Of a DNA stretch of 64,000 nucleotides, positions 1 through 64,000 are shown in pieces. Source of the stretch: Lytechinus pictus (lineage: Eukaryota); contig NC_087251.1 of the NCBI RefSeq assembly GCF_037042905.1, positions 16,866,001 to 16,930,000 of the forward strand. Direction: 5' to 3'. The translations under genes were made by a program, and so were the position numbers. Position 1 is the first letter of the stretch; every line of letters starts with the position of its first letter. The notes under the pieces are model-generated. The model searched no databases, was not told the DNA's origin, and saw nothing but the letters and a program-made list of their open reading frames with translations.

Positions 1-166
1 ATTTTGAGCCCCCAAAAGAGGGTGGATTTTGTTTGCCATCGGTTACACCACCTCTCCCTGGATCTGCATCAGGGTAAATTCAGTTTTATATATTTCTGAA
101 TACTTATGTATCACGAGAAAGCATATAGTTTTATGTTTTGATATCATGACGTTTGCTTGGTTGCAG

Positions 167-3100
167 ATGAGTTAGGATCTATCCAGCCGCCGAGCAGCCG
201 TAAGATCCCCTGTCAGGTATGTGGTGCGATGTCGTCTGGTCTTCATTTCGGAGTATTCACTTGCGAAGGATGCAAGGTAATCATTTACTGCAAAATATAG
301 GGCCTATCCTATAAATTGTTTCTATCATATATATCATTTTCATCTTTATTATTCTTTGCGCATGTTTCATAATCATTATTGATTTTTAAATCCCCATTGA
401 ATATCAAAATGTCACTTGCCTTATCTTTCTCTCGCTCCTGTCAACATTCCCCTATCACACGGCGTTTAGTTGGCTGCGTGCTTTTCTTTACCGGTAATTA
501 TGAACGTAAACCTATCATCCTGTATTTCTTTATAATTTCTACATAATCATTCTTTTTTTAATATACTACCCATCATACGGCGTTTATTTTGCTGCTATTC
601 TTGAATTATGTACGTTAGCTAATCATCCAATACTTCTTTATCATTTTTATATAATCATTGTTCTTTTTAAATATATTAACCTTGCCTGTATATCAGTTCT
701 CATTATCCTTTATTATTGCACTCAGATTAATTAGATCTATTGAATATTCATTTTTCGGTAGCCACATCTCTAGTAGCTACATCTTTGACTAAAATTTGGT
801 ATCTAAATTACATCATGACTGTTAAAGTTTTCCTCCTCTTGCGACATCATCTTTTCTCTATTCTGAAATTATTTGTTGATTAGATTATCAAGGTTGTGAG
901 GCATAATGGACAGGCGTTCGAAGAAAGGAACCCACCGTTGATCGCACGCATTAGAACAAACGAAATATCATGTAATTTTAATGAACGATAAACACAAGCA
1001 ATTATCCCCTCGATGCATTTCAAATTGCTCACTGCATAACTTTAATACAAACCTGTAAATATTTAATGAATAAGTTTTAGCATCATTGCTCCTCCATTAA
1101 AATCGAACAGATTGACATATCATAGTTCCTGATAGTTCTATATAGGGTAAAGTACAGGGAAAATGTAAAAGTATCTTGGTTTTTTTTAATAGCTCACTTT
1201 TAGATGGCGCATATGGGCTATTCCACGGTTACCCACGTTACATTTGGAGACACCTTGATTCATACTTGGAGCTGTAACTCCATTATTATTGATAGGAACT
1301 AAACATCTCTTTATCACAAGAAAGTACGCAGTCTGACTATCCTTTGTATAAAAAAAAACTTGGGAAATTTTATTATGCTCCTGGCAAATCTTTGAAATGT
1401 GTCGGTTACTCATGTTACATGATTTGGACATGCATTAATGAAAAGTCGACATAAGTGAAAAGTGTCCTCATACAAGGCTTTTTATGAAAGTTGATTATAT
1501 CCATTTCAAAGAAGTATATTAGGGAGACAAACTTTGTATATAATTCAAAAAATAAAGAACACATGGTTTTTACTAGGGGTGCAGATAAAGTGGTTACTCG
1601 CGTTACATTTTGTCCATGTATGGTCAACAACACATGTAAATGTCACTGAAAATTCAATAATGTGTGTAAGATTCATGTTTCTGTTTCTGTAATAATATGA
1701 GTAGGATTTTAGACACCAGTTTATGTTTAAAGGTAATATTCTGAATAAGTTTCCTCCTCTCTTTTACTTATTGGTCAGTTGGTCAGTATATTGGTAATGT
1801 ATTCACTAAACTGTACGAGATCTGGCTTGGGCTGTGTAAATAAAAAAAATGTAAAACAAATGCATGCCATTTCTTGCCTCAAGCCCTCAACATCGATTAT
1901 AAAAGAACCAGCAAAAAGTATAAGTAAGGCAAACACAATTAAAATGAACAGTTCAGATGGGCTATACAGTACAAAGACACATTGAGCTCATGTCCACCAA
2001 CCTATGAAATTGCCCATATTATTATTATTATCATCATTTTAATTGTTGTTGTCATTATTATTCTTGTTGTCTGTTATTGCTTACTGTCTAAAAAAAAATC
2101 GAGTGAATACAATCCACTAGAGTATTAAGAGTGGCTTTTACTTGTGTCTAGTTCATTCTATATTAACTCCATATTGAATATATCTTAATTGACCTCACTA
2201 TCAAAGAGAGAGAAAGGCGAGTGAATCCCCCCGTTTTAGAGTATTGTAATTTTATTCATTGTTTTCAAACTGAGCCCCCCCCCCATTGCAAAACGATCCT
2301 GTTTTTAATGGATGTACTAATGTTTTATAATGGTTGTTTGGTTGCTGGTCATCAGTCAGTCAACAAACAAAGTAAATGAATAAATAAGATATTTTTAAAA
2401 AATCAAGTAAATGGATTAATTGATAAAATAATTGATTGAATACATGAAAAAATAGCGAATGAATAAATGAATGAATAAATCTATTGAATAAGAAGGAAAA
2501 TAAGCTTTATAAAATCGGAAATGGGTAAAACTATTTAACGGATATCTTATGTCGCTATAACGTTAAACGACATTTTGTTTTCTTCTCTTCTTTTTATTCG
2601 TCTTTTACTATTTATTTCCCCTTCTGCTTTCCTTCTTCCACTATTATCCCTTTCCCTTTTTACCGACTCAAATCCAGGGGATGGACCCCACACCCTGATA
2701 TAAATTTAAATCATCCCACCATTATCTCTTAGGAGTGCCCTTTGAAGCAGTATTTGACCCTTTTGACCCTATTTTCGCTCTTTTTCTAATATTTCCACCC
2801 TCTTTCCCCTTTTCCCCCTTCCCCCTCTTTTCACATTTTTTGTTGTTGCCAGGGGCACCTATGGATTCCCCATTTCTTAAAACTGAAATGAGACACACCC
2901 TAAGATGATACCGCGATTAATGATCAAGTAATGATGATTTTTTTTTTCAATATAAATTAGAATAGAATAAAATTGAGAACAGTTTAAGAGGGTTTAAATA
3001 GGCTGACCCGCAGTCAAACGTTAATTTCTAATTTCGACATTTCGAGGTACACATATCATTTTATATTGATCTGTCGCATTTATTTTGTCTGTCAAAAGCT

Positions 3101-6100
3101 ATCGGCTATCGGTAAGAATGACTACCGATCTGGTTTAAATTCCAAGTCAGTGTTAAGCAAGGTTTAAACAACAATTCTTCATAAGATTTATATCTCTTTG
3201 TCTTTATGCTTCAGTTTTTATTGCGCGATTAATGTAATGTAATTATTATTGTTGTTAAAGAAAAATAAAATGCAGAAACTTTATCTCACACCGTTAATTG
3301 ACATGACTCTTATAAAGGCCTGCAAAATCTTCGGCAATTCTTTTATCTGCTAGCAGGCTAGGACGGTGACGGGGTGCTGTGTTGGAGAGAGATATATAAA
3401 CTGTATATAGAGAGAGAGGGAGACAGAGACAGAAAGAAAGATGAAAAATTGGAGAGAAGATGAGTGTATGAGAGCTAGAGGGGGAGAAAGAGATTGAATC
3501 ACATTTTTTCACTTCATAGTAAAACTTCCGTCATATGATTTATGATTTGAGTATACGAAGCATTGACGACACTGCTGCATGCATATGAACAAACTGAAAG
3601 TGAGCTAGTCATACTCAAAAGACGTGTTTATATAATTAAATAAGAAACATCGGTATTGTGTGTGGATGAAGGGGGCAATTTTAATTATGAATACAAATAC
3701 AGAACGTGAAGAATTTGGAATGAGCGTGGCTCGCTCAGAGTCGTGTATGTGAGATGCTAAAATGATGATGGAATGACAACAACATGGTACAATTCAACTT
3801 GAGTTAGAAGATGTTTGGTTGTGTTTTGACACTATACATGAATTAATATATATCTAAAAAAATTCAAAAGTGGTTTGTCAGCTCATTGAATGAAAATTGA
3901 AAAAATAAAGTTGTAAATAATAATAATATTCCTGACTGAACAAGAATTTGAGTCCAATTTTGGAGAAAAAAAAAACAGGTTTCACCTTCCTCATTCAGTA
4001 CTTATTAAGGAAAATACCGAATAATCATTTGAAATATACTTTATATAGGAATTATCATTCTTATTCCCTTTTTAATTAAAAATTCATTTTTTTTACAATT
4101 TCCACTGCTTGGTTAGAATATACAGTGGTGCCAAAAGGTTAGTGAACCCCACAGGAAAATGAAAATATTCAAAGTGTTCAAGTTCTGCCATGTTTTATAT
4201 ATTTAATTGTGAAATCAGGCGATAAAATATTACATTAAAGGTTTGTTTCTCTGAGCTCGCTGAATAGTGTAGCGTTGTTGTCTACATCTAACACTCAACA
4301 TAAATGAGTGCATTTTGTGAAGGGGTTCACTAACATTTTAGCACAACTGTAGACTTCACTGACCTTGCAGAGAGTCCGAACCAGATACTGCAAAAAACAG
4401 AACAAAACATACCCCCCCCCAAAAAAAAAAACGCATTCGAAGTCATTTATATGGTTTATTTGATAAAAGGAATATTTTTTTTTTTTTACCATAAATGTGG
4501 TATCACTGGCTAATAAGGAACACTTGATTCCAAAATGGAGATTCCCTTTCGCATTCTTGTTTTAAATCAAAATTTCTCCTATTTCGTCTAAACCTCTCCC
4601 CTTGATCATTTTTCCAAATGCCGCTATCAACAAAGGGAATATTTTCTATATCTATATATTATTTGCTGCTTATATAGATTCATACACAGGCCTATATTTG
4701 GTTAATTCAATTGACTGACAGATGACATAATTTCTTTTATAATGATATCCCTGCCGGCCATAGGAATCGCCGTGTTCACATGGTATTACATCCATAAAAA
4801 TGGGTTACATTGACTCTATAATAATGCAGCATTGAAAGTTAATTCCCTTGTTAGAACAACCCTCCAAATTTAGACATAAAGCTAGACCTGTTAACCCTTC
4901 AAATTATCTGGAAAATTTTGGTAAATAATATACAAATACATTGGTGCCTTTTCAGTGTTTTTACAGAAGGAGCATCCGAGAAGGGGCGAACTACGCATGT
5001 GCGAAGGAACGAAGCTGCGAAATCACCATGGAAACGCGGAATTCTTGTCGATTTTGCCGATTTCAAAAATGTATTGGTCTTGGAATGTCAAAAGAAGGTA
5101 AATACAAATAAAATCATGAATATTCATTCTACTGAAATGAAAACTGTATTTATGTTTAACAATTGTTTTATCAGCAAAAATTACTACATATATAAATAAT
5201 TATTTTAGAAATCGAAGGGATAAGTGAAGTTAGTACCAATTTCATCATCATTATACAAATTGATAACATACATGACATAAGTGTTAATTTATTGTAATTA
5301 TCATATAATTTATTTGTAGGGGCAGATCCAGGAATTTTTGCAAGAAAGGGGGTGACATTTTTGTTCAGAAAAGATTTTGACAAGGAAAAAAAAGAGAAGG
5401 TATTTACTAGCGTATGCACAACATTTTTCACATCACTTTTTTATGACTCTCATGGGGGGAGGGGGGACGGACGGGCTGGATGTACCCCCTCCTGGATCCG
5501 CCACTGACCCAATCCCACCAATCTTTCCATATTCAATACCTCATCACTCTTATACACTACAATACAATTTTAATCAAAAGTAACCGAGTTTGACCAACGG
5601 TAGTATTCCTTGAACATTCGATGTAAAAATTTGTAACCAATATCAAAACATCGACGGTATATCAATGTAGACTATTTCGCCCAACTATTGGCTAAACTTG
5701 ACCAATAAATTATTTCAATGGTTTGCCAACTTTCCAGAAATAAATGCACAACTTATTGCAGTGTAGAAAAGGGTTGGATAGGAGAAATGACGAGGAAACA
5801 GATAGATAACTAGAGATTGGATATTGAATCAAAATTACAATTGTCTTTTGATGTTATGGCTTACAAAGTTACAATGAGTTTTGACAACAAATAATGTGGA
5901 GAGGAGTTAATTACCCGAAATGCCTTTCGTTTTTTATCTTCTTTGTGCAAGGGAGCGATCAAAAGAAACAGTTTAATTCATTTGTTATATTTTCTTCAGA
6001 TAATGCAGGACGTGGTAAATGCGGTAAATAATCTAAGAATCTGAATAATTGATGAAATTATCCATCGCTTGCTCTATTGAAGGTACTCTCCTCAATCAAA

Positions 6101-7341
6101 GACGTATTATAACATTTCAGATAAAAAAATTTGATATGGCTAATTAGACACGCATTTTACCGCCTTGAACTTCCACTGAGGAGCCCGTTGATTTGTATGC
6201 GTACTAATCATGCTAATGAACTATTAAAGACCATTGTCTACACACAAATGCCGGCTATTATCCTCTATTGTACATGTTGTATACAAAACGTTAATCAAGA
6301 ACGTCACGCATTTATCATCAGACTGTCTTGCGGAGACCATTTGTTCTGATTTTAAGCCAAACCATGAAAATCGCGTTAAATTTCTAGGGCTGAAATATTG
6401 ATTGAGCCCTAATAATGATTTCCGGCAGCAATAGGGAAAAAAAATCACAAAAAATATCCATCAAGACAATGTTTCATATCAAAAGAAAATAGAACGACGA
6501 AATTGGAAAGTAATGTTGGAAGCATGTAAAATAATATTGTTCAGCCATATTTTGTAAAAGGCAATGATAAATGTAATAATAATGACAATAATTATATCAA
6601 TAATCTATAGTACTCGCATCTGTCGGGTTTTGTCAAAGCCGAACCGCCTCAGTAACGTATCCACAATCATAAAGGAACCGACGAACAAGTTACGCGAGAC
6701 TAATTATTTATGAATAAGTGTCTCCCCCTTATTTGTTTACTTTTTTATTTACTACCCTTTCTTGTCATATTGATAATTTGTGAGACTCTCACTGCATATT
6801 CATAGGAGCCTTCAACCAACAAGATTTGTTTTCACTTTTTGCTCCCTTATATCCACATCTCCCATTTTCTTTCTTTGTTATTATTTTAGAACCAATTACA
6901 AGAATGCTTTCTAGTACCTTTTTTATATTGTTTTAATTATATGTATACATTTCATACTTTACAACATATTTCTTATGCTTATTTATGAACATTTGTATCA
7001 TATATCATCATCGGGTAAATATACCTATATCATTATTACTGTTATTATTGTTTGTATTGAGTTATTGATGTTTGAAAATGTGAAATGTTGGAACGAATAA
7101 ACCTTGAACCTCGAGTTGGGGGTTACAAATCTCGGTTAAAAAGAAATCATCCTCTATCCTAAACATACCGGAACGTTCTCATGAGTTAACTTAACGGGTT
7201 ATTTCTTTGTTGAAATATGACACCAAACATTGATCTATACTGTCATGTTCAGAATTATAATCATATACAACCATCACAACTACTAATCTATAATAATAGG
7301 CCAGTATAGGCCTCCTACTGCTGCTACTACTTCTACTACTT

Positions 7342-7375
<34 letters not shown>

Positions 7376-7376
7376 A

Positions 7377-7408
<32 letters not shown>

Positions 7409-7409
7409 A

Positions 7410-7444
<35 letters not shown>

Positions 7445-7536
7445 AACTACAACAACAACTACTACTACTACTACTACTACAACTACTACTATTACTACTA
7501 CTACTACCACCACCGCCACCACCACAACTTCTACAG

Positions 7537-7574
<38 letters not shown>

Positions 7575-7596
7575 GTTACTACTACTGCTACTACTG

Positions 7597-7627
<31 letters not shown>

Positions 7628-7685
7628 CACCTCTACAACTACTACTATTACTACTACGATACTACTACTGCTACTGCTACTACTG

Positions 7686-7769
<84 letters not shown>

Positions 7770-7784
7770 CTGCTACTGCTACTG

Positions 7785-7839
<55 letters not shown>

Positions 7840-7966
7840 CACCACCACCACCACCACCACCTCTACAACTAATGATACTACTGCTACTACTGCTACTACT
7901 ACTACCACCACCACCACCACCTCTACAACTACTACTATTACTACTACTATACTACTACTGCTACTG

Positions 7967-8021
<55 letters not shown>

Positions 8022-8074
8022 TACTACTACTGCTACTACTACTACTACCACTACTACTACTACTTCTACTGCTG

Positions 8075-8133
<59 letters not shown>

Positions 8134-8143
8134 GCTACTACTG

Positions 8144-8223
<80 letters not shown>

Positions 8224-8224
8224 G

Positions 8225-8257
<33 letters not shown>

Positions 8258-11200
8258 GTCCTATACACCAACAACTAAAGTACCACCACTAGTAAGATTC
8301 TCCAATTAATATAAATGTGAATATATTATTAGTGTGGTGATAGTGGCGACGGTGATTTCAGTAGTAGAAGCAGGTGGTAGTGGTTGTAGCAGTAGAAGAA
8401 ATTGTATTATTATCTACTATTTATAATACTACTTTTACTACTGCACCATTCCCAACACCACACTGCTGATATATTCATGTTTATATTCATTGGAACATCT
8501 TTATCATTAATAATGCATTGTGTGTGTGTGTGTTTCATTTCATCCCATAGGTATCAAGTTAGGCCGCCGGCCGAAGGTAGAAAATGAGCCTTTGCAACAT
8601 ATGTGCTACACAAACAGAAGAGACATGGGTTCGATACCCATTGTAGCGGGAAGTCCACGGAGTCTGTCATGGTCCCCAACATTCAACTCGCATATGCCTG
8701 GACACCCGGACTACGTCCAGTCCAACTATAAAGACCTGGATATCGATGCCATGTCCAAGTATGGAATCGGTTTACATAGTGAGGGATGCTATAGCCTGAA
8801 ACACGAGACAATGTCCCAGTGCGACCATTGTAACGAACCGTTCCCAAACCAGTATCCATACTCTGGTGGTCATCATGGTCATGACGATATGGCGAGCTAT
8901 GGACCTATGGATGGGATCGTACCAACTTCGAATATGACGTGGAAGATGGAAGCTACGTATAGCGCTACAAGCTGTGTTCAGAACAACTACTCCATGATGA
9001 CGCGTTCTCCGGGCACGACCACGCCCATCAATTCAACACAAGGGGATGCTTGGCAAGTATCCCAGCAAAGTCCCTCGACCATAAGTGAGGTGTCATCCGA
9101 TGACCAGTGGGACAACGGAGTCAGACCACATTCAGGAACGGCACCGGTGAGCTTGACAATCCCTGAGGTGCAAGCAGGAGCTGTAGCTGCTTTGGCATAT
9201 GCCAACCTTTATAGAGACAAGACGGTAGATCAATCCGAAGACCACAACCAGATGATATCCACAGCTGATAGAGTAGGTGATTCAAACCCTGCGGATATCG
9301 GGCATTCAAAAAGCTATACGGAATTGGTTCCTCGAAGGACAGCTTCTTGTGAGGACAACTATGAATCGGAGTGGCATAGTCAGCGACTAGACCTTCCTCC
9401 AAAATGCCAAGCAGAAAATATAGCCATTAACCATCTTGCGTCATGTAATAATGAACGATCAGATCTTAAAGATCAAAATATTGTTTCTTCTAGAATACAC
9501 ACATCCCGGGAAGAACCTCGTAAACGTGGATTCGCAATGACTCTCCTACCTAGTACCTACATGAAGAGAAAGAAGCATTGGTCAGATGATGAACAATCGG
9601 CAGGTGATGATGATGACGATGATGATGCTGATGAAAATTACGATCATGATGACGACGGAGAAGGAAGCTATGATGAAGAAACAGGAGAAATACAACACGA
9701 TTCTGATAAAAGCAGATTATCGGCAGAGCTCGTTGAGAGATTGATAGGTGCGTTTGTAGATGTGACAAAGAACATGCAACAACTGTGGCAGTACCATCTT
9801 CGCAGCACCTCTTTGGTAAGTCTCTTGGCTTACTGTCACTTAGTTGTTACATCAACTTGACATTGCTATGGCTAGCGTGTGGAAAGGTTGATGGCTAAAC
9901 TAACCGTATTTCAATGATTGAAGGGGAATCGCAAAAAAACTACTGTACTATTGCTATTGCCAAGTATATCCAAACAAGAACAATTTTCTCGCCAATCTTT
10001 CGAATGGTAAACTCTAATAAGATATGGGTTTTCATCTTCTCCTTCAATTACAGGGGATGCAAGCACGTGATAGAGAACGGGGGGGGGGGGGGTCATAGCA
10101 AATTATCCAAGCAAAAAAACTGTTACGGATCAAACTATTCATGCTAACGGGCAATGCATTTTGGCCTTTACACTTTGCATTTGGGGTACTGCAGCGGTAC
10201 TTCTTATTTTGTAGTAGAGGATGTGGGTTTTAATACAAGAAAGATGTATCTATAGTTTATACCATTGCACCAATGACATTTATTATCCCTATAAGATCAT
10301 AATTTCGAATTCGGTGTTATGCGACGCTATTATTGCGCCAACCCTATAACACCAAACGTTCAACACCGATTTTGAAATGACACGATAAGTGTTCAGTTGC
10401 GTGTAGTTTTTTTTTTATTCAAATCGGCATATTTACTCTCCATTACCCTCTCTTATCTTTTATTTATAGGCCTATTATCACTTAGCCCCATTTTTACTTG
10501 ACCCACTGCGATATCGCCTGGCCACCGCTCATTTTGACGCTTGCTTTATGCATAGAGCTATGCTTTATGTGATAATTTTCAATTACCTGTACGATTTTTG
10601 CACGAAAATTTCATCCTTCCTGAATCATGTAAATATCATTAATATCATGGTCCATTCTTTCGAGCTACTAATTGCAGCAATTGAAAAGGCATTTGGTGTT
10701 ATAGTCCTGTGGATTGTCCCGGTGAATTATTCATGCATCCCCAAATAGTATGATTATAATTATTATTTCCTTTTGAGTCGATTATTTTCGTCATGTTCAC
10801 TTTTATATATTCTGAACATTTTAGATTGAAGACAAACTATGTAACAAGGACATGGATACCTTTGTTCAAGAAAAGAGAGACGAAATCCAGAAGATAATTA
10901 CTGGCTATTCCTATAAAGTTTATGGTAAGTACATTATAAAATTATAGCTTTTATATATAAACTTTACACGAAAGAAATGACTGTACTTAAAAAGGATTAT
11001 CAATGGTAAACAACATCCGATAAATTAATATGGTAAGATATATTAAATAGGAACAGAGGGAAGACCTATACTGGGAAAAGGTGCGTCTTTGCAGGGGAAT
11101 TTAATTTCGGGGCGAAACGATGAAAAACTGAATTAATATTTCGGGAGCAAAATTGATATGACCCCCTTTGTGTTTCTCACAAGCCGACATTACGCAATAT

Positions 11201-12265
11201 GAAGTTCTTTGGTCTGTCTGACGCGAAATTTCTGTAGTTGGCCTTCGGAAAAATCTAATTTCGGTAAATTTTTCTGTACTTTTAAATTTATTTTCAAAGG
11301 TAATTTACCTATATCATACTACAACGAGAGAGCATTCCATGTGATATCACGCCTATGCTTGCTACGTGATACCAAACATGAAGAAAATGAGGAGAAATAC
11401 AAGGCTAGAGCAACGCAGAAAGCTGCCGTCCTCTGCGCTCTTTCTATCGTGCCGTCAGGTAGGTTCAAATAACAATCAATTTATCAATTAAAAAACAGTA
11501 ATATTAGTTTTTCATTCATCTGTCTTTGTATCAATCAATGTTTTTATTGTTTATACCTACATCCTAAATGATATTGAAATATTCATCTACTGATCTGCAT
11601 AATTCATTGTTTACATGATTTATTTATTCATTTATTTGTTCACAATTTATTTCAACCTGTAAGCGCTATACCCAGAACACATAGAATTATATTTTACATA
11701 ATGTGGGCCTAACACCAATGACATGAAACTGATGTGAAATGAAGTCGAGGAATAGTTAGAAAAAAATAAACTAATCCTATTTTTGTAAACAAAAAAATAT
11801 TTACATTGAATCCCCAGACCCACATTTGTGCCAAAATTATGGTTTTACATGTTTCATTTTACAGGGGGCGCTGTATCACATCAGCTTTCATCGAGACAAA
11901 AACATTTATACACCGCTCTATTAAACTCTCTCAAAGGTAGGTCATTCAGTGTTATGTTCCGTTAAGCACATTATTATGGGGGAATTCCCATCTTGATTTC
12001 AATCTTCTTGTTCTTCATAATATATTCTCCCTAGTTTTTACTTCCTATTCCTTTTCACCCTTATCCATCCCCCGATTCTTTCTTTTTATCTTGTTTTCTT
12101 TTCATCTATATTTTTCTTTTTCTAAATTTTATTTTATCGCTCCTTCACCTCCCCCATCTTTCCCATTCTTTCTCATTTTTCTTATTCTTTCTATCTGCAT
12201 TAAGGTAAAGAATTTATTCGTTTATTTTTTTGACAGGAAAGCAAAATGGAAACGATGCTATATGA
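167..12265 (+). CDS. Nuclear hormone receptor (NR1-like C4 zinc-finger DBD, long hinge, degenerate/truncated LBD); 5' end lies upstream of the window
   Basis: Exons with AG/GT boundaries and consistent phases: 167-276 ([36 protein letters not shown]), 4956-5097 ([47 protein letters not shown]), 8551-9815 (GIKLGRRPK...[34 protein letters not shown]), 10825-10924 ([33 protein letters not shown]), 11865-11936 ([24 protein letters not shown]), 12237-12265 (GKQNGNDAI*). They join into one open frame of about 572 codons. The two DBD exons are unambiguous; the last three exons are less certain. Confidence 0.88.
4123..4349. mobile_element. Tc1/mariner-type MITE
   Basis: TIRs CAGTGGTGCCAAAAGGTTAGTGAACCCC / GGGGTTCACTAACATTTTAGCACAACTG, with TA on both flanks. 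Confidence 0.8.
5317..5506. mobile_element. hAT-like MITE
   Basis: Imperfect TIRs TAGGGGCAGATCCAGG / CCTGGATCCGCCACTG with subterminal G/C runs, similar to the other hAT-like elements in the window. No clean TSD. Confidence 0.6.
7315..8257. repeat. Long (CTA)n trinucleotide microsatellite with CCA/CTG/CAA variants
   Basis: About 940 bp of ACT/CTA repeats in the nuclear-receptor intron between 5097 and 8551. It generates the poly-V, poly-S, poly-Y and poly-L ORFs in the track. Confidence 0.98.
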
Positions 12266-13303
12266 ACTGAATCCACAGCACTCACGTGAAGACGAATTGA
12301 TAAGCACCGTATCAAGGAATAGGACCATCCACCTCCAATGGGTCAAAGAGAGATTTCCTCACCCCATTTACCCGCTTGTATTTATCTGGAAAAGCTTCTA
12401 TAATTGTGATCATTTATTATTTTTGGGAAGGTATGAAATTGTATGAAATGCAATGCACTTGGCATATTCAAACACGCAGAAAATTAAGTTCTATGATCAT
12501 GTATGCCAGAACTAAAGTTTGTAAATATACAGTTTTTACTCTTGAAAGTGTCCCCCCCCCCCCCCTTTTGAAAGTGAGGACTTTTTTTGCTTGTCAAATT
12601 TTCCGCGGACGAGATGACCTTCAATTTTAGGTAAAAACACAATTATTGACTCGATGTGGAATCTAATGAATATCAATTTGTCCTTTATTTTCTTTGGAAA
12701 ACGATTTAAGTTTTGGAACCGAATACCCAGGTTTCACTACAAGCGCGCACTGAGCTCGAGTAGCCTGCCTGAGACTGAGTTAGATCATGGACCTAGGTCT
12801 GACGTCGCGTCCATGGTAACTTAGATCTAGACCTACGCCTGTTCGCGCTATAGCGCTAGACTACGAATTTAGCGTCTGTTATTGATCGAAGCCAAAGCCA
12901 AAGAGGGGAAAGAAAAGTCAACAAACTGCCGTATTCTTGTCATATTCCATGCCATTTGGTAATTGTGAATGTTGCTGACGGTTACTGATATTTCACAGAT
13001 GGAACTTTACGTGAAATATTCAAATATTTTACAACGATGTTGTTGGCATTATTTACTTCGGTCCCACGTGTGTCATTTGGTGTAATAGATCTATAGATAG
13101 ATCTACTACTTTACTAGAGATTCGTGCATTCATGGTACGTAAATCGCTCGACGCAAAAGAAACGCTGACTTGGCCTGTGTGGTAAACTTATGCCTAAAGG
13201 ATTTGGATGTGGATAGGAGAGAGTACAGACCGGCTACATGTTGTATGTACAGCAAACAACATGCTCTGTGATTTATAACGCTATCATCACTCCAGACTGA
13301 TTC

Positions 13304-14191
13304 ATGCAGATTCAACAGAAGAAACGGCTGTCAAACATTCGGAGCAGTCGTCATAAGAATAACCCAGTACTTGATAAAAAGTGTGAAAGAAGCACATTGC
13401 AGTTAAAAATTGCTAAGATATTTAACTATGTTGGAGTTGTATTCATTCTGTTGTTACTCTTTGTATCATCGACTACCGTTACTTTTTTTACCATCCCTGA
13501 AGTAGTGGAAAAACTTGGTTTCATTGCATGGAAGCACCTGATGTTTACCACATTTGCCTTGGGATCTACCTTTGCAAATTTTCTACTGGCTGTATTTACA
13601 AACACGTCAATACCAAGCAATTATGAGTTAAGAGGAGGGACTAAGACTTCACTGCCAATCCGTGCCCATTATTGTAGTTTGTGTAAATCTGCAATTCTGA
13701 AACATGATCATCACTGCTATGTGCTTGGAAAGTGCATTGGGTATCATAATCAGAAGTATTTCATCTGGTTTTGCTGGTACTCGATGGTGACGGCTTTCTA
13801 CTCTTTGTTCCTGACGGCCTTGTACCTGAGTTTAGCCCATTCGGTGGAGTTCCCTGGTGCCTGGACCTACTTTCTCCTTCTACCCAGGGCTGTGGTAGGC
13901 TGGTTTTCTGGCCATACTGATGTAATGGAGCTTGCATTTACTCTGCTACTCTACATCCAATTGGTCGGTGGCTTTGTAGCTGCTGGGTTCTTTGTATGGC
14001 AGATTTTCTTGGTAATAACAGGGTTGACAACACATGAGGCCCTCTATGGAGAGAAGTTTAGACTGAAACGCCAGGCAGGAATGTACGCTAAATGGACTGA
14101 AGTCTTTGGAAAATACTGGTTTATTGGAATGGTTGTACCATTGCCATTCCCTCAATGTGGTAATGGGTTGTATGAAAAACTGGAGAATTGA
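13304..14191 (+). CDS. ZDHHC22: DHHC palmitoyltransferase, ZDHHC22-like, single coding exon
   Basis: 295-aa ORF with two N-terminal TM segments, the Cys-rich domain PIRAHYCSLCKSAILKHDHHCYVLGKCIGYHNQKYF, two further TM segments and a TTxE motif (GLTTHE). The HDHHC context and the missing first CxxC resemble ZDHHC22; orthology is by recognition, not by search. Confidence 0.9.
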   Translation: MQIQQKKRLSNIRSSRHKNNPVLDKKCERSTLQLKIAKIFNYVGVVFILLLLFVSSTTVTFFTIPEVVEKLGFIAWKHLMFTTFALGSTFANFLLAVFTNTSIPSNYELRGGTKTSLPIRAHYCSLCKSAILKHDHHCYVLGKCIGYHNQKYFIWFCWYSMVTAFYSLFLTALYLSLAHSVEFPGAWTYFLLLPRAVVGWFSGHTDVMELAFTLLLYIQLVGGFVAAGFFVWQIFLVITGLTTHEALYGEKFRLKRQAGMYAKWTEVFGKYWFIGMVVPLPFPQCGNGLYEKLEN

Positions 14192-14975
14192 GAATCTATG
14201 TTTATGCATGTAATATTTTGAGTTTGGATTGATTTTGCTAACCTTTTTTTTGTTTTGTCTACTGGGGAAGTCCTCATGATGAGTTCATTGGGATTAAAAC
14301 TGTAAAAAAAAATTAATCAGCAATTAAGGTTTGGTGAAATTCTTTCAGAGGATAATAACATCATGCATTAGAAGTTTGTAGCATTAAGTGAGAGTTGCTC
14401 TCCCATTAAGTTGTCATTTTCAAATTGGTCACAATGACATTAATAAGTGTTTTGCATACATGTAGTAGTGTTAATGAAATTTTGCAGGGTTTAGCAGGGC
14501 TAAGATTTTAATTTCTGTGTTAACTTTGGATTAATTCTACTTTTCTTACATGTACTTGGTATTCAGTGGATAATCTACACATGCTATAAAATATCTAATC
14601 ACTAGCCTTGAGTTTTGGTTTTCATAGATGTTGGATATTTTCTTTGTTAATACAAGTGAAAACTGAAAGTGTGGTAGATCAATTCTAACAATACTGCATT
14701 TCAGGATGGTGTCCCTATATCTAAGTTCTTTTTCAAAACATTTTATAAATAATTCCTTTTTCAAATATAAAACATAATATGCAAAAATATCCCTGCTAAC
14801 CCAAAGGTATTCCAGTGGTCTAAAGGACCTTAGTTCCAGCTTTTTTACTGTCCATCATTTACAAACAAAATATATCATAATTTTATAGACTTTTGGAGCA
14901 GATACATAAAATCTTTATTTGAATGATTGTAATTCATCATTGGAAAGAATCTCAGAAACATTGATTCTAATGTGA

Positions 14976-16497
14976 ATTGATTCTAATGTGTATACAAGGT
15001 AGTCTGTGGAATTGGATAAAGTCGTTTGTATCTAATCGTTACCAGGTTGTGCAATACCGTGGTTCTTGCTCAGATCCTGCAATTGTTTCTTCTGGTATAC
15101 CCCAAGGAAGTGTCCTGGGTCCGAGATTGTTTAATATGTTTATCAATGATCTAGTAAGAGTTGTCCAATCACATTGCCTGCTTTTTGCAGATGACACATT
15201 GATATATAGATTGATTAGAGACCCAGTTGAGACCAGATTCCTTCAGGAGGATCTAGATAGGGTTGTATCATGGTGTAGTCTTAACAAGATGCAGTTGAAT
15301 GCCAGTAAAACCAAAGCTATGAGAATTGCTCCTCGTAAAAAGAATGTTGGTAACACTAGTTACATGATAGATGATGAGGTAATTGAACAGGTCAGTTGTA
15401 TCAAGTACTTAGGGGTATTTCTCAATTCCCAGTTGAATTGGGATGACCATGTTAATCATGTTGTTTCAAGGTGTAACCGTATGCTCGGGCTCCTAACCCG
15501 TATGTCGGCTGGCCTCTCTTCACGAGCGCTTCTGACATTATACAAGTCACTTGTGTTGCCCATCCTTGATTACGGAGTGCCAGCTTGGATGGTCTATACT
15601 CAGAATCATATTGATATGCTTGAGCACATTCAGAGAAGGGCAACACGAATGATTCTCAGACAGCGACGTCAAGAGATGCCATATGACCAACGTTTGCGAT
15701 TATTAAAATGGCATACGCTAAAATCTCAGAGGATTTTCTTAATGGTGTCCTTTTTTGTTAAATTGTTGTATGGTTTGATCGTTTGCGAAGTCGCAAGGGA
15801 TAATATTGTAATACGTGTAAGACGTTCTGACGTAGATGTTAGATTTGTACACCTAAAGGCAAGAACAGAGAGACTCCATCAGACTGCAATTCACAGATAT
15901 CCCATAGTATGGGAAGCCCTGCCCTCTGAAAGCAGAGTTGAAATAGTCTCAGGAAACATTAATCATGTTCTGTGTGTCCTCAAGAGGGATATCCTTAAGT
16001 TCCAGTTAGATTAAAATATAAATTAGAATATGTCTAAAGATCCACAACACATTATCAAGTTTCTTTTTAATTTTCTAAACTGTGTCCAATTTATTATTTC
16101 TTTATATCTTTTATCTCATTCGTTGTAAAGTTATTTATTTCCACTGTTGGCTCAATTATATTTAACCGAATATTTGTTCCTCCTGTTTTCTTTGGTTAAG
16201 TCAAACATAAGTTGGTTCCCTTTTTTTTTGTGCAACCTACCTGTCTTGTACTATTATGTTATTCTATTTTGTAACTCTATTATGTAATGATCTTTTTTTC
16301 ACCCAATCAGGTGTGGGAGGGAAGGCCTGTGGGCCATGGCCATTAAGTTGACCTATTCCCTACCCAGGCTACCTGGTTGGGTGAGAAAGGGTCTAAAAAT
16401 TATTTGTATTTTTGTATTTTTTCTCAATTTTGCATTGTACATGCTGTTTTGTTTTTGATGAAGTGCCGAATAAAATAATAATAATAATAATAATAAT
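14976..16497 (+). mobile_element. 5'-truncated non-LTR retrotransposon (CR1/L2-group LINE): RT C-terminal part, 3' UTR and (AAT)n tail
   Basis: Open 345-codon frame 14977-16014 with GIPQGSVLGPRLF, FADD, KYLGV, LYKSLVLPILDYG and LEHIQRRATRMI. It is followed by a ~480-bp UTR ending in AATAAA(ATA)n near 16470-16497. Confidence 0.93.
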
Positions 16498-16671
16498 TCT
16501 CATATACATTGCAGGCCTACATTATGTGAATCATCATACCGTGTCCAAAATTTGCTTGTTTATGTCCTTCATAAGATTTGAATCAAATTCTTGATGTTCA
16601 CTTTCTGGACAGTGATGTACAGGGTAGCATTTGGCTTAATTGGTAGAAAAGTCACTTAATCTTCACCTATC

Positions 16672-17752
16672 CAGTCAGTCGGCAGGTCCCAAGAAAGTGG
16701 CTTCTTTCATCCAAGTGATATTCATGACTTGAGATGTTTTGCATATTTAGTGAGCTTGATGCGGACCAAAACACCTCTTTTCATTTGGTCATTGCTGCCC
16801 TAATTGTGCATCAAATTTAATGATTTTGGTATCATTGTAAAGAAGAAGAACCATTCTTTTAGGTCATGTGTTTGAATTTATTCAAAGGTTTTGTAATATA
16901 GGTTAAAATTTTGATCTAAAATATGCTACAAAATAATTATTTTCACCTGACAAAAGCTGCTATTTTCACACTTTATTTTTGTTTGAACCCAGCGATTTTT
17001 AAATCATGATAAAGCTGAATATGTATGCTTTAAAATGGTATAGGTTTCAAAATAAGACTTGGTTTAATCGGATCAAGATCACACTTTTCATTGGCCAAGT
17101 ACATAAAGCAACTTGAAAACAAGAATACTGCGCTCTGATTGGTCAAAGAGACCACACACTGGCAAATTCCAACGGTTCCAGTGCCTGGGTTCATGGAAAG
17201 GTCACACTTCCCATGTGGTAATCTCCTCAAATTACCCGCGCCTGTTGTTCTGTGAACCTTATTCAGCCAATCAGAACTCTGGATTTCATGCAAGTACAAA
17301 ATTTCAGAAATCTCGTCTTGTACCTTGGTGGGAAAAGTGTGATCTTGACCCGATTAAAAGGTGCCGCATATCAAGAGTGGCATTGTGAGAAAGTACAGAA
17401 GTTCAGCTTTATGGTGATATATATATCATTGAGGCTCAAAATAAAAAAGTTTTGCACAATTTGCAAAAGAAAACAGAGGAAGAAAATTCAGTTTTGAGGC
17501 ACATTTTCAGGCAAGAAATTTACTTATTTATCAAAATATTGTATACAAAATAAATGACCAATATGAAAGAATAACATTTACTCTATCTGATGGTGCAATA
17601 ATATTTCATTTAACTTGATGTTAAAACAGGTAAATTCTTAGAGAAAGAAATTCTCACAAATCACGAGATTTTGCAAGGAGGATTCAGCCACGAGATGATT
17701 TGGATGAATCTGGCCTTTTTGCTCATTAGCATAGGGACCTGCGGTCTGACTG
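16672..17752. mobile_element. Non-autonomous DNA transposon with long imperfect inverted arms
   Basis: TIRs CAGTCAGTCGGCAGGTCCC / GGGACCTGCGGTCTGACTG with a TATC direct repeat on both flanks. Internal inverted pair TTAATCGGATCAAGATCACACTTTTC (~17064) / GAAAAGTGTGATCTTGACCCGATTAA (~17332). Confidence 0.8.
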
Positions 17753-18588
17753 TATCAAAATACATGTACATTTTAGATCTCACACCTTACAAGAATTTGT
17801 ACTGTAATTTGAGTATTTTTGTTTTTCACTGTTACAAATAACAGATCCACTGTTTGTACAATACCCAAACATAGAATCATGCTTTAAATAAAAAATAGAA
17901 AAATATGTCATGTGTAACCTTTTCTGTGTGCAATCCCACATCCATATTTATATGTGCTCTACTTGCACATTATGTGGCTTCTACCTCATTTCTATCAGTG
18001 TAAGGAAACAGAAAAAACACCTTAATAAAGAGATCATACCTATGCATACTTAATAAAATTATTGATGTTTCTTGAATGTGTAATGTCATCAGCAATTTGC
18101 AGTTTTGAAGTTACATGTACATTAACTACCAAAATCAATTTGCATATTGGTAATCTTGGAGCTTTTACAAATTGAGAAAGAACAAAATCAATTTGCATAA
18201 GAATGTCTTCATAAGTTTCATATAAAAAACAAAATGCTTTGATGGAATGACAGCCCCCCCCCCATTTTTTAAGGGAATAAGAGAAAAGAGACTGTTTTGC
18301 CAAATTTAGTTAATTAGATGGCATTCCTGAAATTGTAGTTACTTATTGAAATTTATACTTGTACACTGCATGACCATATTGCACTCTTCAATGTACACAT
18401 CAATCCTACATGTACCTGTATATGCCTTGAAGTTCTGTGACCTACATGTATTCATCTCCCAAATCATGTTGAGTTATTTTGGATTAAACATTTTGTCTAC
18501 AACCAAATAATTTCTTTTTCAATCAGGTAGGTATTTGTGATATATATATTGTTAAAATTGAAACAATTTAATCAAAGTTTAAGCTATA

Positions 18589-18701
18589 CACTACTAGTCA
18601 CAATTCTATGACTACCTGTTTCACCAGAGAGCAATAGATTCGGTCCATTGAATCTATTGTTCTCTGGTGAAACGGTAGTCAAAGAATTGTGACTGGTAGT
18701 G
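18589..18701. mobile_element. Palindromic CACTA-ended MITE (fold-back hairpin)
   Basis: ~52-bp arms CACTACTAGTCACAATTC...CAATAGATTC / GAATCTATTG...GAATTGTGACTGGTAGTG, 8-nt loop, TA on both flanks. Confidence 0.8.
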
Positions 18702-21688
18702 TAGTCTTAGATTCAAAGCTCTACTTGGAATAACATGACTCATATGCTACATGTATGTATTTTTTTCCTTTGATACCCTAGGTGCATACACTTTGTAGCT
18801 TCTGTTCATGATATCAGAATGACTTTTGTGGCCAAGAGAAAGAAACATTGATTGTGCAGGTAGAGAATTGGAAAAATAGACAAAAAAGAACAAAAGAATG
18901 CTGTAAATAATATTGGTAAGCATGTATATATGTTTGGATATCAAGTAAATTTACAAATTGTAAATGAAAGTACATTTCTGTATATGTATGTTTGATATGT
19001 ATATATTTGAAGAAAACATGTTTGTGTACTGGCAACTGAAATAAAGACACTTGTAAAACATTCTTACACATGTAATAATTGTATTATTTACTGTGTGTTT
19101 ATTTTCCAATGTAGATCAGCACACAATTGATCATGCGATGGAATGCATATATATCTCAATATAAAAATCACACTCACTAATAAAATGCAATACCAATGTG
19201 AAAGGTGAAAACTTTGTCATTGTCCACAGTCTCGACTCCAAAAGAAGGTGAAAATAATAACTATTAAATGAGCTTTGTAGATGGTTTAGGGTTCGAGAGC
19301 TCAACTACAAGTTTCTAATTCATACAGAAAATAATATTTTGCAATTATGGTAATTACCATGATAATAGACAATCATGGTAGTTAATAATATAGTTAACTG
19401 TAAATGACATTGGGCTCAAAACTATAGCATAATAGAAGAATATCAACCATTTTAAAATACAATATTGATGTATTGCCTTTAATTTACATTGTGTGCCAAT
19501 CAAAAAACTGAGAGCAAAATAAACGTCAGCATAAATGACATACATTTTGCTCTTTTATGGGAAATGTCATCTTTGACGTTTATTTCATTTTGTCATTGCA
19601 AAGCAGACAGTGGTAGGACTTGAAGAGCCCAAACATTCAGGTTCTAAATAGTGTCACATACCATTTTGATATTATCACTGCCATACACAACAAAGGAGGG
19701 ACTGGAGAGTGGAAATTACCCCCTCCATTGTTTTGCCCAAGATGTATATTCTTAAATGCAGATTTTAACAAAATTCCACTAAAAGTGTGTGACGGATCCA
19801 GTATTCTGAACTCCGGGTTTATTTTTTAAATCGTATGACACCCAAATTGTTGATAATTGTCTGGGAATGATAACTGAAGAATTTTTCTTTGTTATGAAAG
19901 TAATATGAAACAAAATACTGAACATAAGAGATATACAATATAAAATGAAATTTTTTGCTCCCCATAATTTTAGCACAGAGTTAGACTGTGATCTTAGTTA
20001 AACCTGACTTCAGAGTACAGGCCGAAAAGTTCAATTTACATTAAATCATCCCCACACTCCTTTGTGATCTGTTATTAAAAACCATACATGTACATACACA
20101 TACCCCCCATAAAAAAATATGTGTACAACCATGGAAATTATTCTTGTACACTCTTTTTGTAGAAAAGTAATTTTCTTAAAATGACTGCATGCTGTAAAAG
20201 GCTGCTTGGGCTAACGCTTATGCAAGGTAATAATATCCAATTCTTTTGGAAGCTGATAGAGATGTAAGAATTGTGCATAATTATTATTATTTCACATGAA
20301 AATTAAAAGAAACACAAGATGCAAATGTGGATAAGGCAAATGATGGAATGTATACAGACGGGCTATGCAACATACATGTAGCTGGTTGATATCTACAAAT
20401 TGATCATCTTTAAATACAAAAAAGCCTTGCTTGCTACATATAGATTAGAGATATCTAATTGTCAAGTGTACAGAAGTTTCACTGAAAAACACAATATACT
20501 TTCAGATGTCTCTGATATAAAAATACATACACCCGGGGCATGTAACACAAAGCTTAGCAATCATGGTAGAACTTTTTTTTTCATGATTGCATTGACTACA
20601 TTGTTCATTTACTCATGAAAATCAAGCGTACGATTAATCACTAACCTTTGTGCTATGGGACCCTATAGTTTTGTTTTTACAATGCTAAAAAGAAACTCAA
20701 ATGTGTAACAAATACACATACATTTCCATGTTATTAGTAGTACTGTATAAAAAGGCACTTTTAAACACTTGCTTGGACATCAACTGCTTTGGATATTATC
20801 TAATCTAAAGTTGGACGGAATTCTTAAAATAAAGCAGTATACCATTTCATGGGCTTACATGTACATGTACTCTTTAACTTTTCTTAGGCTGACAATCTTT
20901 AGACTGATCTCTGACACTCACCAACATGTACAGAAGGATTCAAGGATTTATTTACAATCAAGCGTAGCTCAAAAATTTTTCATGCTGGTACATGTATATC
21001 AATAAGTATATAAAATTTTAATGGTATTTACAGAAAAATCAACCCAAACATTTCTAAATAAGATACAGTAATTTACTTAAGAAGAAAACAAAACTACAGG
21101 AGAGCAGTTTTGATTAAGATTATTGATTTAAATGAAGGAAATCAAGGGGGCATTTCATCAATGTCCATAATTTGACAATTTGTCAGATCTGACAAATATC
21201 CGTTATTTGATTGCCCAAAAAGCACAGGTGCCTCAATATTTACTACAGTAACTCTTAGATAATGACAACTTTTAAGAAAAGTTCTCATGGGCCCGTTACA
21301 CAGAGCATGGCCATTGACAATGGGGCTGATTTCTATAATTGATGGCATCGATTATTATCTATGATCAATTTTTAAAAAATCAGCCTTACTATCAATTACT
21401 AAGCTTCATGTTATAGGCATGTGGTCATAAATAATTAACATACCCATACAATCAATAATGTTATTACTTGTGACCAACAATATGAAACAAATGCAAACAT
21501 GCTTATAATGTTATTTCTTGTAATTAAAAATGAAATGGGAACAAACATGGACTTAAACTAAATGTTACATGCTACATTTACCGATACAAAATGTAGAAAA
21601 AAGGGTAGAAATATACATGTATCTCCATCTTACATGATTTAGTGTACATACTTCACAGCAATCTTGTATATACATTGGATAATGACCT

Positions 21689-24600
21689 CTAGAGCTGAGC
21701 TAGGAGAGTTCCAACAACCTGTGGGAGAGAGAAGATAAGAGCGGTCATATGATAGCAATAAGAAAGGGAGTTGGGAGTGGGGAAACAACAAAGAGCAGCT
21801 TACAAACAAACAAATATACAGGACGTGCATAAAAAATTGTAGATAATAAAAGAGAAAAGAAATGAGAGAGAGAGCGAGAAGACAGAGAAACGTACAGAAA
21901 ACCTATTATTTCTTGGCAAATATTGTGGTAGGGAATGTTGTAGGAAATTATTACAAAAAAAAAAAAAAAACTGGACATGTTGCTACAAATAATGCTAAAA
22001 CATTTTCATTTATTTCAAGCATGATAGATCTGCGTGGTATATGCCTTTCCCAAAGATGTGGCTGGGAATTGAACCCTTAACCTTTGTGTGTTTACCAGGC
22101 ACGTTAGACCACTCAGCCACAGCACCTCCACTAAAGGAAATAAGTGATAATTGTACGGAGTATACATTATAAGACTATATCAAAATATTGCATGCTGGAT
22201 AAGAATGCAGGCCCCATATTGAGGTAGGAAATAGGTCTTGAGATGGCGCTGTTCAAAATTGCTTTAATATGCTGACTGATGTAATTCTCATCATCATCAT
22301 TCTCTCCCCATCCTTGTTATAAAAAGATTATGTATCGTATTTTTTCCCTTCTCAATGGGTTTTTGGCGATTACACTTTCACAACCTACATGGAAAGTCCT
22401 GTCTATCTTGATTGTACTGGCAAAATGACTCAATTCAATTAATTTGAACGTATGTGAGAAAGAAACAAATTTACCTCTGCTTTCTTTGCTATACTATCTT
22501 GCCGCTTGCATAGTTTGGTGATGATGTCAGTCATAGCGATCGCACTCATGTAGATACCAGCCACACTCCTAGAAATCAAATATGAAGTGAAATGTATTAT
22601 TTAATACATCATTGCAATATAGTGAGCAAAGAGAAAATCCATCTTATGAATACATAATAACATCACAATACATATCATGTACAAGAATTTTCACTCATTT
22701 GAATGAAATATTGTGTTAATAATGACTGGCTTTTGCATGACTAGTTTGTCTAGATAAACCATTCTTGGAAAATGGAACATAATCGTTTGTTTTATGTGAG
22801 AGTTTTATTACTTCTCAAGTATATTTCAAAGTAACTGATGCTTTCTCTAACCAATGGTCCTACCAATAATGAATGCAACACATGAGCCTTAACATAAACT
22901 TAAAGTTTGTGAAAGTGTGATGTAACAATTCATATTTGAGGGGTTTTTTCTAGAAAAACCTGAATAGACCATGATTCGATTTATTTTGGACAATCTTTTC
23001 AGGAATGCATTTGTAGAAAGAGAAAATAATTGGCAACTTGATGAAATAAGAGATGCTCTCACCATAACTTTTTAAAATGTTATCTTGGGTCCAATATAAC
23101 CAAGTAATATTTAGGGGTACAATATATAATGGTCAGAATTCTCAAAGGAAGTTTTGACATTATAATTATGAAACCATGGTTACTGGAAATTTGTAAACTG
23201 ATTGAGCATGTTCATTGAAAAATTCAAATAAATGAATGTGCTCTTTTGTCAGAGCAGAAATCCATGATTTTTGTCATGGTTGGTGAGATCAATATTTATT
23301 CAAATGGGCCCACAATTCAAATAACTTGAAATAAATATTACCGTTTTCAAACCATACATGCAGCAAGAAGTATAAATTCAACACCACGACAAAAGCCCTC
23401 ACTTATTATTGGACCTTTCTCAATGCACTTTCTAAATTAGTCAAAATTATAATTCATGAAATCTGCATAAGCCTTTACACTTAACCCTTTGAACCCAGTA
23501 GGACTACCAGTGAATGCTCATATACCTGATAGGCCGATACTTCAGACTATGTGACTTAAAAAGCATGGGTTCTGCATGTCAGGTGATCTTTTAAAAATGA
23601 CGTCATCTTTCTAGCATGTGTAGGGATATATAGTCAATAATTTCAGTCAAGATTTGTATTGATTAATACGTACAAATAATTCAGGGTATGGGTCACAGAC
23701 CCTAATAATTTATTGTTCAAAGGGTTTTAAACCATGATTTAAAAACCACTTTGAGGAATTGGGCCCCAAAAAGTCAAAATTTTCAGATCTGCCTTACCTG
23801 CTTTCTTGCAAATTACCAGAGAAGCTTTGGTTTCTGTGAGCTATCAAATCAGTCCACCAGAATCTTAACATGGTACGCAGTGTATCCAGACTCGTCTTCA
23901 CGTAACTATAGCAAAGAAATACAGAGAAAACATCGTAAACCAACATCTATCAAGTTTCAACATAGTTTAAGCAAACCAAACTTGAAATCATAAAATCTCA
24001 TTTTTCTGGCCACACATGCAGGTACTTTTCAATTAAATAATGCAAAAAAAAAATCAGGTTATTTTGGCACTTTCACAATGACTTTACAAAGAGCTTAATG
24101 AAACGGTTCCCTTGTATCTTTTATACTCCATAAGATTACTTACTCTTCATACTTGCTGCTTAGAAGTTTCTTGAGAGTAGGGAGTAAATCAAAACATGCT
24201 CCTAGTGATAGCTGTTTGCTAACTGGTGTCTTGTTCTTTAAGCTATAGAGGAAGAGAGAGAGAAAAAAAAGAGGGGAAATAAATGGTAAATCATGAATAC
24301 CCAACCCCATTTCACTATTCTAAGTAACCTCTGAAAGATCATAATAATAATTACATTCTTTATTTTCAACTATAAGTTTCAACTTCACTAATAAATTTTG
24401 TTCACAATTTATGTATGTGGCTATTCTGTCCTTTTCAATTTTGTTGAGAACCTACACGTTTAATGCACCCCTTAAATGTTAGAGTGAAACAGCTTTACTT
24501 TTGATTTTGTTAATATGTAAGGAACAAACCTGGCATTGTATGTACCTCAACACCAGCTTAAACACTAATTGAAATAAGATTTGAGTTAGTTGCAGTTAAA

Positions 24601-27600
24601 ATCAATCAAATGTAAATAAATTCCTTGAAACAAGCCAGTACATTTAGTGTCTTTTCTTAAAGTGTTTCTATAAGTTACAACTGTTAAAAACGTTTTGCCA
24701 CCAAGTATCGATATTAACTTGGGTGATCAGCTGATTGCAGAACACCATCTTGTGTTTGATGGCCAAAACTACAATTCATTACTTCATGTATAATTCACTC
24801 ATAATCAATCAGACAGCAATGCTTTATCATGCACGACATCTTAATAAATATCCTCACCAATGGACTAGGACAGGTAGTGTATCTACTGTGGCAGCATCAT
24901 CTTCCGTTCTCATCACATAGGAGATGTAGTCATTAGGTCCTTGATGCCAAAAGGTTAAGGCAGCATTGAGATGGATCAAACGATTGGACATGACGGATAG
25001 GATGGTGGTATGACCAGAATGTAGCTGAAAAAAAATCAGACAATCATTCACTGGAAAATTATTTTCAACTTGACCTGTTATTTACTGAGTTCTGTAATTC
25101 CCAAAGACTTTGTACAAGGATCAACTAAGTCCAAGGGGCAACAGATTCAAAGAACTTCATGACACTGCTCTAGCAGCACATTCTTTAGTGTCACAGCACT
25201 ATAAAATTTGATGAGTTACATTTCCCTTTGAAGGTCACAAGAATAAATGCAGTGTAGGAGACTGTACAGCTACCATCTAAAGGGTGTGATTCTTTTTTTG
25301 TATTTTAGGAGTAAAGTGACTTCATCCTGTTGGTAAGTGTTACTTCATTGTTATATTGTGAAAATAAATTGAATAGTCAAAAACACAATATTTCAAATAA
25401 TTATTGCAGCATTTTTTTTTATTTTGTGACCTACATAAAATAAAAATCTAAATAAAGAACAATTTTGTTGATGGAAATACTGAATATAGAGATTTTACAA
25501 ACATTTTTTTCATTATCTTTAATGAAAAATATCAAACTATTATTATAATATGAAATGAAACTTAAAATGGAAATCATTTTAAAGGTTTGAGACTCACCTC
25601 TGGAGGTGGAGCTCTATCCACTCTCGCATTGTATTTATCATTACGTGAGCAATTCTCCTTATCGTCCACCTCGTCGTAGCTGTCATCGCATCCTGGGAGT
25701 ATGAAATCAGCTTTATGATGGACACGTCTTACTGAAGGCTTTCTGGGTGATGGGGTCTTGATCTGATTGGACAAAAATTATTGAGGTTAGTAGTTAGCAT
25801 ACCTGGCAAACCCTGTCATGATAGGTCATTCATTCTAATACATGTACATCCATCAAAAAAGAAGACTCCAAAATCATATTTTAAATTTCAAGAAAGAAAG
25901 GTATGTCAAATTACACAATATAAGAAATCAAAAGTGAAATTGATGAAAAGTACAATAAATACTAGAGTTCAAATTAAACTAATTTCTGAATAACAAGGCC
26001 ATGATTATTAAAAAATTGTCAGTTTACTCTTCCTTTAATCAAATCCCACATTTTGAATGACATCACATGACTAACAATTCTTTGTATGGCAGTACTCTTA
26101 TTTGCAGTACACCTGTGGTCGGCAAATTTTAGAGTTATTTTTATCTTACTGATAGACACAGGCTGGAAATATGAAGAAATTTGATGTTCAAGATTAAGCT
26201 ATGTTTTGAGGCAATAACCTCTGAAGATGCTTTCACATCTTCATGATACAGAGTATTATCCAACGATAAGAATATACCAGATATGGTAATAATAAAGCAG
26301 AGTATGTGGGTGAATGGTGGTTCTGACTCTCATCCAGTTTCCAAAGACATATATGAACCTGGAAATTAAACCTGTATTTTTCAAGTTTTCAAAAATTATC
26401 TGAGATGAAGAAAAATTATGCAAACTTTTCATCTAATCTCAAGGCAAGAAAGATGTGCATACTTTGCTATAATATTAAAATCTGTAGAAACCTTATTGCA
26501 ATAACACAAACTACACATTTTATTTGGCTTGGGAGTTATGAATGAGCAAACATAGCTCCTTTGTATTTTGGGGTCTCAAGAGAATTCTCATAAATGAAAG
26601 GTATTTCCTTGATCAGGGCGGTGTGAAAGCCCTGTAAATGTACAGGAAATCAAGTAGTGCCAGACATCAATGGCGACGATGTTAACCTTGCGGGTTGTAG
26701 TCCAATTAATCTCACCTTGCCGTGCTTGTTGGCTACCTGTAAAGGTTGTCTGCAAGCCTTCTTCACAGGAACCTTGTACGAAGGTCGTCTGGCAGCACTG
26801 TAAATCAACAGACAGTGAACATCACCTTAAACTTCCTCCAGTAATACCACATTTCATACCACAGGCATGGGCGGGTGTACCTGGGCACTTTTTCATGAAG
26901 TGATTTGTCAGTGATATCTAGTTACAACTGTTAAAAGCCACTGAAATCATCTCATCTGATTGGCTTATCTAGCAAAATTTTGACGGTTAAACTTAAAATC
27001 AACAAGATGCTTTTCAAACCCTCCAATAAGCCTTTCTAGAACCTTAAGGGAGGACTCTATATTTGCTATTTAAGCAAAAGTAGGTCTGTGATGTCATATT
27101 AGCATTAATTATAGAAATAATATGCTTCATTATAATTATCTAAAATGCACTTCTTTCTCATTTGTACACTTCATGACTGTTATCCCCGAGTGGAGTCCCT
27201 TTTTCACTTACAGCACAGACATTGTTATCATCAATTCGTGGATAATATTTGAATGAAGATAACATTGCATTATGTAAAGTATCTTTATTACTCCAGAGAT
27301 GTAAGAAAATCCCAAGAACTCTAGAGAGACTGAAATGATGGCTCATTGCCATTTTTAAGACTGGTAGTACCTATAGTAAAGGTATATCCAGCACATTTTC
27401 ATCATTTGGGCATAGATATATCATCAGAGCCTCCATGTATATTCTCCTAAAGCTTAAATATTAATGCTTGGTTTATAACTTCTATTGTTCAAGCTTGATG
27501 TACACGTTACACCACACCTGGAGTGGGATGTTTCACAAAGTGATATAATGAATGACATCCTTGTATCTCATTGGATTATAAAATTGTCAGTAACAATCGC

Positions 27601-29031
27601 TGCTGATACCTGAGATGCTCCATGATAGCCACCTTCCCCCCCCCCCCCCAATTTGTAAAGATTGAATAGAGTGATATTTAATTTGAATTTTATCACTTAC
27701 ACTTTATTGCCATCTTTCCATGCATACTTGGATTGGCCTGGCTTGGAAGGCTGGAATAAAACATAAAATTCATGAGGCCTGACTGAGACTTGTAGTTATG
27801 CCAAGCATCAAAATAAGACAGTTGATCATTCAATAAGTGATTTAATCTAGGATAATTGTAAGAATGAGTAGATAATGACATAAAATAATATTCAGTATGG
27901 TTGGAACTACCCCTTATCGACCACCTAATTTTCTAAGCATCGTATCTGCAAAAATATTTATCAGTTTAACCTAGTTTTCGTCTCATTTGTGCAGAAAATT
28001 AAGCAGATCAGATTCCCATGTTTTGATCAGTGACTCTGATTCAATTCGCGTATATATTGGCGAACAACGAATACGACGGTTTTACATTTGCTCATTTGCA
28101 CCCTTCTTTTGAAACCGACCACCCGTGATACACTAAGTTTACGGCCGATTCTTGTCGCGGTGGCGAATCTTCCAAATCAGTTCTATGATGTCAACATGCT
28201 AAATGATCGTCTCACTACTTCCACTGCGAGCTCCGGCACATGATTCGACGATTGACGACGGATATTTGTTCTAAAGCCCTTCCTATCGGAAACGGGGCGG
28301 GTTCGGGTCTAGTCAAAACAATTTTGATAAATTCTACTAAATTTTTACCTTTCCCCCCTTCTTTTTCTCTTGTAAAATCAAATTTTACCGTTCCTATGGA
28401 CACTGCGCCTACTCTCCCGCGCGTATCGTTTGTAATACGCAATAATTTAAATGCGCGTAAGGTGGTCAGTTTCAAAAGAGGTGGTTGATATGTGGTGGTC
28501 TCACTATATGTGTAAGACAAATAATCATCATACCATATTGACAAACAATCATCATACCATAACCATACATACTGAGACAATATAATATTTAATAGATAAA
28601 GGAGCTTCCCATCCCATTCATTGACACTACCAATACAATCATAAATCAAAATTAAGGGTGAAGTGATATACAAAACATTTCAGTGCTACTAAAAAGAATG
28701 GCTTTCATTTGGTGCTTTCCAATATTGTGTTTAGTTGGATTTCGGGGACAAAGGTAAGAGTAAGATTGCAATTCAAACTTGCTGACATACATCATACATG
28801 TAATGCTTTGAAATCAAGAATTGTTTGACCCATAAAAAAAAATTGGTGGAATTTGGCCTTTGTTCAAAATGTTCATTTCACAGAATTGGCTTCTGAATTG
28901 ATAGTTTGATCAAGAAATATAATACCAACCTTTTTGATGTCATCTTTTGAGACCCAAATGTATTTGTTTTTGTTCCAGTCCCATTTGACGAATCCTCCTT
29001 CCTCATTAGGTCCCCTTGCTCTTGATGCCAT
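21689..29031 (-). CDS. KATNBL1: KATNB1-like protein 1 (katanin p80 C-terminal con80 domain, no WD40), 298 aa
   Basis: Nine coding exons with GT-AG sites and matching phases: 29031-28930, 27750-27701, 26797-26716, 25762-25598, 25024-24858, 24242-24144, 23905-23798, 22568-22475, 21718-21689 (897 nt). The C-terminal half (LHSGHTTILSVMSNRLIHLNAALTFW...EDDAATVDTLPVL...LSLGACFDLLPTLKKLLSSKYEDYV...LRFWWTDL) matches the KATNBL1 pattern. A probable non-coding first exon ends at the donor near 29444. Confidence 0.92.
22055..22129 (-). mobile_element. tRNA-derived SINE head (degenerate) in the last KATNBL1 intron
   Basis: The reverse complement reads GGAGGTGCTGTGGCTGAGTGGTCTAACG...GGGTTCAATTCCCAGCCAC, containing Pol III A- and B-box-like motifs but no proper cloverleaf. 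Confidence 0.6.
27893..28576. repeat. Probable DNA-transposon derivative with internal inverted arms (KATNBL1 intron)
   Basis: CACCCTTCTTTTGAAACCGACCACC (~28099) is inverted relative to GGTGGTCAGTTTCAAAAGAGGTGG (~28461). Termini resemble CAGTATGGTT / AACCATACATACTG. Confidence 0.45.
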
Positions 29032-29784
29032 CTCTGTTGATTTTTAGAAAATTAGTGTCTGTCACAAGAAAAAAAATCAAACAAACAAATGATCAGTATC
29101 AGAATGTGAACTACACCATGTATAGCTATACTATAGTATCCTCTTCTTTATATTTCAGTGGATATACTTGTCAACATTTCTCTTAGACAGCTGGCAGCCG
29201 TCTGTTTCGAGGAGTTTTGTAACATTTTTTTCCTTCTAATTTCTCCTCGTACACAGACGGCTCGCTATCGTGCAGCCACCATTAGGGGGTTAACAATGCA
29301 AAATTCCCCCGACGGGGCTCATCGATTTTCATAAAAATATATAAAAAGACCTGTACCAAAATAAAGATTATTATTCCGTTTTGGCCTGAAATGCACGAAA
29401 ACGGGGAAAAATAAACTTAAAAGGGGAAAAAACAGTGACTTACTTAGGCTGTCGCGCAACTTCACTTCCCTGTTTTATCCAAACTTAATACATATGGCCA
29501 TCGAGTCCCCTGTACAGATTGAGCTAGAACTTCGGTCTCTGTATTTGGTGAGTGGAGCCAACGGAGTTCAGCGGAACAACCAACATAACATTAGACCGAA
29601 GCGAGAACAAAATAGAAGATGATTACAACTATTGAATTCATATAGTGTAATCCGATCCAAAGACAAAAAAGAAGGCTTCAAAAATATAAAGTCAAGTGTC
29701 CGGACACCCGACCCCCATCGTACCACCGGTTGTTTTACTGACCTTCAAAGCGAGGGCAGGCAACGTATTAACCCAGGGAGCTCG

Positions 29785-29922
29785 CAAACTGGACCCTCAA
29801 AAAAGGAAAAGTTTTACCTCTGTCACATTCGTTCTCGGTATCGATCGGCCATTTTGTTTTCAATTTTGACAGAAGGAGAACGAACGAGACAGAACTTTTC
29901 CTTTTTTTGAGGGTCCAGTTTG
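29785..29922. mobile_element. Short inverted-repeat element (MITE)
   Basis: CAAACTGGACCCTCAAAAAAGGAAAAGTT / AACTTTTCCTTTTTTTGAGGGTCCAGTTTG. Confidence 0.7.
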
Positions 29923-30121
29923 TGCCTCGATGTCAGGATTTCTGTCTCACGATAGACCTTCATCCATATAATCGAGTTACCATAAGTGCATAATTTATTT
30001 TCCCCCTTATTTTGAGTGCTATTGCGACCCCAATCTACCCCATCTTGGAGAATATGTCTGTCTCCAGTATACTAACCTCGCATGTTGTGTGAGTGGTCTG
30101 TCTCGTATTACACGGACGACT

Positions 30122-30286
30122 CCAGGGGAGCGTTTCATGAAAGGACTTGTCGGACGTTTTATCCGACAAGTCCCATTTTATCCGACAGTTACCATAGGAA
30201 CAGTGCCTCTCTGCCAATCAAAATCATGGAAAGATGTCAGATCTGACAACTTGTCGGATGAAAATATTGATGAAACGCTCCCCTGG
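30122..30286. mobile_element. PIF/Harbinger-like MITE
   Basis: TIRs CCAGGGGAGCGTTTCAT / ATGAAACGCTCCCCTGG. Decayed relatives lie near 26880-27020 and 31033-31067. Confidence 0.7.
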
Positions 30287-31519
30287 GCTCCGGCCCGCTT
30301 CGCGTGCCCGAGCTCCCTGGGCCTGGCCCTGGGTTAGCAACGTACCAGCGCGGTGCGATGATAACGCCAGGTCCGGTCCGACTTACAAAATATTCATTCG
30401 AGATCTACCCAATCTCTAAATTCTAATCAAATTGTCGGAACATTACCAATAGGCAATAGACTCTACTTATTTGAAAATAAACTAGGCCTACAACACATTA
30501 ACTTACCAAGTGCTAATCAAATGTTTCCACACCTTTGCTCTGGCTCTGCTCTGTACGAAACTTCGATCCGCACGAATCAATAAAATGTAAACAAACGTGT
30601 CGACAGTTCAAATCGTTATTGTTTGAGATCACGTTTTGATTGGTCAAAAATCCGCTCGATCGGTCTCGCCGAGCCTAACCCTAGCTCGGTTCGGCCGGCC
30701 TCTGTGCGGCCTCTAACAGCCAGCCGTGCTCCGTCTAAAAAAATTACTATTAAAGGCTTATTAAAATATGAAATAATCATGCTTTAATATGTTTATACAT
30801 GAAGGCCACAATTAAAGAGCTAGTGTGTTGGATGAATAAAGGATTTTCATGATTTTGATATAGGCCTAGCTATTTTAGCATCGGATTAGCAGGTTTTTGA
30901 GCAAGTTCTCTGAACAAATTAAATCGAGATTTAAATTTCACCGATTGTACACTAAAATTCAAAGGTCATTCAATTTGTTATTTAGTTGTTTGATGATATG
31001 GTCTAGGTACTTTTTAGATTCGTGTGGCGTACATCTGACAATTTGTCGGACGAAAATATTGATGAAAAGGGATGATCATGACATGCCCAGATCTAGCGTA
31101 GAGCCTAGGGGCCGCATAGGGGATCACGCCCCTAATTTTGTGGCGGCGAGCCCCCCCCCCCCCTCTGTAAGGAAAAATTAAAAAAAAGAAAAAAGAAAGA
31201 GACTTCGCCTTACTTGACGTTTTTATGCGGCTCCCATTTCCATCTATAATTATTGCTTCATAACTCAGCCGTGATGAAAATAGTTATTTTCTCACACAAG
31301 TGGATTTACTAGAATGCCCTATGCCATGTTGCTTCTGAAAAAAACCACATTTTTTCTACACGCAGATCGTAACACGGCTATTTGGTAATGCCCAGATTGT
31401 ATTTTCACTTCTAGTGTTCTCTTATCATTTTGGTTTTCGTCCACTTTTTCTGCGCCACATTTTCTTCAACAGCGCCAACTCTAATAGGCCTATATAGCAC
31501 ACAAAAAAGTTCTCCTCTA

Positions 31520-34262
31520 CAGTGGCGTAACAGGCGGGGGGGGGGGGGGGCATCGGGCAATTAAGCTGCCCCCCTGGCGGATTTCACCGGGAAATTAAAA
31601 AAACCGGGAAAAAAAAGAAAAGGGAGGGAGAAAGAAAGGGAAAGGGGAAGGAAAGGGGAAAAGGAAAGGAGGAAAAGGCCCAAAAGGAAGGAAAGCGGGA
31701 AAAGGAACGAAAGAAGAACATTTGAGAAAGAACAAATCATTCCGAAATAGGCCTATGTAATGCAATAGCATGATGGGAAATAAATTAAAAGATGACAAAA
31801 TGCATGGCAAACAATTAATAGCGGGGAATGAAGGTAGAATGGAATAGTCAAAAGCTAAATTGGAAAACAAAGAGAAAAAAAAACTTAATAACTCGACCGG
31901 GCTGCCGAGGATTGAAAATAAAGAGCGGGAAGAAAGATGGACTGCATACAACATTGAACTATAAGCTTGCTAAATTTTATGCAAATAAGGTACCGGGGAT
32001 TTGCCCCAGACCCCATGGATCGAGTAGGGGCTCTCATCTGTAACCTTCAAATGGCTCTATAGGGGAGACCGGGGCTAGTTCGCCCCCTTTTTACTAAAGT
32101 CGCCGTATACAGTCCAAATTACAAGTCAACATAGTGCCCAAATGTCTTCATTTGATAGCTATGACTCTTTGCTAAATTACAGCATCACTTCAATCCTATC
32201 AGCTATCACTTTTTTTAGGAATTCAATGTTGAATGAAAATTTTCGAAGTAGGTGAACCTGCCCCGTGTTGGGGCAGGTTCACCTACCCCCCGGGTATAAT
32301 TGCGCCTATGACGGGGCAAGTTTGCCAAAGAAATAAACTATACAATTTTATTCAATTCTGTAACTGCTTTATTAACAACAAACCAGAAAACTCGTTGTTC
32401 TTACATAGAACGAAAATAATTCAATTGAAAATTTCATAAATTGAAAATAAATCAAAATTAAAATTGAAAATACAAAATAAATAAATAAAAAGATACTGCT
32501 GACCAAACCTTCGTAAGGCTAAGCTTTAACCCACATTGCACTTGAATTTTAAGACCAGTCTTGAAGTAAGAGGTAACACTTTCTACTTCACGACGTCAGG
32601 CGGAATTCTCGCCCGTTCTGTTTTTCTGGCATAAATTATGTGCGTACCATCCTGAAAACAAAAAGTGTGCAAAATATTACTTCTTAATATATACATAAAC
32701 GTCGCATCTTTAGGTCTCTTTCTCTCTCTCCTTAACATTTCCGGTTGCTATCTCATTTTGATTCTTATAATGATAATTGATGTCTTCTTTTGCTTTGTTT
32801 TGATGTTTATTCTTATAATGAAATGATTTCTGCATGTTATGCATTTTTATATGTATGTAGATAATAATGCAGAGCCCTGTGCCTGTGGAAGACCAGTGAT
32901 TTTTTATCCATTTTAATTGTACATATTTGTGTAATTTAATATATTTAAGTATATTGAACTGAACAGGCTACTCTGGATAAAGATTTGAAATAAATAAATA
33001 AAAGCGCACAGCATATCTTATTTTCTATTTCCAGTAGAGACCGGGGTAAATTCGCCTCCTCCACGGGGCATGTTCACCTCCCCGGCGATCATGCCCCGTT
33101 GATAGACGGCGGACTAGCCTCACGGGTGCAAATCATGCTCAAGTGACTCTGTGTAAACAGGGGAGGCAGGGATAGGCAAATTACATTCGGGGATAAAAAG
33201 GGCACATATTTGCTTATCGGAAACTGGCATTGATAGCATGAAATTATCTAGGCATATAGTAGCATATACAATATTAAATAAGGACCAATTTTTCACTCAC
33301 TTTGACGAAAATGATGAATTTCGAGATAGAATTTCAAATCTTCTTGAATGGCGAAAAAAATGTGGCTGGTGCGCGCAGCGTCGGTCACACGACATAGCGC
33401 AAATGCGTCGTTGACGTCACCGGTATAGATTATGAAAAAAACGAGGGTGGCGAACTTACCCTTACAAGTGCAAACTAGCCCCGGTCTCCCCTAACGCATA
33501 ATTAGAATTTAATTTCAATAGGCAATTTTTTTTCCAGCTCGCTTCGCTCGCTGGCGACTTTTTACAAATTTTCCACATTGCTACGTTTTGCCCATATTTT
33601 GTTTCAACTGGGTTGAATAAATGTGTTGTGTAAAAGCTATATTCTGTATATACCCGCGATTTGATTGAAAATGGCGGCAATCTGCGAGGTTTAAATGGCT
33701 TTGATATAAAAAATTTCCGGGGGCTCTGCCCCGGACCCCAACCGCATAGCACTGCCGTACATGAGTATGGAATGGTTGGGCCATGGTCCCCAGAAGTTCT
33801 ACAACCAAGAAAAAAAAAGGAGGAAAGAAAAGCAAAGGAAAAGTGTAGGATATGATTTATTTACTGAATATAATGTTAAAAAATATCTCGAAGTTAGATT
33901 CTCATGAAAAGGTGATTTTTTTTCTCGCTCGCTTATTTTTACTCTTCACGCTACTGCCGCAAAGAATCCTGTTGACAGTGGCGTACAGACCACAAAAAAG
34001 GAATGGAAAGAGAGAAGAGTGAAATATATTATTCTCTGGATATCATGTCAAAATCTGTCAAAAAATTGGATTTTTGTATTAAAAATGTCAAAATTTTTTG
34101 CTCGCTCGCAACTTTTTTTTAAAGATAAATTCTGCCTGATCCGCAATGTCTGGCCCTCTCAAAATCGTCGCCTCATTACACCTTATGCCTGTTCATACCA
34201 TGATATGACCTGGACATTTTTGGCTCTTGCCCCCCTGGCCACCGACCCCTGTTACGCCGCTG
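31520..34262. mobile_element. Non-autonomous hAT transposon hosting nested insertions
   Basis: TIRs CAGTGGCGTAACAGG / CCTGTTACGCCGCTG and a perfect 8-bp TSD CTCCTCTA (31512-31519 and 34263-34270). Confidence 0.92.
32062..33491. mobile_element. pogo/Tc1-mariner-like non-autonomous element nested in the hAT
   Basis: TIRs GGGGAGACCGGGGCTAGTT / AACTAGCCCCGGTCTCCCC with a TA TSD, plus internal repeats of the GGGGCAxGTTC motif. Confidence 0.85.
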
Positions 34263-34392
34263 CTCCTCTAATATTCCATACGATGTGGTTGACTCATCTC
34301 TCGACATGTCGACATTCAACGTTTCATAAGTCGACTTGGCAACATAACGAATGCCTATTATTTCGCCATTTTGAGATTTTACTTTTATATTA

Positions 34393-35633
34393 ATCCCAGC
34401 GTACACTATGTTATCTGATGCGACGCGATTTTTTTTTTAGTAAATCGCATTTTGCATTAAATGTGAAAATTCCAAGAATTAAAATTATTTCATTTGAAGT
34501 TCGGCATAACTGTTAGGAATAAGAACATCATAATTATGGTTTGGGCAAGCCCTGTGGTCGGATTAAAGTCCAAATCGGTTTCAAGTCACAGCCGATGATG
34601 ATGTCATTACGATTTGGATAATTTGCCTTTATTCCTATAGGCCTACAGGGAGGCTCAAACTATAGACTGAATTTCGATTTCGCTATCATTGGTCGGAGTC
34701 TTTGGTTTGAGTGTACATATCCATGCAGTGGCGTACCGTGGGTCACGGCATTGGGGGGCACCAGCTAAAATTTTGGGTCGCTTAGTGGGCGCGCGAAGCG
34801 CGCGAAATTGCCAGGTATACTAACCTTGTAGAGACATTTTAAGGACTGTGCCATTTAATGGATTTGTATCTCACTGATAAAATAATGCAAGCGCGAAGCG
34901 CGAGCTGAAATTTTTTATATTCAGACGTAAAAAAGGACTGACATAAGCAAATTTTTGTAATCATGGCACGTACCTGTCTCCCCAAACAAGCAATGCGAGC
35001 GCGAAGCGCGAGCTTCAATTTTTGTATAGGCCTATATTGACCCCAAACAGGACATTTTAAAGGGATGGTCCGGGCTGATTTTTGATAAATTTTTTATATT
35101 CAGACCGGAAAAGTGGACATTTTAGGAATTGTTTTTAGGAATTCATGAAGAGCAGACATATCTCACCAATTCACTAATGCGAACGTAAGCCCAGACTGGA
35201 TATGTTTTATAAAGGGGGCAATCACTTTAGATATCTATGTAAAAGAAGCATATGTCACTACCAAAAATAACGATAACTCGAAGTGCGAGGAAATATATTT
35301 GGTGTATATTGACTTGAAAACGGGATGTTTTAGTACAGCAGGATTATAATATCTCATTAAACAGACAATGCGAGAACCAGGAATGATGAACACATATAGG
35401 CCCTAAGCAAATTATGTTTCATAAAGCTACGAAAAACATAATATAATGAAATTTCTTCTTCCCCACTATACGTTTCTCATTCTTTCTCCCTTTTTTCTCC
35501 TTTTCCTCTGTTTTTTTTTTTTTTTGGGGGGGGGGGGCACGTGCCCCCATGCCCCCAGTGGTTACGCCAATGTACATATCAAAATTTCTTTGAAATTCGG
35601 ATCGCAACGAATCGCATAGTGTGCGCCGGGCTT
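34393..35633. mobile_element. Harbinger-like MITE interrupted by a hAT element
   Basis: Imperfect TIRs (TA)ATCCCAGCGTACACTATG / CATAGTGTGCGCCGGGCTT(TA). Confidence 0.6.
34726..35572. mobile_element. Non-autonomous hAT element
   Basis: Ends CAGTGGCGTAC / GTTACGCCAATG and internal GCGAGCGCGAAGCGCGAGC repeats. TACATATC follows the right end and recurs 4 bp before the left end. Confidence 0.75.
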
Positions 35634-35761
35634 TAATAAGTCGATTTAGCAAGGTATAATCTCATTTTGTCGACAAGACAAGTTACTTTGTATACGTCAC
35701 ATTGGCAAGGCAAACTGTCTTGCCATGTCAACATTAAGTCGACATGAGAAGATATAATATC

Positions 35762-35987
35762 GGTGACACGACATTTTCTCCTGCGACAATTGCTCCGGGC
35801 TTCATCTAAGGTTCATGGGGGTTTTGTGTTAGGTTTATAGGGTTAGGATTAAGCATGGATCCTTCTAGTATAGGATCCATGGTTTAAGGTAGGGTATAGT
35901 GTTGAATCCTGGGTTGAGTTTGGTCATTCGATTAGTGTGTGGAATTTAAATCGGAGCAGTCGTCGCCGGAGCGAATGTCATGGAACC
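35762..35987. repeat. Interspersed repeat with TTAGG-rich core and terminal inverted repeats
   Basis: GGTGACACGACATTTTCTCCTGCGACAATTGCTCCG / CGGAGCAGTCGTCGCCGGAGCGAATGTCATGGAACC. Confidence 0.6.
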
Positions 35988-36168
35988 AAAATATCTCGCA
36001 ATGCCGTAAACTAGATATATTTTAAAGTTGGAATGAAAGGCTGTGTGCTTCAGTCGCACCAACGAAACAGACTGCAAACCGACCGATGGTATGTTATTGG
36101 TAATAACGTAATAGCTTTGATCGGTCTGGAGTCGGTTTTGCAGGTGTGACATTATGGCTCTGCATTAA

Positions 36169-37711
36169 CCCTATCTTAACTGGGCTATTTCAGACCAGTA
36201 TACTGGGAGGGTCAATTTGACCCCTCCCCTCAGATCTCGGCCGCTGATCGCGCGATCGCCGCGAAAATTTGCACGTGCGTATAGAACCGGATGTAAACTA
36301 CAAGACCGTATGGTAAAATTTTCAAAATATTAATTGTTTATATTTTTTAATTAATTAATTATGCAAATAAGCGTATGAAATTGGCCCTAAATTTTGTTTT
36401 TTGTGTATGTTTTTGCCTTTAACTCAATTTATATAGCTAGTAGAATGCTAATTTTTGGGAGTATCAATTATAAAATTTTGTGTATTACATTTTTTCTTTC
36501 TCATTGATTATTATGTTCATTTTGTTGACTATTTTTATGTGATATTGTTTTGTTATGTTTTTAATTTCTGTTGATACAGGGCCCCTTGGTCGAGCAGTTC
36601 TTGTAACTGAAAGGGCTACCCTGTTAAAATAAAACGACAAATAAGTAAATAAAAACATTTCTAGCAAATATCTACAAACAATGCAAAAATATAATTAATT
36701 TCCTATGTATTTTATTGTTTTTTTAAATTCTTATATATTTCTTTGTTTTTTCAAACCTTTGTTTTTTCCAATGAACTTTGTCGGGAACGCGATTGCGATC
36801 ATAAATAGCATAAAATAAATCTATTTAAACCAACAAAAGTAAAAATAATCATACATTTATGAATTTTGGTTGAAAAACACAATTTGCATTGACTTTGTAC
36901 ACGGAATCACGTTTTTGAGCAATTTCGGGTCTGACATGCACTTAACAAAATGCTGCGTAATTTCGGAACCGCGTACCCGGGCGTCGCAAATTTGGTCTCA
37001 AAAGATGTGCAAGACTTAAAAGAGAATGAAACCTTTGGAACAAGATAGCTTGTGTGAAAACAGAAAAACAAAGAAACGGATCAACAAAAGTTTGATAAAA
37101 ATCTGACAAATGAGAAAGTTATGAGCATTTGAATATTGTGATCACTAATGCTATGGAGATCTTCCTATATTGGCAATGCGACAAAGATGTGTGATGTCAC
37201 TATTGTGAACAACTCTCCCCATTACTTAAGTGTATATTCACCCAAACTGCCTCTTTTATCACATCTATAGTATCAGTACATCATGTGTTCTTTCTATAGG
37301 AGAGCATGTAATACAGATTTTTAAAGAATATATTATGGATAAAGAGTTTGTATCACCATAAGAGCAAAAAGATACATTTTTGGGGTATTTTATAGTCGAT
37401 CAAAGGGAAAGTTGTTCACATGTGACATCACACATCCTTGTCGCATTGCCAAGGGGATCTCCATAGCATTGGTGATTGCAATATTCAAATGCTCATAACT
37501 TTCTCATTATTTGTCCGATTTTTCTCAAACTTTCTTTGTTCTTATTCTTTGCTTTTTCTGTTTCGACACAAGCCAACTTGTTCCAAAGGTTTCATTTACC
37601 TTTAAAAGTAAAAAGTCAGCGAGCGGCGCGGTCAAAAAATTTTGTGCGACGACGTAGTGACGAAATTTGTCGAGGGGGTAAAATTGACCCCCCCTCCCAG
37701 TTTAATAAGGG
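36169..37711. mobile_element. piggyBac-type non-autonomous element
   Basis: TTAA|CCCTATCTTAACTGGG ... CCCAGTTTAATAAGGG|TTAA. A related partial copy lies at ~42440-42670. Confidence 0.85.
37020..37601. mobile_element. Kolobok-type palindromic MITE nested in the piggyBac element
   Basis: TTAA on both flanks; long inverted arms of about 190 bp (AATGAAACCTTTGGAACAAG... / ...CTTGTTCCAAAGGTTTCATT). Confidence 0.85.
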
Positions 37712-40700
37712 TTAAGGGATCGAGGGGGTCCGATTATTTTATATAGTTATTGGAAATGTACCCCCATCAAAATAACAAATGACTTTCAATTTTTCACTGG
37801 AAGGGATTTGTCTTCTTGAAAATACTTTGCGCCCGCCTCTAAAACATTTAGTCTGATGAGCCTGCCAAAAAATAATTGTCTATACAAAATAATAAAACGA
37901 GTATGCATAAAAAAGAAATTAAAACTAATTCATTATACTGGTAGTTCAATGTCGCCTACTAGACATGCTAGATGAATAGATGGATGTTTAAGTCATCAGC
38001 TTATCCTTGCAGAACAGAGGATCACTGGACCATTATTCAAAAACTCGTTCATCAAATCTCGATATTTCACTTGTCATAGTTGAACAACTTCTGACACTAA
38101 AATTGATTCATTTATTGCATTTTCCTTGAAGATTGGTGTCACCGAATATAGGTCATTCTCTCATCCTTATCCGCCGTAAAACTTAAAGGTGATGAAAAGA
38201 GGTCAAAGTATATCATTTGTAAATTTTGTGATTTATTTCAATTTGTATAATAAAAACAGAATTATTAAAAAAAAAAAGAAAAAAAAAAAGTAAAGTTCTA
38301 AAACAAAACAAAAAGCTATATTACCCAAACAAAATAAAACAATTCTGAAATATTAGCGTGGCAGCAAGTTTTATCAACCTATAATCTTCCCTTTCCATAA
38401 TACCTCTTAACAACTAATAAAATGCAAATACGTATTGGGGTCACTGGGTCAAATAACAAAATATTTATACGTTTGACATCTGTGAGTGGACATTCAATCA
38501 AAACAACAGAATTTGAATAAGTATGATTAAGCTTTTCATGAAATGGCATGACAAATCAACAAAATATAGGCCCTATGTAAATTGACCTTTTGCATGCTTT
38601 GTCTAAAGATACTAGTAGTAGTACTGGTATTTTGTGTTTGTAGGACAAATGCAGTTGAAGGGCGAGGCAACCTTACAACCCCCCTTTTTTCTTTTAATAA
38701 AACCCCACAATTTCCCATATAAGCATGCTAAGTATGCGTAGTTTGACAATTCGATTTCCTTTTCATTGAGAAAATTCACCGTGTAAGACCAAGTACCTGA
38801 TGTTATTACTTGATAATCTCTCAGAGAATGCTTCTTGACCGATAAAATGGATATTGCCCATTCAATACTCATTCTACAATCACGTTTAAAAAAAAACTTG
38901 TCGATTGTCGCAGAGTTCGGCACAGTAAAGATTCGGTACAGGATTGAAGTCACTATTTTTTGTTAAATAAACTTTCTTTTCACTTGTATCTGTATAAGCA
39001 TGGCATATTAACTGAAAAATCATAACGTGTCTCAGTGCACGTTTCATCATTTTCATTATTATGCTAGACTGCCAATTATTGCCGTTCAGTGTAGCTAAAT
39101 AAAAAGATGTTAAAATGTATTCAACAGTCCCTTCATTATGAATATTCTATATAGATAAAAGTATAGACTAACGTACTTTTTTTTGGTGATATAATAAACA
39201 CTTTTATTTTAGTTCCAAAATGTGAATATTTTGGTAATTTGAGCATATTGATTGTAAAATATACCCATAAACATCAAATTTCAGATGGCATGTATTTCCT
39301 CTTTCTTTTTATCTAACAGTAATTTTGAACTTTAAGAAATAAACAATCTGTAGATTTCCCCAAAGATATTTGGGTTTGCGTTCCCCCCCCCCCGGGTTTC
39401 CCCTGATCATTGAAGCAATAATTGCGAAAAAAAAACTAATAACAAAATAAGTCCTTGAACATTGGATTGCACCATTCTACATTGAATTTCTTTAAAAGAA
39501 GTTAATGAGTTTCGAAAATACGCCTCCATATTTCACAAATCAAGAGCCTTCGTCATAACCATGCCAGTCCTGCAGTCTATCTGTGTCTAGGTATACAGAT
39601 GGTATAATAATCAACACCTTGCCTCAATGAAAATGAAAAAGATATTACTATTATGAGGAGACAGTCGGTTTGATTCAACTATTACTCCTACGCACCGTCT
39701 TCAATCAAGTGAAAATAAAGATTGAAGGTTGGTGACATCTAATAACTTGGAAGTATAGAACAGAGAGAAAGAGAGAGAGAGAGAGGGGGGGGGGGAGGAT
39801 GGGGTAGGATGGGGGTGTTGTGAAGGGAGTGAAGGATGTACCCGACCAAGATCCCCTGAAAAAGTGTGGGTGTGTGTGTGCGGGGCGCCCAGGCTTTCAG
39901 TCCCATCATATTGTTAACCGCCCCCAAATGTATCCAGTATTTAGCCATATCATATCATATACGCTCTTCCATATAAATAATTGCACCCCAAAGGAAGATA
40001 AAAGGAGTGAAAAAAGAGGAAGGAACCGGGAAGAGGAGAGAATTTGAGAAAGAAAACGTAAAAATTCGATGAACAAATTCTCACCAATAGTGCTAAGTCG
40101 CTTATTTTTTTTTCTATACAAGAAAAAGACAATTGACACTTTATATCGAATTATTCTATAGTATATAAGGGGGTGAAACAAAGTTCTACGAATTGCCCTC
40201 TTCTTGTCATATTCGCTTTTTCTATACTCTCTTTTTCAATCAATTTAAAGTCAAATAGGCCTAATGGCTATTCTCTAGCTGCCCCTGGGACATTGTTCAA
40301 TTGGGACACTGCTTCTGCATGAGCATGAGCGGAAGAGCTACTTATCAAGTTGCTGCTATATCGTCTCGAAGTACATACTGTGCATCGTTGATGAGTGTTC
40401 ATCGGAAGTGATTATCGGCGAACATCAAAGATCAGTTAACCTCGGCCGAAGCACCACCCCTTGACATTGGCACCTCAATTCGCCCTTCAACAGACGTCCA
40501 TTCTATCAGCTATAGTCACTTTCATTAGAAGCTCATACAAACGCAACGTTGCATTCACGTTCACCGTGTCCACAAACAATGCTGTTGCTATGGCAACATC
40601 ATGCAGTTAGTATAGGCCTACAATACACTTCTCCAAGATGGGGATGTCGAAACATATTTTACCTGGTCATTGGGTTTGGCGTGATAATGATCTTTCATTC

Positions 40701-41761
40701 TTGATAACATTGAAAAAACTGGAACAACGGATTTCTTGAAGGTAAACAGGAGAATCGTTATGGAAGCTGCGTACGAAATGAATGTTGGCACTGCATATCC
40801 CTTCTGATTAATGAGAGATTGGAAGGGAACACTAGCAAGCCCATCGAGGTATAGGGGTGGAAGACTTCACCACCCAAACGAGTGCAAGAAGAAGAAAAGG
40901 AACAAAAAATTGGGGGGAGCTCCGGTACGGTTGCCCCTATGGAGATGTTCCAGGTACGCAAGTGAAGGAAGTGGATGTGGGAGATAAAAAGAGAGAAGGG
41001 GCAAAAATACGAAAAGGATATAAATGGAGAGGGCAAAATAGAAAGAGTGAAGAAGGGAGGGGGGGGGGCTGGTTCCGTTTGATGTCGATCCCGCCAATGG
41101 AACGCTTGACAATTCCTTTACTCTATAAGTTATCGAAGTCATGTGGGTATAAACACAATCGAAAATTAAGGGGTGGGGTACCCTGCATAGTAATTTGTAA
41201 AATTGTAGTCCTTGTTTCTTTTTATTATTTTCTTCTTTGAAATCAAATTTATTTTCAGAATCTATCAATGAGGAATATTTCTAATTTTCACATTCTAAAA
41301 TTATAATTTCCTTCATATGCGGACAGATTTTCATGTATATAGATCTTTGCATAATAGCCCAGTCTCAAACATGTCAATTGCAACAATTTAGCTTATTCTA
41401 CATCGTTGAGTCATTTAATCTAATTAGGCCTTCTAATATTCCAGATGCCCTTAAAGGACAAGTAGCAATTATTACCCCCTATGTACTTTTACCCAACTGT
41501 TTTGCAAACTTCTTTCAGGAAACAACCGCGGGCATCTCTACATAATTTAGTGTCGGTGTAGGGGACCTTGTATCCATTTTACAAGACCTCGAAGCAAGGA
41601 TGTTTCGACTTACAATGTACGAGACATTAATTGGGTGATAAATGAATTCGGACCAACCCTTTCAAATATGAATAAGGATACGTTTCAGCATCACCTGCAG
41701 ATCATTGTGTGGATAGACCCCACTCGAAGCCATAGGCGGTTTCATCAAGTTCATGGCGGTT

Positions 41762-42290
41762 TAGAGGTCATTCTGATTATCCACACAGGTATACTATCAA
41801 CAACCTAATGACGCAGCCACATTTACTGTATAATGGTCCATATAAACTTATTGCGATATTCAAAATAGCGCAAAACTTTTGATTGATCAGGGTTTGGCTC
41901 CTGCAATGTGACTGCACCCCAAGAAGACATTCTTATACAAGCACTTGCACTGAGGTTTGCTTCGCTCACTCTCTTCACAAAATTAATAATTCCCTTTTGA
42001 TAATCTAATCTTCTTATAATTAAATAGAGGTCATTCGGATTATCCACACAGGTATACTATCAACAACCTAATGACGCAGCCACACTTACTGTATAATGGT
42101 CCATTTAACACTTATTGCGATATTCAAAATAGCGCAAAAGTTTTGATTGATCAGGGTTTGGCTCCTGCAATGTGACTGCACCCCAAGAAGACATTCTTAT
42201 ACAAGCACTTGCACTGAGGTTTGCTTCGCTCACTCTCTTCACAAAATTAATAATTCCCTTTTGAAAATCTAATCTTCTTATAATTAAATA
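41762..42290. repeat. Near-identical tandem duplication, 2 x ~263 bp
   Basis: TAGAGGTCATTCxGATTATCCACACAGG starts at both 41762 and 42025; the units differ by only a few substitutions. Confidence 0.95.
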
Positions 42291-43559
42291 CAGGGGCTGT
42301 TCCAGAGTATTATAGGGAGGGAGACGGCCAATAATAGGGAAGGAGACGATCACGCGATCCCGACGAAAATTGACACACACGTCACCCATGACGTAATCTC
42401 CACAATTCAATTGTCAATTGTACTAAACTTATTTAAATTTGTTTTTAATTAATTTTTGAGCAATTTTGGGTCTGACATGCACTTACAAAATGTTACGTAA
42501 CTTCGGAACTGCGTACTCCCGCATCGCGAATTTGGTCTTAAAAGTTGCGCGAGACTTGAAGGGGAAAAAAGTCATGAAACGACGCGGCACAATCCTTTTG
42601 CGTTATGAATTCATTATATAAAAATGTCGAAGGGGTGGGCTGTTTTTGTCTCCCGGACTGAACAGGATTAAAGAATCATAACCCCGTAGCACCGCACCTG
42701 TATTCAAGTATGCCATTCCCCCCAAAACAAATATTCCCCCTAAATTTAAATGGAGCAACTTTTTTACGTACATAATATTATTGTAAGCAAACTATCTTGG
42801 TTGGAGTGTTCCTATCTGCTTAATACCGAGTGATCTCAATTTTGAATAAAGCCGTTGATTCTCCAAGGATCACTTTGAATAAGCCATAAAATTTAATGTG
42901 CCATGTGCTTTGACTTTTATAAGTTTGACTTTAAGGTACATTGCAGGTATACTCACTAATAAATGTGTATGATCACTGACCAAGCAATTTTTTTCAAAAT
43001 CTTGTTCTACTTAAAAAAAATACCCTAATTCGATATGGGGCAACTTACTTTGTGTGTTACATGTTTATGAGAATCAGAATATTTCATGATTTTATCACTT
43101 TCTTTACAAATACTTTATTTCATTTGTTGTTTCTTTTCTTTTCAGTGAAGGGAAAGACAGCTCTGTCTCCTATAGAGCTGACGTTACCCCGCACCACCTA
43201 TCGTATATTCAGCGCATGGATACGATAAATTCATACGTCGTATGGATATACGATACCCGGATACGATATATTCATACGACGTCTGGATACGATAATACAG
43301 CGTATGGATCGGTATGGATACTATAAAGTCATACAATGTATACGGATAAAGGCCTACGACAATACATGGCTATTCAGACGCAACAGCTCGTCGATGTAAT
43401 TGAAACATTTACGCATGGTCCTATATCCGGTATTCCTATATATCAATACAGCGTTTATCAATAATCTATACGAACAATTTTTTGTTTATTCTTCTATGTA
43501 CACTTATTGACTTATTATCTATGTCAATTTATTTTTTGTTAGGCCTGGTAAAAAATGAA

Positions 43560-45280
43560 TAAAAAACACTCTCTCTTCTGAATGCAGAATACAGTAGGCC
43601 TATGTCGGGGCCTACTGTAATGTATACCAGAACTTGGAACACAATGGGACTTCAACTCAGTGACTGTGCCTATAGTGGTTGCATTGTATCTTCACGCGAA
43701 GATGAATAGACCTGAACTTCACAATGGGCAAAGCGAAAGCTCGTCCTTTTGTTTTCAGGCATTTCACCATGAAGTATATATTCTGAAGTGAAAGATCTCC
43801 TTAGCCAGATAGAACCACAGTGCTATATTTCTTTCAGATCGAGGTTGATATAACGTAGTATCAACCCTTATCCGGATTTCCACAACATAGGCCTATACCA
43901 ATCGCCTTTGTTTTCTGATTAACATGGAATCAAGCACATTCCAGCATAAGTCGTCACTCTACCAATCATACTAGCTCTTGAAATCATCTATGTATCATAT
44001 ACTTCAGCAGAATACCAGATACTGCTGGGTATCATTCAATATAATAATAATGATTTAAAAAAAAGACAGAGGAAAACCAGAATGATTCGTGATGGCAAGA
44101 GAGACAAATCGGACATGCAGTGCCATCTTCTCTGCGTATACACATGCTCATTCCAGCTCTACGTCAAGTTCTCCGAGTGTTGTGGATTCGTTCAATAGGT
44201 ATTTACTAAACATGGCTGATGGCCTTCTTGTTATTCCAACTGCGAAAACTCGCTAAAAAACGCTTCAAATTGTAGGACTGAGTCATGATAATGACACTGC
44301 ACCCCATTCATGAAGTTCATGATATAGTCCCTGCTGCACAGTATCGCCGATCTTTTCGAATGAGGAGTGGTTATAGCGACTTGTGGAGGAACTGAGCTTT
44401 TTCAAGGACGCCCTCAATTCCCTACATGATCCTGCAGGTGAGAAGAGATCACTAAAATAAAACGAAATAGGTTTTGTCATGTTTCTACTCAAATCTTTTC
44501 CAATTCAAGCTTCTGAATATTACATAGAACGTTATTAATCTGATTCTCATTCTACATTGTGTTGTCAGGAATCAGGATTATTACACTTTCTCCCACTTTC
44601 TTTGAAAGCTATTGCAATATTGAATCTGCTTCTAAATCTAATCAGCAGAATTCTTTTTTAATCTATAATAGCGCCCGCTTGTAGAACTATTTGCAGGTTG
44701 AAATTGTCCTGTGGGATGTTAACTCGTCCATGCATGAAGTAGTGGACTAGTCCCCTCCTTTCTTTGTCTCCTTTTTTTCTCTCTCTCTTTGATGGTCCTT
44801 GATCACTGTCGATCTCTGCACGAGCAACTCTTTGCTTTCTGTCAATTTCCTTTGCATCTTTTTATAACTGTTTCACAGGAGAACAATGGATGTGATATGA
44901 AGATGGTCTTAAAGTTGATCAGTAGCATTGTCTTATACAGTTTTAAGGAAGCACTTTTCGTTATTCTGACCACAAGTAGTTGGTATGAGTGTGACGCTTT
45001 CCTATAGGATTTTCCTTGCCGATGTAGAGCGCTTTACATTTTGTCATTACTTGTCTTGATGGCATCGATCAGACCATCTTGTTTAAATAAACCTGAAAAT
45101 CTTTGGTGTGGGCCGATGTGCTTACTAAATAATAAAGATTTTGCCAATAAAAAAAATTATGCTTCCTCACTCTTTCTTGTCAAGAGGAACGTCGTTGAAG
45201 AAGACCGAGAAAAGAATCGGTCCGACGACACCGCCTTGAGGTACCCCGCTAGTTCATATAATCAAGGTTATGCTCCCTAA
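43560..45280 (-). pseudogene. Heavily decayed LINE (RT plus probable RNase H; I-superfamily-like)
   Basis: The minus strand near 45247-45180 reads GVPQGGVVGPILFSVFFNDVP. Frameshifted remnants follow downstream: LKLYKT (~44940), FYFSD (~44455) and an AGNE-like motif (~44150). Confidence 0.65.
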
Positions 45281-45296
45281 TATTGTGCGACAATTA

Positions 45297-46448
45297 CAGG
45301 GGCGGATCCAGCTTTCGCCAATAGGGGGGGGGCCGAAAAAAAATTACCCATATTTTCCCCGATCGGCCGCTCAAAGTTGATCTTTCATTTGTTTCTTTGA
45401 AGGGGTAGTCCTTACAGTCACTTCTTAGTTCTTAGCTTTATTCTCATGAATAATATCATATAAGCCCTAATTGATGTCATATAAACCCTAATATCATATA
45501 AGCCCTAATTGAATAGTACGAGCGCGAGCTAGTTTTTAAAAGAAAATTTCCTGAAAATTGAACATTCTGAGCAATGATTGTGATCGTGAACAAGATGTGT
45601 ATGTCACTAAATAATTACTGCGAGCAGAAATTTTTAATATATTCTGATATAAAACTGAATAATTCAAGCACGTTTTGAATAAAGAACAAACTGCGTGGTT
45701 TTGAGATTTAGACCTAGAATCTGGGCATTCTAGATACATTTCTTTTATTATGACATTCAATAACGCGCAAGCGCGAGCTGAAAAAATTGATGGCGATCTG
45801 AAGAGGTCAATTTAAGCACTATTTCAAGCATCGTAGGAAAATTGTGAAGTGGATATGGATCGTACTTCACAAATTATGCGAGCGCGAAGCGCGAGCCGAT
45901 TTTTAAAAATTATTATTTAGACCAAGCACCCGGGGAAATTGTAAGGACATTTTGTCATCACATAAACGTAACAATTTTCCTATTCCTCTTCCTAAGCGCA
46001 AGATGAAACTTTTCGATATCGATATTCCATTCTGAAAAAAAGGACAATTTTATTATTAGGAATTCATGAGAATGTCACCTTATTTATCAATCTAATATTG
46101 ATGAGAACACGAAATCTGTTGATATTAAGGCCTGAAAACCGGACATTTTAAGCATTTTTGAAATATTGTTTTACGGCCAACTTGTGCCCATATGGTAATC
46201 CTCCTATGCAGAGCTAATCGGCCGTTAATGGGCCGGTGCAGGAGATGTGCAGGAGAATGTCTTGATGCGCGCAGTTGCAGTAGAGTGGTTTACCTACATG
46301 TGAACTAACAGACATGGGTATAATACCTCCTTCGTACTTTTCTTTCTGTTTTTCAGCGTTTCTCTCGAGGTAAAAAGACTTTTTTTTGTTGCCAAAAAAT
46401 AGGGGGGCTGGGGCCGGCTCGGCCCCCCCCCCCTTGGATCCGCGCCTG
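45297..46448. mobile_element. Non-autonomous hAT-like element
   Basis: TIRs CAGGGGCGGATCCA / TGGATCCGCGCCTG, subterminal G/C runs and GCGAGCGCGAAGCGCGAGC repeats shared with 34726-35572. No TSD seen. Confidence 0.7.
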
Positions 46449-48104
46449 TATTATGACATGGGGCCCGTTGTAAAAAGAGTTGCATTCAAGCGCAACTTTC
46501 AATGTCAAAATTACATGGGCCTACGCAACATGATGTTAAACCAATCCAAAGCGTTCATTCAATTTCGAACAAAATATAAGCCTTTAGTGATCATCTCAAC
46601 CTGAAGAACCATGGTATATAGATTAAGATGTAAGAACAGAAAAGATGAAAGAAAGGCACAACTAATGAGACTTCAGAAATGAGAAGTGATGAATGAGAAC
46701 GAAATTTCATTTCGATTATTACTACCCGAGCAAGGGGGGAATAATGCTTCTATAGTAATGTTATGAGATATATGCTACATAGTGTCATTGCCATAATCAC
46801 AGTACAGTAGACATAAATTATATGAGCACTTTACCTGATTACGATGCCAATAACATCATGTGAGATTATTATGTACATGCACACTACACAGGACATTCCA
46901 AGAGGAAGTTTATTCGTAACTGTCTGTATGTCGTCTGTTACAATAATGCCTAAAAAAAGTCCCCTAACTTTAATCTAATTTTACAATTATAAATGTAGAG
47001 ATAAGTTTTAGATATAATGTTGTCTTCATTTCTTAATGATGTTGTATAAACCGTATGAAGGATGCTAACATCTTTATTAAAAAAAAAAACGTTCCCTCAT
47101 TCCCCAAATAGGAAACATAATCTTCCTTCTGTCGCCTCATTTCTTACTGATACTTTCCCCCGGGATTCTAAATTGAGATCTTTAAATGATATAATTTTGT
47201 GATCAAGCATAAATTCAACAATTTCCAGATTTAACAAGCGCTCTAACCGCTATTTCGTTGAATCATGTCAAATTGGTAACCAATGTTTTGACACTTCCAA
47301 GATGCTGCTTCCTCGGAATGACTTTGATCAAGTTTATCTTTGAAAGAAATCACAGATATTTATAGCAATGTGGATAATACGACACAAAAATGATCGATAA
47401 TCTAAAATCCTTTTATAATATAATTTATTTTATGATGTTGAGGCCTCGCACTTCTTTATTTTTTTAAAACAAAATAGACAATATTATACTGTGGATCACG
47501 TAGATCGTGTAGATTGCTAATATACTCATATCACAGGAAATGTATAAGGTTTATGACACGGTATGATCAATTTGCTCAAACCAAAAAATTGAGCAAAACT
47601 TATCTACTTTCAACAATGCTATAACTTTATGGTTGGGAAATAGCATTGATTGTTCATGGAGAATTGAAAACAGACCAAAATCCACTTTAAAGACGAGACT
47701 TGAAAAATATATACATTATAAAGAAAGGCAATATATATGACTGATAAGTTAAACACATTCCTTTTAATACAATATACTTATTTGGCAATAAGCGACCAAT
47801 GCTTTGGATTTGGGGATTAAAAATTCGCTCAATGATAGATATAATCAATAATATAAACTAAACAATCAAGAATGCCTCGCCACAGGTAATAATCAAGTCG
47901 CTTTTCTTCTCCAATATTATATTATTGAAATCTGTATGCCATCAATCGCTCACATAAAAGAGGGCGATAGATTAAAGAGAGAAAACCCGTCCTGATCGAA
48001 AGGAACGATGGCGGAAGGCCGAACTAAGTCCATGTCTGGAGGGAGTACTGATAAAACCTTTATGGATTTATAATATTTCCCTTTCTGTTACGGGTATCGC
48101 TATG

Positions 48105-48550
48105 CACTGTAAATAATATTGGGTAACATTTTAACCAGCACGAGGGTAATTATGTGTCCAACAAACTTGGGGCAGTATTTTATCCAATGCGGGAAGCATA
48201 TTGTCCAGTAAAGTTAAAAAATAGACAACAATTACTTTAGAATGGGCAACATTTTCATCACAGTGGATTAATAAAAATGCCCTTTGCAAAAGAAATGCCC
48301 CATGTTGGTTGGACACATAATTTCCCTCATGGAGTAGGGGCCGCGGAACGGTTTTCAAAGTGGGGGGGGGGGGGGGGCTGACCATGCAAAAAATCACAAT
48401 CAAAATTATGGTAATTTTTACGTTTTTGCATACGGTTTTGGAAAAAAAAGTGTGTGGGGGGGGGGGGCTGAAGCCCCCTTCCAGCCCCCCCCCCCCCCCC
48501 CCGCTTCCGCGGCCCCTATGGGGCATTTTTATCCAATATTTTTTAGAGTG
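48105..48550. mobile_element. CAC...GTG-ended MITE containing a nested hAT-like MITE (48335-48518)
   Basis: Outer ends CACTGTAAATAATATTGG / CCAATATTTTTTAGAGTG; inner TIRs TAGGGGCCGCGGAA / TTCCGCGGCCCCTA. Confidence 0.7.
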
Positions 48551-48633
48551 TGGGAGCCTTATAACCGAGGAATGCTACTTTGAAAATGTCATCGGGCGGT
48601 ACATTGCGTGCAGGGAAACATTATTTTATCTAA

Positions 48634-49236
48634 AGGTCAAGTCCTCCCCAGAAAAATGTTGATTTGAATAATTAAAGAAAAATCAAACTAGCATAACACT
48701 GAAAATTTCATCAAAATCGGATGTAAAATAAGAAAATTATGACATTTTAAAGTTTAGTTTATTTTTCACAAAACATTGATATGCACAACTCGGTGACATG
48801 CAAATGAGACAGTCGATGATGTCCCTCACTCACCATTTCTTTTGTTTTTTCTTGTTTGAATAATATGATATCTCATTTTTTACAGATTTGACAATAAGGA
48901 CTGACTTGACTGAACCATATAGTATTGAACAGTGCTTATTCCACATGTTCAGGGGGGAATAAATCATTGTTTCACATGACAATCAGGAGAAAATTTGAAT
49001 ATTTCATATTTCATACATTAAAATACAAAAGAAATAGTGAGTGGATGACGTCATCAGTCTCCTCATTTGCATACCGATCAGGATGTGCATATGACTGTTT
49101 TATAAAATAAAGCAAAACTTTGAAATGTCATAACTTTCTTATTTTACATCCGATTTTGATGAAATTTTCAATGTTAAGTTTGTTGGATTTTTATCTTTTA
49201 CTTCAAATCAACTTTTTGTTGGGGTGGACTTGTCCT
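48634..49236. mobile_element. Kolobok-type MITE
   Basis: AGGTCAAGTCCTCCCCA...AAAATTTCATCAAAATCGGATGTAAAATAAG is inverted at the right end (...TGGGGTGGACTTGTCCT). Flanks are CTAA and TTAA. Confidence 0.85.
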
Positions 49237-52200
49237 TTAAGACCAGCCCTTAAACATGTTAAAAGCTCAGTGAGGTAATAAAGCACTAACATTGGGGGCT
49301 TCGTTTGGAATACGATGCATTTTTTTATTTGCTAAACAGCAACGCAAGCGAGCAAATATTTTTCATTTTCATTTTTAATTATCATTTCATATAACGAAAT
49401 TCAAAAGAATGGGTGACCTTCTGACATAATTACTGATTACTGATACCGGTCACTATGACACAAAACGAAACAAGTCAAGCTTCACAAATGCTAGAATTTA
49501 GTTATTCGATATTATTTATTTATTCATTTATTCATTTTATTTATTTATATATTTATTTATTTATTCATCTATTAATCAATTTATAATATCTATCTATCTA
49601 TTTATTCATTCATTCATTTATCTATTGTTTTTCCATTAATTCAGTTACTGTTCATGTATTTTATTAATTCACTTCTTTTGTTCTGAGATTGGTCATTTTT
49701 CATGACGGTCTAATTTCAAAATCAAATCAAATTGATATCATGCAAGATGGAATACAGCCATTTTCTAGGGAAAATGTGCCTCCCCTTTTGGAAAATCCTG
49801 GATTCGCCCCTGCCTGGGACGTTTATAGTATGTGTTTACACTAGGGGCGCCAGGGTATTTTGAAGGGAGGGGGGCGAGGTGACCTAAATGTAGGCCTCCA
49901 TTCAGATTTGTTTTCTCAAGAAAAAGACCCGGGGTAGTATATATTGTACAATGTAGTTTCAAGCCTTTCCATACGGTTTCTTGTTCCTTCTTTTTTATCC
50001 TTTGCCCGATTTTCTCGTTTAACTACACCTTGTAGTTTTGATTAGCATTGGAGAAAAAAAAATCAGAAAGTTGTTGACGACCCCTTGGGTGTGCCCTGCC
50101 CCACACTGTTACAAATCTTTAGACCAGATATTTTAATGACTATAATGATCTCGTGCAGGTGTGATATGATATAGTTATTATAGTTGTAAAGTCTGCTTGT
50201 GTCCAGGTTGCCCTGAGTGCAAGAAAAGAAAAGAAATGATTGAAGAATGTGTTATAGGAAGCAGTGTGATAAAGGGGATCACTGGAGAAGCTAAAAATGG
50301 CAGAGTGCGATCTATTAAAGTATAATGGGAGTCTAGTGGGTGCAATAATACCCACATGTTCTTCTCTTGGTTATTGAGCGGGAGATTGTGACGGGGGAGG
50401 AAAGGGGTACATCCCAGGAGGGGGGTTGGTCCAGGAGGGGTGAGAGGAAACCATCTTCCGTCTTTTAAACCGCGTGACATTTACTCAGTTTTGATCGGTC
50501 CAACGGTCTTACCTCCTTCTTGCCATGCAACCCTTTAAGCTATATCTCATCGATGCAAGGTGGTCACAGTGTGTGTGTAAGGCAATCTATGGTTTGACTC
50601 CTGGTAATTATCATCTACCACATATTGTTCTTTCTCAGAAAGATGATTAACATTAATAATTCAAATCCTGATCCAATTAAAGATGTCTGCAAGGTGTCAG
50701 GAAAAAATGAGTGGTTTGGATTTTAACTATTGAGCTAACCCGGTTGAGTGCTTATGCGCAAACTAATATGATTATACACTTTGATAAAGAGACAATATTT
50801 TTCTTTTAACACAAGCTATACAAAACGAATAGTGAATGGTTCAAACTACGGTAGCCTTGAATAATAACAACATTTGAATTTCAATTTATTGAAAATTCAT
50901 TTCACTTCATTCATATATACAAAAGTGCACTCAGAACAATACACAAAAGTGAACACATTCAACATGGTAAAGCAGTCGATATAGCAGATGAGAAAGTCAA
51001 ATGGAGGCTATACAAATTAATGAAGTGGACTACTCATGATTGAAGGAGGCACAAGGAATAAAAAATAAAAAAACCTGTTTAAAAAAAATCTACCGCCCAG
51101 ATATATTGAGAATTCAGATTATTTTACACCATTCAATTTAAACATATATAATTACGGGCGTATTACATTAAGTGTATTTACATTAAGATTTTACTGAAAC
51201 GGCAATGAAATTATCAAAAGCATTGGACGAGGAGAAACATTTCCATCACCAGGCTTTTCATTCGTACAAACAATAATATCAGTTTGAAGAAATATAAAAA
51301 TATTATCCGTTGTTGCCACACCCGATTTTCGGGTCAAATCTGATACTTTTTTCTTTGTCTTATCGGATATTATTTCGGACCATCTAAAATGGAGTAGAGC
51401 GCCAACATACCCAGTTCCCGGGTCAATTTGACACAGAATGTTTTTTTTTAGAGTTTAACCAAAAAATATTTAGGACGTCATTGCAAAGTATGCCACCATT
51501 CAGAGCTCAGGAGATCGTGAATACCTGCAGTCAGTTCTCTTTCACCGAGTGAATAGAAGCATTGGGTAGGGGGGTAAATTCATTGGGAAATAGGAAAGCC
51601 ACCCCCCCCCAAAAAAAAAAATGATAAGAATAATCAATGATTCAACCATTCAGGCAAATATTCGAAGTAAAAATAATCCAGATCCTGATCTATTTATAAA
51701 CAGTCTTTCAGAATAACTATAATTATTACTCACCTAAGTGGTTCCTGCAGGCACTGTTTAGTTATGCAGATTATTATCGCTTCCCCGTGATCTTATCTAG
51801 ATAAACCTGTATGCTCACAGAATCTCTTCACAAAGCGACTGTCAAATTATTTTGCAGGGATATAGAACAGAGCAAGCCACTTTATTCTTGTACCTGGTAT
51901 GATTACACTCTGTATTACATCACTTTTTTTTCTAAAATTGAACTCTTATGCCCAATTTCTAACGGCAGATTGTAACTCCAAATTGATTTGTGAAACCTCG
52001 TTACATTTAAATAAGGTTAGCATTTTCATGTATTTTATAATATCATGCCCCCATCATGCCAAATAAATTGCATGTCACATAATATTTTTATTCAGCCACG
52101 CCCTTAGGACGTACAAGTCGAAGCTAAAAAGGCCAAACGGTTTTCACATTAATACTGGCAGATATACAAGGTATAGCGCCCAAATTAACCTGAAATTTAA

Positions 52201-55200
52201 TTAAATCAAATGAATAATTAGACACATAAATTGAATGGATATGCGTTTCCCACCTACACGCTTTCAATGGCAGGTTAGATTGCTTGATCCGATTCTCAGC
52301 CGATATTATGACCCCTTTACAAGAAGAGGTCAAGCCACAAGTGTCAAGTCGTATTTCCAGCTATATTCATTCCTAATTAATATAATTATTCACAATTTAT
52401 CATTTTGAATTAAAGTGAAATGGTTTGAAAGATACTTTCCTATCATAATTCTCAGGAAGATGATTATCTTCAACTGAAGAGTTTGACCTTAAGGGGCGTT
52501 GAAAGCGGGGAAGTTGTAGGACAGGGACAGTTGCCCCATTTCAAAATGCAAAAAAAAAGTTACGTAGCAATACAAACATGTACAGCAGACATGCAGTGCC
52601 CTAAATGCAAACTTTCAACCGTTTGAAAAAATATTTATTTTCTTCACCCGGTCGTTGCTCTCCCTCGTGTACTTGGATCTATTTTTTAAAACTAGGATTA
52701 AAAAAACACTGTTTTAAAAGCATCTGCCAATATATCAAATAGGTGCCAAATAATCGCTTTCATGAAAGGGGAGGGGCAATGTTTGTCCCATACATGTCAA
52801 TACATTTTGCATTTACCCCTCACCCCCCTTCCTCTCTCGTTCCCCACACCACGCACACGATTCGTTCAAACAATATATACAGTTTACATCTTGGTCGATA
52901 CATTTTTTTTTTGAAAATGTTTTTCAACCTGTTTGAATTTGCTAAATCTTTTTATACAGAAAAGTCTTACAATTCAACTTTGTTGTTTAACTATATGCCC
53001 GTGTATCATGCTGCAAACAACATGTAATATTGCTCTATATATAAAGATATTGACTGGAGATATTTGAAGTAAATAATTATGAAAAAATCGGTTATCAACA
53101 TGTAATCTCGTCATAATAGTTAGATATACATGTATAGGCATTGGTTTCCTCACCTTAACTTGAGCTCCGGATATGGTAAGTTTAATATCATTCAGAAATA
53201 TCTTTATTTCTTTGGGAAGAACGTATAGGTAAAGTAACAAGGGCCCTCGGATAATATTTAAATAGTTACTTAAGATATACATATACATGATACACAAATA
53301 TTTTATTTTTCTGTGTCGTGTAATATTATGTAGGATGAAATCCGAGTAAAGTGGGTGGAGTGTTCTAAGCTTCCGCAGTAGTTCTGCTCTGAACCTTTGC
53401 CAAGATTAAAAGGATACAGAAAACTCATCTGATCACCTGCATGCAGTGTGAAAATCAGGGAGGAAAATAATGATCTATGAAGGCTGATTAATAAAATAAT
53501 TAATATAAAGATTGAATATTACAGACACGTCAGTCTGCACTACACCAAGCTAACCATGTCAAATACTGACTGGTGAGATATTGTGAAATTGTTTTTCCTT
53601 TGCTGCTTAGAAACGTCAAATCTTTTAGTTAGCAAGATATATATTTACTTTATGATTATCAAGGTGTGGCGAATAATGGATGCGGCGAGAATGTAATGCA
53701 AAATAATGAGAGAAAATTATCATTCATTAATGATGTGGGGTGTTGATATCCACTAGTTTATATATTGCACTGACGATTCACTGTGGTTGCGGTAGTTATC
53801 TCCCTCGATAAATGAAGTGGTGGTCGGACTAATACACCCGTCATCGATTTGCCCTTCTCCCAAACCATTCACCTGACCGGCTACACCCTAAGTAAAGATA
53901 TAATATCAATGAATTGAATTTCTCCAACTTATCTCGTAATGTGCCCATTACGATGATGTTGGACAAGTTGAAGTGATAGATCTCAACTTATATGATCATT
54001 AAAAAAAACTGCTGTGTTTTTATCCAAGAGGATACAGATAGGAATATGAAATTTTCCCCGGTACGGGTAAATTATTTACTGGAAACAAAATTGCAGAGGG
54101 GTGAAAACTAGCGAATTTCATAGGTACATACCAGAACCAGAACCCAGTGCTAGCTGTACCTAGGTGATCACGTGACACGTCATTACCCATACTTTTTGAA
54201 GAATCTGCATTTTTTAAACCAGAATCTCATTAATTTCAACTATCAACATATTTGTGTTTAGAACCTATTTAATGATATAGAATATTTTTTTTGTTAATAA
54301 ATCATGTCTTTGACTATAAGGCGAAGATAATTATGACATAATTGTATGGTAAAAAGGAATAGATCTAGATATCGAACTAGAATAGACCTTATTATTTAGA
54401 AAAAATAACCAAATCGTTTTAATTTGGTAAAACAGTAGTTCCAAATAGGTTATTTAGAAGTGGTTACAGTTCGTACTGGAGATTTAACGTGGATACATGC
54501 AGAACAAGTATCTAAAAAAGATATAGATCACCACATGTAACCTTTGTAGATATGAAAACAGAAATAGTAATACCCCCCATAACCTTGGCCCGTTGGCCGC
54601 TATAAAGCTTCGTTCTGAAATGCACTTGCGCCCCCTTGTGACTCCTTACCCCATGTCCAAGAACTCGGGCGTTGTCGAAAGTTTGTATCCACTTGGTCTT
54701 CTCGCAGATGGTCTAATTGCCATGTGGTCCAACCATCTCTTGGTTTGATTGCTATTTGGTCTTATGCCCAGATGATCCTATTTCCACTTGTTATTTTGCA
54801 CTTTGTGAAAAGAAATTTTGGTTTATAACTGTTCAGCGATGCTAGACGAAATTGCCTTGCTGCAAATTGGACAAAGTTATAATTGGTTAAAATGGCAATT
54901 AGACCGCCGTTGATTCATTTAAATAAATGCATTTATAATAATTGATTTATATGAAAATCTCGTATCATTCGGCGTGCTTGTGTAAAGCTATAATGTGATT
55001 GAAAACAAATTCAAGATTTTTTATTCTTTCAGTATTGTCGAGTGTCAGTTACCAAATTGTTGTGCAATATTTTTCAAGAAATAAAGAAGCTTCTCAAATC
55101 CTTCTTGCCAAGTCACTCTGATGCAAAATAATGTATCTTATCAAGATGTAGTTCAAGGCTTGTTGTTATGGTGATGATTACTGCGACTCGCACTGATATT

Positions 55201-57229
55201 CTACCTCAACAGGAACCAATCTATCAAGCAAACAATTTGACCGCTTGATTTGTGTCGAATTTAGCAGAAGAAAACATTTAAATTGAGTTTCCTCCGAGCT
55301 CGTTAATTGTTGAATTGATTGCATGTTTAACGGCCCAGTACTGCCTGACACAGCTGATTAGCGTGTTTCCCTTGCCCAGTGTTTCCCCGTACATGAAGAG
55401 GATGAGTTAGGCGGATGAAGATGGGTGATAACATGGCGGAATCTTCCCAGGGGGCTCATATGGCCTTTATTCATTAATCAATCATGAGGGTGTCACGAAA
55501 GTGGACTAGGGTGTTTCTAAGCCAATCAACTAGGTTTGTGTGTTTTTTATCAACCAAAACTTGAACCATGCATTGACCAATAGCCGACGCTTTCGGCTCC
55601 TGTACGCCAGCATTCTTGTCAATAATCTTTTACAGCCACCACTGTAATAATAACATCACATGACACTTGCCTGTGAGTTTCCGGGCAATTTCAACAATAA
55701 AAATAATTTAAAGCCTGTTTAAGATTACCAATTTGCATTTTCATGATTAAAATCTAATCATTTAAAGGTAATGCTATACAGAGTTTCATATTAAGTAATG
55801 TTTATCAAAAGTGATTTAAACTAAGCAGTGTTGTTTTATTTATACCATAATAATAGCAACCCCACCCTTCGACGGGTCTACTCATTTCTGCATAGAGGAC
55901 CTTCAGGTAAAAATATTTATAATCATATTTTACACATTATGACTATAAAGTGTCCCTATAGTTAACGACCATCATGATTAGCGATGCTTTGTGAATATAA
56001 ACGGGCTTGTTCTTGCTTCTTTCGACACGAGTCCTTTAATTGGAGTAATAGTGCGCAGGCGATAATCCGCGGAAATTAATTCCTTGTGCGTGACTGATTA
56101 TTACATTCATCTTGTATTGATATTCACCAAGACTACTTATTGGATAAACATCCTCAATTCTATATGATCATTCTCATTCAAGAAAAAGATAATTTCAATC
56201 TAAGCGATTTTCTGCCCAAACTTCTGTCAGAAAGTTTTCATTATCCAAAGATTTGTTTGTATCAACCCGCTTTCCATTGAAAAATAAATGTTTGAATTCT
56301 GAGCTACAAAATGTAAAATCATGATAGTTATATAAGGACTACTAAAATCATATACATAGGATTCCGTTGACGTTATTGATCCAAATGCCGGTCAATATTT
56401 TTTAAGATGGTCTTGATTTATAACTGATTGATATCAATTTCAATTGTCTTTAAAACGGGATAGAGAGAGAGGGGGAAAAGGTATTCGGCATAACCTTATG
56501 CAGTTCAGGTTGAACAGCAAGTTAGTAAATTCATTCAAAATAATGCCTGTAAACCACGTAGGTTAAAACGGTATAAGAAAATCATTACAACAGGGAGGTG
56601 TTATAACGAATTATTTTAATTTTATTTCTAAAACAGGGAAATCAATTACTTCAGAATCACTGCTTCGGTTAAAAAAAAACATTCTAAATATTTATGTTTA
56701 TTAATTTACTTTTACATCGATTGGGATCTCGAAAAATATACACTATAGTCGGATAAGGGGCTGAATATTTACCCCTCTATGCCACATTTTCTTTGAATCC
56801 CCCTTTTCAGTGATACCATAGAGTTAATAGCTCCATGGTGATACCATTCCTCCTCTCCTCTCTCCACTCTCTCTCAAACACGCCCACACACACCCCTTCC
56901 ATTCTTACTCTCCCCCTCTCTCTCTTTTATCATTTCCAATAAATATTTCCTCTCTACTTTTTTTACCCGATTCCACCGTAATTATCTTTTCTTTTAGCTC
57001 CAAATTCCACACCCCCCTTTGTGTATATTTTGCATTTTCTTCACCCCTCTCTCTTCCTCTGATTCTTTCTCCAACTGCCACTCACACTTTCTGTCTCTTT
57101 GCCCTCTCCTCATCCCCCTCGCTCTCTCGCTCTTTCCCTCGTTCTCCCCTCTCTTCACTTTTTTCTAGCCCACCCCCCCCCCTCTCTCTCTCTCCTTACT
57201 CCCATTTCCTTGCTCACCCATTTCAGTCA

Positions 57230-57540
57230 CTGCAGCAAATAGTGAAACATTTAGCATTTTATGACCAAAACAGTGTCTCGAATTCCTCTGGTCATCGCAC
57301 TTTAACTTCCGCCTTTGATCGTTAGTGGTAGAATCTATAATTGACTTCAACAGCTCCTTAAGATTTGACTTGACCTCCAGGTCATGATCAGGTTGAGGGT
57401 CAAATAATAGCAGACACCTGCTGAATCGCTCAGACAAATTTGTGACATTAATGGCGCCCCTAATCAAATGAGATGATTGATTGGGCACTGCAAGTTTTAT
57501 TTCGTGTACAAAATTAATTTCTCATCGGTATTTTGGTATT
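57230..57540. promoter_or_regulatory. Candidate developmental enhancer
   Basis: Non-repetitive block dense in TF-like motifs (TTTTATGAC, CCTTTGATC, TGACCTccAGGTCA, CACCTG, TGATTGAT) between a CT-rich and a GA-rich tract. Motif evidence only. Confidence 0.3.
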
Positions 57541-60500
57541 CAAAATCTAAATGAGAAGAAATAAAGAGGAAGAAATTGAAAGAGAGAAAGAAGGGAAGCC
57601 AGCGAGAGGAAGGAGAAAAGGGGTTGGTATGTTGACCTATTGCAACTGTCTAAGTACCAAGTAGCTCGACCTTCAACTTAATATTTTGTGCTAGCGGACA
57701 AACAATCTCTAAATAGATCAGGATATAAGCGACATTCCCATTATCATCAAAATAACTTGCATCATCATATTCAATGGATGTAAAAATGATAAACAGCTAA
57801 AATTTTGAAGAATTTTTTTTAAGGGACTAAAAGATAGAAATTAAAAGGAGAAATTAAAACATGTACCAAGAATCAGCACACCCCATTGTAATCACAATTA
57901 TCTGGGAGTTTGCTTGAATGATGCATGCAGGAGCTGACTGCTTGTCTAAACCAAAAGAATCACAGAAAATTGTTGATCCAAGCAGGGGAAATTAAGTATT
58001 CCCTTCTGATCATATCCCGGCATGGAAGTTTTGCCTTCATGATCCCGATCAAAACAATCTCGATACAACATCGGCCTTATAACACTCGAGATAATTTTTC
58101 TATTATGCTAAATAGCGTAATGGAAAAAAATGGTTCATAACTTTTTTTGTGCATTTTTCTATCCTGGGGATCTTTCTAAAGAATTCTATATACAGAACAT
58201 CTGAAGAACTGGATTGAAGCAACAAAACGCCAACCGTTTTCTTCGAAATTTCTTCCAATCTTTTGTGTCCTAGATTGTTTCGTTTATAGAACCTGATACA
58301 CATACACTTCACCAGCAGACTACCTTGCTTTAGTTCTCACATCAATTCATGGTGCGTGACATAGACCTCAAAGACAATCTGGTCTTGACCTTGATCTTAT
58401 ACACGGCTTCATCATGTTCATCACAGTGCAGTGATCACCACGATCTCTCTTCGCCCCACGCGGAATCATCCGGGTCTCGTTCTCCCGTCTGCAGCTGTCT
58501 CTTTTGCTTTGGCTAGGGTCTTGATTACTAGCCATTCAATGACATATTGATTCTAAAATACATATTGCAGCTCGTATAGGCTTTGTTTTGATTACGATAA
58601 TAATTTCGATTTGTATAAACTAGAGCACCGTATCCATTGTTATAAAGAAATTTGCCAAGACATCGGAAATGTTATGTACCACAACTCTGATTTATTCCCA
58701 CTTTTGCACTTCCCAGAGCATGCCCCACCCCCCCCCCTCCAGTCGACATCGTCATTATTATGTGGACAAGGTTGAGGAGGATAAAGATCATGTGGATTCA
58801 ATATAACATTGACCTGATGCTCTGCGTCCCATCGACCCCATTTTCAAAAAAAAAGATGCCAGGCCAGGGAAAAAACGGCTTTATTCGTCATGTCTCTTGA
58901 GATAAGGAAGATGGTCCTCTAAGAACGAAGCTGAAAGTGTCACTTCATTATTTAATTATTGCTGGGATAGGTGAAAGGACACCCCAAATATACCCAACCA
59001 GATGATGATCTATACTTAAGGAAGGAAATAAACTATCTAGGCGTAACGTATGACCTCAATCACTGGACTTTAATTTTAAAGAAGAACGGTTTCACATTCT
59101 TTGCTTTATTGGTTGTATGCAAATCGAGAGCCCATGTACAGGGGTTGTGAGCCCGAGGAGGAAGCGAGGGGTAGGGGCACGTCCCCGGATGGGAATAAAA
59201 TGTGTATAGTAATAAATAGCAGCGTATGATAGTCTATCTAAATTTGGAGATTTCTCTAAAGTTGGAAATCTATAAAATGCATGGGGACGAGTTTGTCAAT
59301 CATAAATATTAACCCTTCAAGACTGCGAATATTAGAAAAGATTGAAAACATGAATTTCAATGTAAGTTTGGCTTTAAAGTCCGTCGTGATGCTCAGTTTT
59401 ACCGGTTTGAGATTCCCTGGTTTTACTATTGAAAATTATTAGTTTCTCCAACTCTGTTGCCACGCTCCCTCGCATACAAAAGTAAGATCCCCAAATCTAG
59501 CCCCTTTCATACAAACAATTGAACTTTCAGAGGTGATGAGTTCCTTTCGGAACATTGACCGAATAGTACCGAAATGTTTCCAGCTTCCACTTGAATTGAA
59601 GTGTGATGATGAGTTCTGTTCAACTCTTCAAAATGTGTCTAGTCACTTCGTTATGCCAATATTTAGGGTTTAAATCCATAGTGACCGGCTAGGGAATGTC
59701 CCAAACACGGTTAGTCCATTTGTAAGGCGACCGGTTGATAATGACACAAGTCTTCATCACGCGATGTCAATTAAAGTCCTATCAATTGGTCTGGAGAGAC
59801 GGTGAGCAGGTGTGGAATGATCTTCTAAAGGTGACCGATGGAGATAAAAGCCTAGACATACCATTTTACATCTTGTGAAAAATCCTTTGGCAACGTCCAA
59901 GGAGATTCAAACAAGAACTCAGTATAGGTTGCTTTTTCTACGCCGCGCGCAGCGCTCTATCAAGATGATCAAAAAGGGCAAAAGTTGTCCTCGCCGGAAG
60001 ATGTGGGGGTGGGGGGGGGGGGGCCACCTTATTGTGATGTTCCATTATGTATATCCTACATTTCTGCAAGTTTGCACAACATCATTATGTTCCCTTATAA
60101 CGCAACATTCAATAATATTTTTAAGAGTACATGCGCTGCCCGCGGTTTACGTCTTTTCATTTTGATCTCAGGATTATCATGATTATGATATAGACAGTAT
60201 GATTGTCATTTCAAAGTTATGAATGATGCTTGGTGGACTAGGTCTATACTAGTTGTTGTTTTTTCTTTATTCTGCCCTACAGTTGCAAAGAAGGAAGCAA
60301 GAAACATATCGGCCATGCAGACTCGAGTTATTGGAATTTTCATACTTAATCTAGTGAGCTTTTCTCGGCGAAAATAATATAGATAGACGCTCATACACAA
60401 ACATCACTACCAAAAGATGTGTTATACATGTAAATAGATGTAATTGTAAATGACAGTTACATTTTCCTATTTTACATCCCCCTCCTTTTTATTTCGTTTT

Positions 60501-63500
60501 GGACAATATTATCGGCAGCATGATTAGTCTAGTTCTGAACGCGTTAGATTATTTTTTATCGTGTGTTAGCACTTCCAATGTATATGGTGTAGATCGGTGC
60601 GAAGCCCACCGATCATGTTGGAAAGATTGAATCCAGTGGACGGCTTTACTCAGGTTGTTGTTGTTGTTTACTCAGGACGTAACACTCAGGTTAAAAAATA
60701 ATCACTTACGCCCAGAGCTAGACTACAATGCGATGGGAATTCAATGTCACATGCAATTGGTTGAAAAGTGAGGAGTTTTGAAGACCAAACGGGGTGACAA
60801 TACTCGAAGCTCACCCACTATGCTACCCAGGAAGCAGAGTGGTTTATCTACCCATCCCACACCGCTTTATTTCTCTCAAAACTATTCCAAGGAAAAGTGT
60901 GGTGAGCGTTCTGGATATAATCCAATACGACATTCATCAATTTTTTTTTAAATGTTTTTAAATCAAACACAGTACTTTCTTGGAGTTGATGGTCACCATG
61001 AGAGATCACATTATAGGTGTAAAGTTTAAGGTCGCATTATATGGTAACTTTAATCTTCCTAAAAAGCGACCATATCGAAAATGTCACGTCATGACGTAAA
61101 AATGATGATGGCATTACTAGTTTTACCTCATTTTTTATACGACTTTTATACACTCGAAACGCTTTCGAATTTTCCAAACTTACCCATATTTTAGTGCGTG
61201 TATGGCTATGATATAACCTTCCCGGATAACCGTGATGATAACACACAGTGCACAGCGCATTTATCACTAAAGATAATACACGGAGTAATGTACTTGCATT
61301 TTTAATGAATCATGATAACTAAAAACTGAAAGATTCAATTTTCTGTGACCAGCAATACACAAAACAGCTGCAGTTAGTGATGGGAGGAACTAAAATTTAT
61401 CTTGTTATTTAGATTGATCAGTAAAAGTTGTATTTGGAATGTGAAATATTCAGTAGAAAATGGATGACGTAATATTAAGCATTCAGAAAATCGATGTGTG
61501 TATTTAATCGAACCCCCCCCCAAAAAAAAATACAAATACAAATGAATAAATGAAGAAATAAGATAAAACAAAAAACGAAAATATAAATAGATGAATGAAT
61601 GTGAAACAAAAGACTAATAAAAACGAAATAGGAAAATTAAACATCGTATCTACGTGTCATCCTGACGACATAGATATAAAATGTATTCGATACCTGTCAA
61701 TGAGCTGAACTATTATGAGTTAAGACAGTAATCATATCGTCCAGAGGACAACCAACAGAAGAAAGACAGATGGGCTCACAGTATGAACTTGATGCATCAC
61801 CGATATGTGGCTTTGATTCAGTGAAATTTATCTGGATACACTTTCTACAAGGACTTATCGTGCTGGGCATAGTGTTTTATGGTCAGGAAATTATGGTCCA
61901 TATACCACGCAAACAGCAAGGGACATTGGGCACTGCATAGTTCCGGTTTTGGAAACAAAAAAGACCCTTTTCTTTGGAGTATACTTGACCCAGGTAGAAT
62001 GAAATACCTGTGTGGTCAACATTCGAAACGATATTCGAGTTATTCCAGTTGTAGCAGTGGAGTATTGAGCAAAAACATTTGAGGGGTAGAAGAACATGGT
62101 GTATTGGGCAAAATTTCGAGGATAAAAGTTGCGATTAAGCGAAAACGTTGACCTTTACAATGATGTCAACCCTTCTCTTTTCGTTTCCTTTCGACTTTCC
62201 CCTTCCCTTTTCTTGGTCTTGGAACTTTTTTTATGGGGCAAGTAGTCGTCCCCTTTATGAATAATTGAGTTGTGTGAAAGATGAAATGACATTGAGAGCT
62301 TTCAAAGTATGTTCATGATATTTATGGACAGTTTATGACATTTGTCCGCTAAGAGAGTTGCTCTAAAATGCCTGACACTTATTGCAAAAAATAATGATCA
62401 AAAGAATTTATGAAACAGTAATTTGTTCCGACTATGTCTGTAGTTCCATAGATTCATTATATCTGAGAAGTACAGGCGATATAAACATAAAATATGATAA
62501 ATGTATAATTTAGGTGATTTTTACATATTAAACTTACAGTAAACATCATCTCTTAGTTTAATTGTACCCTTAATAATAAGAGATTTCCCAATCACGATTT
62601 CAAACAGGTCTTTTACCATTGAAACTAATAACTAGAACTAAAATTTATCTTTAAATCATATTGATTTTCAATTGTTTGATTATATAAGTACTTAGGCACC
62701 AATGTCGACAAAGCAGTCAGGCCAATGGAAGCACTGTAAAAAAAAATGCTTTTTTAAAATAAGAAAAATTGTTGTTTCTATTATCATCCCTACTTTGTAT
62801 GGTCTGTTTTTAGTTTATTTTCGTAGAATTGTTAAAACTTCATTATTTGGGTCTTTTAAAGGTTATTTTTTAAACTCAATCACGACCACACTGCATGTTT
62901 ATGAACATGAGTTATTCTAATACTGACTCATCTAAACTATATAATGAGCTTATGCTGGATTTCAGATGAATGAGTCTTTGTTCGCATAATATAAAGGGAT
63001 GAATTTACCATTGTGATTTGTAACAATCAGAAATAGTGTTTGTATAATATTTTTTAATTGGGAAGGGGGTGGTGGTGTCAACAATTTTTAATGATAAAAT
63101 AACATAGCATGTACATAACTCTCAGATAGGAATACCGGGGGAAGGAGAATAGTTGAACCATTTTTTTTTCTCATGCTTACTATTGCATACTTTTCAACAT
63201 CTTAGGCGACCAAAAGCTGACAATTACAAGAGGATTGCATTAGCATGATTAGCATAATATAGCAGTAGGGTATATATGTTGATTGTGCTCTAAGTGTTGG
63301 GAAGTTTGATAAGTATTTTCAATAATTTTAATGTCTGAGGCATATAACTATACGATGAACAAAGAACCAAGAAGGGTTTTAAATAAACGAAGTTATTGTC
63401 AAGATAATTCATGAGCAAATCCTGCCGTTTCTGAATTTTACTGCTGTATCGCTAAATTTTCTCGGTGTCATTTTTTGGAATGGATTTCCTTTTTACATTT

Positions 63501-63530
63501 ATAAGGTTTTTATTGCACTGAAGCCAATAT

Positions 63531-63805
63531 GGGACGTCGTGGTCTAGTGGTTAAGACTCTCGTCTTTCAATCTGAAGGACGTGGGTTCGATTCCAAGCCA
63601 TGGCGTGTTTTCCTTCAGCAAGAAATTTACCCACATTGTGCTGCACTCAACCCAGGTAAATGGGTACCGGCAGGAAGCAATTCCTCAAAAAGCTGTGCGC
63701 ATCAGAATTGGTAGACTAGCTTAGCCGGGGTAATATAGGAGCGCCTTGATCACCTATCAAGGTGGATACGTGCGCTATACAAATCCTATATTATCTATAT
63801 TATTA
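63531..63805 (+). mobile_element. tRNA-derived SINE (tRNA-Glu-like head)
   Basis: A box TGGTCTAGTGG, TTC anticodon-like loop and B box GGTTCGATTCC. These are followed by a tRNA-unrelated core (CACATTGTGCTGCACTCAACCCAGG...AATGGGTACC) and a LINE-like tail GCGCTATACAAATCC(TATTA)n. Confidence 0.88.
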
Positions 63806-64000
63806 TGTTTATCAAGTATAAATCTCATATTAAAAAAACAAACAAACAAATGCCCTTAACTCATCGTCATTAGGTTACGAAAAGAAAAGATCCTATAAAA
63901 TCACTTCTTCTTACTGGACACTGTGCGGTATTTATTTTTACATTGGTAGAAATCATCGGATATTATGTTGCCATTATTTATGATTTTATACTGAAATCCA

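Follow-up and report, generated by a model that had tools for sequence, protein, structure and literature searches.

The 64,000-nucleotide stretch of Lytechinus pictus DNA analysed here (the window) carries a nuclear receptor gene that we read, on balance, as a member of a conserved orphan family of the Ambulacraria with the P-box CEGCKC, likely a truncated 2DBD receptor and predicted to be a ligand-independent regulator. All coding exons lie on the plus strand. The first one in the window (167..276), entered in phase 1 from an upstream exon, encodes zinc finger 1 (211-276), preceded by a short linker, and ends in CEGCK. It is followed by a phase 0 GT..AG intron of 4,679 bases (277..4955), which interrupts the P-box, and by an exon (4956..5097, exit phase 1) encoding the remaining recognition helix (CFYRRS), the D-box and zinc finger 2. 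The donor after 276 (AAG/GTAATC) and the acceptor before 4956 (TTTTCAG/TGT) form the sole GT..AG pair near these ends, and splicing of 276 to 4956 in phase 0 yields TCEGCK/CFYRRS. The joint of 167-276 and 4956-5097 bears out the spliced DNA-binding domain (DBD), with all zinc ligands intact, that a preliminary description of this DNA had proposed at 211..5097. That interval covers the DBD but not the whole gene, which extends from a first coding exon some 9 kb upstream of the window to a last coding base at 12265. Residues 20-643 of database model P0001 matched the translation of the seven window exons letter for letter.

The preliminary description had also suggested a search for the junction in sequencing reads. 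Among four runs, whose RNA status is presumed (none is recorded as RNA), the joint of 4,679 skipped bases with GT..AG ends was seen in one contig each of X1 and X2, which come from two studies and are labelled as two organisms. The DBD exons were not covered in X3 or X4. Reads alone are no proof of the T at 4956, but database models P0001 and P0019 together with orthologues of 12 other species read CEGCKCFY and so support it.

The identity of the domain as a nuclear receptor C4 DBD was confirmed by Pfam (PF00105, E 3.6e-25) and by the finger spacing, with finger 1 as C-X2-C-X13-C-X2-C, finger 2 as C-X5-C-X9-C-X2-C-X4-C and all nine cysteines present. The TGT codon at 4956..4958 places a Cys at the third P-box position. 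CEGCKCFY was found in 17/17 orthologous proteins with finger 1 and a DBD, representing 13 species, five echinoderm classes and three hemichordates, and the Cys P-box was identical across starfish, brittle stars, sea cucumbers, feather stars and acorn worms; orthologues with CEGCKG, which would have spoken against the preliminary description, were not found. The two region searches for orthologues were limited to 22 and 20 candidates inside the length limits. None of the 258 P-boxes from 150 other receptors contained CEGCKC. The Cys at this position is rare but not unique, since it also occurs in CDGCSC (locus L014 of the same genome) and CLACRC (P0078). The F-to-Y change after the P-box, which the preliminary description had named together with the Cys, is not special; it recurs in 18 of the 258 other P-boxes, mostly in 2DBD-NRs and including the second domain of a crinoid 2DBD-NRB. 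Within the family, 43/66 DBD positions were invariant; the domain was identical among three sea urchins and shared 48-50 of 66 positions between sea urchin and hemichordates. No members outside recognisable echinoderm or hemichordate sequences appeared among the best 150 matches from 1.84 billion representatives. Judged from these alignments, the family is highly conserved and predates the split of echinoderms and hemichordates, in place of the divergent lineage-specific receptor envisaged earlier, and the P-box Cys is neither recent nor a sequence error. An assembly error, a rare allele or a decaying pseudogene would agree with a TGT that differs from GGT in one base, with the degenerate ligand domain and with the lack of a Pfam ligand-domain match in the protein of the window; we give such an origin almost no credence, as the same residue is present in 12 other species, seven exons stay in open frame and the junction was seen in two studies.

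The closest DBDs outside the family were all second domains of 2DBD receptors. In the DBD phylogeny that had been proposed as a check, the family sat with these second domains, no knirps sequence being in the trees. Supports were moderate, with alignments of 66-83 columns: 84/91 in one tree, 64/90 in another and 92/92 with the extension included for the family plus 2DBD second domains, and 97/80 and 91/75 in two trees for all 2DBD receptors plus the family. Enforced clades with ROR/HR3 (AU p 0.009), with COUP-TF/seven-up (NR2F, P-box EGCKS, a database label of the crinoid member; p 0.005), with an E78-like gene (p 0.010) and with L007 (p 0.011) were rejected; the sequences in the tree that we take to be ROR were labelled from their extension. 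Placement of the family with echinoderm 2DBD-NRB gave an AU p of 0.34, with all group B 0.23, with 2DBD-NRA 0.25 and outside A+B 0.24, none of the four being rejected. In its DBD and G-box the family tends towards group B, while its ligand-domain profile matched that of group A but not that of group B (P 0.5%), which holds three sequences.

Gene structure and location also point to the 2DBD receptors. Seven introns match those of the 2DBD-NRB gene of the same genome in phase and approximate place; the DBD introns are not diagnostic, because numerous further receptor genes in the genome have them. The family gene and the 2DBD-NRB gene lie on one contig, 3.4 Mb apart, and, going by contigs of the same length, they are linked in three starfish as well (in one on a 1.65-Mb scaffold). 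Several hallmarks of 2DBD receptors are missing or altered. Each of the 17 family proteins that include finger 1 carries a single DBD instead of a tandem, and a single EGCKC where 2DBD-NRB has EACKS-EGCKG as its P-P module. The extension reads KLGRRP after five residues, so that it agrees with the KXGR(P/H) given for 2DBD-NRB in PMC10497141 as far as KXGR but has R as its fifth letter; KxGR is itself not diagnostic of 2DBD-NRB, because ROR has it too. A first DBD was not found in 60 kb upstream (2,717 open frames) or in 12 N-termini by pattern scan and two profiles (best N-terminal E 0.08), and Cys-rich N-terminal stretches in crinoid, brittle-star and starfish models were not significant. From these comparisons, the gene likely descends from a 2DBD receptor minus its first DBD and most of its ligand pocket. 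The missing first-domain trace would also be expected if a single-DBD lineage, sister to the second domain and older than the 2DBD-NRA/B split, had survived in Ambulacraria and been lost elsewhere, and trees that unite A with B and leave the family outside were not rejected, with p values of 0.24 and 0.76 in two AU tests. We nevertheless regard such a sister origin as unlikely: it requires losses in chordates and in all protostomes, no member was found among the best 150 matches outside Ambulacraria-type sequences, and the linkage to the 2DBD-NRB gene in four echinoderms suits a local duplication. The probable 2DBD-NR descent, like the reduced ligand domain and the family hinge motif, had been overlooked in the preliminary description.

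The large exon 8551..9815 (match to P0001, structure model) encodes the C-terminal extension, a long low-confidence hinge and the first helix of the ligand-domain remnant. The next exons, assigned in the same way, comprise the helix 3 region (10825..10924), helix 4/5 fused to helix 8, most of the sheet and of the helix 6/7 region being gone (11300..11458, also by profile), and helix 9 (11865..11936, skipped in database model P0019). The last coding exon (12237..12265; P0001 match, with an intron of the same phase and position in the 2DBD-NRB gene) adds nine residues and a stop, without helices 10-12. An alternative frame of this exon, with 69 open codons from 12237 and helix 10-like by eye, was discarded: it ranked below most of 82 background frames and would depend on a weak donor, and in the 2DBD-NRB gene the same intron is in phase 1.

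According to the structure models, the ligand domain of the echinoderm members is a remnant that ends at or within helix 10 and lacks helices 11-12. Compared by profile with the ligand domains of 2DBD-NRA, the remnant scored 46 (P 89%, E 2e-6), versus 20 or less in 30 shuffles. In structure comparisons, the 36 best matches for the model from the brittle star (Z up to 9.8, rmsd 4.2-4.6, 144-164 aligned) and the 22 best for that from the sea urchin (Z up to 7.9, rmsd 5.2, 128 aligned) were all ligand domains, with Z values that fall within the chance range for helical bundles. Foldseek returned no match at E<=0.001; the best E was 8e-3 for the brittle star, where the matches listed were all ligand domains, and 0.47 for the sea urchin. 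A complete ligand domain with an AF-2 helix was not recovered, as the structure matches stop before helix 11. The Pfam ligand domain remained below cut-off in 11/11 family proteins, with one weak match (E 4e-4), and the ligand domain was absent from all three hemichordate models (331-378 aa).

In the sequences compared, the only segment outside the DBD kept by all members is a hinge motif, [LI]P[ED]VxxGAxxAxA[YF]AN[LM]YR, encoded at 9147..9215. It was found in 28/28 family proteins and 0/150 others, matched no Pfam family and was modelled as a helix (306-322) with low confidence. The motif region scored no higher than 0.82 in an atlas search, which gave no lead. We propose the modelled helix as a candidate cofactor-binding segment.

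By analogy with known receptors, the protein most likely represents a ligand-independent factor on a predicted AGGTCA-type site. Glu and Gly, the first two P-box positions, would retain an AGG(T/N)CA-type half-site, and the G-box KLGRRP (8556..8573), invariant in the family and located five residues past the core DBD end, would hold an A/T-rich 5' extension and thus allow monomer binding, as in ROR and Rev-erb. The Cys, sized between Ala and Val, would pack by a thymine methyl and tune or loosen the two central bases, with no wholly new site. Output would run via the hinge motif, given that pocket floor and AF-2 helix are lacking. The definition and role of the G-box follow PMC10497141, and PMC3908500 describes Glu/Gly as required for AGGNCA and the third position as having only subtle effects in TR-beta. 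In a steroid-receptor scan (PMC11105156), small hydrophobic residues at the third P-box site prefer the other half-site, so the shift in specificity may be larger than our best explanation assumes.

Taken further, the Cys might set a clearly new half-site by packing on thymine methyls and shifting the two central bases off AGGTCA to an element of its own. Its invariance in 17/17 proteins since before the echinoderm-hemichordate split and the 0/258 count elsewhere would fit, but we consider this doubtful: Glu-Gly-Lys is unchanged, the third position is subtle in TR-beta (PMC3908500), the accessible parts of two published scans gave no figure for the exact variant, and with 43/66 positions invariant the entire DBD is so strongly conserved that the constancy of this residue is unexceptional. 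The AlphaFold DBD model was poor (pLDDT mostly <60), and because of this low confidence the models are uninformative on the Cys side chain. Redox-sensitive cysteines in DNA-binding helices are known from other factor families, and an invariant Cys in a receptor without a usable ligand pocket could serve in the recognition helix as a switch that responds to redox state or metal, turning DNA binding off when oxidised and standing in for ligand input. This is improbable, as the invariant DBD positions include no second conserved free Cys or His, all such domains already carry nine oxidisable cysteines, and the same residue in the unrelated L014 fits a tolerated small side chain. Of the two effects that the preliminary description had considered, an altered DNA specificity is plausible, and no result speaks for a redox- or metal-sensitive residue. 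The preferred reading remains a factor on an AGGTCA-type site.

A literature search found no description of the family, although the S. purpuratus gene (LOC105446254) may be among the 33 receptors of the Howard-Ashby 2006 sea-urchin survey, with a provisional name. It found no nuclear receptor with CEGCKC or EGCKC either, the CEGCKC match being a metallothionein review, and GCKC occurred 0 times in five supplements of PMC10497141. Members are mislabelled in databases as knirps-like, seven-up-like, ecdysone-induced or uncharacterised. Quite tentatively, we suggest an undescribed nuclear receptor group that originated in the echinoderm-hemichordate ancestor as the rear half of a 2DBD receptor, reads its own element via the Cys P-box and uses a 19-residue hinge helix in place of the ligand domain. 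That domain would have been lost in steps, still reaching almost to helix 10 in the crinoid, brittle-star, starfish and sea-cucumber members, reaching helix 9 in sea urchins and being gone in acorn worms. Such a group would be the first single-domain offshoot that we could find of the 2DBD receptors, which have been little studied, and would have reached a ligand-domain-free state independently, with intermediate stages still alive. Since P-boxes almost never change, the variant offers a natural test of the third P-box position in a domain small enough for binding assays. As a conserved factor restricted to Ambulacraria, it is also a candidate regulator of traits of this clade, and knock-out is possible in laboratory sea urchins.

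Among known systems, NR0A (knirps, knirps-related and eagle, the source of one database label) resembles the family in being DBD-led and without a working ligand domain, the hemichordate members having none. The knirps P-box is CEGCKSFFGR. In contrast to NR0A, echinoderm family members retain helices 1-9/10, and the family DBD groups with 2DBD-NRs in trees that held no knirps sequence. The best solved-structure match to the family DBD was ROR-gamma (7xvn, E 1e-26) of the ROR/HR3 receptors (NR1F), which likewise have the G-box after a short linker. Rev-erb (NR1D) also lacks helix 12. ROR and Rev-erb, however, have EGCKG and a complete pocket, whereas in the protein described here helix 11 and the sheet region are missing too. 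L014 (P-box CDGCSC), which we take from its tree position to belong to the NHR-239/Hr83 clade of NR2E, shares the Cys position with the family, the Cys being of independent origin. Nematode members of that clade have a truncated ligand domain, as stated in PMC3517510, and NR0 serves as a bin regardless of origin in PMC10497141. The closest system is echinoderm 2DBD-NRB (Lv2DBD-NRB, Spur2DBD-NRB; Wu and LoVerde 2023, PMC10497141), the second domain of which is identical to the family at 39-42/66 DBD positions. 2DBD-NRB and the family share HFGV(F/Y)TCEG in finger 1, the IKLGR extension, seven introns alike in phase and the same contig. The hinge motif is lacking in 2DBD-NRB, as in all 150 non-family proteins. 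2DBD-NRB has two DBDs with EACKS-EGCKG, whereas the family combines one DBD with EGCKC and a remnant ligand domain without AF-2.

Splicing from AAG|GTAATC at 276 to TTTTCAG|TGT at 4956, the sole GT..AG pair near these exon ends, yielded CEGCK|CFYRRS and two complete zinc fingers, in agreement with the preliminary description, which had proposed this P-box with intact zinc ligands. The junction was also found in assembled contigs: a 4,679-base skip with GT..AG ends occurred in one contig each of sequencing runs X1 and X2, which stem from two studies and are presumed to be RNA (four of five listed runs were aligned to window bases 1-7200, X3 and X4 having no cover on the DBD exons). Matches to the database protein placed seven coding exons on the + strand (167-276, 4956-5097, 8551-9815, 10825-10924, 11300-11458, 11865-11936 and 12237-12265), with the 3′ junctions based on database models rather than reads. 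Their translation equals residues 20-643 of the LOC129265451 protein (Lytechinus pictus), the first coding exon lying ~9 kb upstream of the window. The intron 3′ of finger 2 carries ~1 kb of trinucleotide repeats (7290-8290). Contigs of all four runs piled up to very great depth, with inverted joints, over intronic stretches at 1200-2010, 4117-4350 and 6790-7100, which are likely mobile-element copies. About 1 kb past the receptor stop, a 296-codon open frame encodes a DHHC palmitoyltransferase domain (13301-14188, + strand; Pfam E 2.4e-23), followed by a 347-codon frame that by eye resembles a non-LTR retrotransposon reverse transcriptase (14971-16011, + strand).

Searches with the large exon and with two family DBDs revealed orthologues in sea urchins, starfish, a brittle star, a sea cucumber, a crinoid and three acorn worms. 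A hinge motif, [LI]P[ED]VxxGAxxAxA[YF]AN[LM]YR, was present in 28 of 178 compared proteins, and all 17 motif-bearing proteins that include finger 1, from 13 species, read CEGCKCFY. Of the 66 DBD positions, 43 never vary within the family; between sea urchin and starfish 59 of 66 agree, and between sea urchin and acorn worms 48-50, compared with 44-58 among echinoderm 2DBD-NRB second domains. The family is real and ancient. A profile run against 1.84 billion representatives had 10,940 matches, which carried no taxa; the 138 new sequences among the best 150 contained three further motif-bearing fragments, all resembling echinoderm members, and no further CEGCKC. Judged from these sequences, the family seems restricted to Ambulacraria, although clustering of the representatives at 50% can conceal members.

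Among 258 P-boxes in 150 non-family proteins, CEGCKC was absent and Cys occupied the third position once, while Tyr replaced the second Phe in 18. A second L. pictus receptor with third-position Cys, L014 (G000:C16:10580463-10580669; CDGCSC), fell among NR2E genes in the DBD tree, and we take it to be the NHR-239/Hr83 orthologue. That clade has been reported in echinoderms and hemichordates (PMC3517510). In supplement 2 of PMC10497141 the second domain of the crinoid 2DBD-NRB has the letters EGCKG-FYRRS, and P0043 has them too. Tyr has therefore replaced Phe repeatedly, and Cys at the third position is rare. The earlier view that both residues are unusual thus stands for Cys, and for the Cys-Tyr pair on an E-G-K helix, which among the sequences compared occurred only in the family, but not for Tyr by itself. 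Other L. pictus receptor loci also carry non-standard recognition helices (L005, CDGCRG; L007, CESCKSFFGR; L015, CEGCKSFFLR; L016, CEGCKTFFRR), and five unnamed proteins (P0047, P0071, P0086, P0106 and P0143) hold four to six receptor-type DBDs each, most with differing odd P-boxes. Three receptor genes occur twofold with identical or near-identical DBD exons (L016/L017 on C8, L028/L042 on C21, L019/L020 on C1 and C262), representing either assembly-duplicated haplotypes or recent duplicates.

The DBD phylogeny pointed to the 2DBD receptors. For three family DBDs, the nearest ten to twelve non-family sequences of 55 were 2DBD second domains, and three trees concurred in joining the two: 84/91 with 55 rows (14 near-duplicates omitted), 64/90 with 43 rows (12 more dropped, several long-branched; all 2DBD domains plus family 97/80) and 92/92 with 56 rows including the C-terminal extension (family itself 96/90). 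Names of the L. pictus receptor genes in these trees are our own assignments. AU tests rejected grouping with COUP-TF, an E78-like gene, L007 or ROR/HR3 (p 0.005-0.011) and did not discriminate between placement within group A, within group B or outside both (p 0.23-0.34). The family gene and the 2DBD-NRB gene, 3.4 Mb apart on one L. pictus contig, share seven introns in similar places with phases 1,0,1,0,1,1,1, from the exon preceding finger 1 to the end (for one intron the donor side alone was located); because many other receptor genes of this genome have the DBD introns too, the match is supporting evidence only. Both genes apparently share one contig in three starfish, one such contig measuring 1.65 Mb. 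Ptychodera has its family gene and two 2DBD-NRA-type genes on separate contigs. Pattern scans and profiles detected no first DBD in 60 kb upstream or in 12 family N-termini. Duplication followed by loss of the first domain is the simplest reading and a probable one. The crinoid model P0015 has a Cys-rich N-terminus (residues 16-60) with no DBD score, possibly a gene-model fusion. Two Ptychodera flava proteins labelled NR1D2-like and ROR-gamma-like, P0009 and P0014, are group A-type 2DBD receptors (EACKK/EACKR-EGCKG); the word 'hemichord' is absent from the main text of the 2023 2DBD-NR survey (PMC10497141).

No Pfam ligand domain was matched in the window or, above cut-off, in any of 11 family proteins, a brittle-star protein giving one weak match. 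For a C-terminal profile of eight echinoderm members, P was 89% against five 2DBD-NRA ligand domains (E 2e-6, score 46; 30 shuffles scored at most 20), falling to 77% against A and B domains together and 0.5% against three group B sequences alone. In the sheet and helix 6/7 region the profile is short of ~25-30 residues, and for this C-terminal part AlphaFold predicted six helices (pLDDT ~60-89) and little else. Among 48,161 chains, the first 36 structure matches of the brittle-star model (Z up to 9.8; end within helix 10) were all ligand domains, as were the sea-urchin model's first 22 (Z up to 7.9; end just past helix 9). For these predicted models the Z values are modest, and Foldseek gave no match at E<=0.001 for either. 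P0052, a crinoid-like fragment, has the same outline, and all three hemichordate models end 23-26 residues past the hinge motif. An alternative frame at 12237-12446 (69 open codons), helix-10-like by eye, was supported neither by the profile test nor by the paralogue's intron phase.

The receptor combines an intact, strongly constrained DBD and a G-box with one universal motif outside the DBD and no AF-2. [quoted passage not shown] We lean towards a monomer that would bind an extended AGG(T/N)CA site, its Cys adjusting the central bases, with ligand-independent output via the hinge helix. That the fixed Cys confers a clearly new DNA site appears rather unlikely, and that it is a redox switch very improbable.

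The running text of the non-subscription literature searched contained no description of the CEGCKC P-box or the family, nor did the parts available of PMC10497141 with its five supplements, PMC7827873, PMC3517510, PMC11093393, PMC11105156, PMC11838366, PMC13666137, PMC9535869 and PMC3908500; the family is apparently undescribed. The window gene is a nuclear receptor and, by the tests run, not a 2DBD-NR, ROR or COUP-TF member; it is apparently a single-DBD offshoot of the 2DBD receptors in which the P-box Cys is fixed and the ligand domain is vanishing.

Follow-up and report, generated by a model that had tools for sequence, protein, structure and literature searches.

The receptor locus and its transcripts

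The window, a 64,000-nucleotide stretch of Lytechinus pictus DNA, carries the gene LOC129265451 (RefSeq model P0010, 643 aa), which is 100% identical to it, and an intronless palmitoyltransferase ORF (Table 1). Positions 9700-12265 hold the last five coding exons of this gene, an expressed orphan nuclear receptor (NR). When joined, the exons of the window translate into P0010 residues 20-643 letter for letter, and every junction is GT..AG. The preliminary description of this region had correctly placed the stop codon and the DHHC ORF about 1 kb downstream of it, as well as three short stretches resembling parts of a ligand-binding domain (LBD): 13 residues at 9711-9749, at the end of the large exon, 15 residues in exon 10825-10924 and 10 residues in exon 11865-11936. 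It had missed exon 11300-11458, which comprises 53 codons in phase 1-1 and leaves the downstream frame unaffected.

Table 1. Features of the receptor locus, numbered from the first nucleotide of the window.
Feature	Position	Strand	Evidence
First coding exon, MHNLELQLDLPYQSITLQ	Upstream of the window		
First zinc finger exon, C-X2-C-X13-C-X2-C, ending ...CEGCK	167..276	+	PF00105 E 3.6e-8; tblastn, P0010 residues 19-55; exact translation
Second zinc finger exon, C-X5-C-X9-C-X2-C	4956..5097	+	PF00105 E 1.7e-14; tblastn; exact translation
Large exon: DBD C-terminal extension GIKLGRRPK, long hinge, acidic tract, H1-like helix	8551..9815	+	Exact translation; spliced RNA contigs
Hinge motif, 25 aa	9147..9221	+	Invariant columns in alignment A1; also in hemichordate P0014 and P0015
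Hinge motif SYTELVPR	9312..9335	+	Alignment A1 columns S357-R364, invariant in five echinoderm orthologues
Predicted H1-like helix of the reduced LBD, 29 aa	9723..9809	+	AlphaFold helix, residues 5-33 of the 154-aa fragment; aligned from H1 of NR LBDs
Exon with predicted H3-like helix, 'FAK' half of the LBD signature	10825..10924	+	Profile, AlphaFold model, hhalign; RNA contigs in X1 and X5
Exon with predicted H4/H5 (21 aa, degenerate IPGF..L...DQ..LL), 9-residue linker and H8 (16 aa)	11300..11458	+	P0010; orthologue alignment; hhalign
Exon with predicted H9	11865..11936	+	Orthologue alignment, profile, AlphaFold; 22/24 identical to S. purpuratus
Last coding exon, tail (G)KQNGNDAI and TGA at 12263-12265	12237..12265	+	Exact translation; RefSeq model
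DHHC palmitoyltransferase ORF, intronless	13301-14191	Same strand as receptor	PF01529 E 2.4e-23

The DNA-binding domain (DBD) of P0010 is canonical and intact (zf-C4, PF00105 E 3.6e-25; 88.6 bits, above the cut-off of 21.1), with two C4 zinc fingers whose cysteine spacings can be read directly, a C-terminal extension of ROR/Rev-erb type and an unusual P-box, EGCKC; the P-box stretch CEGCKC spans the junction of the two zinc finger exons. Within the hinge, about 380 aa long, lie an acidic tract and two motifs of deep conservation; beyond the DBD, no stretch is conserved better than the 25-aa motif. The 9-residue tail of the protein is unconserved, and the 3' UTR continues past 12265. The end of the protein is the same in L. 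variegatus (P0024) and reads ...LKGQQ in S. purpuratus P0027.

Among the splice joints listed, one of the four downstream joints was seen in RNA, the GT..AG joint 9814->10824, which spliced contigs from both X1 and X5 contain; the other three were deduced from depth arithmetic. At a contig depth of 6.58, X1 bin depths of 1.70 and 1.48 correspond to 100 nt and 87 nt, and by this arithmetic the X1 depths agree with exons 10825-10924, 11865-11936 and 12237 onward. The bin 11109-11495 has a depth of 3.31, in excess of the 2.70 expected from exon 11300-11458 alone. The receptor exons had zero depth in two raw RNA-seq runs of organism B (X6 and X7) that covered the neighboring DHHC gene, a result that is silent on expression elsewhere. 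In S. purpuratus the current RefSeq model (P0026, 518 aa) has the hinge exon as its last, and exon 11865-11936 is absent from an older model of the L. pictus gene (P0025); isoforms without part or all of the C-terminal domain may therefore exist.

A putative reduced ligand-binding domain

Sequence comparison and structure prediction indicate that the C-terminal 145-154 aa form a reduced LBD with helices H1, H3-H5, H8 and H9, and that this domain would lack both H6-H7, the pocket floor, and H10-H12 with the AF-2 helix. Pfam does not recognize it: at E<=10, the exons, P0010 and the starfish orthologues are all without a match to PF00104 (Hormone_recep), as are, at E<=0.001, the orthologues of sea cucumber and crinoid (P0012, P0019 and P0013). 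The Amphiura orthologue matches PF00104 below threshold on FAANLPGFEELSPAQKDSLL, with E 4.4e-4 and 20.2 bits where the cut-off is 23.5. Taken alone, the L. pictus sequence gives weak support for LBD homology. The resemblance to an LBD escapes Pfam, one of the checks suggested in the preliminary description for the C-terminus, and is recovered by a sequence profile, hhalign and VIA.

The profile, A2, was built from seven echinoderm orthologues. When it was compared with the PDB, 56 of 58 rows were NR LBDs, with best E-values of 0.0012 (HR38) and 0.0018 (RORalpha). The matches fall in two collinear blocks, exon 10825-10924 aligning with H3-H5 of HR38 and RORalpha, and the sequence from H8 of exon 11300-11458 onward with H8-H9 of the same two receptors. 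Alignment by hhalign to six canonical LBDs extended over 117 columns (E 1.2e-4, with a probability of only 55%), leaving a gap at H6-H7 and 53 template columns unmatched C-terminally. The C-domain profile matches Rev-erbbeta weakly (E about 0.3). In exon 11300-11458 the linker replaces the beta-turn, H6 and H7, and the AF-2 helix (H12) is absent, the protein stopping 9 residues past H9.

Structural comparison points in the same direction. The AlphaFold models were based on seven sequences, and that of the L. pictus C-domain has a pLDDT of 77.6 and a pTM of 0.74. Compared by VIA with 48,161 chains, it gave NR LBDs at all of ranks 1-31 (Z 8.0-4.8, a Z of 8 being within the range where the tool warns of a common helical arrangement); these alignments cover 119-142 of the 154 residues and stop near the H10 start of the solved chains. 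The Amphiura model (pLDDT 80.7) gave NR LBDs at all of ranks 1-36 (Z 10.5-6.3), with matches that end 11-14 residues further in the same chains (ERalpha 521 vs 507), corresponding to H10. A Foldseek search of the PDB with the L. pictus model returned no match at E<=0.001; its best E was 0.13 and its top rows were NR LBDs. An ESM Atlas look-up with residues 490-643 returned fungal DUF6532/DUF6698 clusters with 125-148 shared features (<170) and was uninformative.

The loose echo of the LBD signature reported previously is thus a real resemblance, borne out by the orthologue profile, hhalign and the predicted fold, except that the stretch read as 'DQ..LL' belongs to H9. The domain had been described as cut off after helix 4/5, a view that the overlooked exon, with its predicted H4/5 and H8, and the H9 encoded by exon 11865-11936 overturn. 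The statement that no exon encodes helices 7-12 holds for H6-H7 and for H10-H12/AF-2, but not for H8 and H9.

We looked for exons that would complete a full LBD, the finding said beforehand to speak against a truncated domain, and none turned up in the window by tblastn or in the nearby genome with PF00104. A tblastn search of the 64 kb window with 17 proteins revealed no further LBD-like exon, none of the 55 genome matches of PF00104 lay inside the window, and LBD-like matches were absent from its remaining 51 kb downstream with both the 17 query proteins and PF00104. We also considered a hidden ancestral frame in the last exon, comparing three frames of 12237-12450 with six orthologue tails (300 shuffles each). 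A single test out of 18 stood out (frame 0 against Amphiura, equaled by 6 of 300 shuffles), which is not significant after 18 tests, and its register conflicts with the H9 alignment.

Conservation and relation to other receptors

Between L. pictus and S. purpuratus, identity is 82/82 in the DBD, 276/385 (72%) in the hinge and 122/146 (84%) in the C-domain, with 22/24 in the H9 exon. With its conservation above that of the hinge, the C-domain is probably functional, rather than the decaying remnant implied by the word degenerate in the preliminary description. Orthologues in all five echinoderm classes lack H6-H7 and H11-H12. Those of starfish, brittle star, sea cucumber and crinoid retain H10, the RefSeq proteins of three sea urchins finish just past H9, and among the species examined here H10 was lost only in sea urchins. 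Since the same reduced domain occurs in five classes, the reduction appears to be old, neither recent nor lineage-specific; the earlier proposal of a separate loss is not supported. Sea urchins, starfish and sea cucumber have a degenerate version of the LBD signature motif. Hemichordate orthologues share the DBD and the hinge motif, and their annotated forms (P0014 and P0015; 371 and 378 aa) end after that motif.

Among solved structures, the closest DBDs are those of RORgamma, at 98.1 bits over an alignment of residues 4-90 that takes in the extension, and of Rev-erbalpha, at 89.4 bits. RORs (NR1F) thus provide the best solved DBD relative and, in RORalpha, the runner-up among the PDB matches of the C-domain profile. 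They differ in having a complete, ligand-occupied LBD with AF-2 and in their P-box, EGCKG instead of EGCKC. With Rev-erb (NR1D) the receptor has in common the DBD with an RxGRxPK-type extension, an LBD without helix 12 whose H3-H5 surface is open, and the presumed absence of a bound classical hormone, whereas Rev-erb possesses the H6-H7, H10-H11 and heme pocket that appear to be missing here. By bit score, the DBD lies further from Rev-erbalpha than from RORgamma or from its nearest relative outside the family, the second DBD of the Asterias receptor P0016 (115.9 bits, phmmer).

P0016 belongs to the echinoderm 2DBD-NRB receptors, described as nuclear receptors with two DBDs by Wu & LoVerde 2023 (PMC10497141). 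The second DBD of P0016 and the DBD of the window receptor have the extension 'EGIKLGR' in common, but P0010 and each orthologue contain one PF00105 stretch, where phmmer finds two DBD stretches in P0016-P0018, and P0016 has a full LBD with AF-2. Compared with seven full-LBD receptors, the C-domain profile showed no special affinity to 2DBD LBDs (4.3 bits for P0016 and 12.5 bits for P0017).

The knirps group (NR0A), to which the architecture had been likened, resembles the receptor in that Pfam recognizes the DBD only, in being presumably ligand-independent and in the automatic label 'knirps-like'. It differs in having no LBD-derived domain, whereas the receptor carries a conserved one of about 145 aa, so the likeness of architecture does not hold. 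Independence of the window receptor from arthropod knirps is plausible, and the PDB matches of its DBD included no knirps sequence. Surveys define NR0A by architecture and not by descent (PMC2774871).

A search of the literature (for reviews, their main text) found no published description of this receptor family or of an EGCKC P-box. Sea urchin transcription factors have reportedly been surveyed by Howard-Ashby et al. in 2006. We raise as a tentative idea, one we would not yet bet on, that the gene might represent an undescribed, Ambulacraria-wide NR group, marked by an invariant EGCKC P-box, by the hinge motifs LT(L/I)PEV..GA.AA.AYANLYR and SYTELVPR, and by a conserved half-LBD (H1, H3-H5, H8-H10) in which the upper half, facing cofactors, persists while the pocket and AF-2 are gone. 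It would perhaps have arisen from the line that gave echinoderm 2DBD receptors their second DBD, sea urchins having also lost H10. If true, the C-domain would be a natural minimal LBD and purely a protein-interaction module.

Proposed mode of action and significance

The best overall explanation, to which we assign a probability of about 80%, is that LOC129265451 encodes an orphan receptor with a reduced LBD that acts as a ligand-independent DNA-binding factor, probably as a monomer. That the receptor is a ligand-independent DNA-binding factor, as already put forward in the preliminary description, is the likeliest reading: its DBD is intact, the protein stops at 12263-12265, an AF-2 helix is missing and a ligand pocket would find no space. 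Without pocket and AF-2, ligand-switched activation would be impossible for the protein. By analogy, the protein would most likely use its DBD and extension to bind, as a monomer, to extended half-sites of the AGGTCA type. The exposed H3-H5 surface, the conserved hinge motifs or both would give it a constitutive output. In an ordinary LBD, such as that of Rev-erb, the H3-H5 surface is where corepressors bind. Again by analogy, the net effect may be repression or competition for response elements.

The view that we started from, an effectively LBD-less receptor of knirps/NR0A type whose LBD was independently lost beyond helix 4/5, now appears very unlikely. It drew on the silence of PF00104 on every exon, the genuine stop at 12263-12265 and the missing AF-2, and NCBI's automatic name for the Acanthaster orthologue, 'zygotic gap protein knirps-like', agrees with it; the helices predicted from exons 11300-11458 and 11865-11936 nevertheless contradict its anatomy, and neither the 84% identity of the C-domain against 72% in the hinge nor the presence of the reduced domain in five classes suits a lost domain. 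Slightly less credible again is a C-terminal region that persists as a non-functional relic while the DBD and hinge do the work, with domain-less isoforms such as S. purpuratus P0026 as the active forms. That this model and the annotated hemichordate proteins end at the hinge exon or hinge motif, and that the signature motif is degenerate in several classes, would be expected of a relic, but a relic should hardly surpass the hinge in conservation, keep 22 of 24 residues of its H9 exon between Lytechinus and Strongylocentrotus, remain recognizable across echinoderm classes and yield confidently folded models.

Two further possibilities would give the C-terminus more function than we propose. 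To our knowledge, the H6-H7/beta-turn region and H11 line every known NR pocket; both are absent, and in L. pictus the linker measures 9 residues, so that a reduced domain sensing a small molecule or cofactor through an unconventional site, and making the receptor regulated rather than constitutive, is improbable in the extreme. Its appeal is analogy alone, Rev-erb binding heme despite also lacking H12 (PDB 3cqv title). Least probable of all is a full LBD whose H10-H12 are encoded downstream by exons missing from the annotation, perhaps on the far side of the DHHC gene, and used in transcripts other than those sampled. A single transcript contig covers the 3' end, short divergent exons can elude tblastn and RefSeq releases differ, all of which leave some room for such exons; against them stand the RefSeq models of three sea urchin species that stop just past H9, the full-length orthologues of four other echinoderm classes that stop after H10 without H11-H12, the empty searches of the remaining 51 kb, and the same-strand gene that begins at 13301.

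Nuclear-receptor surveys usually discard sequences without a detectable LBD, and a conserved family of this kind can therefore stay unseen in deuterostome receptor phylogenies. Bridgham et al. 2010 (PMC2950128) excluded such sequences altogether. For annotation, our analysis corrects the exon map and supplies a domain assignment overlooked by Pfam. The ligand-independent DNA-binding factor that we favor would represent a third state between a full LBD and none, a stably kept half-domain without pocket or AF-2, and would amount to a natural experiment on which parts of an LBD suffice for folding and cofactor contact. The gene-regulatory toolkit of the sea urchin would gain a ligand-independent regulator.

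Gene structure and transcripts

Seven coding exons of the receptor lie in the window, all separated by GT..AG introns, and its first coding exon is upstream. At 100% identity, the product of the long exon corresponds to NCBI's P0010 (643 aa), annotated as 'uncharacterized protein LOC129265451 [Lytechinus pictus]', and P0010 residues 20-643 are the exact, letter-for-letter translation of the seven exons. What the preliminary description observed was real: the three peptide stretches that it named after the hinge, the TGA stop and the downstream DHHC ORF are all present. Its exon set was incomplete, as it overlooked the fifth exon. Because this exon is 159 nt long and in phase 1 at both ends, its omission leaves the frame intact, and the correct stop was therefore still reached.

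Receptor exons and neighbouring features, in window coordinates (H, helix of the ligand-binding domain, LBD)
Feature	Position	Strand	Remarks
Coding exon 1/7	167-276
Coding exon 2/7	4956-5097
Microsatellite	7300-8260		~960 bp, (ACT)n/(ACC)n/(GCT)n
Coding exon 3/7	8551-9815		long, hinge; H1 at exon end
Hinge motif	9147-9221		25 residues
Hinge motif	9312-9335		SYTELVPR
G13 homopolymer	10080-10092		intron
Coding exon 4/7	10825-10924		H3
Coding exon 5/7	11300-11458		H4/5, short linker, H8
Coding exon 6/7	11865-11936		H9
Coding exon 7/7	12237-12265		TGA stop 12263-12265
C14 homopolymer	12560-12575		3' region
DHHC palmitoyltransferase ORF	13301-14191	+	intronless, 296 aa; PF01529, E 2.4e-23; 1 kb downstream of receptor, same strand
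Reverse-transcriptase ORF	14971-16014	+	347 aa; PF00078, E 1.8e-17
Transcribed repeat	16527-18074; 19623-20000		both strands covered

Two contigs join 9814 to 10824 over a GT..AG intron: a spliced one of 860 nt from the RNA contig run X1, with a single mismatch in 402 nt, and one from run X5 that differs by about 3% and has a different organism label. This is the sole joint for the receptor gene among the joints listed, 29 others being outside that list. A contig depth of 6.58 accounts for the X1 bin depths of 1.70 (over the 100 nt of exon 4), 0.36 (over 18 nt, 11865-11882) and 1.48 (over 54 + 33 nt, 11883-11936 and 12237-12269); bin 11109-11495 has a depth of 3.31, above the 2.70 expected from exon 5. 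The raw RNA-seq runs X6 and X7 contain zero reads on the receptor. In S. purpuratus the current model, P0026, has 518 aa and ends with the hinge exon, and the H9 exon is absent from P0025, an older model of L. pictus; both count against a tight constraint on the C-terminal domain (C-domain), and isoforms without part or all of it may exist.

The microsatellite is intronic, between the exon of the second zinc finger and that of the hinge; it makes the strands markedly asymmetric (GC skew -0.39 for 6001-8000) and is a source of spurious low-complexity tblastn matches. Unrelated contigs pile up at the C14 run, in bin 12270-12656. An X1 contig (13206-14290) and raw reads of X6 and X7 at a depth of ~3-4 lie over the DHHC gene, which thus looks expressed. 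The reverse-transcriptase ORF is probably a fragment of a non-LTR retrotransposon. Beyond it lies a high-copy, transcribed repeat, where all four runs reach very high depths of contigs and reads (X1 up to ~2400-4400, raw RNA reads ~80-125), with many variants and internal joints; its ORFs have no Pfam match.

A reduced ligand-binding domain

Pfam finds zf-C4 alone in P0010 (E 3.6e-25), with no Hormone_recep match at E<=10. Relatives were sought with the hinge exon as query, followed by an alignment; full-length ones occur in starfish (Patiria P0004, Acanthaster P0008, Asterias P0009), a brittle star (Amphiura P0011), a sea cucumber (Apostichopus P0012) and crinoids (Anneissia P0013, Antedon P0019), and hemichordates have a shorter form (P0014, P0015). 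A plain LBD signature survives in the proteins of the brittle star and the crinoids (FAANLPGFEELSPAQKDSLL; FAETISGFQDLANESKDELI), and in Amphiura it gives a PF00104 match below threshold (20.2 bits, cut-off 23.5).

An alignment of seven echinoderm C-terminal domains (A2) assigns the helices of the table: in H3, ...YKVYG of L. pictus pairs with ...KFAAN, and exon 5 holds a 21-residue H4/5 and a 16-residue H8 stretch. Against all PDB sequences, the A2 profile returned 58 rows at E<=10, 56 of them nuclear-receptor LBDs and 2 methyltransferases, the best being HR38 (E 0.0012) and RORalpha (E 0.0018). These LBDs match in two collinear blocks, H3-H5 and H8-H9. Aligned with six canonical LBDs by hhalign (E 1.2e-4, probability 55%, 117 columns), A2 has a gap of ~30 columns at the beta-turn/H6/H7, and 53 template columns (H10-H12) extend past its end.

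The AlphaFold2 model of a 154-aa L. pictus fragment (input A2) is all-helical (pLDDT 77.6, pTM 0.74). Foldseek found no match to it below E 0.13; its top rows were nonetheless the LBDs of Nurr1, ROR, PPAR and LXR. Among 48,161 representative chains, ranks 1-31 were all nuclear-receptor LBDs (119-142 residues aligned, rmsd 4.3-5.6) at Z 8.0-4.8, the first unrelated chain scoring 4.5, in a range where Z below 8-13 may reflect a common helical arrangement. The weight of the predicted fold lies in this clean sweep by one family and in its agreement with the A2 profile and hhalign. The Amphiura model was better (pLDDT 80.7) and its match stronger (ranks 1-36 all LBDs, Z 10.5-6.3). Its alignments to the same solved chains end 11-14 residues later than those of L. 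pictus (CAR 336 vs 322, TRalpha 381 vs 368, ERalpha 521 vs 507, RORbeta 420 vs 409, Nurr1 569 vs 556), which points to H10 as the predicted last helix of the family and to its absence in sea urchins. No family member has a counterpart of H11-H12.

The preliminary description had read the LBD as apparently cut off after about helix 4/5, leaving a possible LBD-less receptor. That interpretation was half right: ligand independence is likely and the lack of AF-2 (H12) stands, and the truncation does not, as H8 and H9 are encoded and the predicted fold is in part LBD-like. A tblastn search of the whole window with 17 query proteins, made up of the family and seven full-LBD receptors, gave no LBD-like match beyond the mapped exons; the remaining matches at E<=1 are to the microsatellite or otherwise weak, none to query LBD regions. 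A six-frame PF00104 search of the 812-Mb assembly gave 55 matches, with 0 in this 64-kb part.

Conservation, DNA-binding domain and hinge

All three sea urchins stop just past H9 with an unconserved tail (L. variegatus P0024, ...LLNSLKGKQNGNDVI; older S. purpuratus model P0027, ...LLNSLKGQQ). Between L. pictus and S. purpuratus, identity is 82/82 in the DNA-binding domain (DBD), 276/385 (72%) in the hinge and 122/146 (84%) in the C-domain, with 22/24 in the H9 exon; the LBD remnant thus appears, from these identities, more tightly constrained than the hinge.

The P-box, CEGCKC, does not vary among the five full-length echinoderm orthologues aligned first and is present in further orthologues, hemichordates included; its Cys takes a position that, to our knowledge, is Gly, Ala or Ser in nearly every receptor. 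The extension GIKLGRRPK follows the DBD. Among solved structures RORgamma (98.1 bits, alignment running through the extension) and Rev-erbalpha (89.4) come closest, and the nearest DBD outside the family, at 115.9 bits, is the second DBD of the Asterias amurensis two-DBD receptor P0016. An origin from that DBD is possible, as a lead and not a result, because the C-domain has no matching affinity and these are similarity scores, not a tree. P0016 and the Asterias orthologue P0009 are probably on one contig (both on contigs of 38,009,675 bases).

Across the echinoderm classes both hinge motifs hardly vary, and hemichordates also have the first. For neither was a known function found, and both are candidates for cofactor docking.

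Likeness to known receptors and mode of action

The family consists of conserved echinoderm receptors with a pocket-less, AF-2-less mini-LBD. Rev-erb, which also lacks AF-2, is closest in working; the L. pictus receptor is more reduced, and the likeness is one of architecture and does not imply orthology. The likeness to knirps is limited to Pfam seeing no LBD, and the definition of two-DBD receptors is failed. The available portions of Wu and LoVerde (2023; PMC10497141) list one 2DBD-NRB per echinoderm and make no mention of this single-DBD family. NR0A genes were lost early in chordates according to the accessible text of a review (Miglioli et al., 2021; PMC7827873), which implies that DBD-only receptors are counted in non-chordate deuterostomes. 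Full-text searches of the literature gave no description of the family; it may be listed under a provisional name in the 2006 sea urchin survey.

What is established is that the DBD is intact, that a half-LBD lacking the pocket floor, H10-H12 and AF-2 is conserved, that the hinge has conserved motifs and an acidic tract, and that the transcript is spliced. We put the probability of the reduced-LBD anatomy with ligand independence at about 0.8. Such a receptor could not act as an activator switched by ligand. Extensions of the ROR, Rev-erb and NGFI-B type suggest by analogy that it would probably bind extended half-sites as a monomer; H10 is the core of the usual dimer interface, and its absence in sea urchins would point the same way. 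In a normal LBD the H3-H5 face is the side that meets corepressors, as it does in Rev-erb. Output would be constitutive, through the exposed H3-H5 face and/or the hinge motifs, and that it is specifically repression is a tentative suggestion, somewhat against the odds.
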